Source: Candidatus Woesearchaeota archaeon (GTDB taxonomy: Archaea > Nanobdellota > Nanobdellia > Woesearchaeales > JAGVZT01). Taken from it: a DNA stretch of 64,000 bases. The stretch is from positions 2,779-66,778 of the forward strand of contig JAANXH010000054.1 in assembly GCA_018263355.1 (NCBI GenBank), written 5' to 3'. Made by a program: the position numbers and the translations under genes. How positions within the stretch are numbered: the first letter of the stretch is position 1; each line of letters opens with the position of its first letter. This document shows, piece after piece, positions 1 through 64,000 of this stretch. The notes under the pieces were generated by a model. That model was not told where the DNA came from. It searched no databases and was given only the letters and a program-made list of their open reading frames with translations.

Positions 1-260
1 ACAATAAGTGCTCTTCCATTTTCCGAGTTGATTTTTTGTCCTAAAGATGGATCAAAACTTTGACAAACTGGGTCACATTTATTTAAGTATTTAGCTTGAT
101 TTATAAGTGGAGGAAGAATGATTGAACCAACATAAATATTAATTCCAAAAAGTATAGTCATTGCTAAGCGTCTAATATTATGAGGTGTCAATTTTGATTC
201 CAAATTAGATCCCATATTTTTTTCTACAAGACCTGTTAAACATTTTTTAAGCTCACCCAT
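1..260 (-). CDS. partial ORF (N-terminus at 260, runs off window start), hypothetical protein
   Basis: ATG at 260-258 on minus strand; open frame MGELKKCLTGLVEKN... to window edge; not in ORF track because incomplete. Confidence 0.3.
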   Translation of the reverse strand, partial: MGELKKCLTGLVEKNMGSNLESKLTPHNIRRLAMTILFGINIYVGSIILPPLINQAKYLNKCDPVCQSFDPSLGQKINSENGRALI

Positions 261-429
261 ATTAAAAAATGTAATGCGTAAGTATTTAAATGTTTCGGTT
301 TTTACCACTGGACGATGGTAATAAATCGAGGTTCCCGAAAAAGTTCGAAAATATTCCAAGATTTATACTGTTACGTATAAAAAGGCACAGTTGACGCACT
401 TATTTCTAAGCAAATAGAATTTAGAGCAA

Positions 430-2580
430 CTAAGTAACATTGATGATCATTGAAGCAGTAAGATTAAACATAATTGTAACTATGGTTGCAATAGCAATAT
501 ACAAAAGAGTGCTGCCTTTCATGTTCTTACCTACCATATACTTCTCATTTAATTTATCAGAACCATTTTCAATACCATTTGCCATCACACTAAGAATATA
601 AACAATCTGAATAACATACAGCCCAACTACTATCTGGAAAAAATAAGTAGGAATACCTTGTTTAAATAATTCTGGCATGCTTGATACACCAACGGCCTCT
701 GAACCTTCTAATCCACCTAATTCTCCGCCTAGTTTGCTAATAATCGCAGATATCATAGATGTAATCCCCACAACAATCCCCGCAATAGCTGGAGCTAAAA
801 AACTTATCTGAGATTTCATGGATGATAAAATATCAGATAATAAATCTTTTAATCGCTCATTTACTCTATGAATCTCCTTAATATATTGTGAAACATTAAT
901 TAATGCCTGAGAACAGATTTTTGGCCCCTTTCTAGAGCTTTGCATTAAGACTTTCATTGAACTTTCAATAATCTTGCTTGGAAAATAGATCAAAGCTCCA
1001 TGCCTGTTATTAAAAATAGCTTGTCTTAAACTCATACCCATTTTTGTAATATTATTTGAAACAACAGCAAAAAACTCTCCTGTTTTTGTACCTGATAAAA
1101 CTTTTGCAACCTTTCCAAATGCTATTTCAATTGGAAGCCCATCTCCTATTCTGTTTCCAAGCTGAAAAAGACCAGAAGCAAACTCTTTTTCCAGATCCTT
1201 AGCTTCATTTCTCTTTTTAATCAGCTTTTTTGATTTTATAGTAAAGTAAATATGCAGACCAATACCTATAGCTAAAGGCACAAACATACTAATAACAGCT
1301 GCACCCAGCCCAAATGGACCAAGCTTTTTAGTCGAATTTGAATCAGTAATCATGTATCTCATGAGACAATATCTTCTCTTGCAAGGACTAGACTCATCAA
1401 TTATTGGGCTTAACCCAATATCAAAATCTGGACTAATAGCATGAATTAATAAAGGAGAAATTCCAATCAAAAACAAAAATCCCCCAATAATTAAAGTAAT
1501 TGTTATTGGTTTTATCTTAATCTCAAATTTTCCAATTTTGATTAGAAACTTCTTATATTTTTCTAAATCAGGAGTATGTAGTGAGATATCTGTATCACCA
1601 TAACCAGTTGGTCTTTGTGAGAGAATATTTTTACCCATAAAATATACCATGATAGGTAAGATAAAATTATAAAGAAAAGAAATATGATACCACCTCACAT
1701 TACCCATAAAACTAACAATTAAAGGTAAGATAATCATACCCAAAATAGGTAAAATCACACCCATCATATGCAGCATAGTGATAGGATTCTTAAGATTATG
1801 AGTATAATGCAGCATCTTTTCATAAGTTTCGGATAGCATCACTTCTAAGGCTTTATCAACAAAAACCAATCTCCTTGTTTCAGAAGGTTCAAGCAAAGAA
1901 GCTTCTAGTAGATGAAAAGCTTCAATAAATTCAATATTCCACTTTCTCCAACTTTCAAGGTAAGAATCAAGACTTTCTTTAATTGATTCATATTCTTCAG
2001 TTTCAACATCCCACAAAACTTTTTTCAGATCTAAGGATAACGGAGGAGCAGTATGGTCTGCTGCAAACTCTATTGCGTTTTCAAGATTAGATGTATGTCT
2101 CATATAAGTTGCGACATAGAAAATACATTGTACCATCTGATTTGATGCTTTCAGCCTCCAGTTGTTTGCAAAATACTGAGGTAATTTATCAAAAATAATT
2201 AGTCCCATTAAACCAGTAGTTAAAAATAAAATTAACATAAAAAAGGAATTCAAAATAACCAATCCAATAACTGCACCAAGAAATACACTGGCAATAGCCC
2301 AAACAATTGAAAAACTAAACGCACCTGCAGGTGTAACATTAAGATGACTAATCCTTAAGTTTTCCTTCATAACCTTAGCTTTTTTAGGATCAGGTTTAAC
2401 ATTAAGATATTTAGCACTAAAATTACATGCTTTTTCATAAAGACTTAAGTGGTTTGGAAGATTCTCTCTTCTAAACTGCATATACTCATGAGATCTGACG
2501 ACCTCTTGTTCAGTATCTTCTTTAAGGTGTCTTTTCTTATATCTGTTTATTTCTTGTCTGAGCTGTTCTTCATCTAACAC
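430..2580 (-). CDS. large polytopic membrane protein, possibly FlaJ/TadC-like pilus/archaellum platform protein (weak)
   Basis: 716 aa, multiple hydrophobic helices in N-terminal, middle and C-terminal blocks; no sharp motif. Confidence 0.5.
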   Translation of the reverse strand: MLDEEQLRQEINRYKKRHLKEDTEQEVVRSHEYMQFRRENLPNHLSLYEKACNFSAKYLNVKPDPKKAKVMKENLRISHLNVTPAGAFSFSIVWAIASVFLGAVIGLVILNSFFMLILFLTTGLMGLIIFDKLPQYFANNWRLKASNQMVQCIFYVATYMRHTSNLENAIEFAADHTAPPLSLDLKKVLWDVETEEYESIKESLDSYLESWRKWNIEFIEAFHLLEASLLEPSETRRLVFVDKALEVMLSETYEKMLHYTHNLKNPITMLHMMGVILPILGMIILPLIVSFMGNVRWYHISFLYNFILPIMVYFMGKNILSQRPTGYGDTDISLHTPDLEKYKKFLIKIGKFEIKIKPITITLIIGGFLFLIGISPLLIHAISPDFDIGLSPIIDESSPCKRRYCLMRYMITDSNSTKKLGPFGLGAAVISMFVPLAIGIGLHIYFTIKSKKLIKKRNEAKDLEKEFASGLFQLGNRIGDGLPIEIAFGKVAKVLSGTKTGEFFAVVSNNITKMGMSLRQAIFNNRHGALIYFPSKIIESSMKVLMQSSRKGPKICSQALINVSQYIKEIHRVNERLKDLLSDILSSMKSQISFLAPAIAGIVVGITSMISAIISKLGGELGGLEGSEAVGVSSMPELFKQGIPTYFFQIVVGLYVIQIVYILSVMANGIENGSDKLNEKYMVGKNMKGSTLLYIAIATIVTIMFNLTASMIINVT

Positions 2581-2653
2581 CTTATTCCCTCTTTTTAAAT
2601 AAGAATGTGAAAAATTAATATATAAATGTTGTGAAATAAAATAGTCTAGGTGT

Positions 2654-3844
2654 TTGGAAAAAATGGTTTTATCAAAAAACTATTTAAACCAATTCACTAA
2701 AACAAAATACATGAAGAAAATCCTTTGGGTTATAATCCTGATATTGAGTATCCAGATATGTTATTCCCTAGGTGTTGGACCAGCTTTTAACACATTAGAA
2801 TATAAGCCAGATACTGTCCAAAGTGGATATCTAAAAGTATATAACACAGAGGACAAAGATCTATATGTATTGTTAAATGTAGATGGGGCATTAAAAGACT
2901 ATATTGTTCTAGATCAAACACAAGTAAATGTTAAGCCAAATGAAGATTTTAAAAGAATATACTATCATGTAGAACACCCTGAGCTAGAGCCTGGATCATA
3001 CCCAACTAGAATCAAAATAATTGAAACTCCTCCTGATGTGGGAGGAGAATCAGTAATTACAGCAGCTTTGGGAGTTTCCCACAAAATTGCTTTAAATGTT
3101 CCAGCATTTGGAAAATATCTTAGAATAGATTTTTCAATTCAAGATAAGTTTCTAAAAATAACTCTTGATAATATTGGAGAGGAAAAAGTTGATCAAGCAG
3201 ACATTGTTTTTACTCTAACAGATGAAAAACAAGAACTAGTTTATGAAGACTCAGCTTCAAATATTGCAGTTGGACAAACAGCAACAGTTACCAGAAACCT
3301 GCAAAAAATCCAGGATGGAGTATATCAGGCAAAGTTAGATATAACATACGATCAAGTAAATAAAGTAATTGAAAAACAAGTTGCTATAGGTCAAATTCTT
3401 GTAACTATTAACAGTATGCAGATAGCAGACTTTGAGCTTGGAGACATTGCAAAAATTGACCTGGAAGTAGAAAATCAATGGAATCGTGACCTAGATAATC
3501 TAAACCTTGAAATGGAGGTTGTAAAAAACAACAGAGTTCATGGTTCATATAGGTCAGAAGATTTTAACTTAAAAGCCAAGTCCAAAAAGAATATTTCCAC
3601 GTATTGGGATACACAAGGAAAACCTTTGGGCGACTATGATGCACACTTTACAGTAAACTATGCTGGTCAAAGAACAGAGAAAAGTTTTGTACTAACATTG
3701 CAAGAACAAGGAATTATAACTAAGGCAAAGAAATTCAACTGGATCTTGCCTATTAGTATAATTGCCGTAATCTTACTGGTTGTTGCAATATTATTGCTGT
3801 TAAGATACATAAAGCAAAGAAAAGATCCTGTGGTTTTACATTAA
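2654..3844 (+). CDS. secreted/surface protein with N-terminal signal-anchor and C-terminal TM anchor plus basic tail
   Basis: N-term KKILWVIILILSIQICYS; C-term ILPISIIAVILLVVAILLLLRYIKQRKD. Confidence 0.6.
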   Translation: MEKMVLSKNYLNQFTKTKYMKKILWVIILILSIQICYSLGVGPAFNTLEYKPDTVQSGYLKVYNTEDKDLYVLLNVDGALKDYIVLDQTQVNVKPNEDFKRIYYHVEHPELEPGSYPTRIKIIETPPDVGGESVITAALGVSHKIALNVPAFGKYLRIDFSIQDKFLKITLDNIGEEKVDQADIVFTLTDEKQELVYEDSASNIAVGQTATVTRNLQKIQDGVYQAKLDITYDQVNKVIEKQVAIGQILVTINSMQIADFELGDIAKIDLEVENQWNRDLDNLNLEMEVVKNNRVHGSYRSEDFNLKAKSKKNISTYWDTQGKPLGDYDAHFTVNYAGQRTEKSFVLTLQEQGIITKAKKFNWILPISIIAVILLVVAILLLLRYIKQRKDPVVLH

Positions 3845-3856
3845 TCTTAAAATGTA

Positions 3857-4162
3857 TCATTGATTCTTCTTATGTGAGAATTCAACAAATCTGAGTATGT
3901 TTTCGTTTGTATAATATTTGTAATAAAGCCTGAATGAATCAAGATATACTTCTTGTTCACCTTTCCTGCTGTATCTCATTGGTTTACCAACACTAGGATT
4001 TTTGACAATCTTTAGAATCTGTTTGAAAAGTCTTAATTTTTTCTGTTTATCTTTGATTTTACTTATTTGTTTGTTAAATTCATGAGAAAAACGTAGTTTA
4101 ATTTCAGATTGGTCTGCAGTTTCAATGATCTTATTTTTTAAATCTTTAAGATTTTTCTTCAT
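3857..4162 (-). CDS. RelE/ParE-like toxin (type II TA)
   Basis: C-terminal GKPMRYSRKGEQEVYLDSFRLYYKYY..ILRFVEFSHKK resembles RelE/ParE core; 4-nt overlap with upstream antitoxin gene. Confidence 0.55.
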   Translation of the reverse strand: MKKNLKDLKNKIIETADQSEIKLRFSHEFNKQISKIKDKQKKLRLFKQILKIVKNPSVGKPMRYSRKGEQEVYLDSFRLYYKYYTNENILRFVEFSHKKNQ

Positions 4163-4434
4163 AGAACATCTTTTGCGTCTAGCTCTTTTCCATTTTCCAT
4201 CTCACTGAGAATCTTATCATGTTTCATTGCTCTAATAAAATCTTCGGCATATGTGCTTTTTTCCCTTTTAATGTTTAAAATGTCTTTTACCGGCTTAAGT
4301 ACAATCTCATCATCCTCTGACATAACCACTAATTGAGCATCTTTAACTAGCCCAAGTTTTTTACGAATATTATTTGGGATTACAATCTGACCTTTTGTAC
4401 TCATTTTTGCTAATCCAATTTCCAATTTTCTCAC
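4159..4434 (-). CDS. AbrB/SpoVT(MazE)-family antitoxin
   Basis: KGQIVIPNNIRKKLGL swapped-hairpin motif; 91 aa; overlaps toxin gene start. Confidence 0.6.
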   Translation of the reverse strand: MRKLEIGLAKMSTKGQIVIPNNIRKKLGLVKDAQLVVMSEDDEIVLKPVKDILNIKREKSTYAEDFIRAMKHDKILSEMENGKELDAKDVL

Positions 4435-4493
4435 CTAAAGTAAGAAAAGTAAGAATGTTTATATAATTTGTGTTTTTATAGTAAAAAATAACG

Positions 4494-4612
4494 AAAAAGT
4501 GGCACAGAGGCGTTAATACCCTACATCATGTCACTAACGTTCCTGACCTTAAGCATAGCTTAAGGCTTTGGTGTAGGGATTAGCCTCTGTTTTTGACCGC
4601 CACTTTTTCGGA
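4494..4612. repeat. structured repeat family B, copy 1 (nested inverted repeats AAAAAGTGG..CAGAGGC..core..GCCTCTG..CCACTTTTT)
   Basis: near-identical core catcatgtcactaacgttcctgacNttaagcatagcttaaggcttt shared with 33850-34007; compensatory pair ccctaca/tgtaggg vs ccccaca/tgtgggg. Confidence 0.6.
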
Positions 4613-4639
4613 ACAACAAAATCTCTGATTTTGTGTCCA

Positions 4640-4690
4640 GGAAATCAAAGATTTCCTTGAATTGAAAATCCCGCAAAGCGTGATTTTCAA
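4640..4690. repeat. hairpin module X (ggaaatcaaagatttcc + gaaaatc..gattttc) adjacent to family B
   Basis: reverse complement of 33783-33839; same ggaaatc-N-gatttcc hairpin recurs at 6150, 12470, 12592, 12850. Confidence 0.4.
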
Positions 4691-4786
4691 TAACAAAGTA
4701 CAGGAAGTATTAAACAGCCCATCGCATCCATCTTTTTAAAGAAAAGCTGGACCAAAAACAGGAAGGTTTTCTCACTTAGTAGCCAA

Positions 4787-5986
4787 CTACATCAAAAAAT
4801 AAGATAATACAGGAAGTATTAAGCACCCCATGGCGTGATTTCTTCCAATATCTTTTAATGGAGCAATCAACCCGATAGCAGCACCAGTAATTAAGACTAT
4901 TATTCCTATTGGTCCATTTAACACTAAGCTCATAATAAATATCAAACTAATAACTGAGATAACTAATCTTTTGTAATTAACTTTTACAATCAAGTTGGAA
5001 AATATTTTGGAAAACCATAAAGTGAGTAAAACTGATACTGAGCCTGCAATTAAAAAAACAAAAATCAAGATTAAAAAAGAATTCAAGTCAATTTCCATTA
5101 ATTTTGAAATAACAACTATAGTGCCGTCTTTTGCTTTATCCAAAGTATAAAATGTAACTAAAGAAAACACAACACTCATTGTTCCCATAGCACCAACTAA
5201 AGCTAAATACCCTTTATCTTTAACATCTCTTACAATCTGGTTGCTTATCACTGCTCCCTGAGCTGGCCCTAATCCTGGAAAAAATTGAATAAAAAAAACT
5301 GCTATACTGCTTCCTAAAATAGCCTTAACCAAATCTTTAATCTTGAGATCAATTCTTGATTCAATCTTCTGCTTTGGAATTTTTGTATTTTCATAATAAC
5401 TTAAGATTAAACCAGAAACACCAAATAAACCAGATAACATTGGAAACAAAGGCTCTTTGAAATTTGGAATAGAGAACACAACCAATCCCAAAGTGCCAGA
5501 AAGCATAAATAAAATAAAACTCCATAGTTTCTTTTGTTCTTTTAAAATCATATAAATCATTAAAACCAACAGTAAGTATCCAACATAAGGTTTTAGAAAA
5601 TTATAGACTTTTGTAGCAATTAGCATAAAAACAGGAATTAGCACAATCGCAACCAATAAACCAATATATGTTCCTAGAATTGTAATTTTAACAGCCTGAT
5701 AACCTTCACCTTTTAAAAGCATTTTCTGACCTGGCAGCACAGATAAAGCATTCTCATTTTCCGGAGCACCCAAATAAATTGAAGGAATAGTGTCAAGAAA
5801 AGAATGCACCACGCTAAGTGAAATGATAAATGCAGCAAGTGATAGAGGAGACATAAACCCTAGCAACCAAGGGGACAGAGCAAACATAGCAGTTGCAACT
5901 AAGTTAACATGAATTCCAGGTATTATGCCTGTGATGATACCGCAGGACACGCCAACTAATAATGCTATAAGTATCTCAATAAACAT
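4787..5986 (-). CDS. polytopic membrane protein, TctA/DUF112-like transporter (tentative)
   Basis: 399 aa, about 10 TM segments, Gly/Pro-rich N-terminal helices IITGIIPGIHVNLVATAM. Confidence 0.45.
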   Translation of the reverse strand: MFIEILIALLVGVSCGIITGIIPGIHVNLVATAMFALSPWLLGFMSPLSLAAFIISLSVVHSFLDTIPSIYLGAPENENALSVLPGQKMLLKGEGYQAVKITILGTYIGLLVAIVLIPVFMLIATKVYNFLKPYVGYLLLVLMIYMILKEQKKLWSFILFMLSGTLGLVVFSIPNFKEPLFPMLSGLFGVSGLILSYYENTKIPKQKIESRIDLKIKDLVKAILGSSIAVFFIQFFPGLGPAQGAVISNQIVRDVKDKGYLALVGAMGTMSVVFSLVTFYTLDKAKDGTIVVISKLMEIDLNSFLILIFVFLIAGSVSVLLTLWFSKIFSNLIVKVNYKRLVISVISLIFIMSLVLNGPIGIIVLITGAAIGLIAPLKDIGRNHAMGCLILPVLSYFLM

Positions 5987-6002
5987 ATTGTGCGGTGCGG
6001 GC

Positions 6003-6202
6003 GGGACTCTCCAAGCCAGGGGCCAAACTTATTTGAACCAGCATGGAACTGAGAGTTCCACCTGAGTGTGCAAAAATCACTGATTTTTGAACACTTGAAA
6101 ACCTATGGTTTTCACGTGCATCAATCAGGCGCAATACCTGATTACACAGAAATCAAAGATTTATGTGTTAGGAAATCTCGGATTTCCTTTATGCGACCGC
6201 AC
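6003..6202 (-). ncRNA. candidate structured RNA or heavily interrupted tRNA-like gene
   Basis: GC-rich island in 500-nt intergenic gap; terminal 11-bp pairing GTGCagtGGTGCGG / CCGCACCGCAC; ends ..gagagtCCCGCCCGCACCG like the tRNA 3' exons found elsewhere; no clean cloverleaf found by eye. Confidence 0.2.
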
Positions 6203-6489
6203 CACTGCACAACGAAACACTCAAAAACTCCAATCTCTTCCTATAAACTTAACTGGGAGTTTCACTTGGGTTTATGTGACTCTTTGTTTCTTTTTTCCTA
6301 ATATCTATAAGAAATCCAGAGATGTAGATTTATATGCTTTGACTACAAAAAAGCAAAATACTTGCGAGAATTTGGAAATAAATCTTGATTTTTCATATTA
6401 ATAAGATTAATCTAAGTTTTCTTGGAGATCTTACGAATAATAAAAAAGAATTAATGTTTACCTGTTGATTTTTCCTTGATCTAATAATT

Positions 6490-6894
6490 CTATGAAAAAA
6501 ACTTCTCAACAGTAGCTTTAAGCTTATCACTTATTGGTTCAGGTAAACCCTCCCGAGAAATCCATCTGTACTCAGAATGCTCTTTTTCAGACAATTTAAT
6601 CTCATTATCTCCAACTATCTTTAAAATAAAATCAATTTCAATATTGTGCTCAGTATTATCATTAAATTCATTAGTGCTATGCCAAACATTATAAGCTCTT
6701 ACAACCTCAACATCTAGATTTGTCTCTTCCTTAACTTCTCTTATAATGGTCTTATTTGGATCTTCACCAAATTCAACTTTGCCTCCAGGCAAGTCAAAAT
6801 AACCTGGAAGAAATCTCTTTTGAGCAGTTCTCTTAAGCATCAATATTTTTCCATCCCTGCAAACAATTCCACCAACCAAAACTCTAGTTTTCAT
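6490..6894 (-). CDS. NUDIX hydrolase
   Basis: Nudix box GGKVEFGEDPNKTIIREVKEETNL. Confidence 0.8.
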   Translation of the reverse strand: MKTRVLVGGIVCRDGKILMLKRTAQKRFLPGYFDLPGGKVEFGEDPNKTIIREVKEETNLDVEVVRAYNVWHSTNEFNDNTEHNIEIDFILKIVGDNEIKLSEKEHSEYRWISREGLPEPISDKLKATVEKFFS

Positions 6895-7718
6895 AATTCA
6901 AAAACCTCCAGATCTTTTGCAACGCAAACATTGCCTTTGTAATACTCCTTGACTTCTTTTACCATGCTCTTCATATCTTGTTCAATATTACTGTAATCTT
7001 TAAAATGCATATGTGTTAAAATTGTCTTTTTAGCATTAACCTTTGACGCAATCTCTCCAACATCAACAGCGTCTGAATGCCCATGATTTTTTGCTGGGTC
7101 CTTATTTCTTACTGAAAAACATTCATGAATAAGTAAATCACAATTCATACCATGCTCAACTAATCCAGAGCAAGGTTTAGTATCACCTGAAAAAACAATT
7201 TTCTTATTATTAATATTAAAAACAAACCCCAGACCATCATCTCCCGGATAATTCTTATGCTCTGCCCTAAATGCAACAACTTCAGCATTATCAAAAATAT
7301 TTAGTTTAGAACCCGGCTCAAGCACAATCCATCTAATCTTAATTCTTTTCAGCATATAACTAAAACCTGTACTTTCAATCAGCTTAAGCATATTTTCCTT
7401 AGTACATTTGGAGCAATATATTTTGGTAGGATTTTTTTTTCTTGTAGGACCTTGATCAGAAAGCAAATACAATAATCCAAATGAATGGTCTGGATGTCTG
7501 TGTGATAAAAAAACATGATCAATTGGTTTAGGATTTTTTGAAAATTGTGGAGATAAACCAATTTTGTAAAGCTGCCTTAATAACTCAGCACCTCCACAAC
7601 AATCAATTAACATCAAGTTATCCTTGTCTTCTAACAAAATTCCGGTGTTTACTTTAATTGGACTTAAACATATTCCTGTTCCTAAGAATGTTAATTCCAT
7701 ACTAAAAAAAGAAATCAA
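6891..7718 (-). CDS. metallo-beta-lactamase fold hydrolase, RNase Z-like
   Basis: LTFLGTG N-terminus, HRHPDHSFGL (HxHxDH) motif; 4-nt overlap with NUDIX gene. Confidence 0.55.
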   Translation of the reverse strand: MISFFSMELTFLGTGICLSPIKVNTGILLEDKDNLMLIDCCGGAELLRQLYKIGLSPQFSKNPKPIDHVFLSHRHPDHSFGLLYLLSDQGPTRKKNPTKIYCSKCTKENMLKLIESTGFSYMLKRIKIRWIVLEPGSKLNIFDNAEVVAFRAEHKNYPGDDGLGFVFNINNKKIVFSGDTKPCSGLVEHGMNCDLLIHECFSVRNKDPAKNHGHSDAVDVGEIASKVNAKKTILTHMHFKDYSNIEQDMKSMVKEVKEYYKGNVCVAKDLEVFEL

Positions 7719-7736
7719 TTATATAATAAATCTTTC

Positions 7737-8639
7737 CTAAACATTTATAGCCATCAATGCTCCGTTCATATCAAAAGTATTATCCATTATTATGTATAAA
7801 TACATCAAAATCCAAAACTGGTCTTTCTTACTTTTTTCAAGCATATCTTTAACTTTATCTCTTAGATCATATCTTTTCTTGCCAAACTTTGCAAGTTTAT
7901 TAGAATCATATTTGTAAAACAACTCATAAAACTGATTGTAAAACTCATTAATCTCTTTATAAATTTGTTTAGTGCTATCACTTAAAGCAATTCCTTGCTC
8001 TGCATGTTTGCAAATATCTCTATAAGAATCACCAATTCTTTCAAGCTGCTCAACAATATAATACAGTCCAGGAGTTTTTTTAAACTCAGAATAACCATAT
8101 TTATTTAATATCCTTCTACAAAAATCAGCATACTTATTTACATCCTTATCCATAAATGAGATTGTTTTAAGCCAACCCTTATCTTGTTTTTCTAATGCTT
8201 CTAAACTCTGTTCTGCCATTTGGTTAATTATTAAAAATATTCTTCTAAGCATTGTGTCAAATTCATCTGGATCAATACTAGATATCTTCTTTATCTGAAA
8301 TTGGTTCTTGCCTTGGTATACTACTTCAAAACCAATAAACTCTTCTCTAATGACTTCCTGGGCAGCTTCAAGCTCCTTTGGTTCAAACTCAACATCAACT
8401 AAATCATATCCTGCTTTATAGGTTGCTCCAAGTATTCTTTTAACCATAGGATCCATATCAACAATACTAATACTGGTCTTTTCACTAGATATAGATTTTT
8501 TTGAGCCAACTATTATTTGATTACCTTTTTCTTCCAGCAATATGTTATCCCCCTTCTTAATATTGTATTTTTTAACCCATTTGCTTGGCAAAGAAACCAC
8601 TAAAGTGCTTCCTGCCAGCTGAATTGCTTTTCTTTTCAT
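7737..8639 (-). CDS. regulator with N-terminal AbrB/SpoVT-like domain and PhoU-like helical domain (tentative)
   Basis: N-term KRKAIQLAGSTLVVSLPSKWVKKYNIKKGDNI; helical C-terminal repeats. Confidence 0.4.
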   Translation of the reverse strand: MKRKAIQLAGSTLVVSLPSKWVKKYNIKKGDNILLEEKGNQIIVGSKKSISSEKTSISIVDMDPMVKRILGATYKAGYDLVDVEFEPKELEAAQEVIREEFIGFEVVYQGKNQFQIKKISSIDPDEFDTMLRRIFLIINQMAEQSLEALEKQDKGWLKTISFMDKDVNKYADFCRRILNKYGYSEFKKTPGLYYIVEQLERIGDSYRDICKHAEQGIALSDSTKQIYKEINEFYNQFYELFYKYDSNKLAKFGKKRYDLRDKVKDMLEKSKKDQFWILMYLYIIMDNTFDMNGALMAINV

Positions 8640-8748
8640 GAACTCACCTATATATTTAATGCTTTTTTATATATTTATATATCTGTATATAAGGTATATG
8701 CTAAAATTATATATAAATCTTTTGGCTAGGATATAATTAGGTGATTAC
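8640..8748. promoter_or_regulatory. divergent intergenic region with multiple TATA-like boxes
   Basis: ttttttatatatttatatatctgtatataaggtatatg between divergently transcribed genes. Confidence 0.3.
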
Positions 8749-9213
8749 ATGGTTGACAAAAAAGAGTATATGATATTTAGCCACCTTAGAAACGATGGGA
8801 GGCAAACCTTAACAAATATGAGTAAAAAAACAAGCATTCCAATAAGCACAATATATGATAAACTTAAGCTTCATGATGGAGATCTAATAAAAAAACACAC
8901 TTGTTTATTAGATTTTCAAAAACTAGGCTTTACTACAATAGCCCATGTTTTAATAAATGTTGAAAAATCTCAAAAACAAGAGCTTAGAAACTTTTTGGCT
9001 AAGCATATGAATGTTAATACAGTAAGTAGGGTCAATAATAATTTTGATTTTTTAGTTGAAGTAATTTTCAAAGGTTTAGGAGAAATGGAAGATTTTATGG
9101 ATAATCTAGAAGAAACATTTCCAATAAACCAAAAACAAGTTTTTTATGAGATTGAGCAGATAAAAAAAGAAGGATTCATGGACGATCCAGAAATCCTTGA
9201 CGTAATTGTTTAA
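8749..9213 (+). CDS. Lrp/AsnC-family transcription regulator
   Basis: N-terminal HTH (DGRQTLTNMSKKTSIPISTIYDKLKLH) plus C-terminal RAM-like domain, 154 aa. Confidence 0.6.
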   Translation: MVDKKEYMIFSHLRNDGRQTLTNMSKKTSIPISTIYDKLKLHDGDLIKKHTCLLDFQKLGFTTIAHVLINVEKSQKQELRNFLAKHMNVNTVSRVNNNFDFLVEVIFKGLGEMEDFMDNLEETFPINQKQVFYEIEQIKKEGFMDDPEILDVIV

Positions 9214-9283
9214 TATTGGTGGTTCAATGAAATAAAACTGGACGTTGAATCACAGGAATATCTTAATCCAGATTACTTTACTT

Positions 9284-9523
9284 CTATTTAACCAAATCTT
9301 CAATAGGTTTATCTTGTTTCTCAGATTCTTTCATTAATTCTTCAGCTTCTTGTTCAAGATCAACACCTAATTCTTTTAGACCTTTGATATGCATCTGCAT
9401 CAACTGTTCAACAATCTGCAAAATACGATGCATCTCCTGCCTTTCCTTAACTAATGTTGATAATGCTCCCTTATGAAAACCAACTTGTTCATCTTTACTC
9501 GCTTCTTTTTCCATAATTATCAC
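9284..9523 (-). CDS. small coiled-coil hypothetical protein
   Basis: 79 aa, charged/helical. Confidence 0.4.
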   Translation of the reverse strand: MIIMEKEASKDEQVGFHKGALSTLVKERQEMHRILQIVEQLMQMHIKGLKELGVDLEQEAEELMKESEKQDKPIEDLVK

Positions 9524-9567
9524 CTATGCATTAAACAAAAATAATTTGTTTATATCTCTTTTGGTAT

Positions 9568-10320
9568 TTACATCATGTCACAAAAATATTGTGCAGTTTG
9601 ATTCTCTGCTGCGAATGAAATTCCATCCTCTACCAGTTTATTATTATCACATTTATATATTCTTGCTAGAACTTCTCTGCTGGAGTAATTGTTTGGTAAA
9701 CCTCTTCTTATTGTTTTTGCTGCTGTTTCAGGATCGCTAATTTCAGCCTGCACTATTCTTGTAAGAGTTGTTATAATATTAATCCTGTTGCTGTCAGCCT
9801 GCTCACCTTTTGGTAAATAACCAACTTTTGCAGCAATAAAATCAACTGGATCTGGAACAGAAATTGTCCCTTCTGCAAGATTTATTTGTCTTGCTCTTTC
9901 AAAGAAATCAGGACAAATAATATAATCTCCAAAATGAATAGTTGGTTTGACAGTTTTTGGATACCAGATATCTAATTCAGCCACTTCATCTCCATTCAAA
10001 AATTCTGCAGATGCTTTGTCCTCTCCACCATAACCATTGGCTAGTGTAGATTGTCTAAAATTTGTAACATATCTAATAAGAGAACCTAATGATTGTTCGT
10101 CTTTAAGTATTAAATCAAGGTCTGGTGTTCCATCTGGATTTGGAATATAATTAACGCCTGTTTGTAAAGCTAAAGCTAATACTCCAAATTCATCAACAGA
10201 TATCATATTTTCACATAATGCATGCAAATAATTTGATACTTCTAAAACATTAGCAACATCGGGTCTATTTTCTCTTAAACTAGTCATAACAGAATCCATA
10301 GTTAAATTTGTTTTTCCCAT
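9568..10320 (-). CDS. hypothetical protein
   Basis: 250 aa complete ORF, no motif recognised. Confidence 0.5.
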   Translation of the reverse strand: MGKTNLTMDSVMTSLRENRPDVANVLEVSNYLHALCENMISVDEFGVLALALQTGVNYIPNPDGTPDLDLILKDEQSLGSLIRYVTNFRQSTLANGYGGEDKASAEFLNGDEVAELDIWYPKTVKPTIHFGDYIICPDFFERARQINLAEGTISVPDPVDFIAAKVGYLPKGEQADSNRINIITTLTRIVQAEISDPETAAKTIRRGLPNNYSSREVLARIYKCDNNKLVEDGISFAAENQTAQYFCDMM

Positions 10321-10421
10321 ATATAAGTGAACTTACAACTCATATATAAATCTTACCAATTACACTACTTTAAAGTAATATCAACCTCAGATTTTTATAC
10401 TACTGGTATTTTCTATAGAAT

Positions 10422-11288
10422 ATGCAGGAGTTATACATAAAAAACAACAATCTCATACCAGAAAATGAATGGAGATCTATGATTAACAGATTGCAAAATG
10501 AAAAACCAACTAAACAAGTAAAACAAGCACTAATTGATGCAGTAAATCAAAGAGCAAAACAAAAAGTTGGTTTGCTATTTTCAGGAGGAGTTGATTCCAC
10601 AGTTCTAGCTTTAATCTTAAAACAATTAAATATTGATTTCAAATGTTTTGCAATTGGAATTAGAGGATCAAAAGATGTACAAAAGGCTGAAAAAATTGCA
10701 CAAAAACATAATCTTGACCTAAAAATAAAATACTACACACTAAAACAAATCCAAAAAACAGTTAAAAAAATAGTAAAGATATTTGAAACTTCTAACTATA
10801 TTAGAATAAGTGTTGGGACTGTTGTGTATGAAGCTGCTAAGTTTGCAAAACAAGAAGGTTATTCAAACATATTAACTGGCCTTGGTTCAGAAGAAATATT
10901 TGGTGGATATAGGCGTCATAAAGAATCTGATAATATTAATAAAGAATGCTGGCGAGGTCTCACTGATGTTATCTGGAGAAGAGACTTGCAAAGGGATGTA
11001 AAAATAGCTCAGGAATTGAGCATTGAGTTTAAAACACCTTTTTTGGACAAAGAACTAATTAAATCTGCAATGAGTATTCCTGGAAAAGAAAAAGTAAAAA
11101 ACAAAATATCAAAAATACCTTTAAGACAAATAGCTTTAGAACTGGGGCTTGAAAAAAAATATGCAATGAGAAAAAAAATAGCAGCACAATATGGCTCAGG
11201 CTTTGATAAAGCAATAGAAAAAATAGCTAAAATCAAAGGATTCAAGTATAAATCAGACTACATAGCTGAAGTTCTATCTAAGATTTAG
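10422..11288 (+). CDS. PP-loop ATP pyrophosphatase, asparagine-synthetase C-terminal-domain-like
   Basis: SGGVDS PP-loop; RRDLQRDVKIAQELSIEFKTPFLDKEL resembles AsnB C-domain; no glutaminase domain. Confidence 0.6.
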   Translation: MQELYIKNNNLIPENEWRSMINRLQNEKPTKQVKQALIDAVNQRAKQKVGLLFSGGVDSTVLALILKQLNIDFKCFAIGIRGSKDVQKAEKIAQKHNLDLKIKYYTLKQIQKTVKKIVKIFETSNYIRISVGTVVYEAAKFAKQEGYSNILTGLGSEEIFGGYRRHKESDNINKECWRGLTDVIWRRDLQRDVKIAQELSIEFKTPFLDKELIKSAMSIPGKEKVKNKISKIPLRQIALELGLEKKYAMRKKIAAQYGSGFDKAIEKIAKIKGFKYKSDYIAEVLSKI

Positions 11289-12359
11289 CTCAACAATATC
11301 TTTATCCTTAACCTCATAATCCAGACTTCTTATTTTTAGTCCAGGATACTTTGCACTGCCCCATATACGTGCATACTTGAACTTTGCAACAAAATCTTTG
11401 TGCAGTTTTTTGCAAATATCTTTTATAGTACCACCCTGTTCAATAATCAAAGCTTCATCCATATCAGGCTCTTTTCCAGGCTGTTTGCAATAAATTCTTA
11501 TTATTCCAAGTTTGCTGAAAATCAATTCCTTAAGCTCATCCAGGTTCTTATCCTCTTGTGCAGAAATAAATAAATCAGGTTTGATATCTTTTTTGAGTCT
11601 TTTAATCTCTTTTTTATCAAGCAAATCCTTTTTATTAATAACAATTAATGCAGGAACATAAACCTTATTATCTTCTAAAACATCTATTAATTGGTCTTCA
11701 TTAATCTTATCTCTAATAAGCACATCTCCATTGGTAATCTTAAACTCTCTTAGAATTCCAATAATTGTCTCTTTTTTAATATCCAGCTTTACAGTAGAAC
11801 TAAGATCTATGCCTCCTCTAGACTTTTTATCAATCTTAACATAAGGTTTTCTAGAATTTGCCCTAATTCCAATATTATACATCTCTTTTTTAATAATATC
11901 AAGATGCTCTGGTTTTGTTCCATCAAGCACTATAACAATAAGGTCAGCAATTCTTAAAACAGAAAATATCTCCCTTCCTCTGCCCTTACCTTTAGATGCA
12001 CCCTCAATAATACCTGGCACATCTAATATCTGAATATCTGCCCCCTGGTATTCTAAAGCACCAGGAATAACATCTAGAGTGGTAAAATCATAAGCACCGA
12101 CTTTGGACTCTGCATTTGTTAAACTGTTAATAAGAGTAGATTTACCAACAGAAGGAAAACCAACTAAAACAACAGTTGCATCACCTGTTTTTTTAACAGA
12201 ATAACCAGTGCCTTTAGCACCAGAACCAGAAGAACTCTCATCTCTTAATCTTGCAAGCTTTGCTTTCAATAATCCAATATGGTGCTGAGTAGCCTTGTTA
12301 TATTTAGTTTTCTTAAGTTCATCCTCAATTTCTTTGATTTTGTCCTCAGTAGATCCCAT
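11274..12359 (-). CDS. DRG/Obg-family GTPase with C-terminal TGS domain
   Basis: G1 GFPSVGKST, G3 DVPG, G4 NKKD, TGS-like C-terminus IRIYCKQPGKEPD. Confidence 0.85.
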   Translation of the reverse strand: MGSTEDKIKEIEDELKKTKYNKATQHHIGLLKAKLARLRDESSSGSGAKGTGYSVKKTGDATVVLVGFPSVGKSTLINSLTNAESKVGAYDFTTLDVIPGALEYQGADIQILDVPGIIEGASKGKGRGREIFSVLRIADLIVIVLDGTKPEHLDIIKKEMYNIGIRANSRKPYVKIDKKSRGGIDLSSTVKLDIKKETIIGILREFKITNGDVLIRDKINEDQLIDVLEDNKVYVPALIVINKKDLLDKKEIKRLKKDIKPDLFISAQEDKNLDELKELIFSKLGIIRIYCKQPGKEPDMDEALIIEQGGTIKDICKKLHKDFVAKFKYARIWGSAKYPGLKIRSLDYEVKDKDIVELNLR

Positions 12360-12407
12360 AACTAAATGGAGAATAGATTTATTTAAAAGATTTATGTATA
12401 AGATATA

Positions 12408-12688
12408 TTACTCAGAATGCGTTGGGTCTAAATCCCCTGGCTGTCGGGAAGCATAGCTTCCTGAGCATGATCAGAAATCATAGATTTCTGACATTTAGCC
12501 CGTAGCATTATGAGTCTGAAAATCTGCTTATCAAAGTGAAGAGCGTAAAAGCTCCCACCTCTCAGAAATTTTAAATTTCTGATGATGGTTGCCAGAGCAA
12601 CCTATGAATGTTAATGAATATGATCAGAAAACTTTGTTTTCCGACATTTAGGTGGGAGATAAGATCTGAACAGCAGATTTTCTTTATA
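12408..12688. repeat. structured repeat family A, copy 1 (expanded by internal insertions)
   Basis: shares ttactcagaatgcgttgggtctaaa..gagtctgaaaatctgcttatcaaagtgaagagcgtaaaagc..ctgaacagcagattttcttta with 23741-23927 and 28964-29104; stem ctcccacct/aggtgggag covaries with cccccacct/aggtggggg. Confidence 0.7.
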
Positions 12689-12696
12689 AAATAAAA

Positions 12697-12982
12697 TGGG
12701 CTCAGAGGGACTTTCATAAACATTTAATTAAGCTAACCAAAGTTTTAACAATGCATTTGATTGTGTCGTGGTAATTTTGTGTTGATTATTCACCACGTAA
12801 AGGGACTTCAAGTCCCTTATGTTTTGGTCAAACCCAAGGAAAACATAGTTTTCCTGGCACAGGAAATTTTTGATTTCCCGGTGTTTTCTTAAAAGTTTGA
12901 TTTGAACCCTCGACCTATTAACCCAGTTTTAATAACTGTCTGGTTAAGAGCCAGTTGCTCTACCTAGCTAAGCTATGAGCCC
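12697..12982 (-). tRNA. intron-containing tRNA, anticodon CTT (Lys) inferred; about 190-nt intron after the T-loop plus extra insert 3' of anticodon arm
   Basis: 5' exon GGGCTCA ta GCTT AGCTAGGTA GAGC..CTGG CTCTTAA CCAG..GAGGG TTCAAAT; 3' exon CCCTC TGAGCCC A at 12697-12709 exactly complements T-stem and acceptor (12-nt match). Confidence 0.4.
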
Positions 12983-13034
12983 ACTTTTAGTTAATGAAAA
13001 AGAGGCAAATAAAAGGTTATAAATCTTTTGGAAT

Positions 13035-15770
13035 CTACCTTGCATAGCTTTCTAATTCTGCACTGTTTCCATTAAACACATTCGCATCAACCCTTCCACC
13101 AATACCACTGACAGAACTATGAGAATTAATTTGCCAAAAATCCCATTTGCTCCAAGTATTTGGAACCATTGGACAATCAGTCTCCCAATGAGCTACCCAT
13201 AAAGGATATTCTGAAAATTCATCAGAACCAATACTTCCCCACATTCCAGGGCTTGTATAAATCATTGGTTTTATTCCAGTTCTATCCTCTACAGTTTCCA
13301 AGAATAATGCCAGATTTTCCTGCCATTGTGATGCAGGAGCATCTCTTGAAGCTTGACTGTAAAACTCTACATCAGCAACAGGAGGCAGTTCCCCATAGTC
13401 AGAACCCATAACATTAACAAAATGTTCAGCTTGTGCTCTACCATTAACATGAGGTAAGAAAAAGTGATAAGCTCCTCTTAGAATTCCATTAGATTCAGCT
13501 TCTTGCCAATTTGTTGCAAACGTATTATCAGTAAAATCATTTCCTTCTGTAGCTTTCATAAATGCAAACTCTATTCTATCTGCAGCAACAGCACTCCAAT
13601 CAATAGCATCATTATGATGAGATATATCAATACCCTTTGCTCTGTCTGTTTCAGCACAAAGTTCTGTGTTTCCAATTCCTGAAAAACTACTTGAAGCACT
13701 GCCAGAACTTCCAGAAGTGCCTTGTCCAAAACTTTGTGCAGGTGTTCCATCAGGATTACAACCAGCACCATCAATTCCACCTTCTTTAAACTGCCAGAAT
13801 CTCATATAAAATCCATCTGGGTATTCATCTGTTGTAACCAAAATCCAACAATCTCCATTATTTAACGCTGAGCCAATGACCAATAATTCGGTGTCTGAAG
13901 AGAATTGCATACCATTTTTGTATTGCATACATGGATAATCTCCATAATAATCACACCATTCCAATGTTCTGGTATCTGTTTGTTTTTCAATGGTAAAACT
14001 TTTTCCCATAAAATCTTCTTCAAAGTTTTCTGGGCAGGTAGGATATTCTGTAGGTATACTATCTCCACAATCAACATTAGTTCCTCTAACTGGGCCTAGT
14101 GGATTAGGTCCTGGTGGAACATCTTCTACTGGAACCCAGATATAGTATGTTATTGTTTCAGTTTCATATTCAACAGTGTGCTCTATACATTCTGCCATTT
14201 CTGTTTCCCAAGGATCACAATCAGGACAAAGCTTAGGTACTTCACGTGCGGGCTCTCCAACATCTTCAGATTCACAAAGTAGATAAGATTCCTCAAGATT
14301 TACTCCAAATCCACTGAAAGTAAACTCTATTCCAAACTTTAGGCAAGCATCTTTAGGTTCATCTAGGTTTCCTGCACTTGAATCATAGGGTTGTGTTGCA
14401 TCTTGAAAATCACTTAGATCAATTAAACACCAATCATCACTATCTGGAGTACAAACAGCATTTAGAACCATATCTTCATCACCAGATATATCGTTATCTG
14501 TATCTGTCCATCCAATTACAGGATCTCTATCTTCTCTAGTCCATATACAAGAGTCTCCTTTATCCGCAAATATTACCTGATTGTCATTTCTGTATCGTTC
14601 AAACTCATATCTGTCATAATAAAAATAATCCTCTGTACAATCACAATCACTTGTTGATCCTACATCATCGCAAGTCCCAGTGCAATCTCCATTACAGCTA
14701 CTGCAACTACTGACTGGTCTGGTTCCTTTTGTAGGTCCTTCACAAGTATCTCCTTCTCCTTCACCAACATCCTGATCAATATCTGATGACTGAATATATA
14801 ATTCTCCAGGAATCTCTGAAGGAGGATCGGGAGGACGTTCTGTCCAACCACCACACACTTGACAATCTTCAGTAATTATATTATCAATCTGTAAAACACT
14901 TGCATCATCTTCTTCTGTACATCTTAGCATTACTCCAAAAGGTGTAAAGTGTGTAGTTCTAGCTCTTATCACATTATTTTCCTCATCTACTTCTGAGGAT
15001 TCTAATGATACCCAAATATCTAAATCTTTATTATAATATCCTAATGTTAAATTCCCTTCACCAATAGTTGAAGGCACATCTTTTTGATGATAATTAATAA
15101 CTAATTCTACTGGATTTGAAAACTCTGCACCATCTGGCAATCCTCTGTATGCTAGCTTGCTCTTCCGATCTAAATTAGATAAATCATCAAACTCTCTGTC
15201 AAGTACTTCTATTCCTACTTCATCTGATCCACTTAGAGTTGTGCCAGGAGGTACAATAATCTGAAAATTACTATCTGAGGAAGTAATTAGTGTTTCTTGT
15301 GAAGTTTTAATTTTTTCAAATGTTTTTCTAGGTAGCACATAGTTTTGCTCCTTAAATTTTATAGTTGCATCTTGTTTTGTAAGTTCAATTGGAAATTGTA
15401 AATTTACATCAACTGTTTCCTCATTAATATTGGCCTGAACAGTAACTTCTCCTTCTTTGACTTCATATCCCTGTTCTATATATGAGGGAAGACCTTTTGT
15501 GCATCCAAGTATATTGCGAGACACATAATGTTCTATCCAGTCTTCTGAAACATCTTCATCAATACCATATGAAACCATTGCATCATTTGAGACTAATTCA
15601 AGACAAGATCCCATAAAATAATTCAATGATTCCTGTGTTTTTTTTGTATCGCTGATTTTTGGAAAATTCGGCTCTCCTTGACTTTTAGAAATTAAAAAAA
15701 AAGTACTAACTCCAACAATTAAAACAATACCTACAATAAGAAAAATACTAATTTGTGATTTTGAACCCAT
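13035..15770 (-). CDS. giant membrane-anchored cysteine-rich surface protein with C-terminal GH25 muramidase domain
   Basis: N-terminal TM SIFLIVGIVLIVGVSTFF; paralog of 15839-18217 over about 650 aa; C-terminal GIDISHHNDAIDWSAVAADRIEFAFMKATEGNDFTDNTFATNWQEAESNGILRGAYHFF (GH25). Confidence 0.8.
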   Translation of the reverse strand: MGSKSQISIFLIVGIVLIVGVSTFFLISKSQGEPNFPKISDTKKTQESLNYFMGSCLELVSNDAMVSYGIDEDVSEDWIEHYVSRNILGCTKGLPSYIEQGYEVKEGEVTVQANINEETVDVNLQFPIELTKQDATIKFKEQNYVLPRKTFEKIKTSQETLITSSDSNFQIIVPPGTTLSGSDEVGIEVLDREFDDLSNLDRKSKLAYRGLPDGAEFSNPVELVINYHQKDVPSTIGEGNLTLGYYNKDLDIWVSLESSEVDEENNVIRARTTHFTPFGVMLRCTEEDDASVLQIDNIITEDCQVCGGWTERPPDPPSEIPGELYIQSSDIDQDVGEGEGDTCEGPTKGTRPVSSCSSCNGDCTGTCDDVGSTSDCDCTEDYFYYDRYEFERYRNDNQVIFADKGDSCIWTREDRDPVIGWTDTDNDISGDEDMVLNAVCTPDSDDWCLIDLSDFQDATQPYDSSAGNLDEPKDACLKFGIEFTFSGFGVNLEESYLLCESEDVGEPAREVPKLCPDCDPWETEMAECIEHTVEYETETITYYIWVPVEDVPPGPNPLGPVRGTNVDCGDSIPTEYPTCPENFEEDFMGKSFTIEKQTDTRTLEWCDYYGDYPCMQYKNGMQFSSDTELLVIGSALNNGDCWILVTTDEYPDGFYMRFWQFKEGGIDGAGCNPDGTPAQSFGQGTSGSSGSASSSFSGIGNTELCAETDRAKGIDISHHNDAIDWSAVAADRIEFAFMKATEGNDFTDNTFATNWQEAESNGILRGAYHFFLPHVNGRAQAEHFVNVMGSDYGELPPVADVEFYSQASRDAPASQWQENLALFLETVEDRTGIKPMIYTSPGMWGSIGSDEFSEYPLWVAHWETDCPMVPNTWSKWDFWQINSHSSVSGIGGRVDANVFNGNSAELESYAR

Positions 15771-15838
15771 AATAATACCTCCTTTTTTAATTTACTACAT
15801 AAAACTATTAATAAATCTTTCTTAAACTAGATATTATA

Positions 15839-18217
15839 CTAAGGTAACACACATTGGTTATTTTCACAAATCTTGTCTGTATAAAACCCACCTAATCCTT
15901 GATTTTCAATACTGCAATCTGTTTCCGAAATATCTCCAATACAACGCTGACTTGGAAGAGATATACTGCAGCAACCCAGCATAGAGTTTTCACATTCAGG
16001 TACTTCACTGCATTTCTTTCCCTCTTGAAATCCATTACTGCACTCACTTTCTATTGTGTATTCACATGTATCACAGCATCCCATTATCTTATCTGTGCAA
16101 ACCTCAAGATCTGTGCAGCTCTCATCTGGATAAGGACTAGTTAAACTTCCTTCACATTCACTGCTTTCATGATACTCAAAACATCCATCTCCAAAACTAA
16201 ACATCTTAACACAGCATCCGTTATCTTCAGCTGTACCAAAAGCCTGATCCTCTCTTATCCAGAAATCTAATTTCCAAGTTGTTCCATCTAAAGTAACTTG
16301 ATCCTGTGCTTCAACTAATAACCAACATATCTCATCAACAATTGCAGACCCAACAATAATTAATTCTGTTTTAGAGTTGTATGAAGCCCAGCTCTTATAC
16401 TGCATCTGAGGATAATCACCATATCTATCATCAAAATCATCTCTGCTTCTTGTGTCAAGCTCTTTCTCAGTTGTAAAAACTAATCCTTCATATTTTTCTT
16501 TATAATTCTCACAAGGAGGATTGCTTCCCAGTGTGCCACCAGTATAAGTATTAACATTAATTCTATCTTGCATATTCTCTGTTGTGCCATCATTAATTTG
16601 AGCATCTGCTTGAGCTACCCAAACACATTCATCAGGCACAACATTACAAACACAATCAGACATAATAGTTTCTCTGGGGTTACCTCCAATTATTGGCATT
16701 TCTTGTGATTCATCGTCTGATTCACAAACATAATAAGAACCCTTTTCTTGAATACCAAATCCACTATACTGAACAGTTGAGCCTTGTTTTAATTCAGCAT
16801 CCTCTCCATCATTTTTTGCCACTAATTTATATGATAAAATATTGTCTTTTAATTCTTCACCTTCAATTAGACACGTGTCATCTTCCCCAGATAAACAATT
16901 TGAGAAAATAACAATATCCTTGTTAATATCAGAAGGATCTGAACTAGGATTATTTGAATCAAATATTGCTATCTGAACATCTTCTTCTTCATCTTCTTCC
17001 CAAATACAAGAATTACCTTTTTCTGCATAGGTTATCTGTATATCTCTTTCTCCTTCAAAATTCTCATTATCATAATAATAGTAATATGAATTACATTCAC
17101 AGGTTTCTGGAGTTCCAGAGCAAAGGCATTCTGCTGGACAAGAAGGACAGTTATCAACTTCATATAATACCTCTTCTCGACCTAAGCAGGATTCTAAAGG
17201 ATCTCCTAAACCCTGGTCTTTTACAATATCTACTGCTTCAATAAACAGTTTATCCTCCCTTCCACCAGGAACCTCTCCAAACTCCCAACCCTCAGCTGTT
17301 TCACAATCTTCTTTTACTGCTAAATGTATGTAGTTTTCAGTAATATCGTCTTTTTCAGTACATCTAATAACAATTGCATAAGGGGTAAAATGATCTGTTT
17401 CTGCTACAAGTTTGTTTTCTTCTGTATCAACTTCTGTTGGAAGAGCAAGCCATACACCAGATTCATCATCATAATAAGCAATTTTTAAGGACTCTTCATC
17501 TACAGTTGAAGGCACTTCATAATCATTATACAGCATGTTTAATTCAACAGGTTCTGAAAACCGTGCTCCATGCGGCATTGCAGAAAAAACAAGCATATTC
17601 ATAACAACATTATTTTTCAGATTATTAAACTCTCTATCCAGAACTTTTACTCCAACCTTTTGATCAGCACTAGTTAATTGTGTTCCTGGTTGTATTATCA
17701 TCTGAAACTCTTGATGTGGGGATGTGATTAATGTTTCTTCATATTGCTTAATTTCTTCCCATTTAATTCTCGACAACTGATAGTTTTGTTTTTTAAACTT
17801 GATAGTAGAATCCCCTTTAACCATTGTTATGGGATATTCTAGGTCCACCAATAATGCTTTTTCTTTTATCTCAACATCAACCTCAATCTCTCCTGTGGTA
17901 ATATCAAAGCCCAAATCTCTAAACATATTAAGATTATCTGTACACTCTGCAAGATTCTCTTTGATTTGGTTCTCAATCAGCCCATCACTTACCCCAGGAC
18001 GTAGTCCATAATCATGCACCCCTTGGTTAGCAGTATCTTCTAAGCAAGATCGTATCAAAAAATTCAATGAATCTTGATTACCTTTAAGATTAATAGTTCC
18101 TTCTAGATCTGGATTAACTACTCCTTGTGTTTTATTAAATAATATCAGAGTAATTGAAACAAGAAAAATTAATCCAATTATTAGAAATACAGTTATTTCA
18201 CCTTTTTTGTTATGCAT
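15839..18217 (-). CDS. giant membrane-anchored cysteine-rich surface protein, paralog of the upstream gene, with Cys-rich C-terminal repeats instead of GH25
   Basis: shared blocks FKKQNY, HFTP(F/Y), RCTE(E/K)DD, SGFG, YGDYPxMQYK; C-terminal CCDTCEY..GCCSIS. Confidence 0.8.
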   Translation of the reverse strand: MHNKKGEITVFLIIGLIFLVSITLILFNKTQGVVNPDLEGTINLKGNQDSLNFLIRSCLEDTANQGVHDYGLRPGVSDGLIENQIKENLAECTDNLNMFRDLGFDITTGEIEVDVEIKEKALLVDLEYPITMVKGDSTIKFKKQNYQLSRIKWEEIKQYEETLITSPHQEFQMIIQPGTQLTSADQKVGVKVLDREFNNLKNNVVMNMLVFSAMPHGARFSEPVELNMLYNDYEVPSTVDEESLKIAYYDDESGVWLALPTEVDTEENKLVAETDHFTPYAIVIRCTEKDDITENYIHLAVKEDCETAEGWEFGEVPGGREDKLFIEAVDIVKDQGLGDPLESCLGREEVLYEVDNCPSCPAECLCSGTPETCECNSYYYYYDNENFEGERDIQITYAEKGNSCIWEEDEEEDVQIAIFDSNNPSSDPSDINKDIVIFSNCLSGEDDTCLIEGEELKDNILSYKLVAKNDGEDAELKQGSTVQYSGFGIQEKGSYYVCESDDESQEMPIIGGNPRETIMSDCVCNVVPDECVWVAQADAQINDGTTENMQDRINVNTYTGGTLGSNPPCENYKEKYEGLVFTTEKELDTRSRDDFDDRYGDYPQMQYKSWASYNSKTELIIVGSAIVDEICWLLVEAQDQVTLDGTTWKLDFWIREDQAFGTAEDNGCCVKMFSFGDGCFEYHESSECEGSLTSPYPDESCTDLEVCTDKIMGCCDTCEYTIESECSNGFQEGKKCSEVPECENSMLGCCSISLPSQRCIGDISETDCSIENQGLGGFYTDKICENNQCVLP

Positions 18218-18269
18218 ATATAAATATTCTCATGAATCTTATTTAAATAATTTATGGAAAAAAAGAAAG

Positions 18270-18468
18270 AGCGGGAGGAGGGACTTTCAATACCTTTTTC
18301 CAAAGTGGATTCGACGTAGTCGAAGACACCTGCTTTTGGTGCAACTTTTAAGCGAAGCGGTAAAAGGTGCATTTGAACCCTCGGATCGTCGGGATCTATC
18401 AGTCATAGCAAAAATGCTCTTCATCCCGTTGCAGCCGACTGCCTTAAACCGGACTTGGCCACTCCCGC
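18270..18468 (-). tRNA. tRNA-Cys (anticodon GCA) with canonical 37/38 intron (about 35 nt) and a second about 88-nt intron after the T-loop
   Basis: GCGGGAG tg GCC AAGTCCGGTTTAA GGC a GTCGG CTGCAA [intron] c CCGAC GATCC GAGGG TTCAAAT [intron] CCCTC CTCCCGC T; all four stems pair. Confidence 0.55.
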
Positions 18469-18472
18469 AATA

Positions 18473-18730
18473 TGGACCCGAAGGGACTTTCGACAATCCT
18501 AAAACCAACTCGTACCGTGGTTATTTAGTTTTCATATCTTCCACGTCAAGGGGCTTAGGCCCCTTATGTTTTGGTCGAGCTTTTTTTAAAAGATCGATTC
18601 GAACCCTTGATCTACAGCTGTCTGTAATCGCGGATTTCCGAGCAAATCTCGGTTCCCTCAATCTTAGAAGGCTGTCGCCTTATTTGCCCAAACCTTTATT
18701 CAAAGTTCACCAGGCTAGGCTACGGGTCCA
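18473..18730 (-). tRNA. tRNA with anticodon TCT (Arg) inferred; D-loop, 37/38 and T-loop introns
   Basis: GGACCCG ta GCCT AGCCTGGT[insert]AGGC g ACAGC CTTCTA[intron]a GCTGT AGATC AAGGG TTCGAAT [intron 18486-18596] CCCTT CGGGTCC A. Confidence 0.4.
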
Positions 18731-18825
18731 TATAGATTAGTGCTTTTATATAATATATAAATTTTTCTTATAGAAACACCACTTTTATCAAAACCTTTAA
18801 AAAAAACCACATTCTCCTAAAATAT

Positions 18826-19563
18826 ATGGTCAAATATGTATTTTATACAGAAAAAGGAAAAAGATTCTATTCTAAGGATGGAAAAGATATGCATACTCAA
18901 TATGGATACCTAACATCAGAAGATATCAAGAAGGCAAAATTTGGGCAAACATTAGAAACAAACACAGGAAAAAAAATGTCCAAGATAAAACCTAGTTTTA
19001 TGGATGTTTACACTAGGATTAAAAGAGGGGCTCAAATAATTCCACTAAAAGATATTGGGGTTATATTAACAGAAACAGGAATCAACAACAAAAGCAAAAT
19101 TGTGGATGCTGGCGCAGGCTCAGGTGGGCTTGCATGTTTCTTAGCAAACATTGCAAAACAAGTTACAACATATGATATTCGGGAGGATTTTATAAAAATA
19201 GTTGAGAAAAACAAAAAACTTCTAAACTTAAAAAATCTAAGAATAAAGAAGGGAAGCGTTTACGAGAAAATTGATGAGAAAAATATTGACCTAATAACTC
19301 TAGACTTGCCTGAGCCATGGAAAGCAGTAGAAAACGCTTCTAAATCTTTGGAAGTTGGAGGCTATATTATGTCATACTCACCATGTATACCACAGGTTAT
19401 GGACTTTGTAGAAGAAGTTAACAAGCATAATGAGTTATTATTCATAAAAACTATTGAAATAATAGAAAGAAAATGGGATATTAACAAAAGAAAAGTTAGG
19501 CCAAAAACTCAGACCATTGGCCACAGTGGGTTTATGACATTTGTAAGAAAAATAAAAAACTGA
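18826..19563 (+). CDS. trmI: tRNA (adenine-N1)-methyltransferase TrmI/Gcd14-like, SAM-dependent
   Basis: VDAGAGSGGLACFLA SAM motif; architecture typical of TrmI; TGA stop. Confidence 0.7.
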   Translation: MVKYVFYTEKGKRFYSKDGKDMHTQYGYLTSEDIKKAKFGQTLETNTGKKMSKIKPSFMDVYTRIKRGAQIIPLKDIGVILTETGINNKSKIVDAGAGSGGLACFLANIAKQVTTYDIREDFIKIVEKNKKLLNLKNLRIKKGSVYEKIDEKNIDLITLDLPEPWKAVENASKSLEVGGYIMSYSPCIPQVMDFVEEVNKHNELLFIKTIEIIERKWDINKRKVRPKTQTIGHSGFMTFVRKIKN

Positions 19564-19564
19564 A

Positions 19565-20761
19565 TTAACAAACATCTTTCTTAACTATATCTCCTGGCAG
19601 AGTTGATTTGTTAGGCCAGATCTTTCTTCCTGGATAAATCATTGTATTAATTCCAGTATTTACATTATCACCAATACATGCGCCCAACTTGCGCCTGCCA
19701 GAATCAACCTTTTTACCATTAATAATTGTCATGTTGTTTTTACCATCATGTCTATAATCAGCAGTAACTGTTCCATAGGCAATATTGACATTTTCTCCAA
19801 CAACAGAATGACCAAGATACGATTCGTGTTTTGCAGTAACATTATCCATCAAAACAGCATCAATTATTTCAGCTCGTGTTCGTACATTATCCATAATAAT
19901 AGTATCTTTCCTCAAATAAGCATTAGGTCCAATCTCACAATTCTTTCCAATAAAAACAGGACCTTCAATATAAGTTCCAGATTTAATAACAGAACCTTCA
20001 CCTAAAACTAAAACTCCCTTAACAGTAACATTCTTTTCAATATCTCCTTTAATATCTCTTTTTAATTGATTTAGCATAAAAACATTAGCTTCAAGATAAT
20101 TCCACCAATAAGCAATCGGTAACCAATAATGAGCCTCAACCACCTTAACTTTATCTAATAAAGTTACAGCATCAGTCAATTCATACTCTCCTCTTTCTGA
20201 TTTATCAAGTTTTTCAATAACTTTGAAAATTTCTTTATCCAGTATAAAACATCCAATATTTGCAAGATCAGAAACAAATTCTTTTGGTTTTTCAACAATC
20301 TTTTTAAGATAATCTTCTTGTTCAAGCAATAATACTCCGAATTTTGAAGGATTATCTGTTTTCTTTGCAAGCATACCATAATCATGTTCCAATAATTTCT
20401 CAATATCAAGTTTAGAATAAAGATCATCTCCGTTTAGCAATAGAAATTTATTGTCAATAAATTCCTGTGCTGCCAACAGTGCATGAGCAGTACCTCTCTG
20501 CTGTTTTTGTTCAGCATACTTTAATTTAATACCTTTATAGTCTTCTCCAAGATAATCAATTATCTGCTCTTTTTTGTAACCAACAACAATAATAACTTCT
20601 TCAACAATACCTGCAAGCTGATCAAGACTGTGTTCAATTAAAGTCTTATCTAGGATTTTTAATAAAGGTTTTGGGGTTGTAATTGTAATAGGATAAGTTC
20701 TTGTTGACTTTCCAGCTGCTAAGATAACTGCCTGCATTTTAACCAATCTCTTTTTTAACAA
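19565..20761 (-). CDS. glmU: bifunctional sugar-1-phosphate nucleotidyltransferase/acetyltransferase, GlmU-like
   Basis: N-terminal MQAVILAAGKSTR nucleotidyltransferase signature, C-terminal hexapeptide (left-handed beta-helix) repeats; overlaps glmM. Confidence 0.75.
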   Translation of the reverse strand: MLKKRLVKMQAVILAAGKSTRTYPITITTPKPLLKILDKTLIEHSLDQLAGIVEEVIIVVGYKKEQIIDYLGEDYKGIKLKYAEQKQQRGTAHALLAAQEFIDNKFLLLNGDDLYSKLDIEKLLEHDYGMLAKKTDNPSKFGVLLLEQEDYLKKIVEKPKEFVSDLANIGCFILDKEIFKVIEKLDKSERGEYELTDAVTLLDKVKVVEAHYWLPIAYWWNYLEANVFMLNQLKRDIKGDIEKNVTVKGVLVLGEGSVIKSGTYIEGPVFIGKNCEIGPNAYLRKDTIIMDNVRTRAEIIDAVLMDNVTAKHESYLGHSVVGENVNIAYGTVTADYRHDGKNNMTIINGKKVDSGRRKLGACIGDNVNTGINTMIYPGRKIWPNKSTLPGDIVKKDVC

Positions 20762-22088
20762 TATCTGCTAACTCTTTTGCCATATCTGCAATCAATGCTT
20801 TATCTTCACTTTCTATCATTATCCTTAATATATTTTGTGTTCCAGAATATCTGATCAGTGTTCTTCCACTGTCACCTAATTTTGATTCAACACTTTTTAT
20901 TGCTCTATTAAAACCATTAATTTTACTAAAATCAGGTTTAGAATTAACATCTACATTAATTAATTTTTGAGGAAATTTTTTCATACAACTAGATAAATCA
21001 GATAAAGTTCTACCAGATTTTTTCATTATTCTAAGAATTTTTAAACTTGCAATAGTACCATCTCCAGTCATAGAATAATCAAAGAAAATAATATGTCCAG
21101 ACTGCTCACCACCTAAATTATAACCTTTTTTGAGCATCTCATCTATCACATACCTATCTCCATTTTTAACTCTAACAACCCTGCCGCCTGCTTGTTTGAT
21201 TGCTTTATCTAAACCAAGGTTTGAATAACCAGTCACAACTAAACTATCTTTCTTTAGTTCTCCTTTTTTTAGCATATTCAGTGCAGCAATGCACAATATC
21301 TGGTCTCCGTCAACTACTTTTCCATTTTCATCAACCATAATTACCCTGTCAGCATCCCCATCTAATGCTAATCCTAAATCTGCTTTTTCCTCAACAACAA
21401 TCCTACTAATCAATTCTGGATGAGTTGCACCACAGCCTTTGTTAATATTTAATCCATCTGGTTTGTTATTTAGCACCAAAACATTAGCACCAAGTTCTCT
21501 GAGAATTTTTGGGGCAATTTTGTAAGCTGCGCCATTAGCACAATCTAACACAATTTTCATACCTTTAAGTGAAATATTATTAACAGTACTTTTTGCAAAC
21601 TCAATATACCTGCCAAGAGCATCATCAATTCTATAAGCTTTACCAACTTGATTACCATTAACACTATACTCTGTCATATCTGAAAAAAACAGTTTTTCAA
21701 TCTCTTCTTCAACCTCATCAGATAATTTTAAGCCCGCAGCAGAAAAAAACTTAATCCCATTATCCTGGGCAGGATTATGAGAAGCACTAATAACAATTCC
21801 AGCATCAGCAGCAAATGACTTAACTAGATGAGCTACAGCAGGGGTAGGCATTGGACCTACAAGCATTACTTCTCCTCCAACTGAGACTATTCCAGACATC
21901 AAAGCAGTCTCAACCATATAGCCAGACAATCTAGTATCTTTACCAATAATAAATCTTGGTCTTTTCTTTCCATTCTTTAGCACAATTGCTGCAGCCTTAC
22001 CTAACTTAACACAAGCCTCTGGAGTAATAGGATACTTGTTAGCAGTACCTCTTACTCCATCTGTTCCAAAAAGTATTCTTTTGCTCAT
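20739..22088 (-). CDS. glmM: phosphoglucosamine mutase / phosphohexomutase
   Basis: GTDGVRG N-terminus; active-site SASHNPAQDNGIKFF. Confidence 0.85.
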   Translation of the reverse strand: MSKRILFGTDGVRGTANKYPITPEACVKLGKAAAIVLKNGKKRPRFIIGKDTRLSGYMVETALMSGIVSVGGEVMLVGPMPTPAVAHLVKSFAADAGIVISASHNPAQDNGIKFFSAAGLKLSDEVEEEIEKLFFSDMTEYSVNGNQVGKAYRIDDALGRYIEFAKSTVNNISLKGMKIVLDCANGAAYKIAPKILRELGANVLVLNNKPDGLNINKGCGATHPELISRIVVEEKADLGLALDGDADRVIMVDENGKVVDGDQILCIAALNMLKKGELKKDSLVVTGYSNLGLDKAIKQAGGRVVRVKNGDRYVIDEMLKKGYNLGGEQSGHIIFFDYSMTGDGTIASLKILRIMKKSGRTLSDLSSCMKKFPQKLINVDVNSKPDFSKINGFNRAIKSVESKLGDSGRTLIRYSGTQNILRIMIESEDKALIADMAKELADIVKKEIG

Positions 22089-22146
22089 TTAACAGTCACG
22101 CTCTTTGCTAAGCACACTCACTTTGTTCCTAGCTTATCAAAATAAG

Positions 22147-24078
22147 TTACTTCACGGTAACTGATTTTGCTAAGTTTCTGGGTTTGTCAGGATCTTTACC
22201 TAATTTTTTTGCTAGGTAATAAGCAAGCAATTGCATTGGTACAACATTTGCAATAGGTGAAGCATACCCACAGTCAGGAACCTTAATCCATTGATCAAAA
22301 ACTTCATTATCTTTTGGACTTACACCAATAATATGACCTCCTCTTGCTTTAACCTCTGCCGCGCTACTTAAAACAGCCATTTTATGTTCATCCTCTCCCA
22401 CAATAGCAATGCAAGGAGTAGCCTCTTCAATCAATGCAATTACACCATGCTTGAGTTCACCGCATGCAAAACCTTCTGCATGAATATAACTAATTTCTTT
22501 TATTTTCAAAGCTGATTCTAAAGCAATAGGATAATTAACACCCTTGCCAATAACATAAATGTGTTTCTTATTTTTTAGCTGATCTGCAATACGTTCAACA
22601 TTATTTAAAAAATCCTTATTAAGTAATTCTTTAATATTCTCTGCAGTATTTAGGATTAATTTTTTGCCCATTTCTTGCTTTCCTGCTAAAGTATAAGCCA
22701 GCATCAATAAAATTGCAATCTGTGAGGTAAATGCTTTTGTTGAAACAACAGAAATTTCTGGACCAGCATTCATTAGAATAGGATAATCTGAAATTCTGGT
22801 CAAACTTGAACCCATTACATTAACAATACTGGCTACTTTGGAATTATGTTTTTTTGCAGTCTCAACAGCATCTAGTGTGTCAGCAGTCTCACCACTTTGG
22901 CTAACTGCTATAACCAAGCTTTTGTCAGTAAGAAAATGTTGGTGATCAGAAAACTCGGAGCCTACTAAAAAATTAATATGTTTTTTGGCAATCTTAGAAA
23001 AATAATATGTGCCAAGTAATGCAGCATAACTTGCAGTACCGCATCCAATCAAAAAACTTCCATAAGCCTTATCAATAACTTTAGCCAGTTTTTTAACTTT
23101 TATACTATCCTGGACTGCAGAATCTTCTATAGTATCTGGTTGCTGCATTATTTCTTTGATTGTGTAGTTCTCGTAATCTCCCTTCTGTGCCTGCTCAACA
23201 TCCCAGTTAACAATTTCAATATCTTTCCTAATCTCCTTTCCAGTATTATCAAAAAACTCAATATTATTATTGATTTCTACACCTTCATCATTATCCAAAA
23301 AAACAATTTTGTTTGTATGCTCAATAAATGCAGGAATATCTGAAGCAATAAAATGACCCTTATCAGAAACACCAACAACAATTGGTGCACCCTTTCTAAT
23401 AGCAAACAATTTTTCACTAGGTTTATGAAATAACACAATTGCATTTCTTCCTTGAATAATATTACCAAGTTTGATTAAAGCGTTTCTTACCCCTAAAGAG
23501 CTATGCTCTTCAAGAAAATGAGCAATCACTTCTGTATCAGTATCAGATATAAATTTATGTTCTGAAAGTGTTTTTTTAATTTCCTGATAATTTTCAATAA
23601 TCCCATTGTGCACAACAATCATATCTTGGTTACAATCAGTTTGTGGATGAGCATTGTTCATAGTAACAGACCCATGTGTGGCCCATCTTGTGTGCCCTAA
23701 TGCAATATTACTTTTATCAAGTTTAACATCTGGATTAAAATTACTCAAAATGTCCAAGGGTCTAAAGCCCCGCCCTTTAGGGCGAGGACTTTTGAGTCTG
23801 AAAATCTGCGTGTCGAAGTGAAGAGCGTAAAAGCCCCCACCTTCAGGTGGGGGAATCAGTTGCCAGAGCAACTCAGAAACGAAGCAAAGCGAAGTGAGAT
23901 TAGCTCTGAACAGCAGATTCTCTTTACCTATCTTCCCTACTTTCTTGATTAGCTGCAGATCATTATCAAAAGTTGCAATTCCCCAAGAATCATAACCCCT
24001 GTACTCTAATCTTTTCAAACCTTCAATAACAATATCTGTTGCATTACCTTTTCCTTTATATGCTATTATACCACACAT
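22147..24078 (-). CDS. glmS: glutamine--fructose-6-phosphate aminotransferase (GlmS) carrying an about 62-aa in-frame insertion from repeat family A
   Basis: MCGI N-terminal nucleophile, HTRWATHG, two SIS domains, C-terminal KSVTV; insertion between GKIGKENL and LGHTRWATHG. Confidence 0.85.
   Translation of the reverse strand: MCGIIAYKGKGNATDIVIEGLKRLEYRGYDSWGIATFDNDLQLIKKVGKIGKENLLFRANLTSLCFVSELLWQLIPPPEGGGFYALHFDTQIFRLKSPRPKGRGFRPLDILSNFNPDVKLDKSNIALGHTRWATHGSVTMNNAHPQTDCNQDMIVVHNGIIENYQEIKKTLSEHKFISDTDTEVIAHFLEEHSSLGVRNALIKLGNIIQGRNAIVLFHKPSEKLFAIRKGAPIVVGVSDKGHFIASDIPAFIEHTNKIVFLDNDEGVEINNNIEFFDNTGKEIRKDIEIVNWDVEQAQKGDYENYTIKEIMQQPDTIEDSAVQDSIKVKKLAKVIDKAYGSFLIGCGTASYAALLGTYYFSKIAKKHINFLVGSEFSDHQHFLTDKSLVIAVSQSGETADTLDAVETAKKHNSKVASIVNVMGSSLTRISDYPILMNAGPEISVVSTKAFTSQIAILLMLAYTLAGKQEMGKKLILNTAENIKELLNKDFLNNVERIADQLKNKKHIYVIGKGVNYPIALESALKIKEISYIHAEGFACGELKHGVIALIEEATPCIAIVGEDEHKMAVLSSAAEVKARGGHIIGVSPKDNEVFDQWIKVPDCGYASPIANVVPMQLLAYYLAKKLGKDPDKPRNLAKSVTVK
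23741..23927. repeat. structured repeat family A, copy 2, inside glmS coding sequence (reverse orientation to gene, no stop codons in gene frame)
   Basis: ttactcaaaatgtccaagggtctaaagcccc..gagtctgaaaatctgc..gtgaagagcgtaaaagcccccaccttcaggtggggg..ctgaacagcagattctctttac. Confidence 0.7.
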
Positions 24079-24171
24079 AATTCAGTAAAACTCAAAGCTA
24101 TTTATAAGTATAACTAAAATTTTAATAAAACCATTATAAAAATATTTTTAATAGTTCATGTTTAGCAAAAT

Positions 24172-25146
24172 TTAAGTTATAGATTTAATATAAGCCTCAA
24201 TAATAACAAAAAACACATAAAGTAAAATCAAAGATATACCTTCTTTCCAGCTAATCCCTTTTTCAGATTCAGCAAAAGTCATGAAAATAAATGAAATAAG
24301 CACCATAAACAAAGCTCCTGAAAAAAACAGGATAAAATTTGCTTTAATTGGGGATATAAGAGCTGTTACACCCAAAACTAAGGTTGAGTTTGAAATAACA
24401 CTTCCAATCAAGTCACCAATCGCCAGCTCTTCGTGTTTTTCTAAAACAGCTTTTGACTCAAAAATCAATTCAGGAAGACTAGTTCCAAAAGAAACAATAA
24501 ATATTCCCACAAGAATCGGTGGTAAAAATAATTCAATCGAGATTTTAGTCCCAAACTCAACTACAAAATCAGCACTTATCATTAGAACAATAATACTTAT
24601 TACAGCTACAACCAGCCAACGAACAGCTTCAATCTTTTTTACTTCATTCATCTTCTTGCTGAATCTTCTTTCTTGTTTAAGCATCTGCCAAATATACAGG
24701 CCAAAAACCCCAAGAAGAATAACTCCATCTATTCTGCCTAGTTTTTCATCTATCATTAGAAGAATCGGCAATATAACCATTCCAAGCATATAAAAAATAT
24801 CTTTTTTGATCAACTTGCTTTTTATTTTAATACCTCTGGCAAGTAAAGTTACTATTCCAATAACTATTGTAAGATCTAAAATATTAGACCCAATAACATT
24901 ACCTAAAGCTAATGCAGAATTATTTTCAATACCAGAGGTAATACCAACAAACAGCTCAGGAAGAGAAGTAGAGATAGCCATTATAATAAAACCTATTGCA
25001 AACTCATTTAGACCAACAAATGCAGAAATCTTAGATAAAGCTCTAACTAATAAACTGCTGCTTTTTACTAACACAAAACAAGATATTAATAACAATACAA
25101 GATGCAGCACTAACATATTACTTTTCTCCTTTAAATCTATACACAA
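24172..25146 (-). CDS. Na+/Ca2+ exchanger (CaCA) family membrane protein
   Basis: two alpha-repeats GNVIGSNILDL and GTSLPE in separate TM halves. Confidence 0.75.
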   Translation of the reverse strand: MCIDLKEKSNMLVLHLVLLLISCFVLVKSSSLLVRALSKISAFVGLNEFAIGFIIMAISTSLPELFVGITSGIENNSALALGNVIGSNILDLTIVIGIVTLLARGIKIKSKLIKKDIFYMLGMVILPILLMIDEKLGRIDGVILLGVFGLYIWQMLKQERRFSKKMNEVKKIEAVRWLVVAVISIIVLMISADFVVEFGTKISIELFLPPILVGIFIVSFGTSLPELIFESKAVLEKHEELAIGDLIGSVISNSTLVLGVTALISPIKANFILFFSGALFMVLISFIFMTFAESEKGISWKEGISLILLYVFFVIIEAYIKSIT

Positions 25147-25336
25147 ATATTTTTTTGTATACTGTTCCTACTTTTGACATTTTGTTTTTGAATTTTACAA
25201 GGTTAGACTTTCTTAGTCTTCTCAAAGATGCAAGTACTGAGCCCATGGACACATTTAGTTTCTTGGATATCTCTTTAGCATTAAGCCACTTGCCTTTGGA
25301 CTTTTTAAGAAGACTAACTATATCTCTTTGACCCAT
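25118..25336 (-). CDS. small winged-helix DNA-binding protein
   Basis: 72 aa; LNAKEISKKLNVSMGSVLASLRRLRKSNLV HTH-like. Confidence 0.45.
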   Translation of the reverse strand: MGQRDIVSLLKKSKGKWLNAKEISKKLNVSMGSVLASLRRLRKSNLVKFKNKMSKVGTVYKKIFVYRFKGEK

Positions 25337-25378
25337 ACTCCCAAAATATAAAAAACAGTTTATAAATGTTTTGATGGG

Positions 25379-25705
25379 CTACTTTTTTATAAGAATATCT
25401 TCTGCTTTTTCTTTCATCCATTTTCCCAAATCCTTCCTATTAACTGTAATTATTAAGGGTTTATCTTCTTCAATAAGAATCTGATTTTTTGGAGAACGGA
25501 TAACGATTCTATTAAATTCTCGTTGGTAAATATCTTCTGGGATTCCAACATTTAGATCTTTTATGGTTAACCCTCCTGCGCAAACCTTTTTCCCAATTAC
25601 TTTGTTTTTCTCAAAAACTCCAACTTCTTTTCCATTTTTGGCCAGAATTTCTGCACATTTTAACCCAGCAGGCCCGGCTCCGACAATTACAGCATCATAT
25701 TTCAT
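25379..25705 (-). pseudogene. N-terminal fragment (108 aa) of an FAD-dependent oxidoreductase (geranylgeranyl-reductase-like); probable gene remnant
   Basis: MKYDAVIVGAGPAGL dinucleotide-binding motif but only 108 aa versus about 390 expected. Confidence 0.45.
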
Positions 25706-25721
25706 TTCTTTTTTTAGTCTT

Positions 25722-26078
25722 TTATTTATTCCACTTATCGTAAAAATAAAGTAAAGTATGGGAAAATCTGTTTAGGAAAACACTGGCAAATCCCCAAAGA
25801 GGAAATAGCCAGATAGGAATTCCAAGAAAATCTGGGTTAGCATATTGCCAAACACCAACATAGATGCAAATCATCTCTGCTACAGGTCCGCAAACAGCAG
25901 CAACCACAAACAGCATAACATCCTGTTTAGTGTGCCAGATTTGAATGGCAATTCCCCATCCAACTAGCAACATCAATAAAGCATTAACATTATTTTCCCA
26001 GAAAACAACCACCACCAAAACAGCAAATGCAAACAACACTAACTCAAACATCAACTCTCTTTTTAACCTTTTTTCCAT
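25722..26078 (-). CDS. small membrane protein, hypothetical
   Basis: 118 aa, 3-4 hydrophobic helices. Confidence 0.4.
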   Translation of the reverse strand: MEKRLKRELMFELVLFAFAVLVVVVFWENNVNALLMLLVGWGIAIQIWHTKQDVMLFVVAAVCGPVAEMICIYVGVWQYANPDFLGIPIWLFPLWGFASVFLNRFSHTLLYFYDKWNK

Positions 26079-27499
26079 TTTTTTATCAACTCAGCAATCT
26101 TTTTTCCTTCAGCTTTTCCCCTAAACTTCTTCATAGCAATCCCCATCAAAGCTCCCATTGAAAGATCAGGTTTAGACTCCACAATCTTTTTTAATTCCTG
26201 CTCAAGTTTTTTATCAGACATTGTTTCATATTTTGAAATATCTATTTTTTTCCCTTTTGAAACCTCAACAAGAATCTCAAAAACAGCTTCCTCTGCAATT
26301 TTATCTTTATCTAAAGAAGAAAAAAGCTTTTCTAATACTTCTTTTCCATAATTTGGCTCAACATTATATCTTTTCTTGATATCTTTTTGAGAATTAATTA
26401 AGGTAGCAGCAATAAATGTAGGATCAAGATTCTTAAACTTTCTAAACTCTTTAAACATCTTAAGTTTCTTTTCTTTAACAAGTGTTGATGCAATCTCTTT
26501 GCTAATCCCAAGCTCTTTAAGATCTTCAATCTTTTCAGTAATCAGCTTTGGAACCTCAACATTTTTATCAGGTCTAATCGGAGGAATATCTGTTTCAGGA
26601 TACATTCTTGCAGAACCAGGAATAGGTCTTAAAAAAATAGTACTCAAATCATCTTCTGCTTTTCTAACATCCTTGCTAACTTTCTTGCCCTGTTTGATCA
26701 GTCTTTGCTGCCTTTTAATCTCTTTATCAATTATCTTTGGCATAGACTTTAAATCCTGAAAACCCTTAATCTCAACTCTGGCACCTTTTTTAATTGATAA
26801 ATTTACATCTTGTCTAATAGTTCCTAAACCTCTTTTTACTTTAGTTGACCTTAAAATCATTCCTAGCTTTGCTGCAACCTCTTTGGCATGCTCAGGATCT
26901 TTTATAGATGCATCAGTTGCAATCTCAACTAAAGGAATTCCTAATCTAGAAAGATTATAAACATCAAACTTTTTAGTTCTTTTAACAATTTTGGCAGCAT
27001 CTTCTTCAAGACATATCAAATCAATCTTAACTTTGCCTTTTGAAGTCTTAATAAAACCATTTCTTGCAATGAGCGCTGTCCTTTGAAAAGCCGAGGTATT
27101 AGAACCATCAACAATTGTTTTTCTCATAACCTGAATCTCATCAACAATCTCTGCATTTAACAATTTTGCAACAATAAGAGCAACCTTCAATGCTTGTGTA
27201 TTTATTGGATGTGGTGGTTCTTCATCAAGCTCAACTAAACAAGAAGATTCCTTAAAATATTGATATTCAAAATATTTTTTCTTACTCATTTCATGCTTTG
27301 CAGCAATATCCACATCTCCTGTTTCTCCTGCAGCAGCCCACAAATATCTCTTAACAGTCTTGTCAGGCTTTCCATCAACAATATTGCTTGGACATTCACA
27401 AAATAATTTATGAGTGTCAAGCTGCTGATGAATTTCGATCCCACACTTAAATCCTAATTTTTTATAGTCCATTTTAAAATAAGAATGACTTAGCATCAC
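26063..27499 (-). CDS. gatE: Glu-tRNA(Gln) amidotransferase subunit E
   Basis: MDYKKLGFKCGIEIHQQLDTHKLFCECPS N-terminus typical of GatE; adjacent to gatD. Confidence 0.85.
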   Translation of the reverse strand: MMLSHSYFKMDYKKLGFKCGIEIHQQLDTHKLFCECPSNIVDGKPDKTVKRYLWAAAGETGDVDIAAKHEMSKKKYFEYQYFKESSCLVELDEEPPHPINTQALKVALIVAKLLNAEIVDEIQVMRKTIVDGSNTSAFQRTALIARNGFIKTSKGKVKIDLICLEEDAAKIVKRTKKFDVYNLSRLGIPLVEIATDASIKDPEHAKEVAAKLGMILRSTKVKRGLGTIRQDVNLSIKKGARVEIKGFQDLKSMPKIIDKEIKRQQRLIKQGKKVSKDVRKAEDDLSTIFLRPIPGSARMYPETDIPPIRPDKNVEVPKLITEKIEDLKELGISKEIASTLVKEKKLKMFKEFRKFKNLDPTFIAATLINSQKDIKKRYNVEPNYGKEVLEKLFSSLDKDKIAEEAVFEILVEVSKGKKIDISKYETMSDKKLEQELKKIVESKPDLSMGALMGIAMKKFRGKAEGKKIAELIKKWKKG

Positions 27500-28784
27500 T
27501 TCTTTTAGTAATCTCTCCCCTTAGATTTTTAATCATCATCTCTTTTGCTTTTTCACAATCCTTTGTCTGCCCCAAAACCCAGCCTAATTTTACATAAGCA
27601 ACCTCAGGCAGCATATCACTCGGCAGTTTTTCACCATAAATCATACCAGTATCATGAGCAAGTCTTAAATTTCTATAAACAAAAGGATGAATTCTTCCAT
27701 AAAGTGTGGTGGAAGCCATAACCACAACCAAACCCTTATCAATTGCTTTTTTAATATAAGGTATCCATGACATTTTTTTGTTAAATTTACCAGCTTTTGT
27801 ACCAGATTCTCCTGTAGGCACATGTCCTAATGCTGTACCTTCAATAACTAACCCTTTATATCCATTTTTAATATACCAATCAATAATACTGGGATCAGAA
27901 CCAGGAAAGACTTTGACAATAGCAACCTTTTTTTCAAACTTGGTTTTTGCAACCACTTTTTTATCAGATCTTTTATCAAAATTTTCATTAATTATCTTGA
28001 TTTTACCATCAGTCCAAATTTTTGCTAAAGGCAATTCATTAATTGGTCTGAAAGCATCTCTTCTTGAAGTGTGCATCTTCCTGCACTTTGTTCCCCTGAT
28101 AGCATAACAAAACTCATCTGAAGAAGAGCCATGCATCACAATAGCAACTCCTGCAAAATCAGATTTGCAAAAATGTGCTGCACAAATCAAATTCATCTTG
28201 CCATCAAAACTACCTCTGTCAGGAGAGCGCTGAGCACCAACCACTGCTACAGGTTTATTTAAATCTTCAAGCATAAAAGATAACACAGCACTAGTATAAT
28301 GTAATGTGTCAGTTCCGTGAGTTAAAATAACTCCTTGTGCACCAGAGTTTAATTCATCTGCAATTAATTTTGCCAGTTTTTTGTAATTATCAATAGACAT
28401 ATCTTCACTGGCTGTTGTAAAAGGAGATAAAGTTTTGATATTAATTATATTTGCAAGCTTTGGAGTGGTTGCTAAAATCTCTTCAGGAGTCCTGCACATA
28501 AAAACCCCTCCTGTTTTATAATCCACATGTGTTCCAATAGTGCCCCCTGTTGCAATAAAAGTCACTTTAGGAAGGTCTTTTTTTTGTTTTACTTTTTTTG
28601 TTTTAATCTTTCCAATACCTTTCCCAGACTTAATCTTTTTTATTTTAACTACTTTTTTCTTATCAATGCCCATATTATACCCGTTTTTGAGTTTAATCAC
28701 AACAAAACTACCCTGTTGAGGCATGAGAATTCCTTTTATTGTCTCTTTTTTAGTTTTAACCTGAACATGATCTCCTGGTTTCAT
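27474..28784 (-). CDS. gatD: Glu-tRNA(Gln) amidotransferase subunit D (asparaginase-like)
   Basis: N-terminal MKPGDHVQVK..; asparaginase domain GGTIG..VILTHGTDTLHYTSAVLSFML. Confidence 0.85.
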   Translation of the reverse strand: MKPGDHVQVKTKKETIKGILMPQQGSFVVIKLKNGYNMGIDKKKVVKIKKIKSGKGIGKIKTKKVKQKKDLPKVTFIATGGTIGTHVDYKTGGVFMCRTPEEILATTPKLANIINIKTLSPFTTASEDMSIDNYKKLAKLIADELNSGAQGVILTHGTDTLHYTSAVLSFMLEDLNKPVAVVGAQRSPDRGSFDGKMNLICAAHFCKSDFAGVAIVMHGSSSDEFCYAIRGTKCRKMHTSRRDAFRPINELPLAKIWTDGKIKIINENFDKRSDKKVVAKTKFEKKVAIVKVFPGSDPSIIDWYIKNGYKGLVIEGTALGHVPTGESGTKAGKFNKKMSWIPYIKKAIDKGLVVVMASTTLYGRIHPFVYRNLRLAHDTGMIYGEKLPSDMLPEVAYVKLGWVLGQTKDCEKAKEMMIKNLRGEITKRSDAKSFLF

Positions 28785-28832
28785 ACATAACCTATCTTTT
28801 AAAACTTATATAAATTTTACTATAAAGGCCAA

Positions 28833-28952
28833 TTTCAACTACTATGTGTTAGCATAATGCATGATTTAAGTGAAGGAGACAATCAGTTAAAAGTCAGGTT
28901 TTAACTCTTGCTTTAGCAAGTATGAAACGAGTAGTTTCTTTAGAGAACTTTG
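28833..28952. repeat. partial or rearranged copy of repeat family E in gatDE leader
   Basis: tcaactactatgtgttagc..tgatttaagtgaaggagacaa and tttagagaactttg match the two ends of the E element. Confidence 0.4.
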
Positions 28953-28963
28953 AAATACCCATT

Positions 28964-29104
28964 TTACTCAGAATGCGTTGGGTCTAAAGCCCCGGGCTTT
29001 AGCCCGCAGCATTATGAGTCTGAAAATCTGCTTATCAAAGTGAAGAGCGTAAAAGCCCCCTCCTTTAGGTGGGGGATCAGCTCTGAACAGCAGATTTTCT
29101 TTAC
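28964..29104. repeat. structured repeat family A, copy 3 (compact form)
   Basis: ttactcagaatgcgttgggtctaaagccccgggctttagccc..gagtctgaaaatctgcttatcaaagtgaagagcgtaaaagccccctcctttaggtggggg..ctgaacagcagattttctttac. Confidence 0.7.
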
Positions 29105-29201
29105 TTCAAAAAATATATTATGAAACTATTTTATGATTTCAATATTCTCAATAAAAACAAATAAATACTTTACCCAAATAATCAAAAACAGGTGATAATT
29201 A

Positions 29202-29525
29202 ATGAAAAATAAAGAAGTAAAAGTCAAATGTTTCAAATGCGGAAATAAATACCTGACTAGCCAGATGAGATATGATCCAACTAATCCGAAAAACATTGTT
29301 TGCATGAGCTGTTTAGACAGAAAATCACAGCCATCAAAAAAACAAAAACAAGAAAAGAAACCAGAGAACATTAGATATTACTGTGTTAAATGTAATTTTA
29401 AGTTTCTAAGAAAAAAATCTCAAAAAATTACCTCCTGTCCATATTGTGGAAAACAAGGAACATTAACAACAAAAACAGATGCAAACTCTCTTCTTAAAAC
29501 AGCAGGACAGGAATTTAAACCTTAA
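29202..29525 (+). CDS. small lysine-rich double zinc-ribbon protein
   Basis: CFKCGN..CMSCLD and CVKCNF..CPYCGK CxxC pairs. Confidence 0.45.
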   Translation: MKNKEVKVKCFKCGNKYLTSQMRYDPTNPKNIVCMSCLDRKSQPSKKQKQEKKPENIRYYCVKCNFKFLRKKSQKITSCPYCGKQGTLTTKTDANSLLKTAGQEFKP

Positions 29526-29647
29526 TCTAGTCACAGATTGATGTTTTAGAGAGTAAAAATATTTAAATACATATAACTTCAAATTAGATTAAAGTCTTAA
29601 CAACTTATATTAAAAGCAAAAGTTTACCAAAAAAATAGGTGATATAA

Positions 29648-31738
29648 ATGAGAAAATCAGAAAAAACTTTTATTATAATTAACATAGTTTGTTTATTATT
29701 TGCAGCAGCTGTAATAATAAATGGGCTAGTGCAAAAACCAGTTTATACAAATCCAGGAACATATAATCAATTATCTTTTGATCCAGACAGTCCAGTAAAA
29801 ACTAAACAATTTGATTCTGTTCAAGATTATCAGGATTTTATCAGTAATAGCGGAGGCCAAAGTTCCTCATATTATGGTGCTAGAACATTGGGGGTTGCAC
29901 AAGATAGTGCTGGGATGATGGTAGAATCTGCTGCAAAAATAGAGTCTGCTCCAAGCGCAGGTGGATCAGATTACTCAGAAACAAATGTGCAGGTTGAAAA
30001 TGTAGATGAAGGAGATGTAATAAAAACCGACGGAGAATATATATACACAATTTCAGACAATACCTTGTTTATTGTAAAAGCATATCCAGGACAAGAAGCA
30101 GAAGTAGTATTTTCAGAAAAACTAGACAATAAGCCAACTGGCATGTTTATTAAAGGAAATAAGTTAGCTGTTTTTGGACAATTTAATAATATAGAATATT
30201 TTAAAAAAATAGATTTTCGGCCAAAGTACGGCATGACTTATCTTAACATATATGATACAACTGACAAATCAGACCCAGAACTAGTAAAGGAATTCAAATT
30301 TGAAGGATCTTATTTTAATTCAAGAATGATTCAGGATGATATGTATCTAATAGTAAGAACCAGACCATATTATAGAGATGCGTTTCCAACACCTCTAATG
30401 ATAGAAGGTGAAAGAAAAATTGGCATGCCAGTGAGTGATATTCATTATTATAACATCCCATACAATAATCCACAATTAGTAACAGTTTATTCTGTTGATA
30501 TTGATGATAATGAGGCAGTAGATTCTGCAGCAGTAGCTGTTGAGTATGGTCAAAACATGTACATGTCAGAGAATAATATCTTCATAACATACACAGAAAG
30601 AATTAATGAATACGAGATTCAACAAGAAATAGTAATGGATTTAATGCAAGACAAGCTTACAGATGCTGACAAACAAGTAGTGGAAAAAATAAAAGCAACA
30701 GATAACCAAGTATTAAGTCAAAGAGAAAAACAGCAAAAAATCATGCAGATATATGAATCCTATGTTTATTACCTTGATCAGGAGGAACAAGACGAACTGC
30801 AAGATAAGGCAGAATTAATGCTAAAAAACAAGCTTGAAAAATATAAGCACTTAGAGTTCACGGTTATTAACAAAATAGAAGCTGATAATGGCCAAGTCAA
30901 GGTAGGTTCAAACGGAAAAGTACCTGGACAAATTATCAACCAATTCTCAATGGATGAAAATGATAATGTGTTTAGAATAGCAACTACCATAAACTCAAGA
31001 TGGTCAAGATTTGACAAACAAAGAACACAGTCAACAAACAATGTATATGCATTAAATCAGAATCTTGATATAATCGGTGAACTAGAAGGGCTTGCACCTG
31101 GAGAAAGAATTTACTCAACCAGATTTATGCATGACAGACTCTACATGGTAACATTTAAGCAAGTTGATCCATTCTTTGTTATAGACTTGAGTAATCCAAG
31201 AGATATTGAGCAATTGGGTAAACTAAAAATACCTGGATTTTCAAGATATCTTCACCCTTATGATGAGGACACAATAATTGGGATTGGTCAGGAGGCAACA
31301 GAAACAGGCAGAACAACTGGATTGAAAATATCTTTATTTGATGTTAGTGATGTTGAAAACCCAGAGGAAATAGCCAAATTTGTAACAGAAGAAAGATATG
31401 CAAGATCCACTGCATTGTATGAGCACAAAGCATTCTTGTTTTCAAAAGAAAAAGAGCTTTTGGTAATCCCTGCATATAGTTATAATTACAAAGACAGTGA
31501 AGGTTACAATGGGGCTTTTGTTTTTGACATAACCAAAGACAATATTGAACTTAGAGGTCTAATTGACCATTCACAAGGTTCAGGCAGACACTATCGTCCA
31601 AGTGTTGAAAGAAGTCTGTATATTGAGGAACTGCTGTATACTAAATCACCAACATTGCTGAGAATAAATCAACTAGAAGATTTAAGTTCAGTAAAATCAG
31701 TTAAGCTTGAGCAAGAGTCAGACATCAAGGTCTATTGA
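29648..31738 (+). CDS. secreted beta-propeller domain protein (tentative family assignment)
   Basis: signal-anchor IINIVCLLFAAAVIING; YSTRFMHDRLYMVTFKQVDPFFVIDLSNPRDIEQLGKLKIPGFSRYLHPYDEDTIIGIGQEA block. Confidence 0.55.
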   Translation: MRKSEKTFIIINIVCLLFAAAVIINGLVQKPVYTNPGTYNQLSFDPDSPVKTKQFDSVQDYQDFISNSGGQSSSYYGARTLGVAQDSAGMMVESAAKIESAPSAGGSDYSETNVQVENVDEGDVIKTDGEYIYTISDNTLFIVKAYPGQEAEVVFSEKLDNKPTGMFIKGNKLAVFGQFNNIEYFKKIDFRPKYGMTYLNIYDTTDKSDPELVKEFKFEGSYFNSRMIQDDMYLIVRTRPYYRDAFPTPLMIEGERKIGMPVSDIHYYNIPYNNPQLVTVYSVDIDDNEAVDSAAVAVEYGQNMYMSENNIFITYTERINEYEIQQEIVMDLMQDKLTDADKQVVEKIKATDNQVLSQREKQQKIMQIYESYVYYLDQEEQDELQDKAELMLKNKLEKYKHLEFTVINKIEADNGQVKVGSNGKVPGQIINQFSMDENDNVFRIATTINSRWSRFDKQRTQSTNNVYALNQNLDIIGELEGLAPGERIYSTRFMHDRLYMVTFKQVDPFFVIDLSNPRDIEQLGKLKIPGFSRYLHPYDEDTIIGIGQEATETGRTTGLKISLFDVSDVENPEEIAKFVTEERYARSTALYEHKAFLFSKEKELLVIPAYSYNYKDSEGYNGAFVFDITKDNIELRGLIDHSQGSGRHYRPSVERSLYIEELLYTKSPTLLRINQLEDLSSVKSVKLEQESDIKVY

Positions 31739-32890
31739 TGTCTCTCTTATCATCAGGATTAATCCTGTTGAAACAAATACAGATGCAGCTATTCCCACGC
31801 TGCCTGGAAAAGAATAATTAATAAGCAATCCTCCAATTAAAGGTCCAATAATTTGGGAAATACTAGCAAGAGAACTTGCTACCCCCATTATTGTTCCTTG
31901 TTCTTTTTTTGATACTAATCTTGAAATCTTTCCATTAAATAAAGGTCTTGAAAGTCCAGTGCCAACTGCAAACAGAGTAATAAAACCATAATACATAATT
32001 GTGCTTGAAATAAATGGTGTAGATAATAAACCAACCAGCATCAAAGTTACTGATGCATAATGCAACATCCTTTCTCCAATTTTATCAATTAAAATTCCAA
32101 GGAAAATTCCTCTTAATACAATACTTATTCCTCCCACATAGGCCAGTAACCAGCCCATATCAACTGCAGTAAATCCTAGCTGTCTTTCAGCATACATTGC
32201 AGAACTGCTAACCCAAATAACATGAGCCATAAAATATGTGAAAGCTTGCATTAATACCTGAGTTATACCAGGTTTTTTAAAATACTTAATATAATCCTGA
32301 AAATGAAATATCTTAAAATCAAATTCAAGATCTTTTCTGGATTTAACTGTTTCAGGAAGCAACAAATATGTTAAAATAATGGTTACTAAAGATATTGCAG
32401 CTGCAGCTAAAGCTGGATACATATAACCAAATCCAGACAACCAGCCTCCAATTGCAGGTCCAAACAAGAACCCCACCCCAAATGCAACTCCGCTTATTCC
32501 AAAGATCTTACTTCTGTTTTTTTCTGAAGAAATATCACTTAAATAAGCCTGAGCAATAGTAAAATTACTTCCAACTAATCCATCAATGACCCTTGATAAT
32601 AAAATCATCCAATAAGTTCCTGAAAATGCTAGTACAATAAAACTAACAAAAGTTGAAAACTGTGAAATAATTAGCATAGGTCTTCTTCCAAAATAATCAC
32701 TTAGCCTGCCCATAAAAGGAGCAGAAACAAACTGACATATTGAAAATACAGCAAGAATTATCCCAACAAAAAACGGACTTGCACCCAATTCCTGGGCAAA
32801 AAAAGGAAGATATGGTAAAACTAAGGAAAATCCTAGCACTTCTGTGACTAAAATAAGAAAAATGATTATCTTATGTTTTGTGTATTTCAT
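31718..32890 (-). CDS. MFS transporter
   Basis: MFS motif A GRLSDYFGRRPMLIIS; 12 TM layout. Confidence 0.85.
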   Translation of the reverse strand: MKYTKHKIIIFLILVTEVLGFSLVLPYLPFFAQELGASPFFVGIILAVFSICQFVSAPFMGRLSDYFGRRPMLIISQFSTFVSFIVLAFSGTYWMILLSRVIDGLVGSNFTIAQAYLSDISSEKNRSKIFGISGVAFGVGFLFGPAIGGWLSGFGYMYPALAAAAISLVTIILTYLLLPETVKSRKDLEFDFKIFHFQDYIKYFKKPGITQVLMQAFTYFMAHVIWVSSSAMYAERQLGFTAVDMGWLLAYVGGISIVLRGIFLGILIDKIGERMLHYASVTLMLVGLLSTPFISSTIMYYGFITLFAVGTGLSRPLFNGKISRLVSKKEQGTIMGVASSLASISQIIGPLIGGLLINYSFPGSVGIAASVFVSTGLILMIRETSIDLDV

Positions 32891-32934
32891 TAATATTGCA
32901 AGTAAGTGTTTACTTTTAAATTTAATTATTGAGA

Positions 32935-33120
32935 GGCAAAGTCACTGATCTGTGTTAGCTCCATAAATGCCTGATTTAAGTGAAGGAGACAACGATGATC
33001 GTAAGAGTCAGTGGGGGAACAGTTTGCCTTCTGTAAATAAAACTTAATGCAATATGAATGGGTTTTAGCAAACTGGCGACTGAACCTGCAATGTGGGGCT
33101 AACATTAACTTGACTTCGCC
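32935..33120. repeat. repeat family E, copy 1: about 186-nt element bounded by 13-bp terminal inverted repeats (ggcaaagtcaNtg / cNttgacttcgcc), MITE-like, in MFS gene leader
   Basis: about 90% identical to reverse complement of 42022-42210; shared context continues to caatattaATGAAA start. Confidence 0.6.
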
Positions 33121-33138
33121 TTATTGAGAAATATTAAC

Positions 33139-33555
33139 TTATTTTTTAGACTTTTTTCTTTTCTTAGGTTTTGCCTTATGGTTTTGTTTTGCTTTATGAT
33201 AAATAATACCTATTGCAATAATTGTAAGACAAAGGGCAATTAACAAAGGAATATTTGGGCTGCGAGCAGGTTTTTCAATATTAGGTGTTTTAAAATCTCC
33301 AACATCAGGAACATTAACATAGTATTCATACTCTTTACTGCAATCTTTTTTATGAGCACAAACCCCAAAACCTTTTTTATCACAGCAAACCTGGTCTGGA
33401 GCACAATCTGTATTAAATTTGCAAAACTCCTGACAATCCCCATCACAGTGCATAGTTTGAACAACTCTTCCTGTAACAGAACTGCCCAAAAAGTATAAAG
33501 TAATAGACAAAGTAATAATAAACAATGATACAAAAACAGCCTCTTTTCTTTGCAT
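33139..33555 (-). CDS. small membrane-anchored cysteine-rich protein with polybasic C-terminal tail
   Basis: N- and C-terminal TM; CDGDCQEFCKFNTDCAPDQVCCDKKGFGVCAHKKDC; tail KPKKRKKSKK. Confidence 0.6.
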   Translation of the reverse strand: MQRKEAVFVSLFIITLSITLYFLGSSVTGRVVQTMHCDGDCQEFCKFNTDCAPDQVCCDKKGFGVCAHKKDCSKEYEYYVNVPDVGDFKTPNIEKPARSPNIPLLIALCLTIIAIGIIYHKAKQNHKAKPKKRKKSKK

Positions 33556-33782
33556 ACTCTTTTATTTAAACTATTTACTTAAAAACTTTTCTATTAAGAT
33601 TCAGGCAGTGATACAATCTAGATTAATGAAGCGAGATCTACTTTTCGTTATTTGAAAATTTTACAGGTTTAATATGTCTGAAAAATGTTGTTTTTCTGAT
33701 CATCTCAGAAATCTTCAATTTCTAAGACCTCACATAATATCACTTAGGTTCCTAACTTTCAGCGTAGCTGAAAGCTTCAGTG

Positions 33783-33839
33783 TGAAATTTTCAATTCAAG
33801 GAAATCTTTGATTTCCTGAAAAGAAAATGTTTCACATTT
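33783..33839. repeat. hairpin module X, inverted copy, adjacent to family B copy 2
   Basis: gattttcaattcaaggaaatctttgatttcctg is reverse complement of 4640-4672. Confidence 0.4.
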
Positions 33840-33849
33840 TCAAGTTCCG

Positions 33850-34007
33850 AAAAAGTGGTAGTCAAAGCAGAGGCGACAATACCCCACATCATGTCACTAA
33901 CGTTCCTGACATTAAGCATAGCTTAAGGCTTTATTGTGGGGATTGGTTGGAAAGCGAAGCTTTACAACTCACTGAACACAGTGACCGTGAGCCTCTGCAC
34001 CACTTTT
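33850..34007. repeat. structured repeat family B, copy 2
   Basis: same core and nested stems as 4494-4612, with compensatory substitutions. Confidence 0.6.
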
Positions 34008-34015
34008 TAGTTATT

Positions 34016-34381
34016 TTATTCAATTACGTCGACTTCAAAAGTTCTAGAACTATCATCAATCTTGAGTTTTTTACCTTCATAAGAGATAGTAGTTAAATTT
34101 TTTTGATTAGTAACATTGGAGGTTTTTTTGTTTTGGTCAAGCCAATTAGAGTCTAAAATCTGACCCTCTTCACATTTGTTCTTACATGTGGCCTTTTCAT
34201 TAAAATAACAGCAAATCTCTTTGTCAATACAATCTTTATCTGACCAACAATAAGTTGGACCCCAAAAACCGCCAGCTGCCGCACCAGTGATGTTTGGTTT
34301 TTTGATTGTTGAATAAGAAAGTGCACCGATAAATATACCAATTATAAAAATTGCAAAAATTATGATAAAAATTCTTTCCAT
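34016..34381 (-). CDS. small membrane-anchored cysteine-rich protein, paralog of 33139-33555 (start moved to MERIFIIIF)
   Basis: shared spacing DC-x3-(V/I)CC-x5/6-C-x2-K-x-C: CWSDKDCIDKEICCYFNEKATCKNKC. Confidence 0.5.
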   Translation of the reverse strand: MERIFIIIFAIFIIGIFIGALSYSTIKKPNITGAAAGGFWGPTYCWSDKDCIDKEICCYFNEKATCKNKCEEGQILDSNWLDQNKKTSNVTNQKNLTTISYEGKKLKIDDSSRTFEVDVIE

Positions 34382-34425
34382 ACCACTAAATAGATTGATT
34401 AGTTTTATTAATATTTCGCAAAAAG

Positions 34426-35472
34426 CTATAAGAACGCATTGAACAGATATGATAAGGCTAGAATCTGAGGTACAGTAATAACTGGAACCCATATAGCAGT
34501 TTTTTTCCCAATAGTGCTCCATATAAGTCCTATCTCAGTATAATCTGTTGCAACTCCAGCTAGTAAAAAAGTAAAACTATTTCCAAAAGCACCTGTTTGA
34601 TTAAACAACTCAAAAGCTAAAACAGCACTTCCTTCAGAACAAACTTCAATAATTGTTGCAAAAACTAAGGTAATAAATAAACCAAGTAAGCTAGGGCCCA
34701 TATATTTCATAAAATAATGTTGTGGAACATATACGCGAGCAATGCTTGCAATAATCATGCCAACAAGAATCCACCAAGCCATCATCTTAGCAAGAGCCCA
34801 AGAACCTTTTAATATTCCATACAAATCTTTTTTTGAGAACCTGTAATCTTTATACTTTTTCCTAAAATCATCCTTAATTGAAAAGCTTTTTTTGATATTT
34901 ATTGTGTGAGGGTTCTTTTCAATCATACCTTTTTTGTCAAGCAATCTAAAAACTAACCCTGTATTAATTGCAATAATAATTGCAGAAATAATCAAAATAT
35001 AGGCTTTATACCCAAAAAAACTAAAAAACAAAATAGTTATTGGCAGGTTTGCCCAAGGAGAAGCTAACAGCAATGCAACAACAGCAGGAATAGATGCACC
35101 TTTTTTATACAGTTGCATAGCAATAGCTAAAATGCCATGCGAGCATGCACTCATTAAAAAACCAAAGCCTACAGCATAAAGCAAACCTCTTTTTTTATGA
35201 GTTGACAAAAATTTAGATATCCATTCTCTTGGAACAAAATGATCAATAATCCCACCAATCAATAAACCAATTAAAACAGCCCACCAGAGTTTCTTGAGAT
35301 AATCAACAAAAGCTGTATTTAGATTCGATAAGCCAGGAATTAAATAACTTGCAATAATTAATAATATTGTAATAATCCCAACAACATACAATCTTTCTTT
35401 GTACCAAGGAGTGTGTCCACCTCTAACAGCACAACTTACACAACCACTGCACTTTTCTACAGTATCTGTCAT
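34426..35472 (-). CDS. DUF318/YraQ-like permease with N-terminal CxxC (tentative)
   Basis: N-term CSGCVSCAVRGGH then about 8 TM segments. Confidence 0.5.
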   Translation of the reverse strand: MTDTVEKCSGCVSCAVRGGHTPWYKERLYVVGIITILLIIASYLIPGLSNLNTAFVDYLKKLWWAVLIGLLIGGIIDHFVPREWISKFLSTHKKRGLLYAVGFGFLMSACSHGILAIAMQLYKKGASIPAVVALLLASPWANLPITILFFSFFGYKAYILIISAIIIAINTGLVFRLLDKKGMIEKNPHTINIKKSFSIKDDFRKKYKDYRFSKKDLYGILKGSWALAKMMAWWILVGMIIASIARVYVPQHYFMKYMGPSLLGLFITLVFATIIEVCSEGSAVLAFELFNQTGAFGNSFTFLLAGVATDYTEIGLIWSTIGKKTAIWVPVITVPQILALSYLFNAFL

Positions 35473-35516
35473 AAAGACTTATAAAAATGGATTCTATATA
35501 AATATTAAGTTTAAGC

Positions 35517-37700
35517 CTAGATTTTCTTGGACTTTAAAAGTAAAGAATTACTAACAACACTTACAGAGCTCATTGCCATTGCAGCGCCAGCAATCATTGG
35601 GCTTAATAGCCAGCCAGTAATAGGATAAAGCAGACCTGCTGCAATAGGAATCCCAAGAGTGTTGTAAAACAAAGCCCAAAACATATTTTGCCGGATCTTA
35701 TTCATGGTAATTTTACTTAATCTGATTGCCCTAACAACATCCATAGGATCATCTCGCATTAAAACAATGTCTCCAGTTTCCATTGCAACATCAGTTCCAG
35801 AACCCATAGCAATCCCAACATCTGCCTGAGCAAGAGCAGGAGCATCATTAATTCCATCCCCAACCATCGCAACTTTAAACCCTTTTTTCTGTAATTTCTT
35901 TACATGATTTACTTTGTCTTCTGGTAGAACTTGTGCAAAAACATGGTTAATGCCAGCTTGCTTAGCAATCGCCTCTGCAGTTCTCTTGTTGTCTCCTGTA
36001 ATCATATAGACAAAGATCTTCATTCTTTGCAAAGCTCTAACTGCACTTGCTGAACTGTCCTTAATCTTATCTGCAACAGCAACAATTCCAATTAATTTTT
36101 TGTTGTTTCCAAGCATCATCACAGTCTTTCCCTGATCTTCAAGCTTATTAATCAATTCAATACTCTTTTTAAGTTCAATTTTATTTTCAGACATTAGTTT
36201 TTGATTTCCAAAATAGTATCTTTTTCTGCCAACTTTAGCAGTTATTCCATGTCCAGGAATTGCCTTAAAACCAGTAACCTTTTTTATCTTAACTTTATTC
36301 TCCTTTGCATACTTGACAATAGATTCTGCTAATGGATGTTCACTTGATTTTTCAATGCTTACTGCAATTTCAATCAAATCCATCTCACTTGTTTTACTCA
36401 CAGAAACAACATCTGTCACTTCTGGTTCTCCTTTAGTAATTGTGCCTGTTTTGTCAAGAACAACAGCATTCACCGTATGAGCTATCTCTAAAGCTTCTCC
36501 ACCTTTTATCAAAATCCCTTTTTTTGCACCTTTTCCTGTGCCAACCATAATAGCAGTAGGAGTAGCCAGTCCTAAAGCACAAGGACATGCAATAACTAAA
36601 ACCGCAACACTTGCAACCAATGCAAATCTAAACTCAGAACCAACCACAAAAAACCACACAACAAAGGTAAATAATGCAATAACTAAAACTGTAGGGACAA
36701 AATAAGCTGCAACAGAATCTGCAAACCTTTGAATTGGTGCTTTGCTTCCCTGCGCATCCTCAATTAATTTAATGATCTGTGAAAGAGTTGTATCTGCACC
36801 AACTTTTGTTGCCTTGAACTTAAAACTACCATGTTTATTTATTGTTCCGCTAATAACTTTATCTTTTTCCTTTTTCAAAACAGGAATACTCTCACCAGTA
36901 ACCATGCTTTCATCAATAGACGTACTTCCTTCAATAATCTGACCATCAACAGGGACTTTTCCACCAGGTTTGACTACAACTATATCTCCAACAATTACCT
37001 GATCAATATCTATCTTAACTTCTTTATTATTTCTAATTACAATTGCTTTTTTTGGTCTTAATCCAATCAGTTTTTTAATTGCTTGGCTTGTCTTGCCTTT
37101 GGCTCTTGCTTCTAGTAAATTTCCAAATATTACTATTGTAATCAAAACAGCGCTAGCTTCAAAATAAACATGTCCTTGTCCACTTAAAACAACAAAAACA
37201 CTGTAAAAATAAGCAGCAGAAGTACCCATTACAACTAATGTGTCCATATTTGCACTCTTTGCTTTTAAAGCCATAAATGCACTTTTATACATTGGCCAGC
37301 CAACAATAAACTGTACAGGTGTTGCAAGCAGCAACATGATAATATCTTGATAAGGAACAGGATCTTTCATGAAAAACATACCAAGAACAAAAACAGGAAA
37401 TGCGAAAACAAAACTAAAATAAAACTGTTTTTTTATCTTGTCAATCTTTTTTCTCTGTTTTTCTAATTCATCCCTGAAATCTTTTCCTTGAGACACCTTT
37501 GCTTCATAACCTTTGCTCTTTACAGCTTTAATTAGCAATTTTACATTAGTAATTTTTTCATCATACTCAATAGTGGCTTTATTTGTTGTAAGATTAACAT
37601 TTGCTTTTTTTACTCCAGAAAGCTTGTCTAAAGCTTTGTTAATTAAAGTAGAACAACTAGCACAATGCATACCTTTTATATCAAGAGTAGTTTTTTTCAT
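35517..37700 (-). CDS. copA: copper-translocating P1B-type ATPase
   Basis: N-terminal HMA GMHCASC; TM CPC (ACPCALG); DKTGT; GDGINDAPAL. Confidence 0.9.
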   Translation of the reverse strand: MKKTTLDIKGMHCASCSTLINKALDKLSGVKKANVNLTTNKATIEYDEKITNVKLLIKAVKSKGYEAKVSQGKDFRDELEKQRKKIDKIKKQFYFSFVFAFPVFVLGMFFMKDPVPYQDIIMLLLATPVQFIVGWPMYKSAFMALKAKSANMDTLVVMGTSAAYFYSVFVVLSGQGHVYFEASAVLITIVIFGNLLEARAKGKTSQAIKKLIGLRPKKAIVIRNNKEVKIDIDQVIVGDIVVVKPGGKVPVDGQIIEGSTSIDESMVTGESIPVLKKEKDKVISGTINKHGSFKFKATKVGADTTLSQIIKLIEDAQGSKAPIQRFADSVAAYFVPTVLVIALFTFVVWFFVVGSEFRFALVASVAVLVIACPCALGLATPTAIMVGTGKGAKKGILIKGGEALEIAHTVNAVVLDKTGTITKGEPEVTDVVSVSKTSEMDLIEIAVSIEKSSEHPLAESIVKYAKENKVKIKKVTGFKAIPGHGITAKVGRKRYYFGNQKLMSENKIELKKSIELINKLEDQGKTVMMLGNNKKLIGIVAVADKIKDSSASAVRALQRMKIFVYMITGDNKRTAEAIAKQAGINHVFAQVLPEDKVNHVKKLQKKGFKVAMVGDGINDAPALAQADVGIAMGSGTDVAMETGDIVLMRDDPMDVVRAIRLSKITMNKIRQNMFWALFYNTLGIPIAAGLLYPITGWLLSPMIAGAAMAMSSVSVVSNSLLLKSKKI

Positions 37701-38068
37701 TCTTTCACTTCTTTAAAATTTTCAGTATCACAAAACGCCTGCTCTGTTGATGCGCATTGCCCTTCCTTAACACCTCTCTGACATTGAGGACATACTTTAT
37801 CAAACTCACCAGCTGCAATCATATCATCACATTTGCAGGTTCCATCATCCCAAATCCAGCTACCCATAAAACACATTGTACAAGGAGGATTAATGCAGCA
37901 TCTATAATCTCCTTGATGGGCCATCTTTAAAATTAACTCATCTCGTTTTTCAAGCAAATCTTTGCGTTGATTATCCAAAGTCTTAAGAGATGAGTAATTA
38001 TAACCCAAAACAAAAACTGCTACTACTAATATTATCAATCGAAGATATTTAAATCTTTTATTTAACAT
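37697..38068 (-). CDS. membrane-anchored cysteine-rich putative metal-binding protein
   Basis: N-terminal TM; CCINPPCTMCFMG..CKCDD..CPQCQ..C; start overlaps copA by 4 nt. Confidence 0.5.
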   Translation of the reverse strand: MLNKRFKYLRLIILVVAVFVLGYNYSSLKTLDNQRKDLLEKRDELILKMAHQGDYRCCINPPCTMCFMGSWIWDDGTCKCDDMIAAGEFDKVCPQCQRGVKEGQCASTEQAFCDTENFKEVKE

Positions 38069-38405
38069 CTAAATCACATCCAGTAATTGTAGCTAATTTT
38101 GCTAAGGGCTGTTCTCCAGTATATGCTTTTTCATTTATAATCCAAGTAGGATAACCTTTTATATTATTTCTCAGACAAACATCTTTTTGTTTGTCACAAT
38201 CAACAAAATCAACAAACTTGAATGAATTGCCAAATTCTGCTTTTTGATTCTGGCAATGACTGCACCACTCTGTTCCATACATCACTGCACCTTTATCGGA
38301 TAAACATTTTGCAAATCCGTCAAGATCAGCTGGCCCAATTTTTGATCTTCCTGAACAACCAACCAATAAAAAAACAAAAAACAAGCAAACAAGTTTAGGG
38401 TTCAT
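38058..38405 (-). CDS. thioredoxin/glutaredoxin-like lipoprotein
   Basis: lipobox LLVGCSG; WCSHCQ active site. Confidence 0.65.
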   Translation of the reverse strand: MNPKLVCLFFVFLLVGCSGRSKIGPADLDGFAKCLSDKGAVMYGTEWCSHCQNQKAEFGNSFKFVDFVDCDKQKDVCLRNNIKGYPTWIINEKAYTGEQPLAKLATITGCDLDVK

Positions 38406-39169
38406 CTTGCAAGCGCCTCCTCAATCTCATTCTTAAACACTCCAAAGGGCTGTGCACCAGATACTAATTTTCCATTAATAATAAATCCAGGAGTTCCTGT
38501 GATTCCTACTTGTTTTCCTGCCTGCATATCTGTCGCTACTTCTGAAGCCATTTTTCCAGAGTCTAAGCATGAGTTAAACTTTTTTGTGTTAAGATTAATC
38601 TCTGTTGCATATGTTTTAAATAAAGAAACTCCACTCTCAACTCCACCTTCAAATAGTTTGTCGTGCATTTCCCAGTATTTTCCCTGTTCTCCAGCACATT
38701 CTGCTGCTTCTGCAGCTTTTTGCGCATTTGCATGAAAGTTTAGTGGAAAATCTCTGTAGATAAATTTCACTTTTCCTGTGTCTATGTAATCTTTCTGTAT
38801 TTGTGGTAATGTCTGGCTATAAAATCTTGCACAGAACGGACACTCAAAGTCACTCCATTCAACAATTGTCACAAGTGCGTTCTCATCTCCTTTTACTGCA
38901 TCATCATCTAGCAGCTTTGCCATGTCAAGTGTTGGTGCACTTGGTGCTTGTGCATCTTCCCTCGGCTTTGCCTGCTGAGCCTCATCTGCCTGCAAAACAC
39001 CATTATTAGCTTCACTTTTAGTTTTAAACCCACCAGTAAATATAGACACTAAAAGCAACACTGCTAAAACACCAGATACTGCTTTCCAAAGTGTTATTTT
39101 ACTAAGAGTAATACTTACAGATTCATGGTCTGCACCATGGGCTTTATGTTTTCTTTTTTTACTTTTCAT
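38402..39169 (-). CDS. DsbA-like thiol:disulfide oxidoreductase, membrane anchored
   Basis: ECPFCARF CxxC in thioredoxin fold, N-terminal TM. Confidence 0.7.
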   Translation of the reverse strand: MKSKKRKHKAHGADHESVSITLSKITLWKAVSGVLAVLLLVSIFTGGFKTKSEANNGVLQADEAQQAKPREDAQAPSAPTLDMAKLLDDDAVKGDENALVTIVEWSDFECPFCARFYSQTLPQIQKDYIDTGKVKFIYRDFPLNFHANAQKAAEAAECAGEQGKYWEMHDKLFEGGVESGVSLFKTYATEINLNTKKFNSCLDSGKMASEVATDMQAGKQVGITGTPGFIINGKLVSGAQPFGVFKNEIEEALAR

Positions 39170-39597
39170 ATAAACCTCCTCCTTCCTTCTTGAATATCTT
39201 TAATTTCAATTATCACATTATTTCCTTTAACTTCATGTGGAAGGTAGCTTGGCCAGCACCCATATCCCTTATTTTTTGTACCCAGCCCATCAATCTTGAA
39301 AACTCTACCACAATTCCTACATTTGATGTCTTCTCCTACCTGTTGGTAGCCCTTGTATCCACCACACACATCACAAGCATCAAAGGCAGTTCTTGGCTCA
39401 CCATCTGAGCCTAGTACTGCAAAATACTTGATATTCACTCCACCATCGTCATACTCATAAAACTTAACCTCTTCAGATAATTCGTCCAGAGGAATTTTGA
39501 TGTACTCTTCGTTATTTACAGTTTTTCCTGTAATTGTGCAGCCTGTTGCAATTATTAAACTCATTAAAAACATCATAAAAATAATTTTTTGTCTCAT
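39166..39597 (-). CDS. cysteine-rich lipoprotein, DUF2318-like putative metal-binding protein (start moved to MRQKIIF)
   Basis: lipobox IIATGCT; AFDACDVCGG..CRNCG motif pair. Confidence 0.5.
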   Translation of the reverse strand: MRQKIIFMMFLMSLIIATGCTITGKTVNNEEYIKIPLDELSEEVKFYEYDDGGVNIKYFAVLGSDGEPRTAFDACDVCGGYKGYQQVGEDIKCRNCGRVFKIDGLGTKNKGYGCWPSYLPHEVKGNNVIIEIKDIQEGRRRFI

Positions 39598-39599
39598 TT

Positions 39600-41078
39600 T
39601 TAACCTCCACATCCGCATGTTCCACCTGTTGCTGCACCACAAGTTGATGAGCCACAACTTCCTCCACAGCTTCCTCTTTTTTGTGCAGGAGCATTATCTA
39701 TCTCTTCTTGGACTGCCTGTTTATCATTAAGATCAATATCTTCTTTAACAATAAATGTGCCAGGAATCATACCCATCCAGCAGCTCCACCTAATATTGCC
39801 CTCCTTGTCAGGTGTAAATTCAATAACTTGTTCTCCCTGCTTTATATCAAACTCAAGACCATATTTTGGTACTTGTATTGCATTATTGCATCCATTTATC
39901 TCTTTTCCATCAATAATCCATTTAACAGGAACTCCTTTTTTCAAAACAAAAGTGTCTGGTTCCCATCCATATCTATTAACTTCCATTCTTATTTCTTGGT
40001 AACCATTGTTTAACACAACTCCATCAAGGTCAACAGAATTCTCAGTACCAAGTGCAGTTGCATAACCCACAATTGATGTGAAATCAAAACCAGTTCCAGT
40101 CAAAACCAATCCATTATTAATCATAACCAAACCTAGAATGATTACAATCGCTCCAGATGCTTTCAATATCTTGTGGGTCATCTTATTTGAGATATAACTT
40201 GTAAGATAACCAAACCCAAGCATAACTGGAAGTGTTCCAAGCCCGAACACAAGTAATAACTTTGCACCTTCAATAAAGCTTCCTGTTCCAGCAGCCATAA
40301 TATAAATTGCCTGCAAAGGTCCGCATGCAAGCATTAGTCCATTTAGTAAACCAATAACTAAAGGATTTGAACTTTTAGACTTCTTTTTAATAGCAAATTT
40401 TGCTAAAAATTCTGGTGTCTTAAACTGTATTTTTCTTAAAACAGGAAAAATATTTAGCATTTTTAATCCATATAAGACCAAGAATAGTCCAGCAAACAAA
40501 CCTATTAATCCTCGCATTAAAGGGGTAAAAGCAACAACTGCTCCAATTAAACCAAATACAGCTCCAATTATAGTATATGAGATTGTTTTACCAAGCCCAT
40601 ACATCAAATGTGATTTATGAGATGTTTTTCCTTCTTTTGCATCTTTTGCAGTATATCCAACAACAAACCCACCGCACATACCAACACAATGAAAACCAGT
40701 AAGCAGTCCAACAATAAATAATAATCCATAACCCATACCCTGGCTTATCTCTGGAAGCTGAATAGAGTCAACAAAACCTAATAAAAAATAGCCCGCAATA
40801 ATCACACCAATAATTGCAAAAATCCAGCCAAACCCCTTTTTAGATTTTTCCTCTGACTCATCTAAAATAAAACATTCATAATTTTTCTCCTCAATCTTGC
40901 TTAAAATATCATCAATATTTGTTTTTGCAGTGTCAAAACTAACATATCCAACCTCTGTTGAAAAATCAAATGTTACTTTTTTAACACCTTTAACCTTTAA
41001 AGCCTGCTTTTTAATAATTTTAGCACAATTATCACAAGTTGTACCTTCTGCAATAAATCCTTTCTTTTCAATAGCCAT
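39600..41078 (-). CDS. fusion protein: HMA metal-binding domain + DsbD_2/CcdA-like membrane domain + cupredoxin-like domain + Gly/Cys-rich tail (start moved to MAIEKKGF; upstream in-frame extension lies in repeat D)
   Basis: TCDNCAKIIKK (HMA); TM HCVGMCGG; IRWSCWMGMIPGTF cupredoxin-like; tail GSCGGSCGSSTCG; GGAGGT 8 nt upstream of ATG at 41078. Confidence 0.7.
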   Translation of the reverse strand: MAIEKKGFIAEGTTCDNCAKIIKKQALKVKGVKKVTFDFSTEVGYVSFDTAKTNIDDILSKIEEKNYECFILDESEEKSKKGFGWIFAIIGVIIAGYFLLGFVDSIQLPEISQGMGYGLLFIVGLLTGFHCVGMCGGFVVGYTAKDAKEGKTSHKSHLMYGLGKTISYTIIGAVFGLIGAVVAFTPLMRGLIGLFAGLFLVLYGLKMLNIFPVLRKIQFKTPEFLAKFAIKKKSKSSNPLVIGLLNGLMLACGPLQAIYIMAAGTGSFIEGAKLLLVFGLGTLPVMLGFGYLTSYISNKMTHKILKASGAIVIILGLVMINNGLVLTGTGFDFTSIVGYATALGTENSVDLDGVVLNNGYQEIRMEVNRYGWEPDTFVLKKGVPVKWIIDGKEINGCNNAIQVPKYGLEFDIKQGEQVIEFTPDKEGNIRWSCWMGMIPGTFIVKEDIDLNDKQAVQEEIDNAPAQKRGSCGGSCGSSTCGAATGGTCGCGG

Positions 41079-41097
41079 ATTTTCTACCTCCAAAATT

Positions 41098-41267
41098 TGG
41101 CCAGTGCTACAAATGGACTGATAGTGGTCAAAATTCGTCTGTGCCGTGGATGACATGAAATGACTTTTTTGTTATTCATGGCGGGGCCAGACGTAGTTTT
41201 TCTGCAGGAAAAACAGAGTAGGATTTTGAACCATATTAGTCACTCTGATACACTGCCAAAATTTGTA
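41098..41267 (-). promoter_or_regulatory. repeat family D copy 1: about 170-nt structured leader element immediately 5' of the HMA-DsbD_2 gene
   Basis: about 90% identical to 61399-61556 with compensatory changes (gccgtgg/tcatggc vs gccatgg/tcgtggc; GGCAGTG/CACTGGCC vs GGCGGTG/CACTGCC). Confidence 0.55.
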
Positions 41268-41421
41268 TCCTTAATTGTGATTGCCATTCTAAGAGGAAAT
41301 CTAAGCATTTATTTATTCCTTAGCTAAGCAAATTTACCCTTCTAACCGTTTAAAACAAATAAATAATTGTCCAAGAACGTTTAAAGACAAATTTTATATA
41401 GGTGTAAGGTAATTTCAAATT

Positions 41422-41964
41422 ATGAAACAAAAGCAGATAAGTACAATAATTATCATCCTCGGCATAGTTTTTGCAGCAGTGATATATAGTGTTAAGGTAA
41501 GAGAAGACAATTATATTGCAAATATTGTTGATGAAACAGGCTCTTGTTATTTATCAGATGGTACATGTCTGCACAAAGATAGAAACATAACAACATATTT
41601 GATTGGAGGTGCTGTCTCTGTTGCAATGCTATTTTTTGGATTATATCTGAGATTTATTGATAAAACTCAGGAATTCTTAGAAAAACACCAAAAACAAGTA
41701 TCAAAAGCACTTTCTAAAGCAAAAAAAGAGGAAAGGAAGAAAGATGAGTTCCAAGCATTCTTGGCAGGGTTTGAAGAGGACGAACAAAAGATCCTTAAAG
41801 CAGTAAAAGATCAGGAAGGCATAAAGCAATCTACTCTCCGCTACAAAACAAATCTATCTAAAACTGCAGTCTCTTTAATTCTCAAATCATTAGAAGAAAA
41901 AGGTTTTGTGAGCAGAAAACCAAGTGGTAAGACAAAAGAAGTTTATCTGGTTAAGAAATTCTAA
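41422..41964 (+). CDS. membrane-anchored winged-helix (MarR-like) transcription regulator
   Basis: N-terminal TM; C-terminal KAVKDQEGIKQSTLRYKTNLSKTAVSLILKSLEEKGFVSRK. Confidence 0.5.
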   Translation: MKQKQISTIIIILGIVFAAVIYSVKVREDNYIANIVDETGSCYLSDGTCLHKDRNITTYLIGGAVSVAMLFFGLYLRFIDKTQEFLEKHQKQVSKALSKAKKEERKKDEFQAFLAGFEEDEQKILKAVKDQEGIKQSTLRYKTNLSKTAVSLILKSLEEKGFVSRKPSGKTKEVYLVKKF

Positions 41965-42021
41965 AACTATCAACTTGGTCACTAATCAAGTCAGCACACT
42001 GCTAAGCAGTTAAAAGTTCTC

Positions 42022-42210
42022 GGCAAAGTCAACTTAATTGTGGAAAGCCCCATAATACCGGTTCAGTCGCCAGTTTGCTAAACTCTCCTTGATATTGTAT
42101 TAAGTCATATTAATAGACGGCAAACTGTTCCCACTGACTCTTACGATCATCGTTGTCTCCTTCACTTAACTCAGGCATTAATGGAGCTAACACAGAGTAG
42201 TTGACTTTGC
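42022..42210. repeat. repeat family E, copy 2: MITE-like element with perfect 13-bp terminal inverted repeats ggcaaagtcaact/agttgactttgcc, in EamA gene leader
   Basis: inverted copy of 32935-33120; same orientation relative to downstream gene as copy 1. Confidence 0.6.
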
Positions 42211-42267
42211 CAAAGTTCTCTAATTTTACCAATAAATTTATTAACAATAATCTTTTGTACAATATTA

Positions 42268-43125
42268 ATGAAACTCAATAAAAAATTATTATATGTTGCA
42301 ATTTTTTCAATCAGCTGGGCATTTGTTATTACAATAAACAAGCATGGCTTGAACTTAGGAACAAAACCTTTTCAATATACAGCACAAACCAATTTCATAA
42401 CAGCAATAATTCTTTCTCTTTTAGTTTTCTTTACAAAAAAACAAGAATTTGCAAAAATTGATAAAAATCTAATCTTAAAGATGATAGCAATAGGATTGTG
42501 TGTTGGTATTGCATACATAACAGGAATTTACGGCCTAAAATTAACATCTTCCATAAACTATGGATTTGTAATTAAAAGCGCAATGATTTTCACAATTATT
42601 CAGGCATATATTTTTCTAAAAGAAAAACTTACAAAACAAAAAATTCTGTTATTAATAGTATTTACAATTGGTGCTTATCTGGTTACAACTGCTGGTAAAT
42701 TATTAATACCTAAACCAGGTGACTTGTTAACTATGGTTGCAGCGCTTGGTTTTAGCAGTGCCAACATTATCCAGAAAAAACTAACAAAGGAAATTGATCC
42801 AGTACTGATTACCTGGGCAAGAATCACCTTTGCATTTTTGACAGTTGCAATTGCATCATTAGTAATTGGAAAAAACATATTTGAGATAATTGCGCCAGTT
42901 CATGTCATTGCAGTAGGGTTTTTATCTGTAATTCTAGTAATTTATCTTGTAAAAACATTATCTGTTGCAAGCGCATCTTATCTAACAATGACGTCAATGA
43001 TAACCCCATTTTTAGTTACAATATTTGGACTAGTTTTTCTAAAAGAAACAATAAACATATTCCAGATAATCGGTGGAATTTTGATTATAGGTTGTGGTGT
43101 ATTGGTACATAAGCTAGATATGTAG
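42268..43125 (+). CDS. EamA/DMT-family transporter
   Basis: 285 aa, 10 TM, two EamA-like halves. Confidence 0.75.
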   Translation: MKLNKKLLYVAIFSISWAFVITINKHGLNLGTKPFQYTAQTNFITAIILSLLVFFTKKQEFAKIDKNLILKMIAIGLCVGIAYITGIYGLKLTSSINYGFVIKSAMIFTIIQAYIFLKEKLTKQKILLLIVFTIGAYLVTTAGKLLIPKPGDLLTMVAALGFSSANIIQKKLTKEIDPVLITWARITFAFLTVAIASLVIGKNIFEIIAPVHVIAVGFLSVILVIYLVKTLSVASASYLTMTSMITPFLVTIFGLVFLKETINIFQIIGGILIIGCGVLVHKLDM

Positions 43126-43140
43126 TTTTTAAAGAATAAA

Positions 43141-46100
43141 TTATTTCAATGTACCATCCAATGGACTTATCTGACTAGCAATAACTTCTAAATTATTGCC
43201 TTGAGAATCAATTTTAACAAGCTGATCATCTAGAACATAAACAATATCTCCATTTGGAGTCCACACTGGATTCTTTTCTATAATCTCTGGACTATTTGTT
43301 AGATTTGTTAAGGTTTGTGATTCTAAATCATAAATCATAACATCAGTATTTGCAAACAAAATTTTACCTTGGTCCAAAGAAACACCTCCCAAGTACATCT
43401 CATCAAGATAATTTTGAGTTAAATTTTCAATACCTAAATTATCAGTATCAACCAGGTAAATTTCAAAATCTTTCTCTGGGTTATTCAAATCCATATCAGA
43501 CCTAAGTAAAATCTGATTGTCAGAAATCCACAATAGTTCATATTCTTCATCAATCTCTGAATTTAAAATAGGTTGAATATCATCAAAATCACTATCAGCC
43601 AAATAAAGATCAGTATCACCATCTTTATCAGAAACAAATGCAATCTTTTTTCCATTAGGAGATAAACTAAACAAAAGGTCAGAAGATATTTTTGGTCCTA
43701 TTGCAAAATCTGACCCATCCATATCAAACGTACCTACCATTGTTCCTAAAGACCTATCTATTTCTCCATCAGTATCTTTATATGGGGCAGCAAAAGCAAT
43801 TTTTTTACTATCCAAAGCCCATACTGGATAATAATTACTAAAGTCCATTCCTCCAGGAGGTGGCAAAAAATCATTGATTTTTAAACTATAAATCAATACT
43901 AAACCTCTGTTCTTTCCTGGATCCTTATGAAAGGCAATTTTTTTCCCATCAGGACTCCAAATAGGTCTTGAAAAATTCTCATAATCACATATTTCTTCTA
44001 TTGTTCCAGTTTCCAAATCAAGAACTTGCCAGGAATCTGGACTTTTTTCAAACACAATTTTTTTTCTATCTGGAGACCAGGAAAAATCTATATCAAATAT
44101 ATCTAAGGAATAATTCACCTCTGAGCCCTCAACAATAAACAGCTTTAGTTCTTGGTCTTGCTTGCCAACAAATGCAAAATTATCCTCTCGTTCTTCTTCT
44201 AAAAAAACCTGGTTGCTTGTCTGGACAACATTTTCCTTTGTTAAGTTATTGTAACCCAGAATTGTGGCCAGAACAACACCTCCAATTACTGCTATGCTAA
44301 CTCCTGTTGTCAACAAAGAAGAAAGATTTGATTCTTTTGCAGTAGAAATTTCAGGCTTCATTCTTTGTGTTGGTTTAGTATTTTCAATAATTTTTTGTTC
44401 AATTGATTCTAGGTCAAGTAATATTTGTTCTAGGTTTTTATTTTCTTTTGATTCATTGATTAGAAAATTAACATGATCCCTTGCTCGCTCAAAATGATAA
44501 GCCTGCTCACTTTGGTTTTGCATATCTTTTGACTTGGAAAAGTCTCTGGCTCTGTATCCTATTAATTCAAGATGTCTTTGCACTGCTGCCTGTCTGTACA
44601 GCAAGTAAAAGTTTTCAAAATCAAATTGCTTTCCAGATTCAGTTTCAACAAAACCAACATAATCATTTAAAAATTCTTTAACTTGGTCATCATTAAAACA
44701 ATTAACAAACTCTAAAATATTTACCAGCTCTAACTGGGTTGGCATTAATCTTAAACCTTCAAAATCAATAGCACCTAATTCTTTGCTTTTGTTAACAACC
44801 CAGTTTCTAAGATTAGAATCTTTATATAATGCTCTTTCAGCACTGACAAGGCTATGATTAATATATTCATATACAGATAAAAATTTGTTTTTTAAACTAA
44901 GATCATCAAAACCATAATAATCTTCTAGTTGACCAAAAAACACATCATCAATTCTATTTGTAAAATATTCTGAGCCACTTGGTCCCAAATTGCTTATTTT
45001 TGATTCATTTCTTCTAGTATAATAAATCTCATAAATCGGATCACTAATATTAATTTCATCTGTAATATTCTGAGCATCTAGTTGGATAAGAGCTAAAGTT
45101 TCCAGTGCTTGTTTTGTTAAATCTTGTGTTAACTCTCCTTTCATAGCTAAAGAATACAAAGTCTCATTTCCAGAATGCTCAGATAAAAAATAGAATAAAT
45201 CATCATGCTCAACAAAGGAAAGAGGATTTGCAATTCTATTTCCAAGCCTCTCTCTAAAATAAGTTGTTGCATTAAACTCTTCTTGTAATTGTTGTGCATT
45301 AGTTCCTCTTTTAAAAATCAGGCTTTTTTGTAAAAATTCAGAAGCAGCATAAGTCATTACTTCATTTCTGCTTTCACCAATAATTTCAAATGCTTCTTGA
45401 TCATCTAGTACCATACTAGTAATTGTCTCAAACTCAAAATCAGCTCTGTTATTTAATCCTATTCCCTGACAAAAATTAGCATATAATAAGTGGTACTCAA
45501 CATTTTCAGGATTATTAGAAAGCAGAATCTTAAGATTAAGATCTGCAAGAGAATACTCTCTGTTTTTTGCAGAATGTACAAAAGACTTAAAATTATTTAA
45601 ACCAAGCATACCGTAAATAATATTATTCTTAAACCAAGTAAATGCTCTAATTGGATTAATCTTTTTTAGGCTTGAGAAAACTAAATCAAAAGGATTTGTA
45701 TAATCTCTCCTTTTTGCAGGCATTTTTGCAGCTTGTGCAAATTCCATTAAAGCATCTCCAGTCTTGTCGGCTTTAAGATACAGTTTTCCTAATTTTGTGT
45801 GATTTGCAATTTCATTTTCTATTGTTGTTGGAACTTGCATAATCTGATTCATATGTTCAATTGCCCTTGAGTGATTATTAAATAAACTATTTACTTTGGA
45901 CAAAAGATTATGTTTGACCAAAAATAAACTGTCTGTGTGCAGAAACCAGGATAATGCACTTGTTCCTAGATAGGATAAAGTAGATATAGCTAAAGACTGT
46001 AAGCATGTTCTAAAAGCAAGCAAGCCCAAATTAGCATCTGCTATGCCCCAGGTACTTGCATAATTATTCCAAAGATATGCAAAACTACCTACTCCACTAA

Positions 46101-46752
46101 CTCCTGCTACAACCTCAGGATGTTCAAAAACCCAATTGTATAAACCTTTAAATAAATTTGGTTCGTGTTCATTTTGTTCTCTATATTGCTTAAAACCTCT
46201 TTTAAGAAGTTCATTGTTCCTTGCAAAATGAGCTGATAAAGTTCCAGCAGCATAAGCTGGGAATGTAAAAGCAAACAACAATGTTGGGTCAAATTTAAGT
46301 GTTGGATCAATATCATTAAGAAAAGCAAACCAGGAGAGATGAGATGCTATTCCAACAAGTTTTGGATTATTTATTAAAGCAAGTTTTGCTTTTTGAAAAA
46401 TACCTTCTCCCTCAGGTTCAATTCTTTGCATTTTGTCCCATCCATAGTCTTTTAATAAAGAGAAACCCAGACTTTGGCCATAATAAGACCATAAAAATGT
46501 ATTAATCATTGTTTCTAAGTCAGGATCAGTTCCAAAAATAAATGGTGTATAAGTAGTTGCTAAGGAAGTAATAAGTCCTTGTAGATTTGGGTGTATTTTA
46601 AACAAATAAGCTAAAAATTCTGTTCTATTTTTGTAAGGGACTATGTTCTCAGCCAATTCAGGGTATGATTTCAAATCAGGTAAATCTAAATAATATTCTT
46701 CTAATATACTAAAAATATCTTCTACTTGCTCTTGAGTCTCAGAGCTCATAAC
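43141..46752 (-). CDS. giant single-pass membrane protein: large N-terminal cytoplasmic domain, one TM, C-terminal TolB-like (PD40) beta-propeller (start moved to MVMSSETQ)
   Basis: TM SSLLTTGVSIAVIGGVVLATILGY; PD40-like repeats SWSPDRKKIVF, WSPDGKKIAFH, LSPNGKKIAFVSDKDGDTDLY. Confidence 0.7.
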   Translation of the reverse strand, partial: VMSSETQEQVEDIFSILEEYYLDLPDLKSYPELAENIVPYKNRTEFLAYLFKIHPNLQGLITSLATTYTPFIFGTDPDLETMINTFLWSYYGQSLGFSLLKDYGWDKMQRIEPEGEGIFQKAKLALINNPKLVGIASHLSWFAFLNDIDPTLKFDPTLLFAFTFPAYAAGTLSAHFARNNELLKRGFKQYREQNEHEPNLFKGLYNWVFEHPEVVAGVSGVGSFAYLWNNYASTWGIADANLGLLAFRTCLQSLAISTLSYLGTSALSWFLHTDSLFLVKHNLLSKVNSLFNNHSRAIEHMNQIMQVPTTIENEIANHTKLGKLYLKADKTGDALMEFAQAAKMPAKRRDYTNPFDLVFSSLKKINPIRAFTWFKNNIIYGMLGLNNFKSFVHSAKNREYSLADLNLKILLSNNPENVEYHLLYANFCQGIGLNNRADFEFETITSMVLDDQEAFEIIGESRNEVMTYAASEFLQKSLIFKRGTNAQQLQEEFNATTYFRERLGNRIANPLSFVEHDDLFYFLSEHSGNETLYSLAMKGELTQDLTKQALETLALIQLDAQNITDEINISDPIYEIYYTRRNESKISNLGPSGSEYFTNRIDDVFFGQLEDYYGFDDLSLKNKFLSVYEYINHSLVSAERALYKDSNLRNWVVNKSKELGAIDFEGLRLMPTQLELVNILEFVNCFNDDQVKEFLNDYVGFVETESGKQFDFENFYLLYRQAAVQRHLELIGYRARDFSKSKDMQNQSEQAYHFERARDHVNFLINESKENKNLEQILLDLESIEQKIIENTKPTQRMKPEISTAKESNLSSLLTTGVSIAVIGGVVLATILGYNNLTKENVVQTSNQVFLEEEREDNFAFVGKQDQELKLFIVEGSEVNYSLDIFDIDFSWSPDRKKIVFEKSPDSWQVLDLETGTIEEICDYENFSRPIWSPDGKKIAFHKDPGKNRGLVLIYSLKINDFLPPPGGMDFSNYYPVWALDSKKIAFAAPYKDTDGEIDRSLGTMVGTFDMDGSDFAIGPKISSDLLFSLSPNGKKIAFVSDKDGDTDLYLADSDFDDIQPILNSEIDEEYELLWISDNQILLRSDMDLNNPEKDFEIYLVDTDNLGIENLTQNYLDEMYLGGVSLDQGKILFANTDVMIYDLESQTLTNLTNSPEIIEKNPVWTPNGDIVYVLDDQLVKIDSQGNNLEVIASQISPLDGTLK

Positions 46753-46813
46753 CATCCCCCTGCCAGTAAATATAGTAAAAACATATATAAAACTTTTTGA
46801 TTTTAGGTATTTT

Positions 46814-47191
46814 ATGAAGTTTACAGCATATGGACACCCAAACATAAGATCTACACATAAAAATACACTTGAGTTTACAAAAGATCTGCATCTTACTGTT
46901 AAAGGAGACTGTATTATAGGAGTTAAAGCTGATTTTGCGCTGGAAAAGATCAAACCTCTGCTCAAAAAAAATAAAATCAAGATAATTGTAAAAGTTGAAG
47001 ATCAAACAGTAATATGTAATGCAAATATTAACAAGGATTTTTGTTCAGAACATGAAATTGTGATAAGAAGATCAAACTTTTTGTCAGACAGAACTTTAGG
47101 AATAAAAGCTGACAAAGTTGCAACAGACTTTTTACATATCATTAATAAACTTCAGAATCCTAATCAAAAAATACTAGTTGAAATCATATGA
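46814..47191 (+). CDS. DUF371-like archaeal protein
   Basis: MKFTAYGHPNIRSTHKNTLEFTKD..GDCIIGV; 4-nt overlap with downstream PUA gene. Confidence 0.5.
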   Translation: MKFTAYGHPNIRSTHKNTLEFTKDLHLTVKGDCIIGVKADFALEKIKPLLKKNKIKIIVKVEDQTVICNANINKDFCSEHEIVIRRSNFLSDRTLGIKADKVATDFLHIINKLQNPNQKILVEII

Positions 47192-47631
47192 GAAAAAGGT
47201 TATCAGGAAAAGAAATTAAGGAGCTAAACCCTAAAATTGAGAAATTTGGAGTATCTTATCACAAAAAAGACAATGTTGTGATCTCTGACAGGATATTATT
47301 GTTAGATAATGAACCTCAGTTTTTTTATTATAAAGAGCAGCTAGCCCCAACATTAAAGCTTGAATTAAAAAATCAAATTCTTCCACAAGTAACAATAGAT
47401 ATGCCTGCAGTAAAATTTATTGCTGATGGAGCAGATGTGATGAGACCAGGAATAACACAAGTTGATAAATTTGATAAAAATGATATTGTTGCAATAGTTG
47501 ATGAAACACATCACAAAGCAATAGCTATTGGCAAAGCCAAATTCTCCTCAGAACAAATCAATAAAATGCAAAAAGGAAAAGTAATTGAAAACCTGCATCA
47601 TGTAGGAGATGAGATATGGGATTTTGTATAA
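47188..47631 (+). CDS. PUA-domain protein
   Basis: GADVMRPGI..VAIVDE..AIGKA PUA signature. Confidence 0.6.
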   Translation: MRKRLSGKEIKELNPKIEKFGVSYHKKDNVVISDRILLLDNEPQFFYYKEQLAPTLKLELKNQILPQVTIDMPAVKFIADGADVMRPGITQVDKFDKNDIVAIVDETHHKAIAIGKAKFSSEQINKMQKGKVIENLHHVGDEIWDFV

Positions 47632-47679
47632 TTGAATAATTTAAGATTCTGATTTCTGCATTATAGCTTATTAAATTGA

Positions 47680-48378
47680 TTAATCAAGATCAGATGGAGT
47701 GTATCTTAGGACAGCCACCCAATCTCCAATTATCTGATCAAGGAAAAATCCTTCTTCAATCATGTTTTGAACAAGTTTGTTATTTTTGCCAGCGTACTCT
47801 AATCTAGAATCTTTCTCTCCTATTTTATCATCAAAAAATCTGGTTGTTGTTCCTATGCCTCTCTCTGCTAGGACAAGCTTTCCATGAGGTTTCAAAATTC
47901 TTTGTAATTCCAGTCTAAATGTATTGCTACCCATAATATAATTGCTAAATATATTTTCAAATGGACCTAGCCTACCCATTCCAAAAGCACTTAATACAAC
48001 CATATCAACAGTATTTTCTTTAAGAGGGCAATGGTATGGGAACTCTCCTTGAATTATCTTTATTTGTCCAGGTTCTAATTCTTTTTGCATTTGTTTAGAA
48101 AGATATCCTGATTCTGCATAAATCTCAATCAAATTCTGAATACTTTCTAGTCTGCTATCTAGCTGGATTACAGCATTTCTTCTTTCAGCAACCTTTGCGT
48201 AGTAAGGAATTGCAACACAATCTGCACAGCCTAAGTCAAGGATTGTTAAGTCTTGCAATTCACCAAGGAATTCCACAAATTCTGGATCATATCTCTTTGA
48301 AAAATCATCTTTTTCTTGTTTCAAAGATATTTTCTTGGTATTGGTTGTATCAGAGTACATGATAATAGGTTCCTTCAT
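47680..48378 (-). CDS. SAM-dependent methyltransferase
   Basis: motif I ILDLGCADC. Confidence 0.55.
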   Translation of the reverse strand: MKEPIIMYSDTTNTKKISLKQEKDDFSKRYDPEFVEFLGELQDLTILDLGCADCVAIPYYAKVAERRNAVIQLDSRLESIQNLIEIYAESGYLSKQMQKELEPGQIKIIQGEFPYHCPLKENTVDMVVLSAFGMGRLGPFENIFSNYIMGSNTFRLELQRILKPHGKLVLAERGIGTTTRFFDDKIGEKDSRLEYAGKNNKLVQNMIEEGFFLDQIIGDWVAVLRYTPSDLD

Positions 48379-48787
48379 ATTTTAAAAAAATGTTTTAAGA
48401 TTAATAAATCTTTGCTTTTTTAATCACTATTTAGTTACAAAGTGTTTTGAATATTAAAGTAATATAACATGGTTTAATCTCATAAACATAAGAAATTTAA
48501 ATAACAATAACATATTATATAATGCTAGGTGACTCATTAAACACGTGTTTTAATGGTTCAAGAGAGTATTTATTACATAAATAACACTGATTTTACAAAT
48601 ATAACATTTAATGTGACAAATATCACTAATTACATAGAAAACACAATTCTATATATGATTATTTGAAAGATAGTCATATATAAACAATATATAAAATCAA
48701 TAAATCCGTAATTTGCACATATTTTATCATTCGAAAGTAGTAAGATTTATATATGTGAAAAATCTACCATTTAATAGGTTTTGCAAA

Positions 48788-51184
48788 ATGTTAGAAAAAA
48801 TACTTAATAAATCGTATAAAACAGTAATCTCAGCATTTCCCACACCAAGTAAGGGGAAGCTTCATGCAGGTAATCTGAGAGGTATATTAATTCAAGATTA
48901 TTTAGCAAGGTTTTCTAATCTGGCAGGACAAGATACTTTTTTTCCATTTGGACTTCATCCCACAGGATTTCCAACATTTGGTCATGTTGAAACTGTTTTG
49001 TCTGATCTTGCGTATGGAACAGATGACCTTAGAAGATTTTTTTGGGATTCTGGTGACCTTGATACACTAATAAGACAATTTCCTGATATTATAGATATCT
49101 CGAGAGAGTATGGCGAGTTAAATGCAAAACTGGAAGCAGCTCAAGCTGATTCAGAAGAGATTTTGCATGAATTAGAATTACAAAAAGCAGATTTAATTCA
49201 CCAAGCAGCACTACCTGTTGTAAATTTTGTTGGGTCTAAAATGATTAGAGATCTTGAACTGTACAATGTAGATACCTCTCAGTTTGATGGAACATTTCTT
49301 ACAACAATAACTCCTTGGTATCAAGAATTTACTAAATGGTGGGTTGATAATTTGTATGAAGCTGGATTTATTAATTTTCTTGAGTCAGAAATGGGATATT
49401 GTTCTTTGTGTGATAGAACAAAAGAAGTGACATCTGATATGGATGAAGTTATTGCTGCTAATTTAGATAGCTTAAGAATTATTGGCTCACCAGAAAATAG
49501 AAGATTCAATGGAGATGTATATTGTAAAGTGTCTGGGCATAGAAATCATCTGCTTGATGTTGTCACTTCTGAAGGTTGGAAATTTATATACAATGCAGAA
49601 CTGAAAGGGGGTAAGACTCTTGCAGACTTAACCAGTGAGATGATTAGTCAAAAAGATGTGTTTATTCTGCCTAAAACTTTTCAGAACAGTATTCACTCAC
49701 TTTTTGCTAGCAGAGAACCAAAAAATATTCAAAGAGATTACTGTGAAGGACTTGGAACAGAAAGTAGGTTTTCAGATGAAGAAAATCCAATGGTAATGGG
49801 ACCTTTGATGGATAGTAATGGATACTTTTTCATGTTTGCTGTTGCAAAAGCAATATATTCTGGCTCAATTCCAGCAGACAAAGTTAATGGAGAATTCTTT
49901 GATTATGTATTGAGAACAAATCAGCAGTTAAGACAAAGAGGTTTTAAGGTCAGAAACCTCAAAGGGCGTTTGGAAAGAAAACTAGGAGTAAAAGCCTCAA
50001 CATTAAGTAATGTAAAAGAAGAGTTGCATACTAGGTTCTCTGATTGGATAAACATAATGGGTTGGGATCATAGTCAAGCTCATGCTTTGTTTAGCAATAT
50101 GCAAATTGCAGCCCAGGATCTGGGACACCTTATGCAAAATACCTTGCTTGCTTATGGAACTGTCCAGGATGCAAAAGGCCAAAAAATGGGTAAGTCTCTT
50201 GGTAATGCAGTATCCATTGACCAAATATTAGATATAGCAGAAGATAGGACTTCAATCAGATTCAAAAGATATGGGTTTGATTCTGAAAAAAGTGCAGCAG
50301 ATGTTGCAAGATTATATCTGCTTGGAAAAGAAAATCCTGTTAAGGACTTAAGATTTGATTCACAAGCTCTTGAAAGATTTGGAGAAACATTACTCTGGGT
50401 TATTGACCAATTCGAAACATATAAACCACAAGGAAAATTCCCACATGAAGACAATATTGATATGTGGTTAATGTCTAAAGTAAGAATGAGAATTGAATCT
50501 GTTGCTGAGTTGAACACAGACTTAAAAATCCACAAATCTTATGAAGAACTATTTTTTGACCAGCAAGGACGTATGTTGGATGATATTGCTCAATACCATA
50601 GGATGAAATCTGACTCTGATCTTAAAACAAATAGAGTAATAATTAAAAAGTATTGGCAGGCATTTGCTCAGTTAGCAAGTCCTTTTATACCTTATGTTGC
50701 TGGTCAAATTGGCAGGCAAGTTGGATTAAAACCCAATAACCAAAATAGGCCAGGAGATCTAATCACAGATTTTGAAAGAAACATAGAGCTTGAACAGATT
50801 GTTGATCTGTCAGGAGGTAATTTTAATTATGAAACTATAAGCGCTGAGGATAAAAAGAGATTAGCTCCAGTATGGAGAGACTATGCTGGAGAAGTCGCAA
50901 AACAATTGACAATAAGATTGAGTAAAGAAGTTTTAGGTGAGAGAAAAGAATTACAGCACGTGAATATACGTGTTCAAGATCAAGTAATTGCAGAAATCTT
51001 AGGACAAGAATTAGAGCTTGTTGATGTGTATGATTATTTAAAGCTAACAAGCGGAGCTTCACGTGGTTTAAGAACACACCTGCGTGAAAAAAACCCAGAT
51101 GAAAAATATCCTCACGTTGATTTGATTATTAATGATGTGCCGCAAGGCACAACTTATGAGATTGAGCCAGTCTATGCTAACTGA
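48788..51184 (+). CDS. class I aminoacyl-tRNA synthetase, LeuRS-like, with divergent HIGH motif (start moved to MLEKILNK)
   Basis: FPTPSKGKLHAGNLRG (HIGH-like, second His replaced by Asn); QKMGKSLGN (KMSKS); about 798 aa; TGA stop. Confidence 0.6.
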   Translation: MLEKILNKSYKTVISAFPTPSKGKLHAGNLRGILIQDYLARFSNLAGQDTFFPFGLHPTGFPTFGHVETVLSDLAYGTDDLRRFFWDSGDLDTLIRQFPDIIDISREYGELNAKLEAAQADSEEILHELELQKADLIHQAALPVVNFVGSKMIRDLELYNVDTSQFDGTFLTTITPWYQEFTKWWVDNLYEAGFINFLESEMGYCSLCDRTKEVTSDMDEVIAANLDSLRIIGSPENRRFNGDVYCKVSGHRNHLLDVVTSEGWKFIYNAELKGGKTLADLTSEMISQKDVFILPKTFQNSIHSLFASREPKNIQRDYCEGLGTESRFSDEENPMVMGPLMDSNGYFFMFAVAKAIYSGSIPADKVNGEFFDYVLRTNQQLRQRGFKVRNLKGRLERKLGVKASTLSNVKEELHTRFSDWINIMGWDHSQAHALFSNMQIAAQDLGHLMQNTLLAYGTVQDAKGQKMGKSLGNAVSIDQILDIAEDRTSIRFKRYGFDSEKSAADVARLYLLGKENPVKDLRFDSQALERFGETLLWVIDQFETYKPQGKFPHEDNIDMWLMSKVRMRIESVAELNTDLKIHKSYEELFFDQQGRMLDDIAQYHRMKSDSDLKTNRVIIKKYWQAFAQLASPFIPYVAGQIGRQVGLKPNNQNRPGDLITDFERNIELEQIVDLSGGNFNYETISAEDKKRLAPVWRDYAGEVAKQLTIRLSKEVLGERKELQHVNIRVQDQVIAEILGQELELVDVYDYLKLTSGASRGLRTHLREKNPDEKYPHVDLIINDVPQGTTYEIEPVYAN

Positions 51185-51627
51185 ACTCTTCTAGCCTTTG
51201 GAACATAATTCAAAACCCTATTTCCAATCTGTTTTCCACAGCCCACAAAATCATCTTTATGTTTTATCAAAACAAAAGAATGATTCTTATTTTTAGCTTC
51301 AAGTTCTTCACCATTAAGCCAGCCTTGAAGCTGCCAATCACTAATTTCTAAAATATTTTTTTCAGCCAAAGGCCCAACAATCATAGAACCTTCAATACTA
51401 AGCCTAATCTCATTATTTTTAATATGACCAAAATACATACCCACATTATTTATCCTAAGTTTAGTAAAATCAATTTTTCCTAAAGTTCTGGACACAACAT
51501 AAATCTTGAATTTTTTTTTAAGAAAAGCAAGATTCAAATCAAGCCTCACGCCCCACTGTTTTTCAATAAGATTATTTATCTCTTTTACATCCCTTGTATT
51601 GAGAATTTTATATCTCATATTCCCCAC
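51172..51627 (-). CDS. PUA-like small protein (Nip7-like, tentative)
   Basis: 151 aa; GMYFG..RLSIEG..GCGK..NYVPKARR. Confidence 0.4.
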   Translation of the reverse strand: MGNMRYKILNTRDVKEINNLIEKQWGVRLDLNLAFLKKKFKIYVVSRTLGKIDFTKLRINNVGMYFGHIKNNEIRLSIEGSMIVGPLAEKNILEISDWQLQGWLNGEELEAKNKNHSFVLIKHKDDFVGCGKQIGNRVLNYVPKARRVQLA

Positions 51628-53387
51628 AAAGAATCTTTTTCTCTCATTTTTTTTGCAATTTCTTTTAGCAAACCAATTTGCACTGAGTTAAGATTATTCT
51701 TCAGGCTCTTCATTCTCCTATATTCTTTTTCAGAAACATATGAAAATAAAACATCTCCTTCATTAATCTGTCTTCCAACAGTAACATTTTCAAGAGAAAT
51801 TGCAACCTGCATTCCAGCTTTTGCTTCCTGGATATTTTTCTTTTCATGCTGGATAGTCTTTACATAAGAAAGTGGCTCTGTATTTTTCATTAATTGCTGA
51901 TTTAAAGTAAGCAATCCACTAACAACTTCAACTCCAACAACAGCAGGATTACTCTGCCTAAAAACATAGCCTTTCAATAATCTAATCTTGCATGGGTTAA
52001 CAGCATCAGCCATTTCAGCTGACTTTTTGGCCTCTTTTTCCTTTTTTATCCATTCTTTATAATCAATAATCAGCTTGTAAATAATTGAATCACTAATAAT
52101 TGGTACTTCCAGCTTTTCAGCCAGCTCTTGTGCTTCCTTATTCATCTTAATATTAAATGCAAGCATTATTGCAGTTAAAGGATCAGTTTCCTGATTAGCA
52201 TGTACATCCATGATATCTTTTTTAGTAATCTGTCCAATAGATGCTTTTCTGATTGGGATATCTTCTTTTCCTAGCAAGTTAATCAAAGCTTCAAGAGAAC
52301 CAAGATTATCTGCTTTTACCACAATACCTGCTTGATCAGTTTCAATTAAAACATCATTAACCTCGTTTTTAACCTGTTTTTGTATTTCTTCCAAATCTGC
52401 AGAAGTAGCTTCTCTAAGAGGCATACCAGCAACAACATTGTCCAAATCTGGCGCCACAATCTTTACACCAGTTGCAGCAATAATTTTGTCAACATGCAAA
52501 AACTTTGTTTTCTTATCTCTCATCTCTTCTAAGGGTTTTGGGATAAGCAGTGCTCTAACCTTTGTTGTCAAAGGCTTATTTACACCACCAATAACAATAA
52601 GATCATTTACATTTAGGGTCCCATCATAAATAATTGCATCAGCTGTAACACCCAGTCCTTTTTCTTCTTTAACTTCAAGTATTGTTCCAGATGCAGGACC
52701 CTCAACTTCACACTCTAGACATTGATTAAGATATTTTTGAGACAAACCTGTTAAAACCATAAGCAGTTCAGGAATACCCATCCCAGTCATAGCAGAAACC
52801 GGAACAATCCCAACTTTTTTTGTATAATCATCAACCCTATCAAACCTTTCAGAATCAAAACCATATTCAGCCAGCTTGCCAACAATCTCATAAATCTTCA
52901 TATCAAGTTTTTCTTTAATCTTTGGATATTGGTTATTAATATCTTTCATCAGCTTGCCATGCTTTGGCTGCCATCCAGAAAGCAAATCAAGTTTATTAGC
53001 AGCAATAATAAATGGGGTCTTGGTATTTTTTAAAATCTTAATAGTTTCATGTGTTTGTGGTTTAAAACCATCATTAATATCAATAACAACAACAGCAATA
53101 TCTGCCAGACTTCCTCCTCTTTTTCTCAGACTAGTAAATGCCTCGTGTCCAGGAGTATCAATAAAAAGTAGACCAGGAATAGTAAGTTTCAAATTAAGTT
53201 GTTCAAGTAATTCCCCACATACATTTTGCAAAGTTTCAACTGGAATAATTGATGCTCCTATTGCCTGAGTAATGCCTCCAGATTCTCCCTTCTGGATAGC
53301 AGTACCTCTAATCTTATCCAGCAATAAAGTCTTTCCATGATCCACATGCCCAAGTACTACACATATAGGGCTTCTAATATCTGCCAT
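51615..53387 (-). CDS. infB: translation initiation factor aIF5B (IF2 family GTPase)
   Basis: GHVDHGKTLLLD, DTPGH, NKLD; four-domain length 590 aa. Confidence 0.9.
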   Translation of the reverse strand: MADIRSPICVVLGHVDHGKTLLLDKIRGTAIQKGESGGITQAIGASIIPVETLQNVCGELLEQLNLKLTIPGLLFIDTPGHEAFTSLRKRGGSLADIAVVVIDINDGFKPQTHETIKILKNTKTPFIIAANKLDLLSGWQPKHGKLMKDINNQYPKIKEKLDMKIYEIVGKLAEYGFDSERFDRVDDYTKKVGIVPVSAMTGMGIPELLMVLTGLSQKYLNQCLECEVEGPASGTILEVKEEKGLGVTADAIIYDGTLNVNDLIVIGGVNKPLTTKVRALLIPKPLEEMRDKKTKFLHVDKIIAATGVKIVAPDLDNVVAGMPLREATSADLEEIQKQVKNEVNDVLIETDQAGIVVKADNLGSLEALINLLGKEDIPIRKASIGQITKKDIMDVHANQETDPLTAIMLAFNIKMNKEAQELAEKLEVPIISDSIIYKLIIDYKEWIKKEKEAKKSAEMADAVNPCKIRLLKGYVFRQSNPAVVGVEVVSGLLTLNQQLMKNTEPLSYVKTIQHEKKNIQEAKAGMQVAISLENVTVGRQINEGDVLFSYVSEKEYRRMKSLKNNLNSVQIGLLKEIAKKMREKDSLWGI

Positions 53388-53834
53388 ACTTAGCTAGAAC
53401 TAAAAACCATTTTTAAATCTTATCAAAATAACATGTGCATATTTAATAGATTTGGATTCTAATGATTCGCAACTGAAATTTTTAACAACAACACAGGCAC
53501 AGACGGATTTTTCGTTAAAAAATCCTACTCAGCTACGCTTCGCCTAGCCAATGTTGTTAAAATTTGAATGTTTTAGAAGCTTTAAGGTAGTGTCAACTAG
53601 TGTTGCAGGTTTTTTATTAGCTCCGTGACAAGATGAAGTCGAACAGGTTCCTCTACAAAGTGGAGGGTTCTGTTCGATGGAATAAGACTTTAAAACAAAG
53701 TCTGTCTTTGTCATGGAGGAGATAATAAAACTATTACTTCATAGTTTGACATTGCAGAAAATTCCTTTGCTAGAATACAGGATTATTCATATGATTATAG
53801 AATTAATTAAAAGTATTCATATGTTTTGATGTGA

Positions 53835-53853
53835 GTCCCAGTCCCGGCGTTTT
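53835..53853. repeat. short motif family C copy 1 (gtcccagtcccggcgtttt)
   Basis: 17/19 identical to 56426-56444. Confidence 0.3.
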
Positions 53854-53897
53854 ACTTTCTGTTAAAAACCCTTGAAAAAACAAAACATTTATATAGT

Positions 53898-54518
53898 TTG
53901 GTTACCCAATTGGTAACCATGTATAAAGAAATACCTCAATATGGATTGAGAGCCTATGCAATGTTATTCTCCAAATACGGCTCAAAAGAATCTTTTAGCC
54001 AATCAGAATTGGACTGGATAGTTGGCAAGAGCATGAAAAAAAAGATATTCGCGTTATTATTAAATTCAGGCTGGATCAAAAAAACATCAAGAGCAAAATA
54101 CAAATGCAATGACCCAAGAGAGATAATGAAGGGTTTGTTGGAATTCAAGGTCCCAGAAATCATGAAAAAATCAAAAAGAGATTACGCATTCACAAATTTG
54201 TCTGCTGTAGAGATCTGGTCTGATTACTCATATGTGCAAAGGGGTATGGAAAAATCACCTTATTTTATTAAAGTGTTGAAACATGATTTGGATTATTGGA
54301 AAAATTTCTTCAATAAAAACAATATCCCAAACTATGTTAATAAAGGGTCAACAGTTGGAGAGTATGTGATTTTAGTACCTGCAGAGCAAATTAATGCAAC
54401 AGAAAGGCATGGTTTAAGAGTAGAAAAATTGGGCAACACAATGGAGATTGCCAAATCAAATGAGATATACTTATATGCTTACAACTATATGAGAGAGAAG
54501 TATCATGCTGCAGTTTAG
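53898..54518 (+). CDS. winged-helix protein, possible AbiEi-like partner of the downstream nucleotidyltransferase
   Basis: SQSELDWIVGKSMKKKIFALLLNSGWIKK HTH-like; 14-nt overlap with next gene. Confidence 0.4.
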   Translation: MVTQLVTMYKEIPQYGLRAYAMLFSKYGSKESFSQSELDWIVGKSMKKKIFALLLNSGWIKKTSRAKYKCNDPREIMKGLLEFKVPEIMKKSKRDYAFTNLSAVEIWSDYSYVQRGMEKSPYFIKVLKHDLDYWKNFFNKNNIPNYVNKGSTVGEYVILVPAEQINATERHGLRVEKLGNTMEIAKSNEIYLYAYNYMREKYHAAV

Positions 54519-55182
54519 AGAAAAAGAGATATTTGAATCAATCAAAAAGTTGGGAAAAAACAAATTTGTTATTATTGGGGGCTATGCAGTCAGTGCATAC
54601 ACTTTTCCTAGATTCTCAGTGGATTGTGACATTGTAGTTAAGGAAGAGTCTGAAGCAAAAAGTATAGAGGAATTACTCGTTGATATGCAGTACAAAAAGG
54701 TATCGGATAATTTTAGTGTTCCTTATAAAGGCTATTTTCATAGATTTGAAAAAAAGATTGAACAGGGATTCATCGTAAGCATGGATGTTCTCATCAGGGA
54801 AGTTCTTGACAGGCAGACAAATAGTGTTTTTTCTGCTGCTTGGATTTTTGACAATTCCAGGATAAAAACATTAAGAGGGAAAACCATAACTAAGAAAATA
54901 AAATCCAGGATTATTGACATTGATGCCCTATTTGTCATGAAAATGATAAGCTGCCGTTCAACAGATATAAGAGATTTATTTATGTTGGCTCCTGACTTGG
55001 ACAACCTGGAATGGGTAAAACAGGAGGTTTCAAAAAGGTATGAGCTGACTAGCAGACATATAAAAATAAAAGAAAAAGTGGAATCTAAACAGTTCAGGGA
55101 TGGTCTACAGGGAGTATTTGGACGTATTGATGACGAGCTGTTTGAGAAGCATATGCAAGCGCTTTTAAGTGTGAAAGATTAG
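54505..55182 (+). CDS. nucleotidyltransferase-fold protein, AbiEii/DUF1814-like (tentative)
   Basis: IIGGYAVSAYTFPRFSVDCDIVV matches GG..(n)..RFSxDxD NTase signature. Confidence 0.45.
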   Translation: MLQFREKEIFESIKKLGKNKFVIIGGYAVSAYTFPRFSVDCDIVVKEESEAKSIEELLVDMQYKKVSDNFSVPYKGYFHRFEKKIEQGFIVSMDVLIREVLDRQTNSVFSAAWIFDNSRIKTLRGKTITKKIKSRIIDIDALFVMKMISCRSTDIRDLFMLAPDLDNLEWVKQEVSKRYELTSRHIKIKEKVESKQFRDGLQGVFGRIDDELFEKHMQALLSVKD

Positions 55183-55326
55183 AAGACAAAAAAATTAATG
55201 AAGTAGGCATCAGAAACTGCTTTCTGCATAAGGAGAAAATCAAGATTTTTTCGGAATTGAAAATGCACGGCATTTTGAATAACACGTCCGAGGCGCAGTC
55301 CCACCGTTCTACAACTAAACATTCAA

Positions 55327-56343
55327 TTATGGTGAATACCTTACAATAACTTTCCCAGGATAATCTACTTTTCCCCTAGCCATATCCATTATTAGTTTTG
55401 GAAATTCATGAAATTGAATTTGCTTAGAAATAAGCTTGTTAACAGGTAAATCATCTAATATATTAAAAACACTTTTGAAATCATCTGGTCCACTACCATA
55501 TGCTCCTGTTAAATTAATAATTTTTCCTTTATAATTTATTGTTTTCAATAATTCATTTCTTCTGATTGTATCAATATTCACTTCTGTATCCAGAAATTTG
55601 TGATCTGATCTTGTCCCTCCATACAAATGGATAAAACCATCTGACTTTACACATTCATATGCCATTTTCAAACTTTTTGGTGTAATTATTGTTATTGTAA
55701 CAATCACTATATCAAATTCAAATTTTGAATAATCAGAAAATTTAAAGACCTCATCTTTTTCAAAGATTTTTTGGGCAAATTGAATTCTTCCATCATCAAT
55801 ATTAAATAACTTAACAGATGCACCTTTTCTTTTTGCAAATAAACCTAACATTGTGCCAGCATTTCCAGCACCAATTATAGCAATCTTCTTACTTTTTATG
55901 GGTCCAGTATACCCAATTAACTTTTCCAATGAATGGTAAGTAGCAGATAAAGGTTCCACAAGTATTGTTTTTTGTTTATCTAACTTTCTATCATAAGGAA
56001 TAACTGCTTGTTTTAATATATTTTTGGGAGCTTTGAGAATCATATAGTCTGCAAATCCTGTTGTTCTATTTGGTGTAACATTTGGATTAAAAGTAACCAA
56101 TTGATTCTCTTTAAATCCTGTATCTTTACCTGCAAAAGTAATAATTCCATTAAGCTCATGACCAAATAATGGTCCTCTATCTTCAGCTATATCTCTAGAA
56201 TCTGATACTTCCTTAACATCTGCCCTGCAAATACCAGAAAGAAATATCTTTATGAATATTGTATCCTCATCTGGATTGGGTAAATCATTAATAACAATTT
56301 TCACTTGACCGTTTGTCAATTCAGCTGATTTATATTTAGTCAT
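55327..56343 (-). CDS. zinc-dependent medium-chain dehydrogenase (threonine/sorbitol dehydrogenase-like)
   Basis: GICRADV catalytic Zn region; Rossmann IAIIGAGNAGTML. Confidence 0.65.
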   Translation of the reverse strand: MTKYKSAELTNGQVKIVINDLPNPDEDTIFIKIFLSGICRADVKEVSDSRDIAEDRGPLFGHELNGIITFAGKDTGFKENQLVTFNPNVTPNRTTGFADYMILKAPKNILKQAVIPYDRKLDKQKTILVEPLSATYHSLEKLIGYTGPIKSKKIAIIGAGNAGTMLGLFAKRKGASVKLFNIDDGRIQFAQKIFEKDEVFKFSDYSKFEFDIVIVTITIITPKSLKMAYECVKSDGFIHLYGGTRSDHKFLDTEVNIDTIRRNELLKTINYKGKIINLTGAYGSGPDDFKSVFNILDDLPVNKLISKQIQFHEFPKLIMDMARGKVDYPGKVIVRYSP

Positions 56344-56425
56344 ACTTGACTCATATTAAAGGTAATATAAATACTTAATTATTTATACACTCAACCCCTG
56401 AATTATATTGCAATTAAGAGTACTC

Positions 56426-56444
56426 TTCCAGTCCCAGCGTTTTT
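56426..56444. repeat. short motif family C copy 2 (ttccagtcccagcgttttt)
   Basis: matches 53835-53853. Confidence 0.3.
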
Positions 56445-56612
56445 TTCGGTTTTCAGGCCGTTATTAGCTATTGGCTGTTGGTTTTACTTCCTCCAGTTTA
56501 TGCCAGGACTCTTACTTGCTTTAAGGTCCGTTGGTAAATGAATGTTGTGTAACTGGTAGCATTATGTGTTCTTTAATAATTGATGAGTAAAAGCTAATAA
56601 AAGATGTTGCCA

Positions 56613-57371
56613 TTAAGTTCTTGTGGTAATTTTCATACCATCATAGCGGAAAGTGACAGTGTAACTTCCATTAGGTTCCATTTCCCATTCATTTGGAAGC
56701 TTGCGCTGTAAAAAGTGCTCCTCTACTCTTTTTGCTAAGTTTGGATTATTTTCCTTTACAAAGCTATGATAATTTTCACCAACTTCTCTGCTTGATTGAG
56801 AAATATCACCTGTGACAATATCTAATTGGTCAGGAACAAAACTAATGTAGGCTAACCAGGTAGGAAGCTTCAGACCTGCTTGAACAGCTTTTGCTTTTTG
56901 GGCTTGGTCATATTGACCATCTCTGCAAACTCCTTCAATAACATGATTAAATGCACTTACAGCCTCTATAGGAAAACCAAGAGCCAACCCAATTTCTTCA
57001 TCAGAATCTGCAGTCAGTAATCTTTCAAGAGCAACTTGGTCTGAGCCAATATAAGCTTTATGAAGCATTCTTCTCCAAACCTTATTTACTCTTCCATCTG
57101 AATCATAACCCGTTTGGTCCTTGGATTCAGTCCAATGCTTACTAGCAATTCCATTATTGCCAAGAATTTCCTCAAACTTAACTATAGCATCTGGTCTTGC
57201 ACGATAAAGTTTCATAGGAACTCCAAGTTCTGGTTCTTCAATAAGTTCTGGTTCTTGTCCAATTCTTTGGTCTATGGGGTCAAGTCCTATTATTGCAGCT
57301 GGTTTTAGTCCATTAACTACAAGATATAGATTCAATTCGTCTCTCACAGATAGAATATCTTTGGCTGCCAT
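56613..57371 (-). CDS. hypothetical protein
   Basis: 252 aa complete ORF, no motif recognised; appears locally less AT-rich. Confidence 0.5.
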   Translation of the reverse strand: MAAKDILSVRDELNLYLVVNGLKPAAIIGLDPIDQRIGQEPELIEEPELGVPMKLYRARPDAIVKFEEILGNNGIASKHWTESKDQTGYDSDGRVNKVWRRMLHKAYIGSDQVALERLLTADSDEEIGLALGFPIEAVSAFNHVIEGVCRDGQYDQAQKAKAVQAGLKLPTWLAYISFVPDQLDIVTGDISQSSREVGENYHSFVKENNPNLAKRVEEHFLQRKLPNEWEMEPNGSYTVTFRYDGMKITTRT

Positions 57372-57553
57372 ATAAGCTATTGAGTATTTATTGTTTATAA
57401 ATCTTTCGTTTTTTAACTACTATGTGATGACTACTTACTAGAAAATGTTTTTTATCCATGATATTTCAAAAATATTCACTAATAGACTCTAAGCCTGTGA
57501 CTATTTTAGAGTGGTCAGTTTAACTTATAAACTATTACTTCCAATCAAGATTT

Positions 57554-59284
57554 ATGTTTCAGCAATTTAAGGATAGTTCAGAAAACAAGCACGAATCCAT
57601 AGCATACTTTACAATGGAAATTGGTATAAGCCACAGTGTTCCAACTTATTCTGGTGGATTAGGTGTGCTTGCTGGAGATTTAATGAAAGCATATGCTGAT
57701 CTTAAAATACCAGTTGTTTGCATAACTTTGCTAAATGAAAAAGGATATTTTCACCAAAAAATAGACCCTCAAGGCAATCAGATTGAGGAGCCTGTAAATT
57801 GGAATCCAAGTGATTTCATGGTGCCTCTGCCAAATATTGTAATCATAAACATTGATGGAAGAGAAGTAAAAGTCAAGGCTTGGAAATATCAGGTTCATGG
57901 AATCACTGGCAACAATCTCACTGTATATTTTCTTGATACTAATATTGAGGGAAACTCTGATTATGACAAAACCCTTACTTCTTTTCTGTATGGGGGAGAT
58001 AGAGCATACAGAATCGCACAGGAGATGATTTTAGGTATTGCAGGAGTCAAGATGTTAAGATCATTAGGATACAACATAAAAAAGTATCATATGAATGAGG
58101 GTCATGCATCTCTTCTTGTAATTGAGCTTCTCAAAGAAATGCAAAATCGAGAACTTAGAGATCCTTCTCCAAATGAACTTGAAAAAGTAAAGAGCAAATG
58201 CATCTTTACAACCCATACACCTGTTGCAGCAGGTCATGATCGTTTTGATACAAAACTCTTCAAAACAATTACAAACAACTATGTGCCAGATATAATGCTT
58301 AAAAAAGCACAGCATGATAATCAAGTCAACATGACCTTGTTTGCCCTTAATTACAGTCATTATATTAATGGTGTAGCTAAAAGACATGGCCAAATAACCA
58401 AAAAGATGTTTAGGGGATTTCATGTTGATTCAATAACAAACGGGATTCATCCAGCTACATGGATATCTAAACCTTTTAAGTCAATGTTTGATAAACACAT
58501 TCCGGGCTGGCCTGTTGATCCATTCAGTCTTAGAAATGCACTTTCTATTAAAAAAGATGATTTTTGGAATGCACACCAGCAGGCCAAGAAGCAGTTAATA
58601 GATCAGATAAATACTAGAACAAACAGTGGGTTTGAGTTGACAAGATTCACAATAGGTTATGCAAGAAGATTTACAGAGTACAAAAGACCTTCTTTGCTGC
58701 TTCATGATATTGATTGGCTAAAAGCAATGGCTCAAAGAGTAGGAGATATCCAGATAGTTTTTGCTGGAAAGGCTCACAGCCAAGATACAAGAGGAAAGGA
58801 ATTGATTAGAGAAGTTTTCCAGACTGCCCAGCAAATTAATAGTCAAAATTGTAAGATCAAAATTGCTTTCCTTGAAAATTATAATATCCAGCTTGCCAAA
58901 TTTTTAGTAGCAGGATGTGATGTATGGTTAAACAATCCTCAAAGACCCTATGAAGCCTCAGGCACAAGTGGAATGAAAGCTGCACTTAATGGAGTGCCTC
59001 AAATATCTACTCTTGATGGTTGGTGGCTAGAAGGTCATATTGAAAATGTAACTGGTTGGAGCATTGGTCCTCATCAACAAGACCCAGAATTTAGTAATGA
59101 TTATGATATGAAAGATGAAGTCAAGGACCTTTATGAGAAACTGGAAAAAGTTATTATCCCAACTTTTTATGGGGACAGGGATAAATGGGTAGAGATTATG
59201 AAGCACTGTGTTGCAATTAACGGCAGTTTTTTCAACACTCATAGAATGGCAGAGCAATATATTTCAAACGCTTATATTGATTGA
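57554..59284 (+). CDS. alpha-glucan phosphorylase (GT35), short archaeal form
   Basis: YFTMEIG..YSGGLGVLAGD; PLP site EASGTSGMKAALNG. Confidence 0.85.
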   Translation: MFQQFKDSSENKHESIAYFTMEIGISHSVPTYSGGLGVLAGDLMKAYADLKIPVVCITLLNEKGYFHQKIDPQGNQIEEPVNWNPSDFMVPLPNIVIINIDGREVKVKAWKYQVHGITGNNLTVYFLDTNIEGNSDYDKTLTSFLYGGDRAYRIAQEMILGIAGVKMLRSLGYNIKKYHMNEGHASLLVIELLKEMQNRELRDPSPNELEKVKSKCIFTTHTPVAAGHDRFDTKLFKTITNNYVPDIMLKKAQHDNQVNMTLFALNYSHYINGVAKRHGQITKKMFRGFHVDSITNGIHPATWISKPFKSMFDKHIPGWPVDPFSLRNALSIKKDDFWNAHQQAKKQLIDQINTRTNSGFELTRFTIGYARRFTEYKRPSLLLHDIDWLKAMAQRVGDIQIVFAGKAHSQDTRGKELIREVFQTAQQINSQNCKIKIAFLENYNIQLAKFLVAGCDVWLNNPQRPYEASGTSGMKAALNGVPQISTLDGWWLEGHIENVTGWSIGPHQQDPEFSNDYDMKDEVKDLYEKLEKVIIPTFYGDRDKWVEIMKHCVAINGSFFNTHRMAEQYISNAYID

Positions 59285-59358
59285 TTCTTATTTAGATTTT
59301 GCAAGGTCAGCAAGAGGATTTCAATATAATTTGACTAATAGTTTTGGCCAACAGGCGT

Positions 59359-59817
59359 TCAACCAACAATATCAACAGTCTCAAACATAGACTTTAAGCC
59401 TTTTTTCAAAGACTTTTTATTACAAATCCTATTATGTACATATGGCTTTATAACCCATTTTCTCTGCAGCGAGGATTCTTGATTAAAAAATATCAATTTC
59501 AAATCTGGATTTTTAGATATTTCTTCCCAATCATTTACCAGAGTTTTGAAATTATGTTTTGAATTTATTGCAACAATAATAGGATTTGATTTAAGGCCAG
59601 AAAAATCAACATCTTCTAAATTAACAATAGGATAATAATGCTCTACTTTATCAGACTTATATTTAACAATAATAACACCTTTTTCTTCCAACATCTCTTT
59701 CATCTTTTTATGATAAGCATTAACAAATTTGATATAGTTTTTTACCCATTCAAACACATCTTCTTGCTTCATAAATTGAGAGCATATATTTTTACTTAAA
59801 AACTTTTTGATAATCAT
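59359..59817 (-). CDS. hypothetical protein
   Basis: 152 aa ORF. Confidence 0.45.
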   Translation of the reverse strand: MIIKKFLSKNICSQFMKQEDVFEWVKNYIKFVNAYHKKMKEMLEEKGVIIVKYKSDKVEHYYPIVNLEDVDFSGLKSNPIIVAINSKHNFKTLVNDWEEISKNPDLKLIFFNQESSLQRKWVIKPYVHNRICNKKSLKKGLKSMFETVDIVG

Positions 59818-59855
59818 ATCAAAATTTATATACTCTCAGCTCTTATCTAAAAACT

Positions 59856-61049
59856 ATGAAATTTGCTCACATGGCAGACTGTCATATTGGAAGCTGGTCA
59901 GATCCAAAACTAAGAGAGTTAAGCACTAAAGCTTTTCAAAGAGCAATTGACATTTGTATTGATAAAAAAGTAGAATTTATACTAATCTCTGGAGACTTAT
60001 TTCACACAGCACTTCCTGCAATTGAAAGCTTGAAAGCAGCAGTAGAAAAACTAAAACAAGCCAAAGATAACAATATCAATGTATATGTGTTGGCTGGAAG
60101 CCATGATTATTCTCCAAGTGGAAAAACAATTCTAGAAGTCTTAGACAAAGCGGGAATAATAACAGATATAACCAATAAAAAAACATTTGCAGTTCAGGGC
60201 AGAGCAAAAATCACAGGAATCCATGGCAGGCGAGGATCACTAGAAAAACAAGAATATGATAAACTAAACAAGCAAGAACTTGAAAATGCTTCTGGTTTTA
60301 AGATCTTTATGTTTCACTCAGCAATAAGTGAAATACAAATGTCTGGACTAGATATGATTGAAAAATTATCTATAAAACAATTTCCAAAAAACTTTGATTA
60401 CTATGCAGGTGGTCATGTTCACCAGATAATTGAAAAAAACATTCCTGATTACGGCAAAATAATCTATCCAGGACCAACATTTCCAGATACATTCAAAGAA
60501 CTAGAAGAACTAAAACAAGGAGGATTTTACATAATTGAAAAAAATCCAGAAACAAATCTTCAAACAGAGTATATTCCACTTAATATGTGTAGTGTATTTT
60601 CAATAAACATGGACTGCAACCAAAAAACAAGTGAAGAAGTTAATGCACAGCTAAAAGAACTAGTTTCACAAAAAGAATTTATTCATACTATTGTAACCAT
60701 TAGATTATTTGGCGAACTAAAAACAGGAAAAACATCAGACATTAACTTTAGGTCATTGAGAAAAAATCTTGAAACAAAAGGAGCAATCTCAATTCTAAGA
60801 AACACAAGCAAATTAAGTTCTAAAGAATTTAAAGCAGTCAAGGTAGCCCAAGGTTCTGTTGATGAAGTGGAAAACATGATAATCAAAGAAAACTCAGACC
60901 AAATAAATGTGGAAGATTGGGATCAGCAAACACAGCAGCAAAAAATAGTAGAGCTCATGCAAATTCTCTCACAACAAAGAGCAGATGGAGAGCGGGTTGT
61001 AGATTTTGAAAAAAGAATAACTAAACAAGCTATGCAAATTCTCAAATAA
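59856..61049 (+). CDS. mre11: Mre11/SbcD-like DNA repair metallophosphoesterase
   Basis: FAHMADCHIG, ILISGDLFH, VLAGSHDY phosphoesterase motifs. Confidence 0.75.
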   Translation: MKFAHMADCHIGSWSDPKLRELSTKAFQRAIDICIDKKVEFILISGDLFHTALPAIESLKAAVEKLKQAKDNNINVYVLAGSHDYSPSGKTILEVLDKAGIITDITNKKTFAVQGRAKITGIHGRRGSLEKQEYDKLNKQELENASGFKIFMFHSAISEIQMSGLDMIEKLSIKQFPKNFDYYAGGHVHQIIEKNIPDYGKIIYPGPTFPDTFKELEELKQGGFYIIEKNPETNLQTEYIPLNMCSVFSINMDCNQKTSEEVNAQLKELVSQKEFIHTIVTIRLFGELKTGKTSDINFRSLRKNLETKGAISILRNTSKLSSKEFKAVKVAQGSVDEVENMIIKENSDQINVEDWDQQTQQQKIVELMQILSQQRADGERVVDFEKRITKQAMQILK

Positions 61050-61089
61050 ATTTACTAACTTTGTTTATTTTTTAGCCACTTTTTCTTCT

Positions 61090-61371
61090 TTAAGCAATTT
61101 TTTTGCAATAATAAAACACAACTAATGCAATTATTACAAAATTTATTAGCTCAGCCACAAAAGCACCTCATCCAAGAGAAACAGGTCCTAAAACCAATTT
61201 AGCTGTTTTCCAGTTTCCTCCAGGAATTAGTGGAGTAATAAGTGGCATAATAATATTGTCCACCAATGATTTAACCAAAGCTGTTGCAGCAGCGCCTATT
61301 ATGAATGCAATAGCTAAACCAATAACTTTATACTCTTTTAAAAATTCCAAAAATTCATCTTTAAATCCCAT
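61090..61371 (-). pseudogene. mscL: mscL-like gene with internal in-frame TGA: N-terminal 68 codons, TGA at 61168-61170, then 25 in-frame codons encoding the MscL TM2-like segment
   Basis: MGFKDEFLEFLKEYKVIGLAIAFIIGAAATALVKSLVDNIIMPLI..LGPVSLG * GAFVAELINFVIIALVVFYYCKKIA; both halves MscL-like and in same frame. Confidence 0.45.
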
Positions 61372-61398
61372 ATACTCACCCCATTTAATTCTTAGTTT

Positions 61399-61556
61399 GG
61401 CAGTGTTACAAATAGACTGATGGTGGTCAAAATTCGTCTGTGCCATGGATGACATGAAATAACCTTTTTGTTATTCGTGGCAGGGCCAGACGTAGTTTTT
61501 CTGCAGGAAAAACAGAGTAGGATTTTGAACAATATCAGTCACTCTGATACACCGCC
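61399..61556 (-). promoter_or_regulatory. repeat family D copy 2: structured leader element 5' of mscL
   Basis: see 41098-41267; GGTGAG Shine-Dalgarno-like 5 nt upstream of ATG at 61371. Confidence 0.55.
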
Positions 61557-61649
61557 TTAACTTGACATTGCCTGTCTTATGTATCACTACAAAATGCTAA
61601 AATTTATATATCAGTGTATCTTTTTGTAAACTACAAAAAAGAGGTTATA

Positions 61650-61931
61650 ATGAAAAAACCACTCAAAGAAGTGATAAATGAAGTTAAATATGATGACCTT
61701 ATTAAGCTTAGAAAAGACCTTGAAAAAGGTGGACTGCATACTAAATCTTTGGTTACTCAAAAATTAAAAGACATTGAAATTAATGAAATGAAAGTATGTG
61801 CAACCTGTGGAGTTAGAATTAATCCTTACAAACTAGATGAATATGTTTTATTCTTTGGTCCAAGTGATTTTAAGAAAAAAGGTTATTTTTGTGGCAAAGA
61901 TTGCTTAAAGCATTTTCTAAACAAGCATTGA
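61650..61931 (+). CDS. small zinc-ribbon-like hypothetical protein
   Basis: CATCG..CGKDC cysteine pairs. Confidence 0.4.
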   Translation: MKKPLKEVINEVKYDDLIKLRKDLEKGGLHTKSLVTQKLKDIEINEMKVCATCGVRINPYKLDEYVLFFGPSDFKKKGYFCGKDCLKHFLNKH

Positions 61932-61960
61932 AAAGATTTAAAAGAAAAGTCTTATTAGTT

Positions 61961-62515
61961 ATGAATATGATGGAATATCAGCATGGATTAAAAATCCCAA
62001 AAAATAGAATTGCAGTTCTTATTGGAACAAAAGGAGTTGTTAAGCGTAAGTTAGAGCAAAGCACAAATACAAATATATTTGTTGACTCAGATGAAGGGGA
62101 TGTACTTGTTAAAGGAGAAGATACAATCAAAGTATATCAAGCACAAGAAATTGTAAAAGCAATTGGTAGAGGATTTAATCCAGACACTGCAATGCTGCTC
62201 TTAAAACAAGATTATGGTTTTGATATTCTAAATATTAAAGATTATATAAGTAATCCAAAACAAATCAAGAGATTAAAAGGCAGAGTGATTGGCAGTAAAG
62301 GTAAATCAAGAAGAACTCTTGAAGAGCTAACAAAAACATACATAAGTGTGTACGGTAAAACAATTGGAATAATAGGAGAAGTATCTAATGTTGCATTTGC
62401 AAGAAGAGCAGTTGAAATGCTGCTGGAAGGAAGCATGCATGCAACAGTGTTTAAAATGTTAGAAAAAGCAAGACGTTCAATCAGATTTAAAAAAATAGGT
62501 GGTAAAAATATCTAA
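61961..62515 (+). CDS. KH-domain RNA-binding protein, Dim2/Pno1-like (two KH domains)
   Basis: IGTKGVVKRKLE and IGSKGKSRRTLEE KH GxxG loops. Confidence 0.7.
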   Translation: MNMMEYQHGLKIPKNRIAVLIGTKGVVKRKLEQSTNTNIFVDSDEGDVLVKGEDTIKVYQAQEIVKAIGRGFNPDTAMLLLKQDYGFDILNIKDYISNPKQIKRLKGRVIGSKGKSRRTLEELTKTYISVYGKTIGIIGEVSNVAFARRAVEMLLEGSMHATVFKMLEKARRSIRFKKIGGKNI

Positions 62516-62516
62516 A

Positions 62517-64000
62517 GGTACAATAGCATATGAATTAGCAAAAGGTCAAAGAGATATTAGCATAGCAGAATTTTTTAGCAGGAACAGACATTTATTAGGT
62601 TTTGATAATCCAAAAAAAGCATTACTTACAACCATAAAAGAAGCAGTGGACAATAGTCTTGATGCTTGTGAAGAAGCAGATATTCTTCCTGAAATTGAGA
62701 TTCAGGCAATAGACATGGGAGATGATCGTTTTAAGGTTGTTATTGAAGATAATGGACCAGGAATTGTTAAAAAACAGGTTCCAAAGATTTTTGCAAAACT
62801 TTTATACGGCTCAAAATTTTTTAAGCTTTCACAAAGTAGAGGTCAGCAAGGTATTGGAATAAGTGCTTCTGTAATGTATGGTCAGCTCACAACAGGAAGG
62901 CCGGCAAAAATTATCTCTAAAATTTCAAAAAACGATCCTGCACATTATTATGAGTTAGTGATTGATACTAAAAAGAATAAACCAGATATTATAAAAGATG
63001 AGGTTGTTGAATGGGATAAAAATCGCGGCACAAGAGTTGAAATTGATCTTGAAGCAACTTACAGAAGAGGAAAGAGGAGTGTTGACGCATATCTAAAGTA
63101 TACAGCAGTGGTTAACCCACATGCAACAATAATATACACTTCCCCCAATGCAGAGCAAATAATATTTCCAAGAGTAACAGATAAACTTCCAGAAAAACCA
63201 CAAGAAATCAAGCCGCATCCTCATGGAGTGGAGCTTGGAAGATTAATAAAAATGCTTAACATCACTAAATGCAGAACTATTCAAAGTTTCTTAAAAGGCG
63301 AGTTTTCAAGTGTTGGAGCAGGAACTGCAAAAAAAATATGTGAAAATGCAGCACTCAGACCAAGCAGAACCACAAGCAGATTATCAAGAGAACAGGCAGA
63401 AAAATTACTAAAAGGAATCAAAAAAACTAAAATTATTTCACCGCCTACAAATTGTATTAGTCCTATTGGAGAAAAACTTCTAAAAAAAGGACTAAAAAAA
63501 GAGATAAATGCTGAATTTTATTGTACAGTTACCAGAAGCCCTTCTGTATACAGAGGAAATCCTTTTCTAGTTGAAGTAGGTATTGCTTATGGTGGAGACC
63601 AGCGAGCAGATTCAAAAGCTACCTTAATGAGATATGCAAATAGAGTACCTTTATTATACCAGAAAGGAGCATGTAGCATAACAAAAGCAGCTCGTGAAAC
63701 AAATTGGAGAAGTTATGGTTTAAGCCAAAGTTCTGGGAGCCTGCCAAAAGCTCCAGCAACAATCTTGGTGCACATAGCGTCTGTTTGGGTACCGTTCACA
63801 TCTGAAAGTAAGGAAGCAGTAGCCCATTATCCAGAAATTATCAAAGAAGTTACATTAGCTTTGCAGGAAGCTGGAAGAAAGCTTAAAAAATATGTTAAAA
63901 GAAAGAAAAAAGTCAAAGCAGAAATTAAAAAAAGGGATTTTATCAAAAAATATATCCCCCATATTGGTGGGGCATTAAAAGAACTCAATAATCTTGATGA
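62517..64000 (+). CDS. top6B: DNA topoisomerase VI subunit B (partial, continues past window end)
   Basis: Bergerat ATPase motifs EAVDNSLDA, DNGPGI, GxxGxG-like; no ATG found in frame near start (possible GTG at 62499). Confidence 0.85.

Follow-up and report, generated by a model that had tools for sequence, protein, structure and literature searches.

An in-frame insertion in the glmS gene of a Woesearchaeota archaeon, probably by a PATE-like relative of IS200/IS605 elements

Results

Copies and boundaries of the element

The window, a stretch of 64 kb of DNA analysed here in its full length, derives from a metagenome-assembled genome (MAG) of a Woesearchaeota (DPANN) archaeon. It includes a glmS gene and three copies of a short structured element, one of which lies inside glmS. 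The features are as follows.

12412..12687, + strand: copy 1, 276 nt, in intergenic DNA ahead of a gene for a DRG-type GTPase; TTAC (12408-12411) on its left, TTAT at its right end
22147..24078, - strand: glmS ORF, 643 aa with the insert; it leads a glmS-glmM-glmU run
23741..23744, + strand: TTAC adjoining copy 2 on its 5' side, presumed to be the oligonucleotide targeted in the host; it recurs at 23924-23927
23745..23927, + strand: copy 2, 183 nt, read in the glmS frame as 61 codons without a stop
23743..23797, + strand: domain 1 of copy 2, outer stem ACTCAAAATGTCC/GGACTTTTGAGT (from the fold and from the consensus structure with compensatory pairs), enclosing AAAG (23764-23767) and the GC palindrome CCCCGCCC-TTTA-GGGCGAGG (23768-23787)
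23800..23922, + strand: domain 2 of copy 2, outer stem GAAAATCTGC/GCAGATTCTC, internal loop and stem GUGAAGAGC/GCUCUGAAC, enclosing AAAG (23830-23833) and the GC palindrome CCCCCACC-TTCA-GGTGGGGG (23834-23853), followed by the mini-hairpin GTTGCCAGAGCAAC
28968..29104, + strand: copy 3, the minimal form, 137 nt, between divergent gatD and zinc-ribbon genes; TTAC (28964-28967) on its left, TTAC at its right end

The original prediction of three copies of one element, two of them intergenic, was confirmed at 12408-12687, 23741-23927 and 28964-29104, and the similarity survives proper alignment. The copies share a core of 137-141 nt with a mean column identity of 93% (alignment of three), and each of the conserved 17- to 21-mers has exactly three occurrences in the window, compared with 0-0.34 expected. 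A covariance model was built on the 141-position core of the three copies and used in a scan of the 64-kb window. The known copies were recovered at E 1e-37 to 1e-25 (bit scores 174, 130, and 120), and there was no fourth copy.

All three copies are located on the + strand, and in each of them the 5' flank is TTAC. The flanking repeat is TTA(C), as the right end of copy 1 is TTAT. TTAC is present on both sides of copy 2, whose limits can therefore be shifted by as much as 4 nt (23741-23923 to 23745-23927). With lengths of 137, 183, and 276 nt, the copies are too short to encode a transposase.

Folding and modular organization

Predicted folding of the copies is far more stable than that of shuffled sequences (z -4.7 to -6.9). 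The element is built of two modules, each composed of an outer stem around AAAG and a subsequent GC-rich palindrome with a loop of TTTA (TTCA in the second palindrome of copy 2). The outer stem around each palindrome is conserved and comprises 10-12 bp, and the second module, domain 2, ends at the right boundary of the element. The stem covariation noticed originally was confirmed: where copy 1 has CTCCCACC/GGTGGGAG, copy 2 has CCCCCACC/GGTGGGGG. Likewise, GGGC/GCCC in the first hairpin corresponds to GCCC/GGGC between copies, and both sides of the domain 1 outer stem are changed in copy 2. The mini-hairpin GTTGCCAGAGCAAC, described at first as common to the family, is found in copies 1 and 2, and is missing from copy 3.

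The pairing gaaaatctgc..gcagattttc had been regarded as terminal. The pairing exists, but it closes the second hairpin domain and not the whole element, and the glmS copy reads gcagattCtc in its right arm. The element ends pair each inside its own hairpin domain and not mutually. No terminal inverted repeats were detected at any choice of boundary: reverse-complemented, the right end reads AGAAAATCTGC, which does not match (TTA)CTCAGAATGC of the left end.

Strict GC palindromes placed immediately after AAAG are found three times in the window, all on the + strand, with 0.08 expected. They correspond to both modules of copy 2 and to the second module of copy 3, and none is located outside the elements. 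The first palindrome of copy 3 begins 3 nt past its AAAG, and in copy 1 additional hairpin DNA interrupts each of the two palindromes.

The insertion in glmS

The insertion in glmS is exactly 183 nt long and adds 61 codons with no stop in the host frame; the absence of a stop is as predicted, and the earlier count of about 62 codons is corrected by one. The element sits at a TTAC of the glmS non-coding strand and separates the Gly51 codon from that of the following Asn. The segment had been placed between GKIGKENL and LGHTRWATHG, and it does lie inside the glutaminase domain, but KENL is encoded by the element: the host sequence ends at VGKIG and resumes with NFNPDVKLDKSNIALGHTRW. When the insert is removed in silico, VGKIG is joined directly to NFNPDVKL, matching orthologues, and the protein is 582 aa long.

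The 643-aa GlmS is identical to the GlmS of a Woesearchaeota MAG in NCBI and contains GATase and SIS Pfam domains, with glmM and glmU following downstream in an intact gene run. Among 8000 GlmS homologues, the 120 best are 579-613 aa long, compared with 643 aa here, and the inserted segment is present in none of these 120, nor in the 13 or 71 homologues that were aligned. The phmmer match to E. coli GlmS splits at the insertion point. The expected lineage specificity of the insertion is therefore upheld by alignment of GlmS orthologues, in which the segment is absent. An alignment of 72 GlmS sequences, the query among them, has 96 invariant columns, and the query accordingly keeps the conserved residue in each. 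Orthologues without the insert, together with the aligned copies, support the proposal that a member of a repeat family sits in frame in an otherwise intact glmS, in analogy to Rickettsia palindromic elements (RPEs).

The inserted residues 52-112 are largely hydrophobic or basic, and HTRWATHG, the conserved glutamine-site loop, follows the insert at a distance of 17 residues. In the AlphaFold model of the 643-aa GlmS (mean pLDDT 88.5), the remainder outside the insert is above 90, and values below 50 are assigned to residues 58-72 and 81-116. The insert is positioned between strands 41-47 and 125-131 and modelled as a disordered loop in a confident GlmS fold. Most likely, the only effect of the insert on GlmS is a floppy loop of 61 residues at the surface.

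Insertion sites and mobility

Each of the two glmS junctions is seen again in Logan assemblies made independently from several sequencing runs. At the left end, contigs from seven runs (L020-L026) start 30 nt inside the element and carry bases specific to copy 2. At the right end, two contigs (L034 and L035) stop 38 nt inside, these being two ends read among six contigs that have the upstream Na/Ca-exchanger gene. Since the junctions are reproduced in independent assemblies, an assembly artefact was rejected. The insertion in glmS is found in every assembly examined of the population, and no empty glmS allele was found among homologues. A synonymous SNP is carried by L034.

The site of copy 1 is polymorphic. 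A precise empty allele is present in contig L033, which reads GATATA-TTAT-AAAATAAA, and the window reads GATATA-TTAC[element]TTAT-AAAATAAA; the filled allele is represented also by L037, and L038 breaks at the junction. This one contig, in which the copy 1 site is precisely empty, shows that the element moves or did so until recently. The empty site keeps TTAT, which equals the right-hand copy of the flanking repeat. TTAC is located 5' of all three elements, which end with TTAC, TTAC, and TTAT. As the empty site has TTAT, a strict rule of insertion 3' of TTAC fits only if the boundary is set between TTA and C, or if a SNP is assumed. The flanks agree with a TTA target as well as with a duplication of 3 bp.

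Similarity to ends of IS200/IS605 elements

In searches with the exact 19-mer AAGTGAAGAGCGTAAAAGC, no whole-element relatives were found in genome, metagenome, and viral contig collections; hits were chance matches without the other conserved blocks. A HMMER search with the + frame translation against 1.84 billion representatives also disclosed no relative of the element. It yielded only three weak matches, a repeat-domain protein and two CRISPR-like translated repeat arrays, judged to be unrelated. For these reasons, the family cannot be traced to an autonomous parent by exact 19-mer and translation searches.

In a blastn search of plasmids and phages, only the GC palindrome gave matches, 24-30 nt long and individually weak (E 0.03-6). 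Four of the five inspected matches are located at ends of tnpA/tnpB elements (L018, L019, L028, L029). Among the matches is the left end of a Bacillus IS605-family element, which reads TTAC-N16-AAAG-CCCACTCCTTTAGGTGTGGG. In all five bacterial examples, AAAG followed by the palindrome has the same strand polarity in our element and in the IS200/IS605 ends.

In IS608, a spacer of 19 nt separates TTAC from the palindrome on its 3' side, at whose foot the guide AAAG is placed (PMC3201880). The left end of our element resembles this arrangement, with TTAC 22 nt upstream of the palindrome and with AAAG at the palindrome foot as a putative guide. Palindrome-associated transposable elements (PATEs) are derivatives of IS200/IS605 insertion sequences that lack a transposase. 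By definition, they have no inverted terminal repeats, bear palindromes near their ends, and are not long enough for a coding sequence (PMC3119063). The element described here agrees with each of these features, having no terminal inverted repeats, two similar near-terminal GC palindromes, and a non-coding length. Strain-specific insertion with a precise empty site is a further likeness, and the interrupted palindromes of copy 1 resemble those of Haloquadratum PATEs, in which palindromes are interrupted by other small repeats (PMC3119063; PMC3201880).

The element also differs from PATEs and IS608 ends. Its terminal TTTAC is 29 nt (copy 3) to 75 nt (copy 2) from the right palindrome, compared with ~10 nt in IS608-type ends, and the right palindrome carries AAAG of the left-end type, with AAAG and TTAC arranged as in a left end. 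In addition, its palindromes are enclosed in the conserved outer stems, its host is a Woesearchaeota MAG, and neither tnpA (Y1 transposase) nor tnpB is evident among the ORFs of the 64-kb window.

The original prediction did not assign the element to a known type, and the sequence evidence points to a PATE-like IS200/IS605 relative. By analogy with IS608, the cognate transposase would be of the Y1 (HUH) TnpA type; provided from elsewhere in the genome, it would bind the palindromes as single-stranded DNA, and the element would be pasted, with no inverted repeats, beside a short T/A-rich oligonucleotide (TTA or TTAC). The 183-nt variant would have landed in this way at the TTAC in the glmS non-coding strand and the frame would have stayed open. 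The mRNA would then most likely be read straight through, and two beta-strands in the glutaminase domain of the resulting GlmS would be linked by a disordered loop of 61 residues.

Splicing or translation

The alternative that the insert is an RNA-level intron, left open by the original prediction, was not supported. Archaeal bulge-helix-bulge (BHB) introns occur in protein-coding genes, for example in cbf5 of Crenarchaeota, and like the glmS insert they are short structured insertions which interrupt an archaeal housekeeping ORF. Unlike them, the element has no BHB at its junctions, is found in intergenic positions as well, and has an empty site at the DNA level. Scans of the junctions revealed no BHB on the mRNA strand with its 5' site close to 23927 and its 3' site close to 23745, and a BHB intron was rejected; the best relaxed candidates have at most three of four central pairs and would compete with stable hairpins. 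Rfam gave no match at gathering score in the window, including any intron or ribozyme family on either strand. With E up to 10, copies 2 and 3 gave only noise, such as HEARO with 12 bits against a gathering score of 83. A group I or group II core was excluded since 137-183 nt is too small and no ribozyme matches. Splicing is thus unsupported, as there is no BHB motif, no known ribozyme or intron family fits, and the ends pair separately.

Removal from the transcript by some other processing, or its bypass, restoring the normal 582-aa GlmS, appears highly improbable to us, and equally so a non-BHB, non-ribozyme route that would make the element a new small intron-like mobile element of DPANN archaea. 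Several observations could still speak for it. The mRNA strand of the glmS copy is predicted to fold into a compact structure of two hairpins (-71 kcal/mol), which draws the element ends together, and the window appears to hold intron-bearing tRNA genes, so that a splicing endonuclease is probably present. IStrons, which combine IS605-type elements with self-splicing introns, are moreover known in bacteria (PMC4227781), and they share with our element the residence of an IS200/IS605-type element inside a protein-coding gene without destroying it. IStrons, however, are over 1 kb long, carry a group I ribozyme, lie in sense orientation, and splice out, whereas the insert has 183 nt, matches no ribozyme, and has its IS-type top strand antisense to glmS. 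The in-frame length and the stop-free frame would also be needless if the insert were spliced.

Weighing of explanations

In our assessment, the element is probably a PATE-like non-autonomous IS200/IS605 relative that landed in glmS and is most likely translated straight through. The glmS ORF survives because the element length is a multiple of three and its frame is free of stops. We infer that the insert is translated and that the inserted GlmS retains enzyme activity. The open frame is, however, weak proof of selection, because a 183-nt variant would have it by chance in roughly one case in three. This bears on the possibility that the insertion inactivated or crippled glmS, and that a DPANN-type symbiont gets amino sugars from its host or through another gene. 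The frame is stop-free already in the minimal copy 3, the mostly hydrophobic and basic residues come shortly ahead of the HTRWATHG loop, and AlphaFold yields no confident structure for the insert. We nevertheless consider such a loss unlikely, given that the invariant columns are all intact, as is the glmS-glmM-glmU run, that the remaining protein is modelled with confidence, and that the insertion occurs in all assemblies examined with no empty allele among homologues.

A different class of miniature transposon (DDE or other) with a 3-bp TTA duplication, in which the palindrome likeness to IS200/IS605 would be convergent, seems rather more doubtful. TTA does bracket all three copies and is single in the empty site, TTA(T), the spacing at the right end misfits the IS608 geometry, and the window has no Y1 transposase. 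These points are countered by the absence of terminal inverted repeats whatever the boundary, by the shared polarity of AAAG and the palindrome with the five bacterial ends, and by the one orientation of the three copies; the same trinucleotide at all three sites is also more like target specificity than like duplication of a random target. A classical MITE mobilized by a DDE transposase was rejected for lack of terminal inverted repeats, the TTA direct repeat alone being ambiguous, and an IS110-type bridge RNA was rejected because the three target sites have only TTA in common. Still less probable, in our opinion, is that the copies are primarily small-RNA genes, with the glmS copy as a side effect; domain 2 and its downstream flank, for example, could serve as a TnpB omega RNA in trans, or as a K-turn RNA bound by L7Ae. 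Compensatory changes keep the outer stems, beyond the palindromes, and GUGAAGA...CUGA in domain 2 resembles C/D-box K-turn signatures. PATEs are also reported often to encode omega RNAs acting in trans (PMC10055086). Against this, the window has no TnpB, no Rfam family matches, copy 1 is heavily interrupted, and the stems would be just as well conserved if they acted in single-stranded DNA.

Comparison with intragenic elements in bacteria

To our knowledge, in-frame insertions of mobile elements in genes are known in bacteria and have rarely been documented in archaea, and the mobile elements of DPANN archaea have hardly been described. The family presented here offers a concrete, active-looking candidate of the PATE type in Woesearchaeota, with one filled/empty polymorphism and with one copy fixed in the gene of a housekeeping enzyme. 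As with RPEs and intragenic MITEs, a structured repeat of ~150 nt sits in frame in a housekeeping gene and would add a peptide compatible with the fold (PMC10969869). The element differs from RPEs in having no sequence relationship with them, in its archaeal host, and in its likely different transposition chemistry; RPEs are often intragenic, and here one of three copies is. If the insert is translated, it would represent an archaeal counterpart of the Rickettsia palindromic-element phenomenon, and it would test, as an experiment of nature, how much foreign loop can be accommodated in the glutaminase domain of GlmS. If the right-hand module (domain 2 and its flank) guides a TnpB encoded elsewhere, RNA-guided homing would retain the insertion in an essential gene.

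Annotation pipelines should mark the 643-aa "GlmS" as a protein with a transposon-derived insert. Junction peptides of the inserted GlmS would span VGKIGKENLLFR or RPLDILSNFNPDVK, and the junction peptide without the insert would be VGKIGNFNPDVK. If the 183 nt were removed, the junction in the glmS mRNA would be formed by ...GGGAAGATAGGTAA followed directly by TTTTAATCC...

Sequence and structure of the family A copies

Three loci stand out from the AT-rich window by their G+C content (41-49% compared with ~32% across the window) and carry copies of one element, termed family A, one of them inside the glmS gene:

12412-12687, plus strand, copy 1
23745-23927, plus strand, copy 2, within glmS
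28968-29104, plus strand, copy 3, minimal form of 137 nt
22147-24078, minus strand, glmS ORF (643 aa), with glmM and a glmU-like gene downstream

The original prediction had placed three copies of one element here, at coordinates that prove right, and k-mers, alignment and a covariance model agree with it, with small corrections only. Element 17- to 21-mers occur exactly three times each in the window, all on the plus strand, compared with an expectation of 0-0.34. Alignment of the three copies delimits a common core of ~137 nt with a mean column identity of 93%. With a covariance model built from this core, the copies receive 174, 130, and 120 bits; a search with it disclosed no further copies in the window, save reverse-strand echoes of the copies themselves.

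Folding resolves each copy into two adjacent hairpin domains (z of -4.7 to -6.9 relative to shuffles), and the same architecture is obtained from RNAalifold. Stem covariation between copies, also predicted, is real: four pairs are changed on both sides yet still paired, and the outer stem of domain 1 is re-paired in copy 2. In each domain, a 10-12 bp outer stem encloses AAAG and then a GC palindrome whose loop is TTTA or TTCA. AAAG with an immediately adjoining strict palindrome is found three times in 64 kb, all on the plus strand (expected 0.08): once in each module of copy 2 and once in copy 3, in its second module. The first palindrome of copy 3 begins 3 nt past its AAAG. In copy 1, both near-terminal palindromes are split by hairpin modules at 12443-12494 and 12567-12650 (TGATCAGAAA...TTTCTGACATTTAG, repeated). 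The element is without coding capacity, its copies share one orientation, and no terminal inverted repeats were found in them at any boundary choice.

In addition, GGAAATC...GATTTCC mini-hairpins like the inserted modules of copy 1 are located near 4640 and 33800. A K-turn-like motif, GUGAAGA/CUGA, can speculatively be proposed in domain 2.

Junctions and mobility in independent assemblies

Independent Logan assemblies of the same population are available from runs SRR10589498-508. Seven glmM-bearing contigs all start within the element, 30 nt from its left end, with copy-2-specific bases, and continue into glmS. Contigs with the upstream Na/Ca-exchanger gene extend past the start of glmS and break off within the element, 38 nt in from its right end; a synonymous SNP is present in one of these contigs. 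Because independent contigs reach into both element ends, both glmS junctions are real, and the insertion is not an assembly artefact.

At the copy 1 locus, contig L037 contains the filled allele and L038 ends right at the junction. L033 reads ...GTATAAGATATA-TTAT-AAAATAAAATGGG..., with the flanks joined, 276 nt missing and three more SNPs nearby. This precise empty site means that family A moved or was excised while the co-existing strains were diverging, and so documents a minimum of one recent gain or loss.

Beside copy 3, at 28920-29021, the covariance model has a reverse-strand match of 40 bits, and three independent Logan contigs (L030-L032) end at ~28924, 40 nt before the copy and not inside it. 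Both observations hint that a partial repeat in inverted orientation, or another polymorphic site, adjoins copy 3. Dense SNP clusters distinguish contigs L020-L024 from the window in the glmU-like gene (19778-19808 and 20069-20093); over 22147-23770 in glmS the same contigs show none, a pattern indicating either strains that co-exist or patches of recombination.

The insertion in glmS

The 643-aa protein is identical to GlmS of an NCBI Woesearchaeota MAG (86-kb contig). Among the best 120 of 8000 homologues, lengths are 579-613 aa, and identity reaches just 63-71% in the closest, leaving no near relative for comparison. Occurrence of the segment in distant orthologues, which according to the original prediction would speak against its origin from a repeat, was checked in alignments of 14 and 72 sequences, and no homologue has it. 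Invariant columns were scored over the 72 sequences with the query counted in, so that a residue conserved in them is necessarily present in the 643-aa protein too. A phmmer comparison with solved structures shows the E. coli GlmS match broken exactly at the insert (query 1-57 and 126-642).

The insert is stop-free in the glmS frame, as predicted, and its length is 183 nt, or 61 codons instead of about 62. Its deletion joins VGKIG to NFNPDVKLDKSNIALGHTRW in a 582-aa protein, with sequence pattern and length as in orthologues; KENL, previously ascribed to GlmS, is in fact encoded by the element. The glmS frame is also open in minimal copy 3, while copy 1 has three stops in it, and the 137-nt form would have caused a frameshift. 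As the frame is open in the minimal copy, the 183-nt variant had about a one-in-three chance of keeping the ORF. Length divisible by three and lack of stops are exactly what read-through translation needs, but as an argument from chance this carries modest weight.

AlphaFold2 with the 72-sequence alignment gives a confident GlmS model (mean pLDDT 88.5, pTM 0.85), in which an excursion between strands 41-47 and 125-131 has pLDDT <50 at residues 58-72 and 81-116. Such a model accords with the insert being a surface loop that the protein tolerates, an idea put forward for Rickettsia palindromic elements as well. For bacteria, in-frame fusions created by intragenic MITEs have been called "not unusual" (PMC10969869).

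Removal of the element as an RNA-level intron, which had been offered as the alternative to translation, would give a normal 582-aa GlmS. Folded on the strand of the glmS mRNA, the element likewise yields a pair of separate hairpins of great stability (-71 kcal/mol), and its ends pair neither with each other nor with the exons. A motif scan revealed no bulge-helix-bulge joining 5' and 3' sites near 23927 and 23745, respectively, and a relaxed targeted scan gave at best 3/4 central pairs in AU-rich chance pairings. Rfam has no match at gathering score in the whole window, only noise at E up to 10, and the element is far below the size of a group I or II core. IStrons, group I introns fused to IS605-type elements, have the opposite orientation (PMC4227781): the IS-type top strand of family A is antisense to glmS. 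For these reasons splicing is unsupported. The feature is best explained as a PATE-type (palindrome-associated transposable element) mobile element inserted in frame in glmS.

Proposed relationship to IS200/IS605 ends and PATEs

A blastn search with the minimal copy covered 72,556 plasmids and 50,697 phage records. Matches cover the GC palindrome only (24-30 nt) and their E-values are individually weak; they become meaningful through genomic context, since four of the five inspected sit at ends of IS200/IS605-family elements:

L018, Paraclostridium, just upstream of a TnpB gene
L019, phage phiCD211, upstream of two transposase genes
L028, Bacillus carboniphilus, upstream of tnpA plus tnpB
L029, Thermobispora, just downstream of a transposase

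The published IS608 left end has TTAC 19 nt 5' of a palindrome whose foot carries the AAAG guide; at the right end, the palindrome is followed 10 nt in the 3' direction by TCAA (PMC3201880). The matched bacterial ends share this layout, with TTAC-N16-AAAG-CCCACTCCTTTAGGTGTGGG at the Bacillus left end and GAAT-palindrome-N5/6-TCAA at right ends, and the left module of family A, TTAC-N18-AAAG-palindrome, fits it as well. The gene-carrying strand reads C-run, TTTAG, G-run in all five bacterial examples, as does the plus strand of family A. PATEs of Haloquadratum are defined by near-terminal palindromes related to IS605-type ends, non-coding length, strain-specific insertions and lack of ITRs (PMC3119063), all of which characterize family A. 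Other small repeats insert into PATE palindromes there (PMC3119063), and both palindromes of copy 1 are likewise split by extra hairpin DNA.

Family A is very probably a non-autonomous mobile element. Use of IS200/IS605 chemistry is only slightly favoured, and its filing as PATE-like is held at that level because of the right end, the empty site, and the lack of window transposase genes and whole-element relatives. Differing from IS608, the right palindrome bears a left-end-type AAAG, and the distance from this palindrome to the terminal TTTAC beyond it ranges from 29 nt in copy 3 to 75 nt in copy 2. Copy 2 is flanked on the plus strand by TTAC (23741-23744 and 23924-23927). The copy 1 empty site retains TTAT, the right-hand tetranucleotide of the filled allele. 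Insertion 3' of TTAC by an element with its own TTAC end thus fails for copy 1, unless the boundary falls between TTA and C, which would imply an ATTA or TTTA target and a TTTA element end. Another class of transposase could conceivably have produced a 3-bp duplication of TTA. No tnpA or tnpB is apparent among ORFs of the 64-kb window, and no whole-element relative was found by exact 19-mer in genome, metagenome and viral collections or by translation search.

Under the PATE-like assignment, a Y1 transposase from elsewhere would bind both plus-strand palindromes as single-stranded DNA, excise the element as a circle and paste it beside TTA(C). In glmS, this variant would have persisted by preserving the frame and adding a loop that does not abolish function. 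Speculatively, and by analogy with a role reported for PATEs (PMC10055086), domain 2 and its flank might act as a trans-acting TnpB guide RNA.

Other structured features

18290-18740, minus strand, GC-rich, no convincing ORF
41097-41265 and 61396-61564, functional strand probably minus, second repeat family
4497-4610, 33850-34010 and a diverged copy at 33714-33790, third structured repeat family

The first region has tRNA-like pieces, GGACCCGTAGCCTAGCCTGGTGA ... GGGTTCGAATC and GCGGGAGTGGCCAAGTCCGGTTTAAGGC ... GAGGGTTCAAAT, with extra sequence between; they are probably tRNA genes that contain introns or are atypical in some other way. Neither ARAGORN nor Rfam calls a tRNA in the 64 kb. The second family (91% identity over ~170 nt, fold z = -4.1, no Rfam match) lies directly upstream of minus-strand starts, of a Cys/Gly-rich protein gene at ~41082 and an MscL-like gene at ~61372, and is possibly a shared 5' leader or cis-regulatory RNA. 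The third has closing stems AAAAAGTGG...CCACTTTTT and CAGAGGC...GCCTCTG and an internal hairpin, AAGCATAGCTT; a similar hairpin, GAAGCATAGCTTC, occurs within the extra DNA of family A copy 1.

Follow-up and report, generated by a model that had tools for sequence, protein, structure and literature searches.

Element E, a probable MITE upstream of two transporter genes and gatD in a Woesearchaeota genome

Element E, a non-coding repeat of 186-190 nt in a Woesearchaeota genome, is very probably a MITE. The MITE-like character that the initial annotation had proposed is borne out by its terminal inverted repeats (TIRs), by target-site duplications (TSDs) of 9 bp, by empty sites at orthologous loci, and by ends shared with a transposase-bearing insertion sequence (IS) that has the same TSD length. 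We consider it most likely, with somewhat less confidence than we place in the MITE assignment itself, that E was moved in trans by an IS6-like transposase, which would be its putative helper. MITEs are well known in archaea, and family E is a new example of this known class. The source DNA is an 86-kb contig of an NCBI MAG (Candidatus Woesearchaeota archaeon, locus tags MAG795_), and the window, which is the whole stretch of 64,000 nucleotides that was analyzed, is AT-rich (GC = 33%).

Copies, termini and target-site duplications of element E

The window contains two full copies of E, one fragment and one possible solo end in 64 kb. These features, the TSDs and the downstream genes are as follows.

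32926..32934, no strand: TSD TTATTGAGA, gene-proximal, copy 1; 9/9 identical to 33121-33129
32935..33120, minus strand: element E, full copy 1; 186 nt, 44 nt 5′ of the MFS ATG (32890)
33121..33129, no strand: TSD TTATTGAGA, gene-distal, copy 1; 9/9
42013..42021, no strand: TSD AAAGTTCTC, left, copy 2; 9/9 identical to 42212-42220
42022..42211, plus strand: element E, full copy 2; 190 nt, 56 nt 5′ of the EamA ATG (42268)
42212..42220, no strand: TSD AAAGTTCTC, right, copy 2; 9/9
28827..28904, minus strand: truncated, diverged copy 3; gene-proximal E end only, model positions 132-190 of 192
61557..61572, plus strand: solo E-like terminus TTAACTTGACATTGCC; agrees with the end of copy 1 at 14/16 positions, a weak, single 16-nt match
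31718-32890, minus strand: MFS transporter gene, downstream of copy 1
42268-43125, plus strand: EamA/DMT transporter gene, downstream of copy 2
27474-28784, minus strand: gatD (GatD), downstream of copy 3

The repeat is real at the places where it had been reported and lies far beyond chance, as judged by alignment, nhmmer and 17-mer counts. In a global alignment, copies 1 and 2 are identical at 163 of 192 positions (85%); they have opposite orientations on the plus strand and thus appear as inverted repeat pairs. A repeat search of the window gave a best block of 72 nt at 94% identity (32944-33015 vs 42130-42201) and two more collinear blocks. When the window was searched by nhmmer with a profile built from copies 1 and 2, the full copies were recovered with E-values of 1e-65 to 1e-67 and the third copy with 3.5e-8, and the 17-mer TTGTCTCCTTCACTTAA has exactly three occurrences in the window (0.5 expected at up to 3 mismatches).

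The extent first given for copy 1 holds, while copy 2 spans 42022-42211 (190 nt) and not 42022-42210. The stop codon of the ORF at 33139-33555 (minus strand) lies 9 nt before copy 1, which is on the minus strand like the MFS gene, and the stop codon of the MarR-like ORF at 41422-41964 lies 57 nt before copy 2. A degenerate copy near gatDE, which had been placed at 28833-28952, does exist, but significant homology covers 28827-28904 only, so that what is present is a terminal fragment. Its terminus (GGCCAATTTCAACT) is 42-44 nt 5′ of the gatD ATG (28784), and neither a second end nor a duplication is recognizable. An unrelated repeat (family D1) follows copy 3 from about 28961. No other match to E was found in the window besides the terminus-like stretch at 61557-61572, which directly abuts a copy of repeat family D2. 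The window also carries at least three other repeat families.

The TIRs of E are about 20-30 bp long and start with GGCAAAGTCAACTTAA. The 13-bp TIRs of the initial annotation are perfect in copy 2, where GGCAAAGTCAACT occupies 42022-42034 and 42199-42211 with looser pairing out to about 30 nt; in copy 1 they are imperfect and have decayed to GGCAAAGTCACTG and GGCGAAGTCAAGT. Perfect 9-bp direct repeats lie directly outside the TIR tips of each full copy. They had been overlooked in the first reading of the sequence, which had named a lack of such duplications among the findings that would refute it. The length of these duplications is fixed at 9 bp and their sequence differs between copy 1 and copy 2, and a 9/9 direct-repeat match is expected by chance at about 1e-5 per site at the base composition of the window. 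The copies are 15% apart and yet their TSDs are perfect, which requires the two copies to have had different source copies as parents rather than each other.

E is non-coding, with no ORF that is conserved between copies and no similarity to transposases, and no called gene is on record for the 59-aa ORF that copy 1 contains. The antisense motif aaggagacaacgATG described in the initial annotation is present in copies 1 and 2. The mini-ORF that follows it, reported to have 13-14 codons, has 13 codons in one copy and 16 in the other and is not conserved: a 2-nt indel changes the reading frame and leaves only the residues MIVRVSG common to both peptides, and the copy 3 fragment lacks the ATG. Candidates for a known RNA were also rejected. 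Rfam gave only a noise match to a microRNA model, and a tRNA-derived element was set aside when ARAGORN found no tRNA genes in the window.

To the copies within the window at least one more can probably be added. Short-read contigs from three runs in Logan (k = 31) break off within the element, exactly 30 nt into copy 2 and 44 nt into copy 1, and the corresponding 30-mers are in neither other copy of the window. At k = 31 such break points suggest a repeat end that is shared with at least one further copy, and we infer that at least one further copy of the E end is present elsewhere in the sample, outside the window.

Orthologous loci in a relative and position of E at promoters

The closest available relative, GCA_964419615.1, which also occurs in JGI and ENA metagenomes, has the same gene neighbourhood, with amino acid identities to the window of 71% for EamA, 72% for MFS and 79% for GatD. 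At the MFS locus, the spacer in the relative is 48 bp and contains no element, compared to 248 bp in the window (186 + 9 + 53); both flanking genes are kept in the relative, the upstream 138-aa gene being orthologous at 67% identity. The divergent spacer between gatD and a 107-aa gene is 107 bp in the relative and 417 bp in the window, again with no element in the relative, and the homology to the relative stops exactly at the terminus of copy 3. The EamA spacer is 65 bp in the relative and 303 bp in the window, and here too the relative has no element. This empty site is weaker than that at MFS because the gene order 5′ of EamA differs between the two genomes, the MarR-like gene being inverted and a 162-aa gene being absent. 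No E-like sequence was found in about 70 kb of the relative's loci. The presence/absence check at orthologous loci that had been proposed thus came out in favor of mobility at MFS and gatD and, less cleanly, at EamA. With the relative's loci empty, we conclude that E is an insertion in the lineage of the window and not an ancestral leader.

We also examined where E lies with respect to the promoters of the three genes. Among 40 gene starts of the window, TTTA[TA][AT] boxes, which often lie within AAGATTTATATA-like motifs, are concentrated in the -30..-26 bin (14 boxes, vs 1-5 in other bins). Archaeal TATA boxes are centered about 26 nt before the transcription start, and the spacing of the boxes from the ATG therefore points to leaderless or near-leaderless mRNAs. 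The boxes of the two transporter genes are located between E and the ATG, outside E.

32913..32923, minus strand: TATA-like box AAATTTAAAAG of MFS; TTTAAA from -30
42231..42245, plus strand: TATA-like box AATAAATTTATTAAC of EamA; TTTATT from -31

For MFS, EamA and gatD, the box is at -30/-31 in each case and the E boundary is at -44, -56 and about -42 to -44, respectively, so that all three E boundaries are upstream of both the box and the BRE. The same box stands equally far from the ATG in the relative, where there is no element, and the gene-proximal end of E contains no TATA-like box. The initial annotation had placed E in the leaders of the downstream genes and had suggested that it may be promoter-bearing. 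Neither proposal agrees with these findings: E is upstream of the predicted core promoter, which argues that it would lie outside the leaders of the downstream genes and would not be needed as their promoter. The similarity that had been reported to continue to the start codon of the transporter genes is not continuous either. E ends at the 9-bp duplications, and the next 30-42 nt align only at the generic promoter box. Beyond these 30-42 nt, and outside the duplications, an identical 14-mer (CAATATTAATGAAA) is present at the MFS and EamA starts. The 8 nt of it that precede the ATG form the longest match of this kind in 780 gene pairs, and 6-nt matches occur between unrelated genes. CAATATTAATGAAA lies outside the mobile unit, and we regard it as either a coincidence or a shared initiator context.

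Elements with E-type ends and a candidate helper

The interior of E (pattern TTGTCTCCTTCACTTAAN{8,24}GCTAACAC) gave 0 matches in the genome, metagenome and viral collections, among which the source MAG is not included. Because the interior was unmatched in these collections, the termini were used as the query. A TIR-to-TIR scan of 185,579 species genomes identified a 193-nt element in the Woesearchaeota MAG Tobar13.5m-G65, which has the same 12-nt ends, an unrelated interior and a perfect 9-bp TSD (CACAAAATT). The other nine genome matches come from bacteria. Three of them, a pair from a single Porcincola MAG and one from a betaproteobacterium, are long palindromes with the same 11-nt tip and no evident TSD, and the remaining ones look like chance matches inside genes. 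Viral carriage was rejected, as viral contigs gave 0 matches to the ends or the interior of E.

In JGI metagenomes, the single-end pattern GGCAAAGTCAACTTAANTGNG had 11 matches, of which three are cut by contig ends, three are without a partner end and five have an inverted partner. Two of the three partnerless matches are GC-rich and may be chance matches. Four of the five partnered elements have a perfect 9-bp TSD, namely elements of 79, 99 and 286 nt and an IS of 906 nt. This IS (L031) has the ends GGCAAAGTCAACTTAAGTGGG and GGCAAAGTCAAGTTGAGTGTG and the 9-bp TSD GCAGCAAAT, and it encodes a 262-aa DDE transposase; the 906-nt IS and a 904-nt sister contain a single protein each (262/263 aa). 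The transposase scored 67 bits against Pfam DDE_Tnp_IS240 (cut-off 27), 117 bits against NCBIfam IS6, which is just under the cut-off of 125, and 60 bits against NCBIfam IS1, which is under the cut-off of 100. Its N-terminus scored 34 bits against the IS1/IS1595 zinc-ribbon domain (cut-off 28) and 24.5 bits against the InsA-like zinc ribbon, under the cut-off of 26.1. An earlier guess that the TIRs resemble those of IS256 or IS903 was discarded, since the IS that matches encodes an IS240/IS6-type DDE protein.

Homologues of the transposase number more than 432, and the majority lie on contigs of about 0.9-1.4 kb, the pattern to be expected of a repeated IS. The named homologues are from Woesearchaeota and Nanoarchaeota, and the three that were looked up are from assemblies other than the source. 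Relatives of the transposase at about 65% identity are flanked by related ends (GGTAATATCAAGTTAAGTGGGAAAA; GGTTAAGTAAGATTAAGTGGGAAAAC) and by 9-bp TSDs that match at 9/9 and 8/9 positions. The gene-distal end of copy 2 is identical to the left end of the IS at 22/27 positions, including positions outside the search pattern. A 9-bp TSD is present in 7 of the 8 elements examined, five of these being further elements with E-type ends beyond copies 1 and 2. One IS copy (L023) has no duplication, a single case that could be explained by recombination between copies or by an intramolecular event. The tip GGCAAAG is found at 15 of 16 tabulated ends; the IS matches share this tip partly by construction of the search pattern, and the independent evidence is that of the partner ends, the TSD length and the transposase. 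The putative helper would be an IS of about 905 bp with GGCAAAGTCAAC ends. A fixed insertion distance from gene starts was rejected as a trait of the family, as other members are inserted at various positions. Within the window, we found neither the transposase (tblastn with the 262-aa transposase, and an ORF check) nor a full-length IS; TIR-like 13-mer pairs with up to 3 mismatches and 80-5000 bp apart comprised only the two full E copies and chance pairs.

These findings are consistent with the following mechanism. E would be a non-coding transposon of 186-190 bp whose TIRs would be bound and cleaved by a DDE transposase provided in trans. The helper would be an IS6-like IS of about 905 bp, widespread in DPANN archaea, that encodes a 262-aa DDE_Tnp_IS240 protein with an N-terminal zinc ribbon. 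This transposase may bind the tips of about 20-27 bp and join them to target DNA whose strands are cut 9 bp apart, and gap repair after strand transfer would then produce the 9-bp direct repeats. Either copy-in with cointegrate resolution, as in IS26, or cut-and-paste is a possible route. The two full copies and the fragment would have been inserted after the lineage of the window split from the closest available relative, and E would persist in the scant spacer of a compact genome, which runs from the upstream stop codon to the downstream BRE/TATA box.

Alternative readings and comparison with known systems

An element that is mobile could still have been retained for a function in cis, with the kept copies acting as a regulatory site, a promoter, a read-through terminator hairpin or by operator displacement. 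Such exaptation would account for the uniform orientation and the placement beside promoters. The orientation relative to the downstream gene is indeed the same in all three copies, as had been noted initially, and each copy is 42-56 nt from the ATG, directly 5′ of the BRE/TATA. The 72-nt interior block is better kept than the whole element (94% vs 85%), with a core that is also what the fragment preserves best, copy 2 separates the gene of a MarR-like regulator from the EamA transporter gene, and both strands of E fold better than shuffled sequences (z = -3.3 to -5.1). However, three of three copies in one orientation has a chance probability of p = 0.25 at n = 3. The whole MFS spacer of the relative is 48 bp, so that the insertion point is almost the sole one that would be tolerated; each gene keeps its canonical box at -30/-31 as in the element-free relative, with no TATA-like box in the gene-proximal E end; related elements elsewhere have no fixed distance to gene starts; and a strong, hairpin-like fold is expected from the inverted repeats alone. 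We therefore regard exaptation as unlikely and suggest that E has no regulatory role. Retained copies of E could also bring to DPANN promoters an upstream control module that travels with the element, or an antisense small RNA. The uniform orientation, the docking at 42-56 nt from the starts against the BRE/TATA and the well-kept 72-nt block with its antisense Shine-Dalgarno-ATG are the reasons for considering this, and we hold it to be distinctly improbable. If it were true, transporter genes would have their expression rewired by transposition, in a genome where intergenic space is almost absent.

Readings in which E is not a mobile element fit the data far less well. A cis-regulatory leader RNA of riboswitch-like type, shared by the two transporter genes and gatDE and duplicated with them, could draw on the structured sequence, on the fact that two of the three downstream genes encode transporters, and on the identical 14-mer at both start codons. 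However, E is bounded by TIRs and 9-bp TSDs. It lies upstream of the predicted promoter, and so is probably not co-transcribed with the gene, and in a relative with the same genes it is missing from the orthologous loci, which does not agree with a transcribed 5′ leader conserved at orthologues. In addition, the window gave no Rfam match at gathering thresholds and none of the copies gave one at E ≤ 1, and 85-94% DNA identity without covariation points to a recent common origin and not to a conserved fold. The shared regulatory leader that had been offered as an explanation is thus very unlikely. An antisense small RNA or micro-protein gene would consist of a Shine-Dalgarno-like AAGGAGA, an ATG and an ORF of 13-16 codons. 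In its favor, AAGGAGACAACGATG is identical in copies 1 and 2 and the antisense strand folds slightly better (z = -5.1 vs -3.8). The frameshift that leaves seven residues in common, the unequal lengths, the loss of the ATG in copy 3 and the position of the ORF within a TSD-delimited transposon all speak against such a gene, and we give it very little credence. Duplication of an intergenic segment without transposition is extremely improbable. In its favor, no more than two full copies are seen and the start-codon 14-mer falls outside the repeat. Against it, the tips of the inverted repeats mark the exact limits of homology, the 9-mer that is perfectly duplicated around one copy differs from that around the other, and the flanks are otherwise unrelated. 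Taken together, these results favor the reading of E as a MITE.

The reading of E as a MITE accounts for the enlargement of three intergenic regions in this very compact Woesearchaeota genome, which is of value mainly for annotation, and this repeat should not be taken for a riboswitch or a leader. The same reading explains the breaks in short-read assembly at these loci of the source organism. In the searchable literature, we found no description of a DPANN IS group that combines an IS240-type DDE domain, an IS1-like zinc ribbon and a 9-bp TSD, and the group of the putative helper is apparently both abundant and undescribed.

The elements of the IS6 family classically make 8-bp duplications and move through cointegrates; the established route of the bacterial IS26 is by replicative cointegrates that host recombination resolves, and zinc fingers have been described in clostridial transposases of 340-350 aa (PMC7986276). 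The TIRs of the family have GG tips and a G at position 7, and a K-x-R signature after the catalytic E has been noted for its archaeal members; the archaeal 'IS6' elements have been the subject of no experimental study and their family status is disputed (PMC6807381). Harmer and Hall have argued that they may fall outside the IS6 family altogether. The candidate helper is like archaeal IS6 elements and IS26 in its size of about 905 bp, in a single ORF that fills the element and in short, GG-tipped inverted repeats, and its transposase is like that of archaeal IS6 elements in a DDE_Tnp_IS240 match well over the cut-off and in a K-x-R after the catalytic E (IERLNKEIKRR). In contrast, its NCBIfam IS6 score is below the cut-off (117 < 125 bits), its protein of only 262 aa carries an additional zinc ribbon, of the IS1/IS1595 type, at the N-terminus, and the TSD of the group is consistently 9 bp and so departs from the 8-bp criterion. 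An IS group with these features bears on whether the archaeal 'IS6' elements should be classed as a separate family. IS1 is 768 bp long and has a TSD of 8-9 bp. The candidate helper resembles IS1 in its 9-bp duplication, its small size and its InsA-like zinc ribbon (24.5 vs 26.1 bits), and differs from it in a single ORF without the InsA/InsB frameshift, in a DDE domain that is matched best as IS240, and in its NCBIfam IS1 score (60 vs 100 bits).

For E itself, the nearest known systems are the IS6-family MITEs in ISfinder, MITEBth2 and MITEHarch3, of 227 and 336 bp (PMC7986276, PMC6807381). Like these, E is short and non-coding and has two IS-type ends, and its ends match those of an IS with an IS240/IS6-type DDE transposase, with the GG tip and the G at position 7 (GGCAAAG). 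E differs from them in a 9-bp rather than an 8-bp duplication, in an interior that is unrelated to the IS found and in its DPANN host. Its terminus also lacks the cTGTt/caaa motifs described for the IS6 family, and MITEBth2 and MITEHarch3 are set apart from E by description only. Archaeal MITEs include Sulfolobus SM1-SM4. In a census of 8,220 archaeal genomes, one Woesearchaeal genome reached 105 MITEs/Mb (PMC11602168), and E, with three or more further repeat families in the same 64 kb, supports this published MITE richness of some Woesearchaeal genomes. Compared to archaeal MITEs generally, the sequence of E is in no searched collection, but E is like them in being intergenic, in being bounded by TIRs and TSDs, and in belonging to a multi-family load in a compact genome.

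Additional repeat families in the window

Besides the MITE-like family E, three sets of repeated sequences were found in the window:
D1, approximately 12407-12686, 23740-23926 and 28961-29103, all on the plus strand
D2, 41099-41265 (copy a) and 61399-61556 (copy b), copies of about 165 nt that are 91% identical
D3, 4505-4669 and 33714-33944, 77-nt direct copies (91%) with inverted partner blocks

The D1 copies share GC-rich conserved blocks in a genome of 33% GC (TTACTCAGAATG..GGGTCTAAAGCCCC..TGAGTCTGAAAATCTGC..ATCAAAGTGAAGAGCGTAAAAGCCCC..GCTCTGAACAGCAGATTTTCTTTA), between which lie variable hairpin inserts of 0-90 nt. Rfam returned no match for D1, which looks like either a structured RNA or a further non-autonomous element. 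The D1 copy at 28961 adjoins the E fragment upstream of gatD and, like that fragment, is missing from the gatD spacer of the syntenic relative (GCA_964419615.1).

D2 ends in GGC(C)AGTG...CAC(T/C)GCC, and a 7-bp direct repeat, AAAATTT, is present on both sides of copy a. D2 probably represents a further MITE family whose ends differ from those of E. Directly after copy b, a 16-nt stretch, TTAACTTGACATTGCC (61557-61572), is identical to the E terminus at 14 of 16 positions; it may be what is left of an E-type end that was broken by the D2 insertion. D3 constitutes a third intergenic repeat family within the window; its inverted partner blocks measure 42 nt (93%) and 31 nt (84%), and it lies ~600 bp from the E copy upstream of the MFS gene.

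The EamA locus and gene starts

Comparison of the EamA region with the corresponding locus of the close relative (L005) revealed a local rearrangement, with 41422-41964 of the window set against 8838-9935 of L005. The MarR-like gene beside EamA is on the opposite strand to that of the relative, and the relative's 162-aa gene is absent from the region in the window. Since the rearranged segment is flanked by D2 copy a and by the E copy upstream of EamA, with D2 copy a ~750 bp upstream of that E copy, the rearrangement may be repeat-mediated. In addition, a perfect short palindrome, ACTGCTAAGCAGT (41995-42010), was observed between the MarR-like gene and the E copy, and it could be an operator that the E insertion shifted ~200 bp off the EamA promoter.

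Across 40 gene starts of the whole window there is a strong promoter signature of AAGATTTATATA-like boxes, with TTTA[TA][AT] starting -30 to -26 from the ATG, and this spacing implies that the mRNAs would be mostly leaderless. Shine-Dalgarno-like leaders, GGAGG/GGTGA, precede a minority of the genes (e.g. 13035-15770 and 29648-31738).

Elements elsewhere with E-type ends

The pattern of the E ends also matched bacterial long-palindrome elements of ~176-179 nt:
L011 4796-4971 and L018 3069-3244 (Porcincola sp. MAG)
L013 1193-1371 (Betaproteobacteria GR16-43)

Their tips likewise read GGCAAAGTCAAAG..., and no target duplication was obvious at these three elements; the shared tip could have arisen convergently, or the elements could belong to a distantly related family.

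Ends of the E type, or related to it, also bound a group of small IS of about 905 bp:
L031 371-1276 and L023 637-1540, JGI metagenome contigs
L032, L034 and L036

This IS encodes a single 262-aa transposase, in which a zinc ribbon of the IS1/IS1595 type is joined to a DDE domain of the IS240 type; its stop codon falls within the right inverted repeat. These elements generate 9-bp duplications. Their homologues number more than 432, many of them on contigs exactly the size of the IS, and the group appears to be an undescribed, DPANN-wide clade of IS6-like elements.

Follow-up and report, generated by a model that had tools for sequence, protein, structure and literature searches.

Our study asks why, on one archaeal contig, two unrelated membrane genes should be preceded by almost the same stretch of non-coding DNA. 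The host contig is archaeal by gene content, which includes an aIF5B-type IF-2, TrmB/MarR regulators and GatD/GatE, and the 64,000 nucleotides of it that were analysed are referred to here as the window. A first-pass annotation had described two near-identical elements of about 170 nt and had left the choice between a cis-regulatory RNA, such as a riboswitch or attenuator, and a mobile promoter or leader cassette. We propose, with a probability of about 0.8, that the element is a 156-157-bp non-coding, non-autonomous DNA transposon (MITE) of Woesearchaeota MAG795; read in this way it is a new MITE family, ordinary in kind, and not a shared regulatory leader.

The element and its two sites

The two elements, copies A and B, are present where they had been described and have the same orientation, both lying on the minus strand; their identity is 91-92% across alignments, and 145 of 157 positions agree after trimming to the homology breakpoints (Table 1). 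A repeat finder run on the window reported the pair as one two-copy family of 169 nt with 91% identity, and both copies contain an identical 45-nt core, for which the chance expectation is 0 matches. Copy A lies 5' of a gene for an HMA-DsbD_2-cupredoxin fusion protein (identified by Pfam and, like the element, on the minus strand), and copy B directly 5' of the minus-strand mscL gene (identified by domain search). The distance from the end of the element to the ATG, which had been given as the same at both sites, is merely similar, at 21 nt for copy A and 28 nt for copy B. The G+C content of the element is 42%, against 33% for the window. No tRNAs or Rfam families were found at threshold across the 64-kb window.

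Table 1. Coordinates of the element copies and associated features in the window (., no strand assigned; R1, covariance model of the core).
Feature	Position	Strand	Basis
Putative MITE copy A, 157 bp	41100..41256	-	A/B homology breakpoints; absent from the matching interval in 13 relatives
Putative MITE copy B, 156 bp; mscL ATG 28 nt downstream	61400..61555	-	Homology breakpoints
Three-way-junction core, copy A	41126..41234	-	R1, 104.7 bits; predicted fold
Three-way-junction core, copy B	61425..61533	-	R1, 105.8 bits
Relic, circularly permuted core order	53496..53530	+	R1, 16.9 bits, E=3.9
Predicted TATA box AATAAATAAATG, HMA-DsbD gene; 49 nt ahead of copy A	41306..41317	-	Aligns with the conserved GAATGGTATTAATAAATG of relatives
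Left terminal inverted repeat, copy A, GCAGTGTATCAGAGTGACTAATATGGTTCAAAAT	41223..41256	-	First-40/last-40 reverse-complement alignment
Right terminal inverted repeat, copy A	41100..41133	-	First-40/last-40 reverse-complement alignment
Target-site duplication, copy A, gene-proximal, CAAAATTTG on + strand	41091..41099	.	Perfect 9/9, abutting both ends
Target-site duplication, copy A, distal, CAAAATTTG	41257..41265	.	Perfect 9/9
Flanking direct repeat, copy B, gene-proximal, CTTAGTTTG	61391..61399	.	7/9 match to 61556-61564; both mismatches transitions
Flanking direct repeat, copy B, distal, CTTAACTTG	61556..61564	.	7/9 match to 61391-61399
Accidental in-frame ATG in copy A, +26 residues MSSTAQTNFDHYQSIC...	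41154..41156	-	Translations; NCBI record has the 492-aa form from 41078
Accidental in-frame ATG in copy B	61453..61455	-	NCBI starts the 95-aa MscL (MBS1267234) here; 28 residues MITE-derived

Each copy is bounded by imperfect terminal inverted repeats of about 34 nt, with the termini GCAGTG...CACTG(G)C. The first 40 nt match the reverse complement of the last 40 nt at about 75% identity, and in copy B the two ends, GCGGTGTATCAGAGTGACTGATATTGTTCAAAAT and GCAGTGTTACAAATAGACTGATGGTGGTCAAAAT, agree at 29 of 40 positions in an ungapped comparison. Direct repeats of 9 bp abut the element at both sites, and these flanking 9-mers are only 6/9 alike between copies A and B while the element bodies are 92% alike; the 9-mers therefore belong to the targets and not to the element. 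The duplication could instead be read as 7 bp long (AAATTTT), if the element takes one more base at each end. Duplications of 9 bp are typical of IS1, IS4, the IS903 group of IS5, IS256 and ISAs1.

The window also contains a second, unrelated repeat family, with copies of about 186-190 bp in opposite orientations at 32935-33120 (plus strand) and 42022-42211 (minus strand). The family ends are GGCAAAGTCA...TGACTTTGCC, with TGACTT(C/T)GCC, and those of the 32935-33120 copy read GGCAAAGTCA…TGACTTCGCC. Each copy is flanked by a perfect 9-bp duplication, TTATTGAGA at 32926-32934 and 33121-33129 for the first, and GAGAACTTT (in the minus-strand reading) at 42013-42021 and 42212-42220 for the second, which shows that transposition with a 9-bp duplication has operated in this genome. 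One copy of this second family lies between a MarR-like and an EamA gene, about 800 bp from copy A.

The promoter of the HMA-DsbD gene allows the insertion site of copy A to be compared with its counterparts in other species. In the 13 relatives inspected, a conserved operator TTTAAACGTTCTGGGACAATAATT, a second TAAACG box and a TATA box GAATGGTATTAATAAATG are followed 21-35 nt on by the start codon of a small HMA gene, and the element is absent. The window retains the operator and the TATA box, and from 49 nt past the latter come the 157-bp element, the duplicated 9-mer, GGAGGT and the ATG. This is a comparison between species, with relatives at about 70% protein identity and a locus that is rearranged here (inverted MarR-like gene, no small HMA gene); a search of the protein collection for a strain-level empty site gave none, the best homologue of a flanking protein being 75% identical. 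The usual archaeal distance between TATA box and start site would put the transcription start some 25 nt ahead of the element, and copy A within a 5' UTR of about 210 nt. The view of copy A as leader sequence thus holds to the extent that, given the conserved TATA box 49 nt upstream in the alignment with relatives, it is probably part of the transcribed leader. At this locus a putative MITE separates a conserved archaeal promoter from the ribosome-binding site of a gene for metal homeostasis, a concrete setting in which the effect of a 157-nt hairpin leader on archaeal expression could be measured.

Operator-like boxes occur together with a TATA box at 41320-41400 (minus strand) and, in loci L016-L052 of related genomes, upstream of about position 10001. 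In many Woesearchaeota they adjoin a gene for a membrane-anchored MarR/TrmB-like regulator and lie upstream of HMA or HMA-DsbD_2 genes, and they are likely to be the site of a metal-responsive regulon.

Further copies and the case for transposition

A six-frame pseudo-protein of the element, used as the query against 5.8 billion proteins, returned a single protein, 'hypothetical protein MAG795_00409' (P0001), whose first 32 residues (MTFLLFMTGPDVVF…) are a plus-strand reading of the element. This is a third copy, copy C, on another contig of MAG795; it is about 92% identical to copy A and known from one end, the other end being unassembled. Copy C is reversed with respect to the adjacent gene, whose TATA-like box and real GGAGGT-ATG start (L008:214) both lie downstream of the element. 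Logan contigs carrying copy A, B or C begin or end inside the element in at least seven samples (SRR10589499, -500, -502, -504, -505, -507 and -508), as is typical when a multi-copy repeat is not resolved in assembly, and the fragmentation of short-read assemblies of this organism at element sites is thereby explained. An exact look-up of the MarR-like neighbour, aimed at contigs that cross the far side of copy A, found no record of that protein. A 2142-bp Logan unitig (L012-L015) is the same in at least four samples and has its far end near the gene at 59359-59817, which suggests another repeat or variable site near position 59359 of the window.

We then have three copies on two contigs, and one relic, in MAG795. 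Across 80 loci (1.3 Mb) around HMA-DsbD homologues from related Woesearchaeota and Nanoarchaeota, at 56-73% protein identity, BLAST and the covariance model R1 found related elements in one other species only, so that the family is patchy among the 80 related species. The contig in question, CAXGTL010000027 of a Tara Oceans bin, has two related elements (L020a and L020b) in opposite orientations about 4.3 kb apart, each in the gap that runs from a stop codon to the TATA box of the following co-directional gene, which encodes AspRS in one case and a hypothetical protein in the other. Three independent assemblies give the same sequence for both Tara elements, and a fourth has a break within one of the two. 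The genes next to the five copies are unrelated to each other; four of the five oriented copies are in the sense direction with respect to local transcription, which is not significant but would be compatible with an RNA role.

Searches for the core in larger collections returned chance matches or nothing. An exact 20-mer scan gave 0 matches in 185,579 GTDB species genomes and six in JGI metagenomes, all of them chance and confined to the 20-mer; one further 20-mer scan found nothing. Gapped core patterns were tried on IMG/VR and the nine loci returned were discarded as chance, being protein-coding repeats (…SGPSTSGP…GTDD…) or the pattern alone, with at most 25.7 bits. In the IMG/VR contigs L096, L097, L099 and L100 it is viral acidic-repeat proteins (…DDLLRTSGPSTSGPADADFDY…GTDDDPLYGFDLDDLL…) that match the degenerate core pattern by chance, a caution for pattern scans with this motif.

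The suggestion of a mobile cassette is supported by the inverted repeats and duplications, the unrelated loci, the reversed third copy and the absence of the element between promoter and ATG in 13 related species. As in known MITEs, the element is non-coding and shorter than about 500 bp (all six frames are broken, or open solely through read-through into the flanks), has terminal inverted repeats and flanking duplications (9/9 in copy A and 7/9 in copy B), and is dispersed in either orientation. A same-ended autonomous insertion sequence with its transposase was absent from the 64-kb window: no transposase domain was found among 39 scanned ORFs, all those of at least 200 aa included, and no further matches to the element ends were found in the window. 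Mobilisation would then be in trans; many catalogued MITEs are likewise without a partner (PMC11602168).

Our sequence analysis suggests a model in which a transposase encoded elsewhere in the genome would bind the two ends, with their imperfect inverted repeats of about 34 bp (GCAGTGTATCAGAGTGACTGAT...), and excise or copy the element. Insertion would occur at AT-rich sites through a 9-bp staggered cut, the repair of which would give the flanking 9-bp duplication. Copies A and B would have landed in the leaders of two unrelated genes, copy A downstream of a conserved archaeal TATA box and ahead of the Shine-Dalgarno sequence, where the element would probably be co-transcribed as a long 5' UTR hairpin; expression would be affected, if at all, as a side effect of the insertion. 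In this model we infer the transposase, the timing of insertion and the transcription through the element.

Prokaryotic MITEs such as Sulfolobus SM1-SM4, Coxiella QMITE2 and the Neisseria Correia elements (PMC10969869) resemble the element in many respects: a length of about 150 bp without coding capacity, imperfect inverted repeats, direct repeats of 7-9 bp, AT-rich intergenic targets, a stable stem-loop transcript, insertion in or beside leaders and occasional in-frame read-through into them. It differs from these in having no sequence likeness to the families tested, and in that what is shared across species is an internal core and not the ends. Very MITE-dense Woesearchaeota have been reported, with 'a Woesearchaea genome' among the highest archaeal densities at 105 per Mb (PMC11602168); the likeness to the MITE-dense DPANN and Woesearchaeota genomes of that study (Nadal-Molero et al. 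2024, PMC11602168) is one of host group, at the level of the phylum. Within its 64 kb the window has at least two putative MITE families and two more structured repeat families, and documents one such family, plus a second nearby, in a DPANN archaeon with a small, gene-dense genome.

The three-way-junction core and competing explanations

The predicted fold of each copy is a single long, imperfect hairpin with a three-way junction at its middle, at -48 to -55 kcal/mol and far more stable than that of shuffled sequences (z -5 to -5.9). The opposite strand reaches -62 kcal/mol (z = -5.15); both strands fold well, as expected of a DNA palindrome, and the folding energies are thus no evidence for an RNA of one polarity. 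Copies A and B are separated by 12 substitutions (11 transitions) and one indel. Compensatory changes in at least two helices had been reported from these copies, and this did not hold up: no pair has changed on both sides between A and B, and the paired changes are one-sided and G-U-compatible, five fitting the plus strand and two the minus strand, a preference that is not significant. This is the pattern expected for neutral drift of DNA copies.

The core of the element consists of P1 (AAAAU/AUUUU), a junction UCCUACUCU, the P2 hairpin, CUA, P3 (CGUCUGGCC/GGCACAGACG) and a variable P4 hairpin. It occurs in three independent lineages. Identity is 73% both between the two Tara copies and between these and the MAG795 copies, on a scale where conserved genes of MAG795 and the Tara species have 74% and 67% nucleotide identity, and this likeness is very uneven. 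Invariant or nearly invariant blocks are AAAAATCCTAYT, the stem of the short hairpin, CTWCRTCTGGCC, TGCC and GGCACAGACGRAT.

We also located the rearranged fragment noted earlier near 53.5 kb, which is real and consists of GGCACAGACGGAT (53496-53508) and AAAAATCCTACT (53519-53530), 10 nt apart. Its order is circularly permuted, with the 3' strand of P3 and P1 (GGCACAGACGGAUUUUU) followed by a CGUU loop and then by the 5' strand of P1 with the junction (AAAAAAUCCUACUC), and it sits in an outer stem formed by 53479-53492 and 53550-53563. The relic occupies an unusually long intergenic region of 510 nt upstream of aIF5B (53388-53897), which also has stretches richer in G+C (for example 53590-53690); a search of 53388-53897 against Rfam gave no match at E<=1.

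This uneven conservation sits awkwardly with the simplest account of a MITE, since the Tara elements share the core and not the terminal repeats, and the reverse would be expected if a transposase constrained the sequence. Possible causes of the core conservation are subterminal protein-binding sites derived from related parent insertion sequences, horizontal transfer, concerted evolution of the palindrome arms, or a functional RNA or DNA module. The last of these would extend the MITE explanation and not replace it: the element would be a MITE that carries or spreads its three-way-junction core as a functional module, which could be a small structured RNA with a role in protein binding, processing or self-cleavage, or else a DNA site recognised by a protein of the host or the transposon. 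We consider this a minority possibility. It is consistent with the retention of the core motifs AAAAUCCUAYU, CUWCRUCUGGCC and GGCACAGACG in the two diverged Tara Woesearchaeota elements, the first two and GGCACAGACGRAU being invariant or nearly so between MAG795 and Tara even though the Tara elements are only 73% identical to one another and the outer arms cannot be aligned. By direct reading, the P1 extension and P2 keep their pairing through two-sided changes (C-G against U-A between L020a and L020b, and U-A against A-U in P2), in columns that MAFFT and the model misalign. Such symmetric changes in an inverted repeat can also result from a need for symmetric protein binding, or from template-switch correction of a quasi-palindrome, without any RNA; and covariation statistics on the core found all 19 alignable pairs invariant, with no statistical covariation.

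The permuted relic has the same motifs, and small ribozyme and aptamer cores are known to permit permutation, but the P3 of the relic no longer pairs. Both Tara copies are fixed, as judged from the three assemblies in which they are identical; against this, the lineages with the core number only three, and horizontal transfer of a related parent element could also give the likeness. A search of the element against Rfam 15, on both strands, gave no family at threshold, nor any at E<=10 beyond two noise matches, the small ribozymes and the IS605 and HEARO RNAs included. A more specific proposal, that the core of about 110 nt (P1-UCCUAYU-P2-CUW-CRUCUGGCC-P4-GGCACAGACG-P1') is an undescribed functional RNA of Woesearchaeota, a ribozyme or protein-binding module that spreads in MITE-like rods, tolerates permutation and is kept by purifying selection while the arms decay, is in our view improbable. 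The core shared across species is nonetheless the sole part of the element that could lead to something new.

Several known structures were compared with the core. Resemblances to a hammerhead, box C/D, a k-turn, a bulge-helix-bulge, a tRNA T-arm and an origin recognition box were judged by eye, and none held across all copies. A self-cleaving ribozyme (hammerhead, twister, pistol, hatchet or HDV-like) was rejected, with Rfam empty on both strands at E<=10 and no CUGAUGA/GAAA seen by eye.

A cis-regulatory leader RNA, that is a riboswitch or attenuator common to membrane or metal-homeostasis genes, is very unlikely. Copies A and B do resemble structured 5' leaders, as both are in the sense direction, 21-28 nt before a start codon and downstream of a plausible TATA box, with a strong predicted structure and a three-way junction in which unpaired nucleotides are conserved, and the L020 copies allow alternative P4 pairings by eye. 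This likeness between promoter and start codon applies to A and B alone. The HMA-DsbD orthologues of the 13 relatives do without the element, copy C runs antisense to its neighbour and lies ahead of the promoter of that gene, and L020a and L020b lie outside leaders, between a stop codon and the next TATA box, at unrelated genes. Thus there is neither conservation upstream of orthologous or related genes, nor a fixed sense orientation in the 5' UTR, nor a described aptamer family (no Rfam match at E<=10), and the substitutions are not strand-specific. The identity of 92% extends through non-core positions and, with the flanking duplications, indicates recent transposition, and the mscL gene behind copy B has a premature in-frame TGA. 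The riboswitch or attenuator reading is accordingly dropped, and a false riboswitch candidate is removed.

Least credible is a hairpin element that a tyrosine HUH transposase moves as single-stranded DNA, such as an IS200/IS605-type PATE or a RAYT-moved REPIN, or else a stand-alone guide-RNA scaffold of TnpB or IS110 type. IS200/IS605, REPIN and TnpB/IS110-type families are abundant in archaea, and the element shares with REPINs and PATEs its nature as a dispersed intergenic hairpin repeat of about 100-200 nt, with a rod-like hairpin and a structure conserved internally rather than at the ends, but IS200/IS605 elements and REPINs have subterminal hairpins recognised as single-stranded DNA and neither terminal inverted repeats nor target-site duplications, whereas the element has both, the IS605-orfB and HEARO RNAs of Rfam are unmatched, and the window has no TnpA, TnpB or IS110 gene.

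Gene starts and other repeats in the window

The interpretation of the element as a MITE also bears on the gene starts assigned around it. The ATG within each copy is in frame with the downstream gene, as had been pointed out, and the ORFs 39600..41156 and 61168..61455 confirm this. The real starts are the downstream ATGs, at 41076-41078 and 61369-61371, which are preceded by GGAGGT or GGGGTGAG; this assignment, favoured in the first-pass annotation, agrees with the 492-aa form of the fusion protein already on the NCBI record. The upstream in-frame ATGs are accidental, and they are the cause of two N-terminal mis-annotations. In MBS1267234 (window 61168-61455) the 28 N-terminal residues come from the putative MITE and flanking intergenic DNA and not from the gene, and in the 240-aa MAG795_00409 (protein P0001, MBS1266442; L008:10-732) 68 N-terminal residues come from the element and its intergenic flank. 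The insertion of a MITE would in this way explain two or three mis-annotated N-termini in a public MAG, those of the 95-aa 'MscL' and the 240-aa MAG795_00409, and a spurious 518-aa ORF.

The mscL frame itself is interrupted by an in-frame TGA (61168-61170, minus strand) after codon 67, beyond which an MscL-like sequence, GAFVAELINFVIIALVVFYYCKKIA, carries on in frame. In this genome TGA serves as an ordinary stop codon (10 of 37 ORFs), and independent Logan assemblies show the one in mscL as well; mscL is thus probably either a pseudogene or a gene with read-through.

Two further structured repeat families were observed in the window. The first, with three copies on the plus strand at 12405-12700, 23758-23926 and 28961-29114, is G+C-rich and modular, starts with TTACTCAGAATGCGTTGGGTCTAAAGCCCC and ends with CTGAACAGCAGATTTTCTTTA; hairpin modules have been inserted or deleted between its copies, it has no obvious terminal inverted repeats and no Rfam match, and it could be a non-coding RNA family or another type of repeat. 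The second (CAGAGGCG…ACCCYACATCATGTCACTAACGTTCCTGAC…) has direct and inverted partial copies at 4505-4670 and 33714-33944, and adjacent short hairpins are common to both sites in inverted form.
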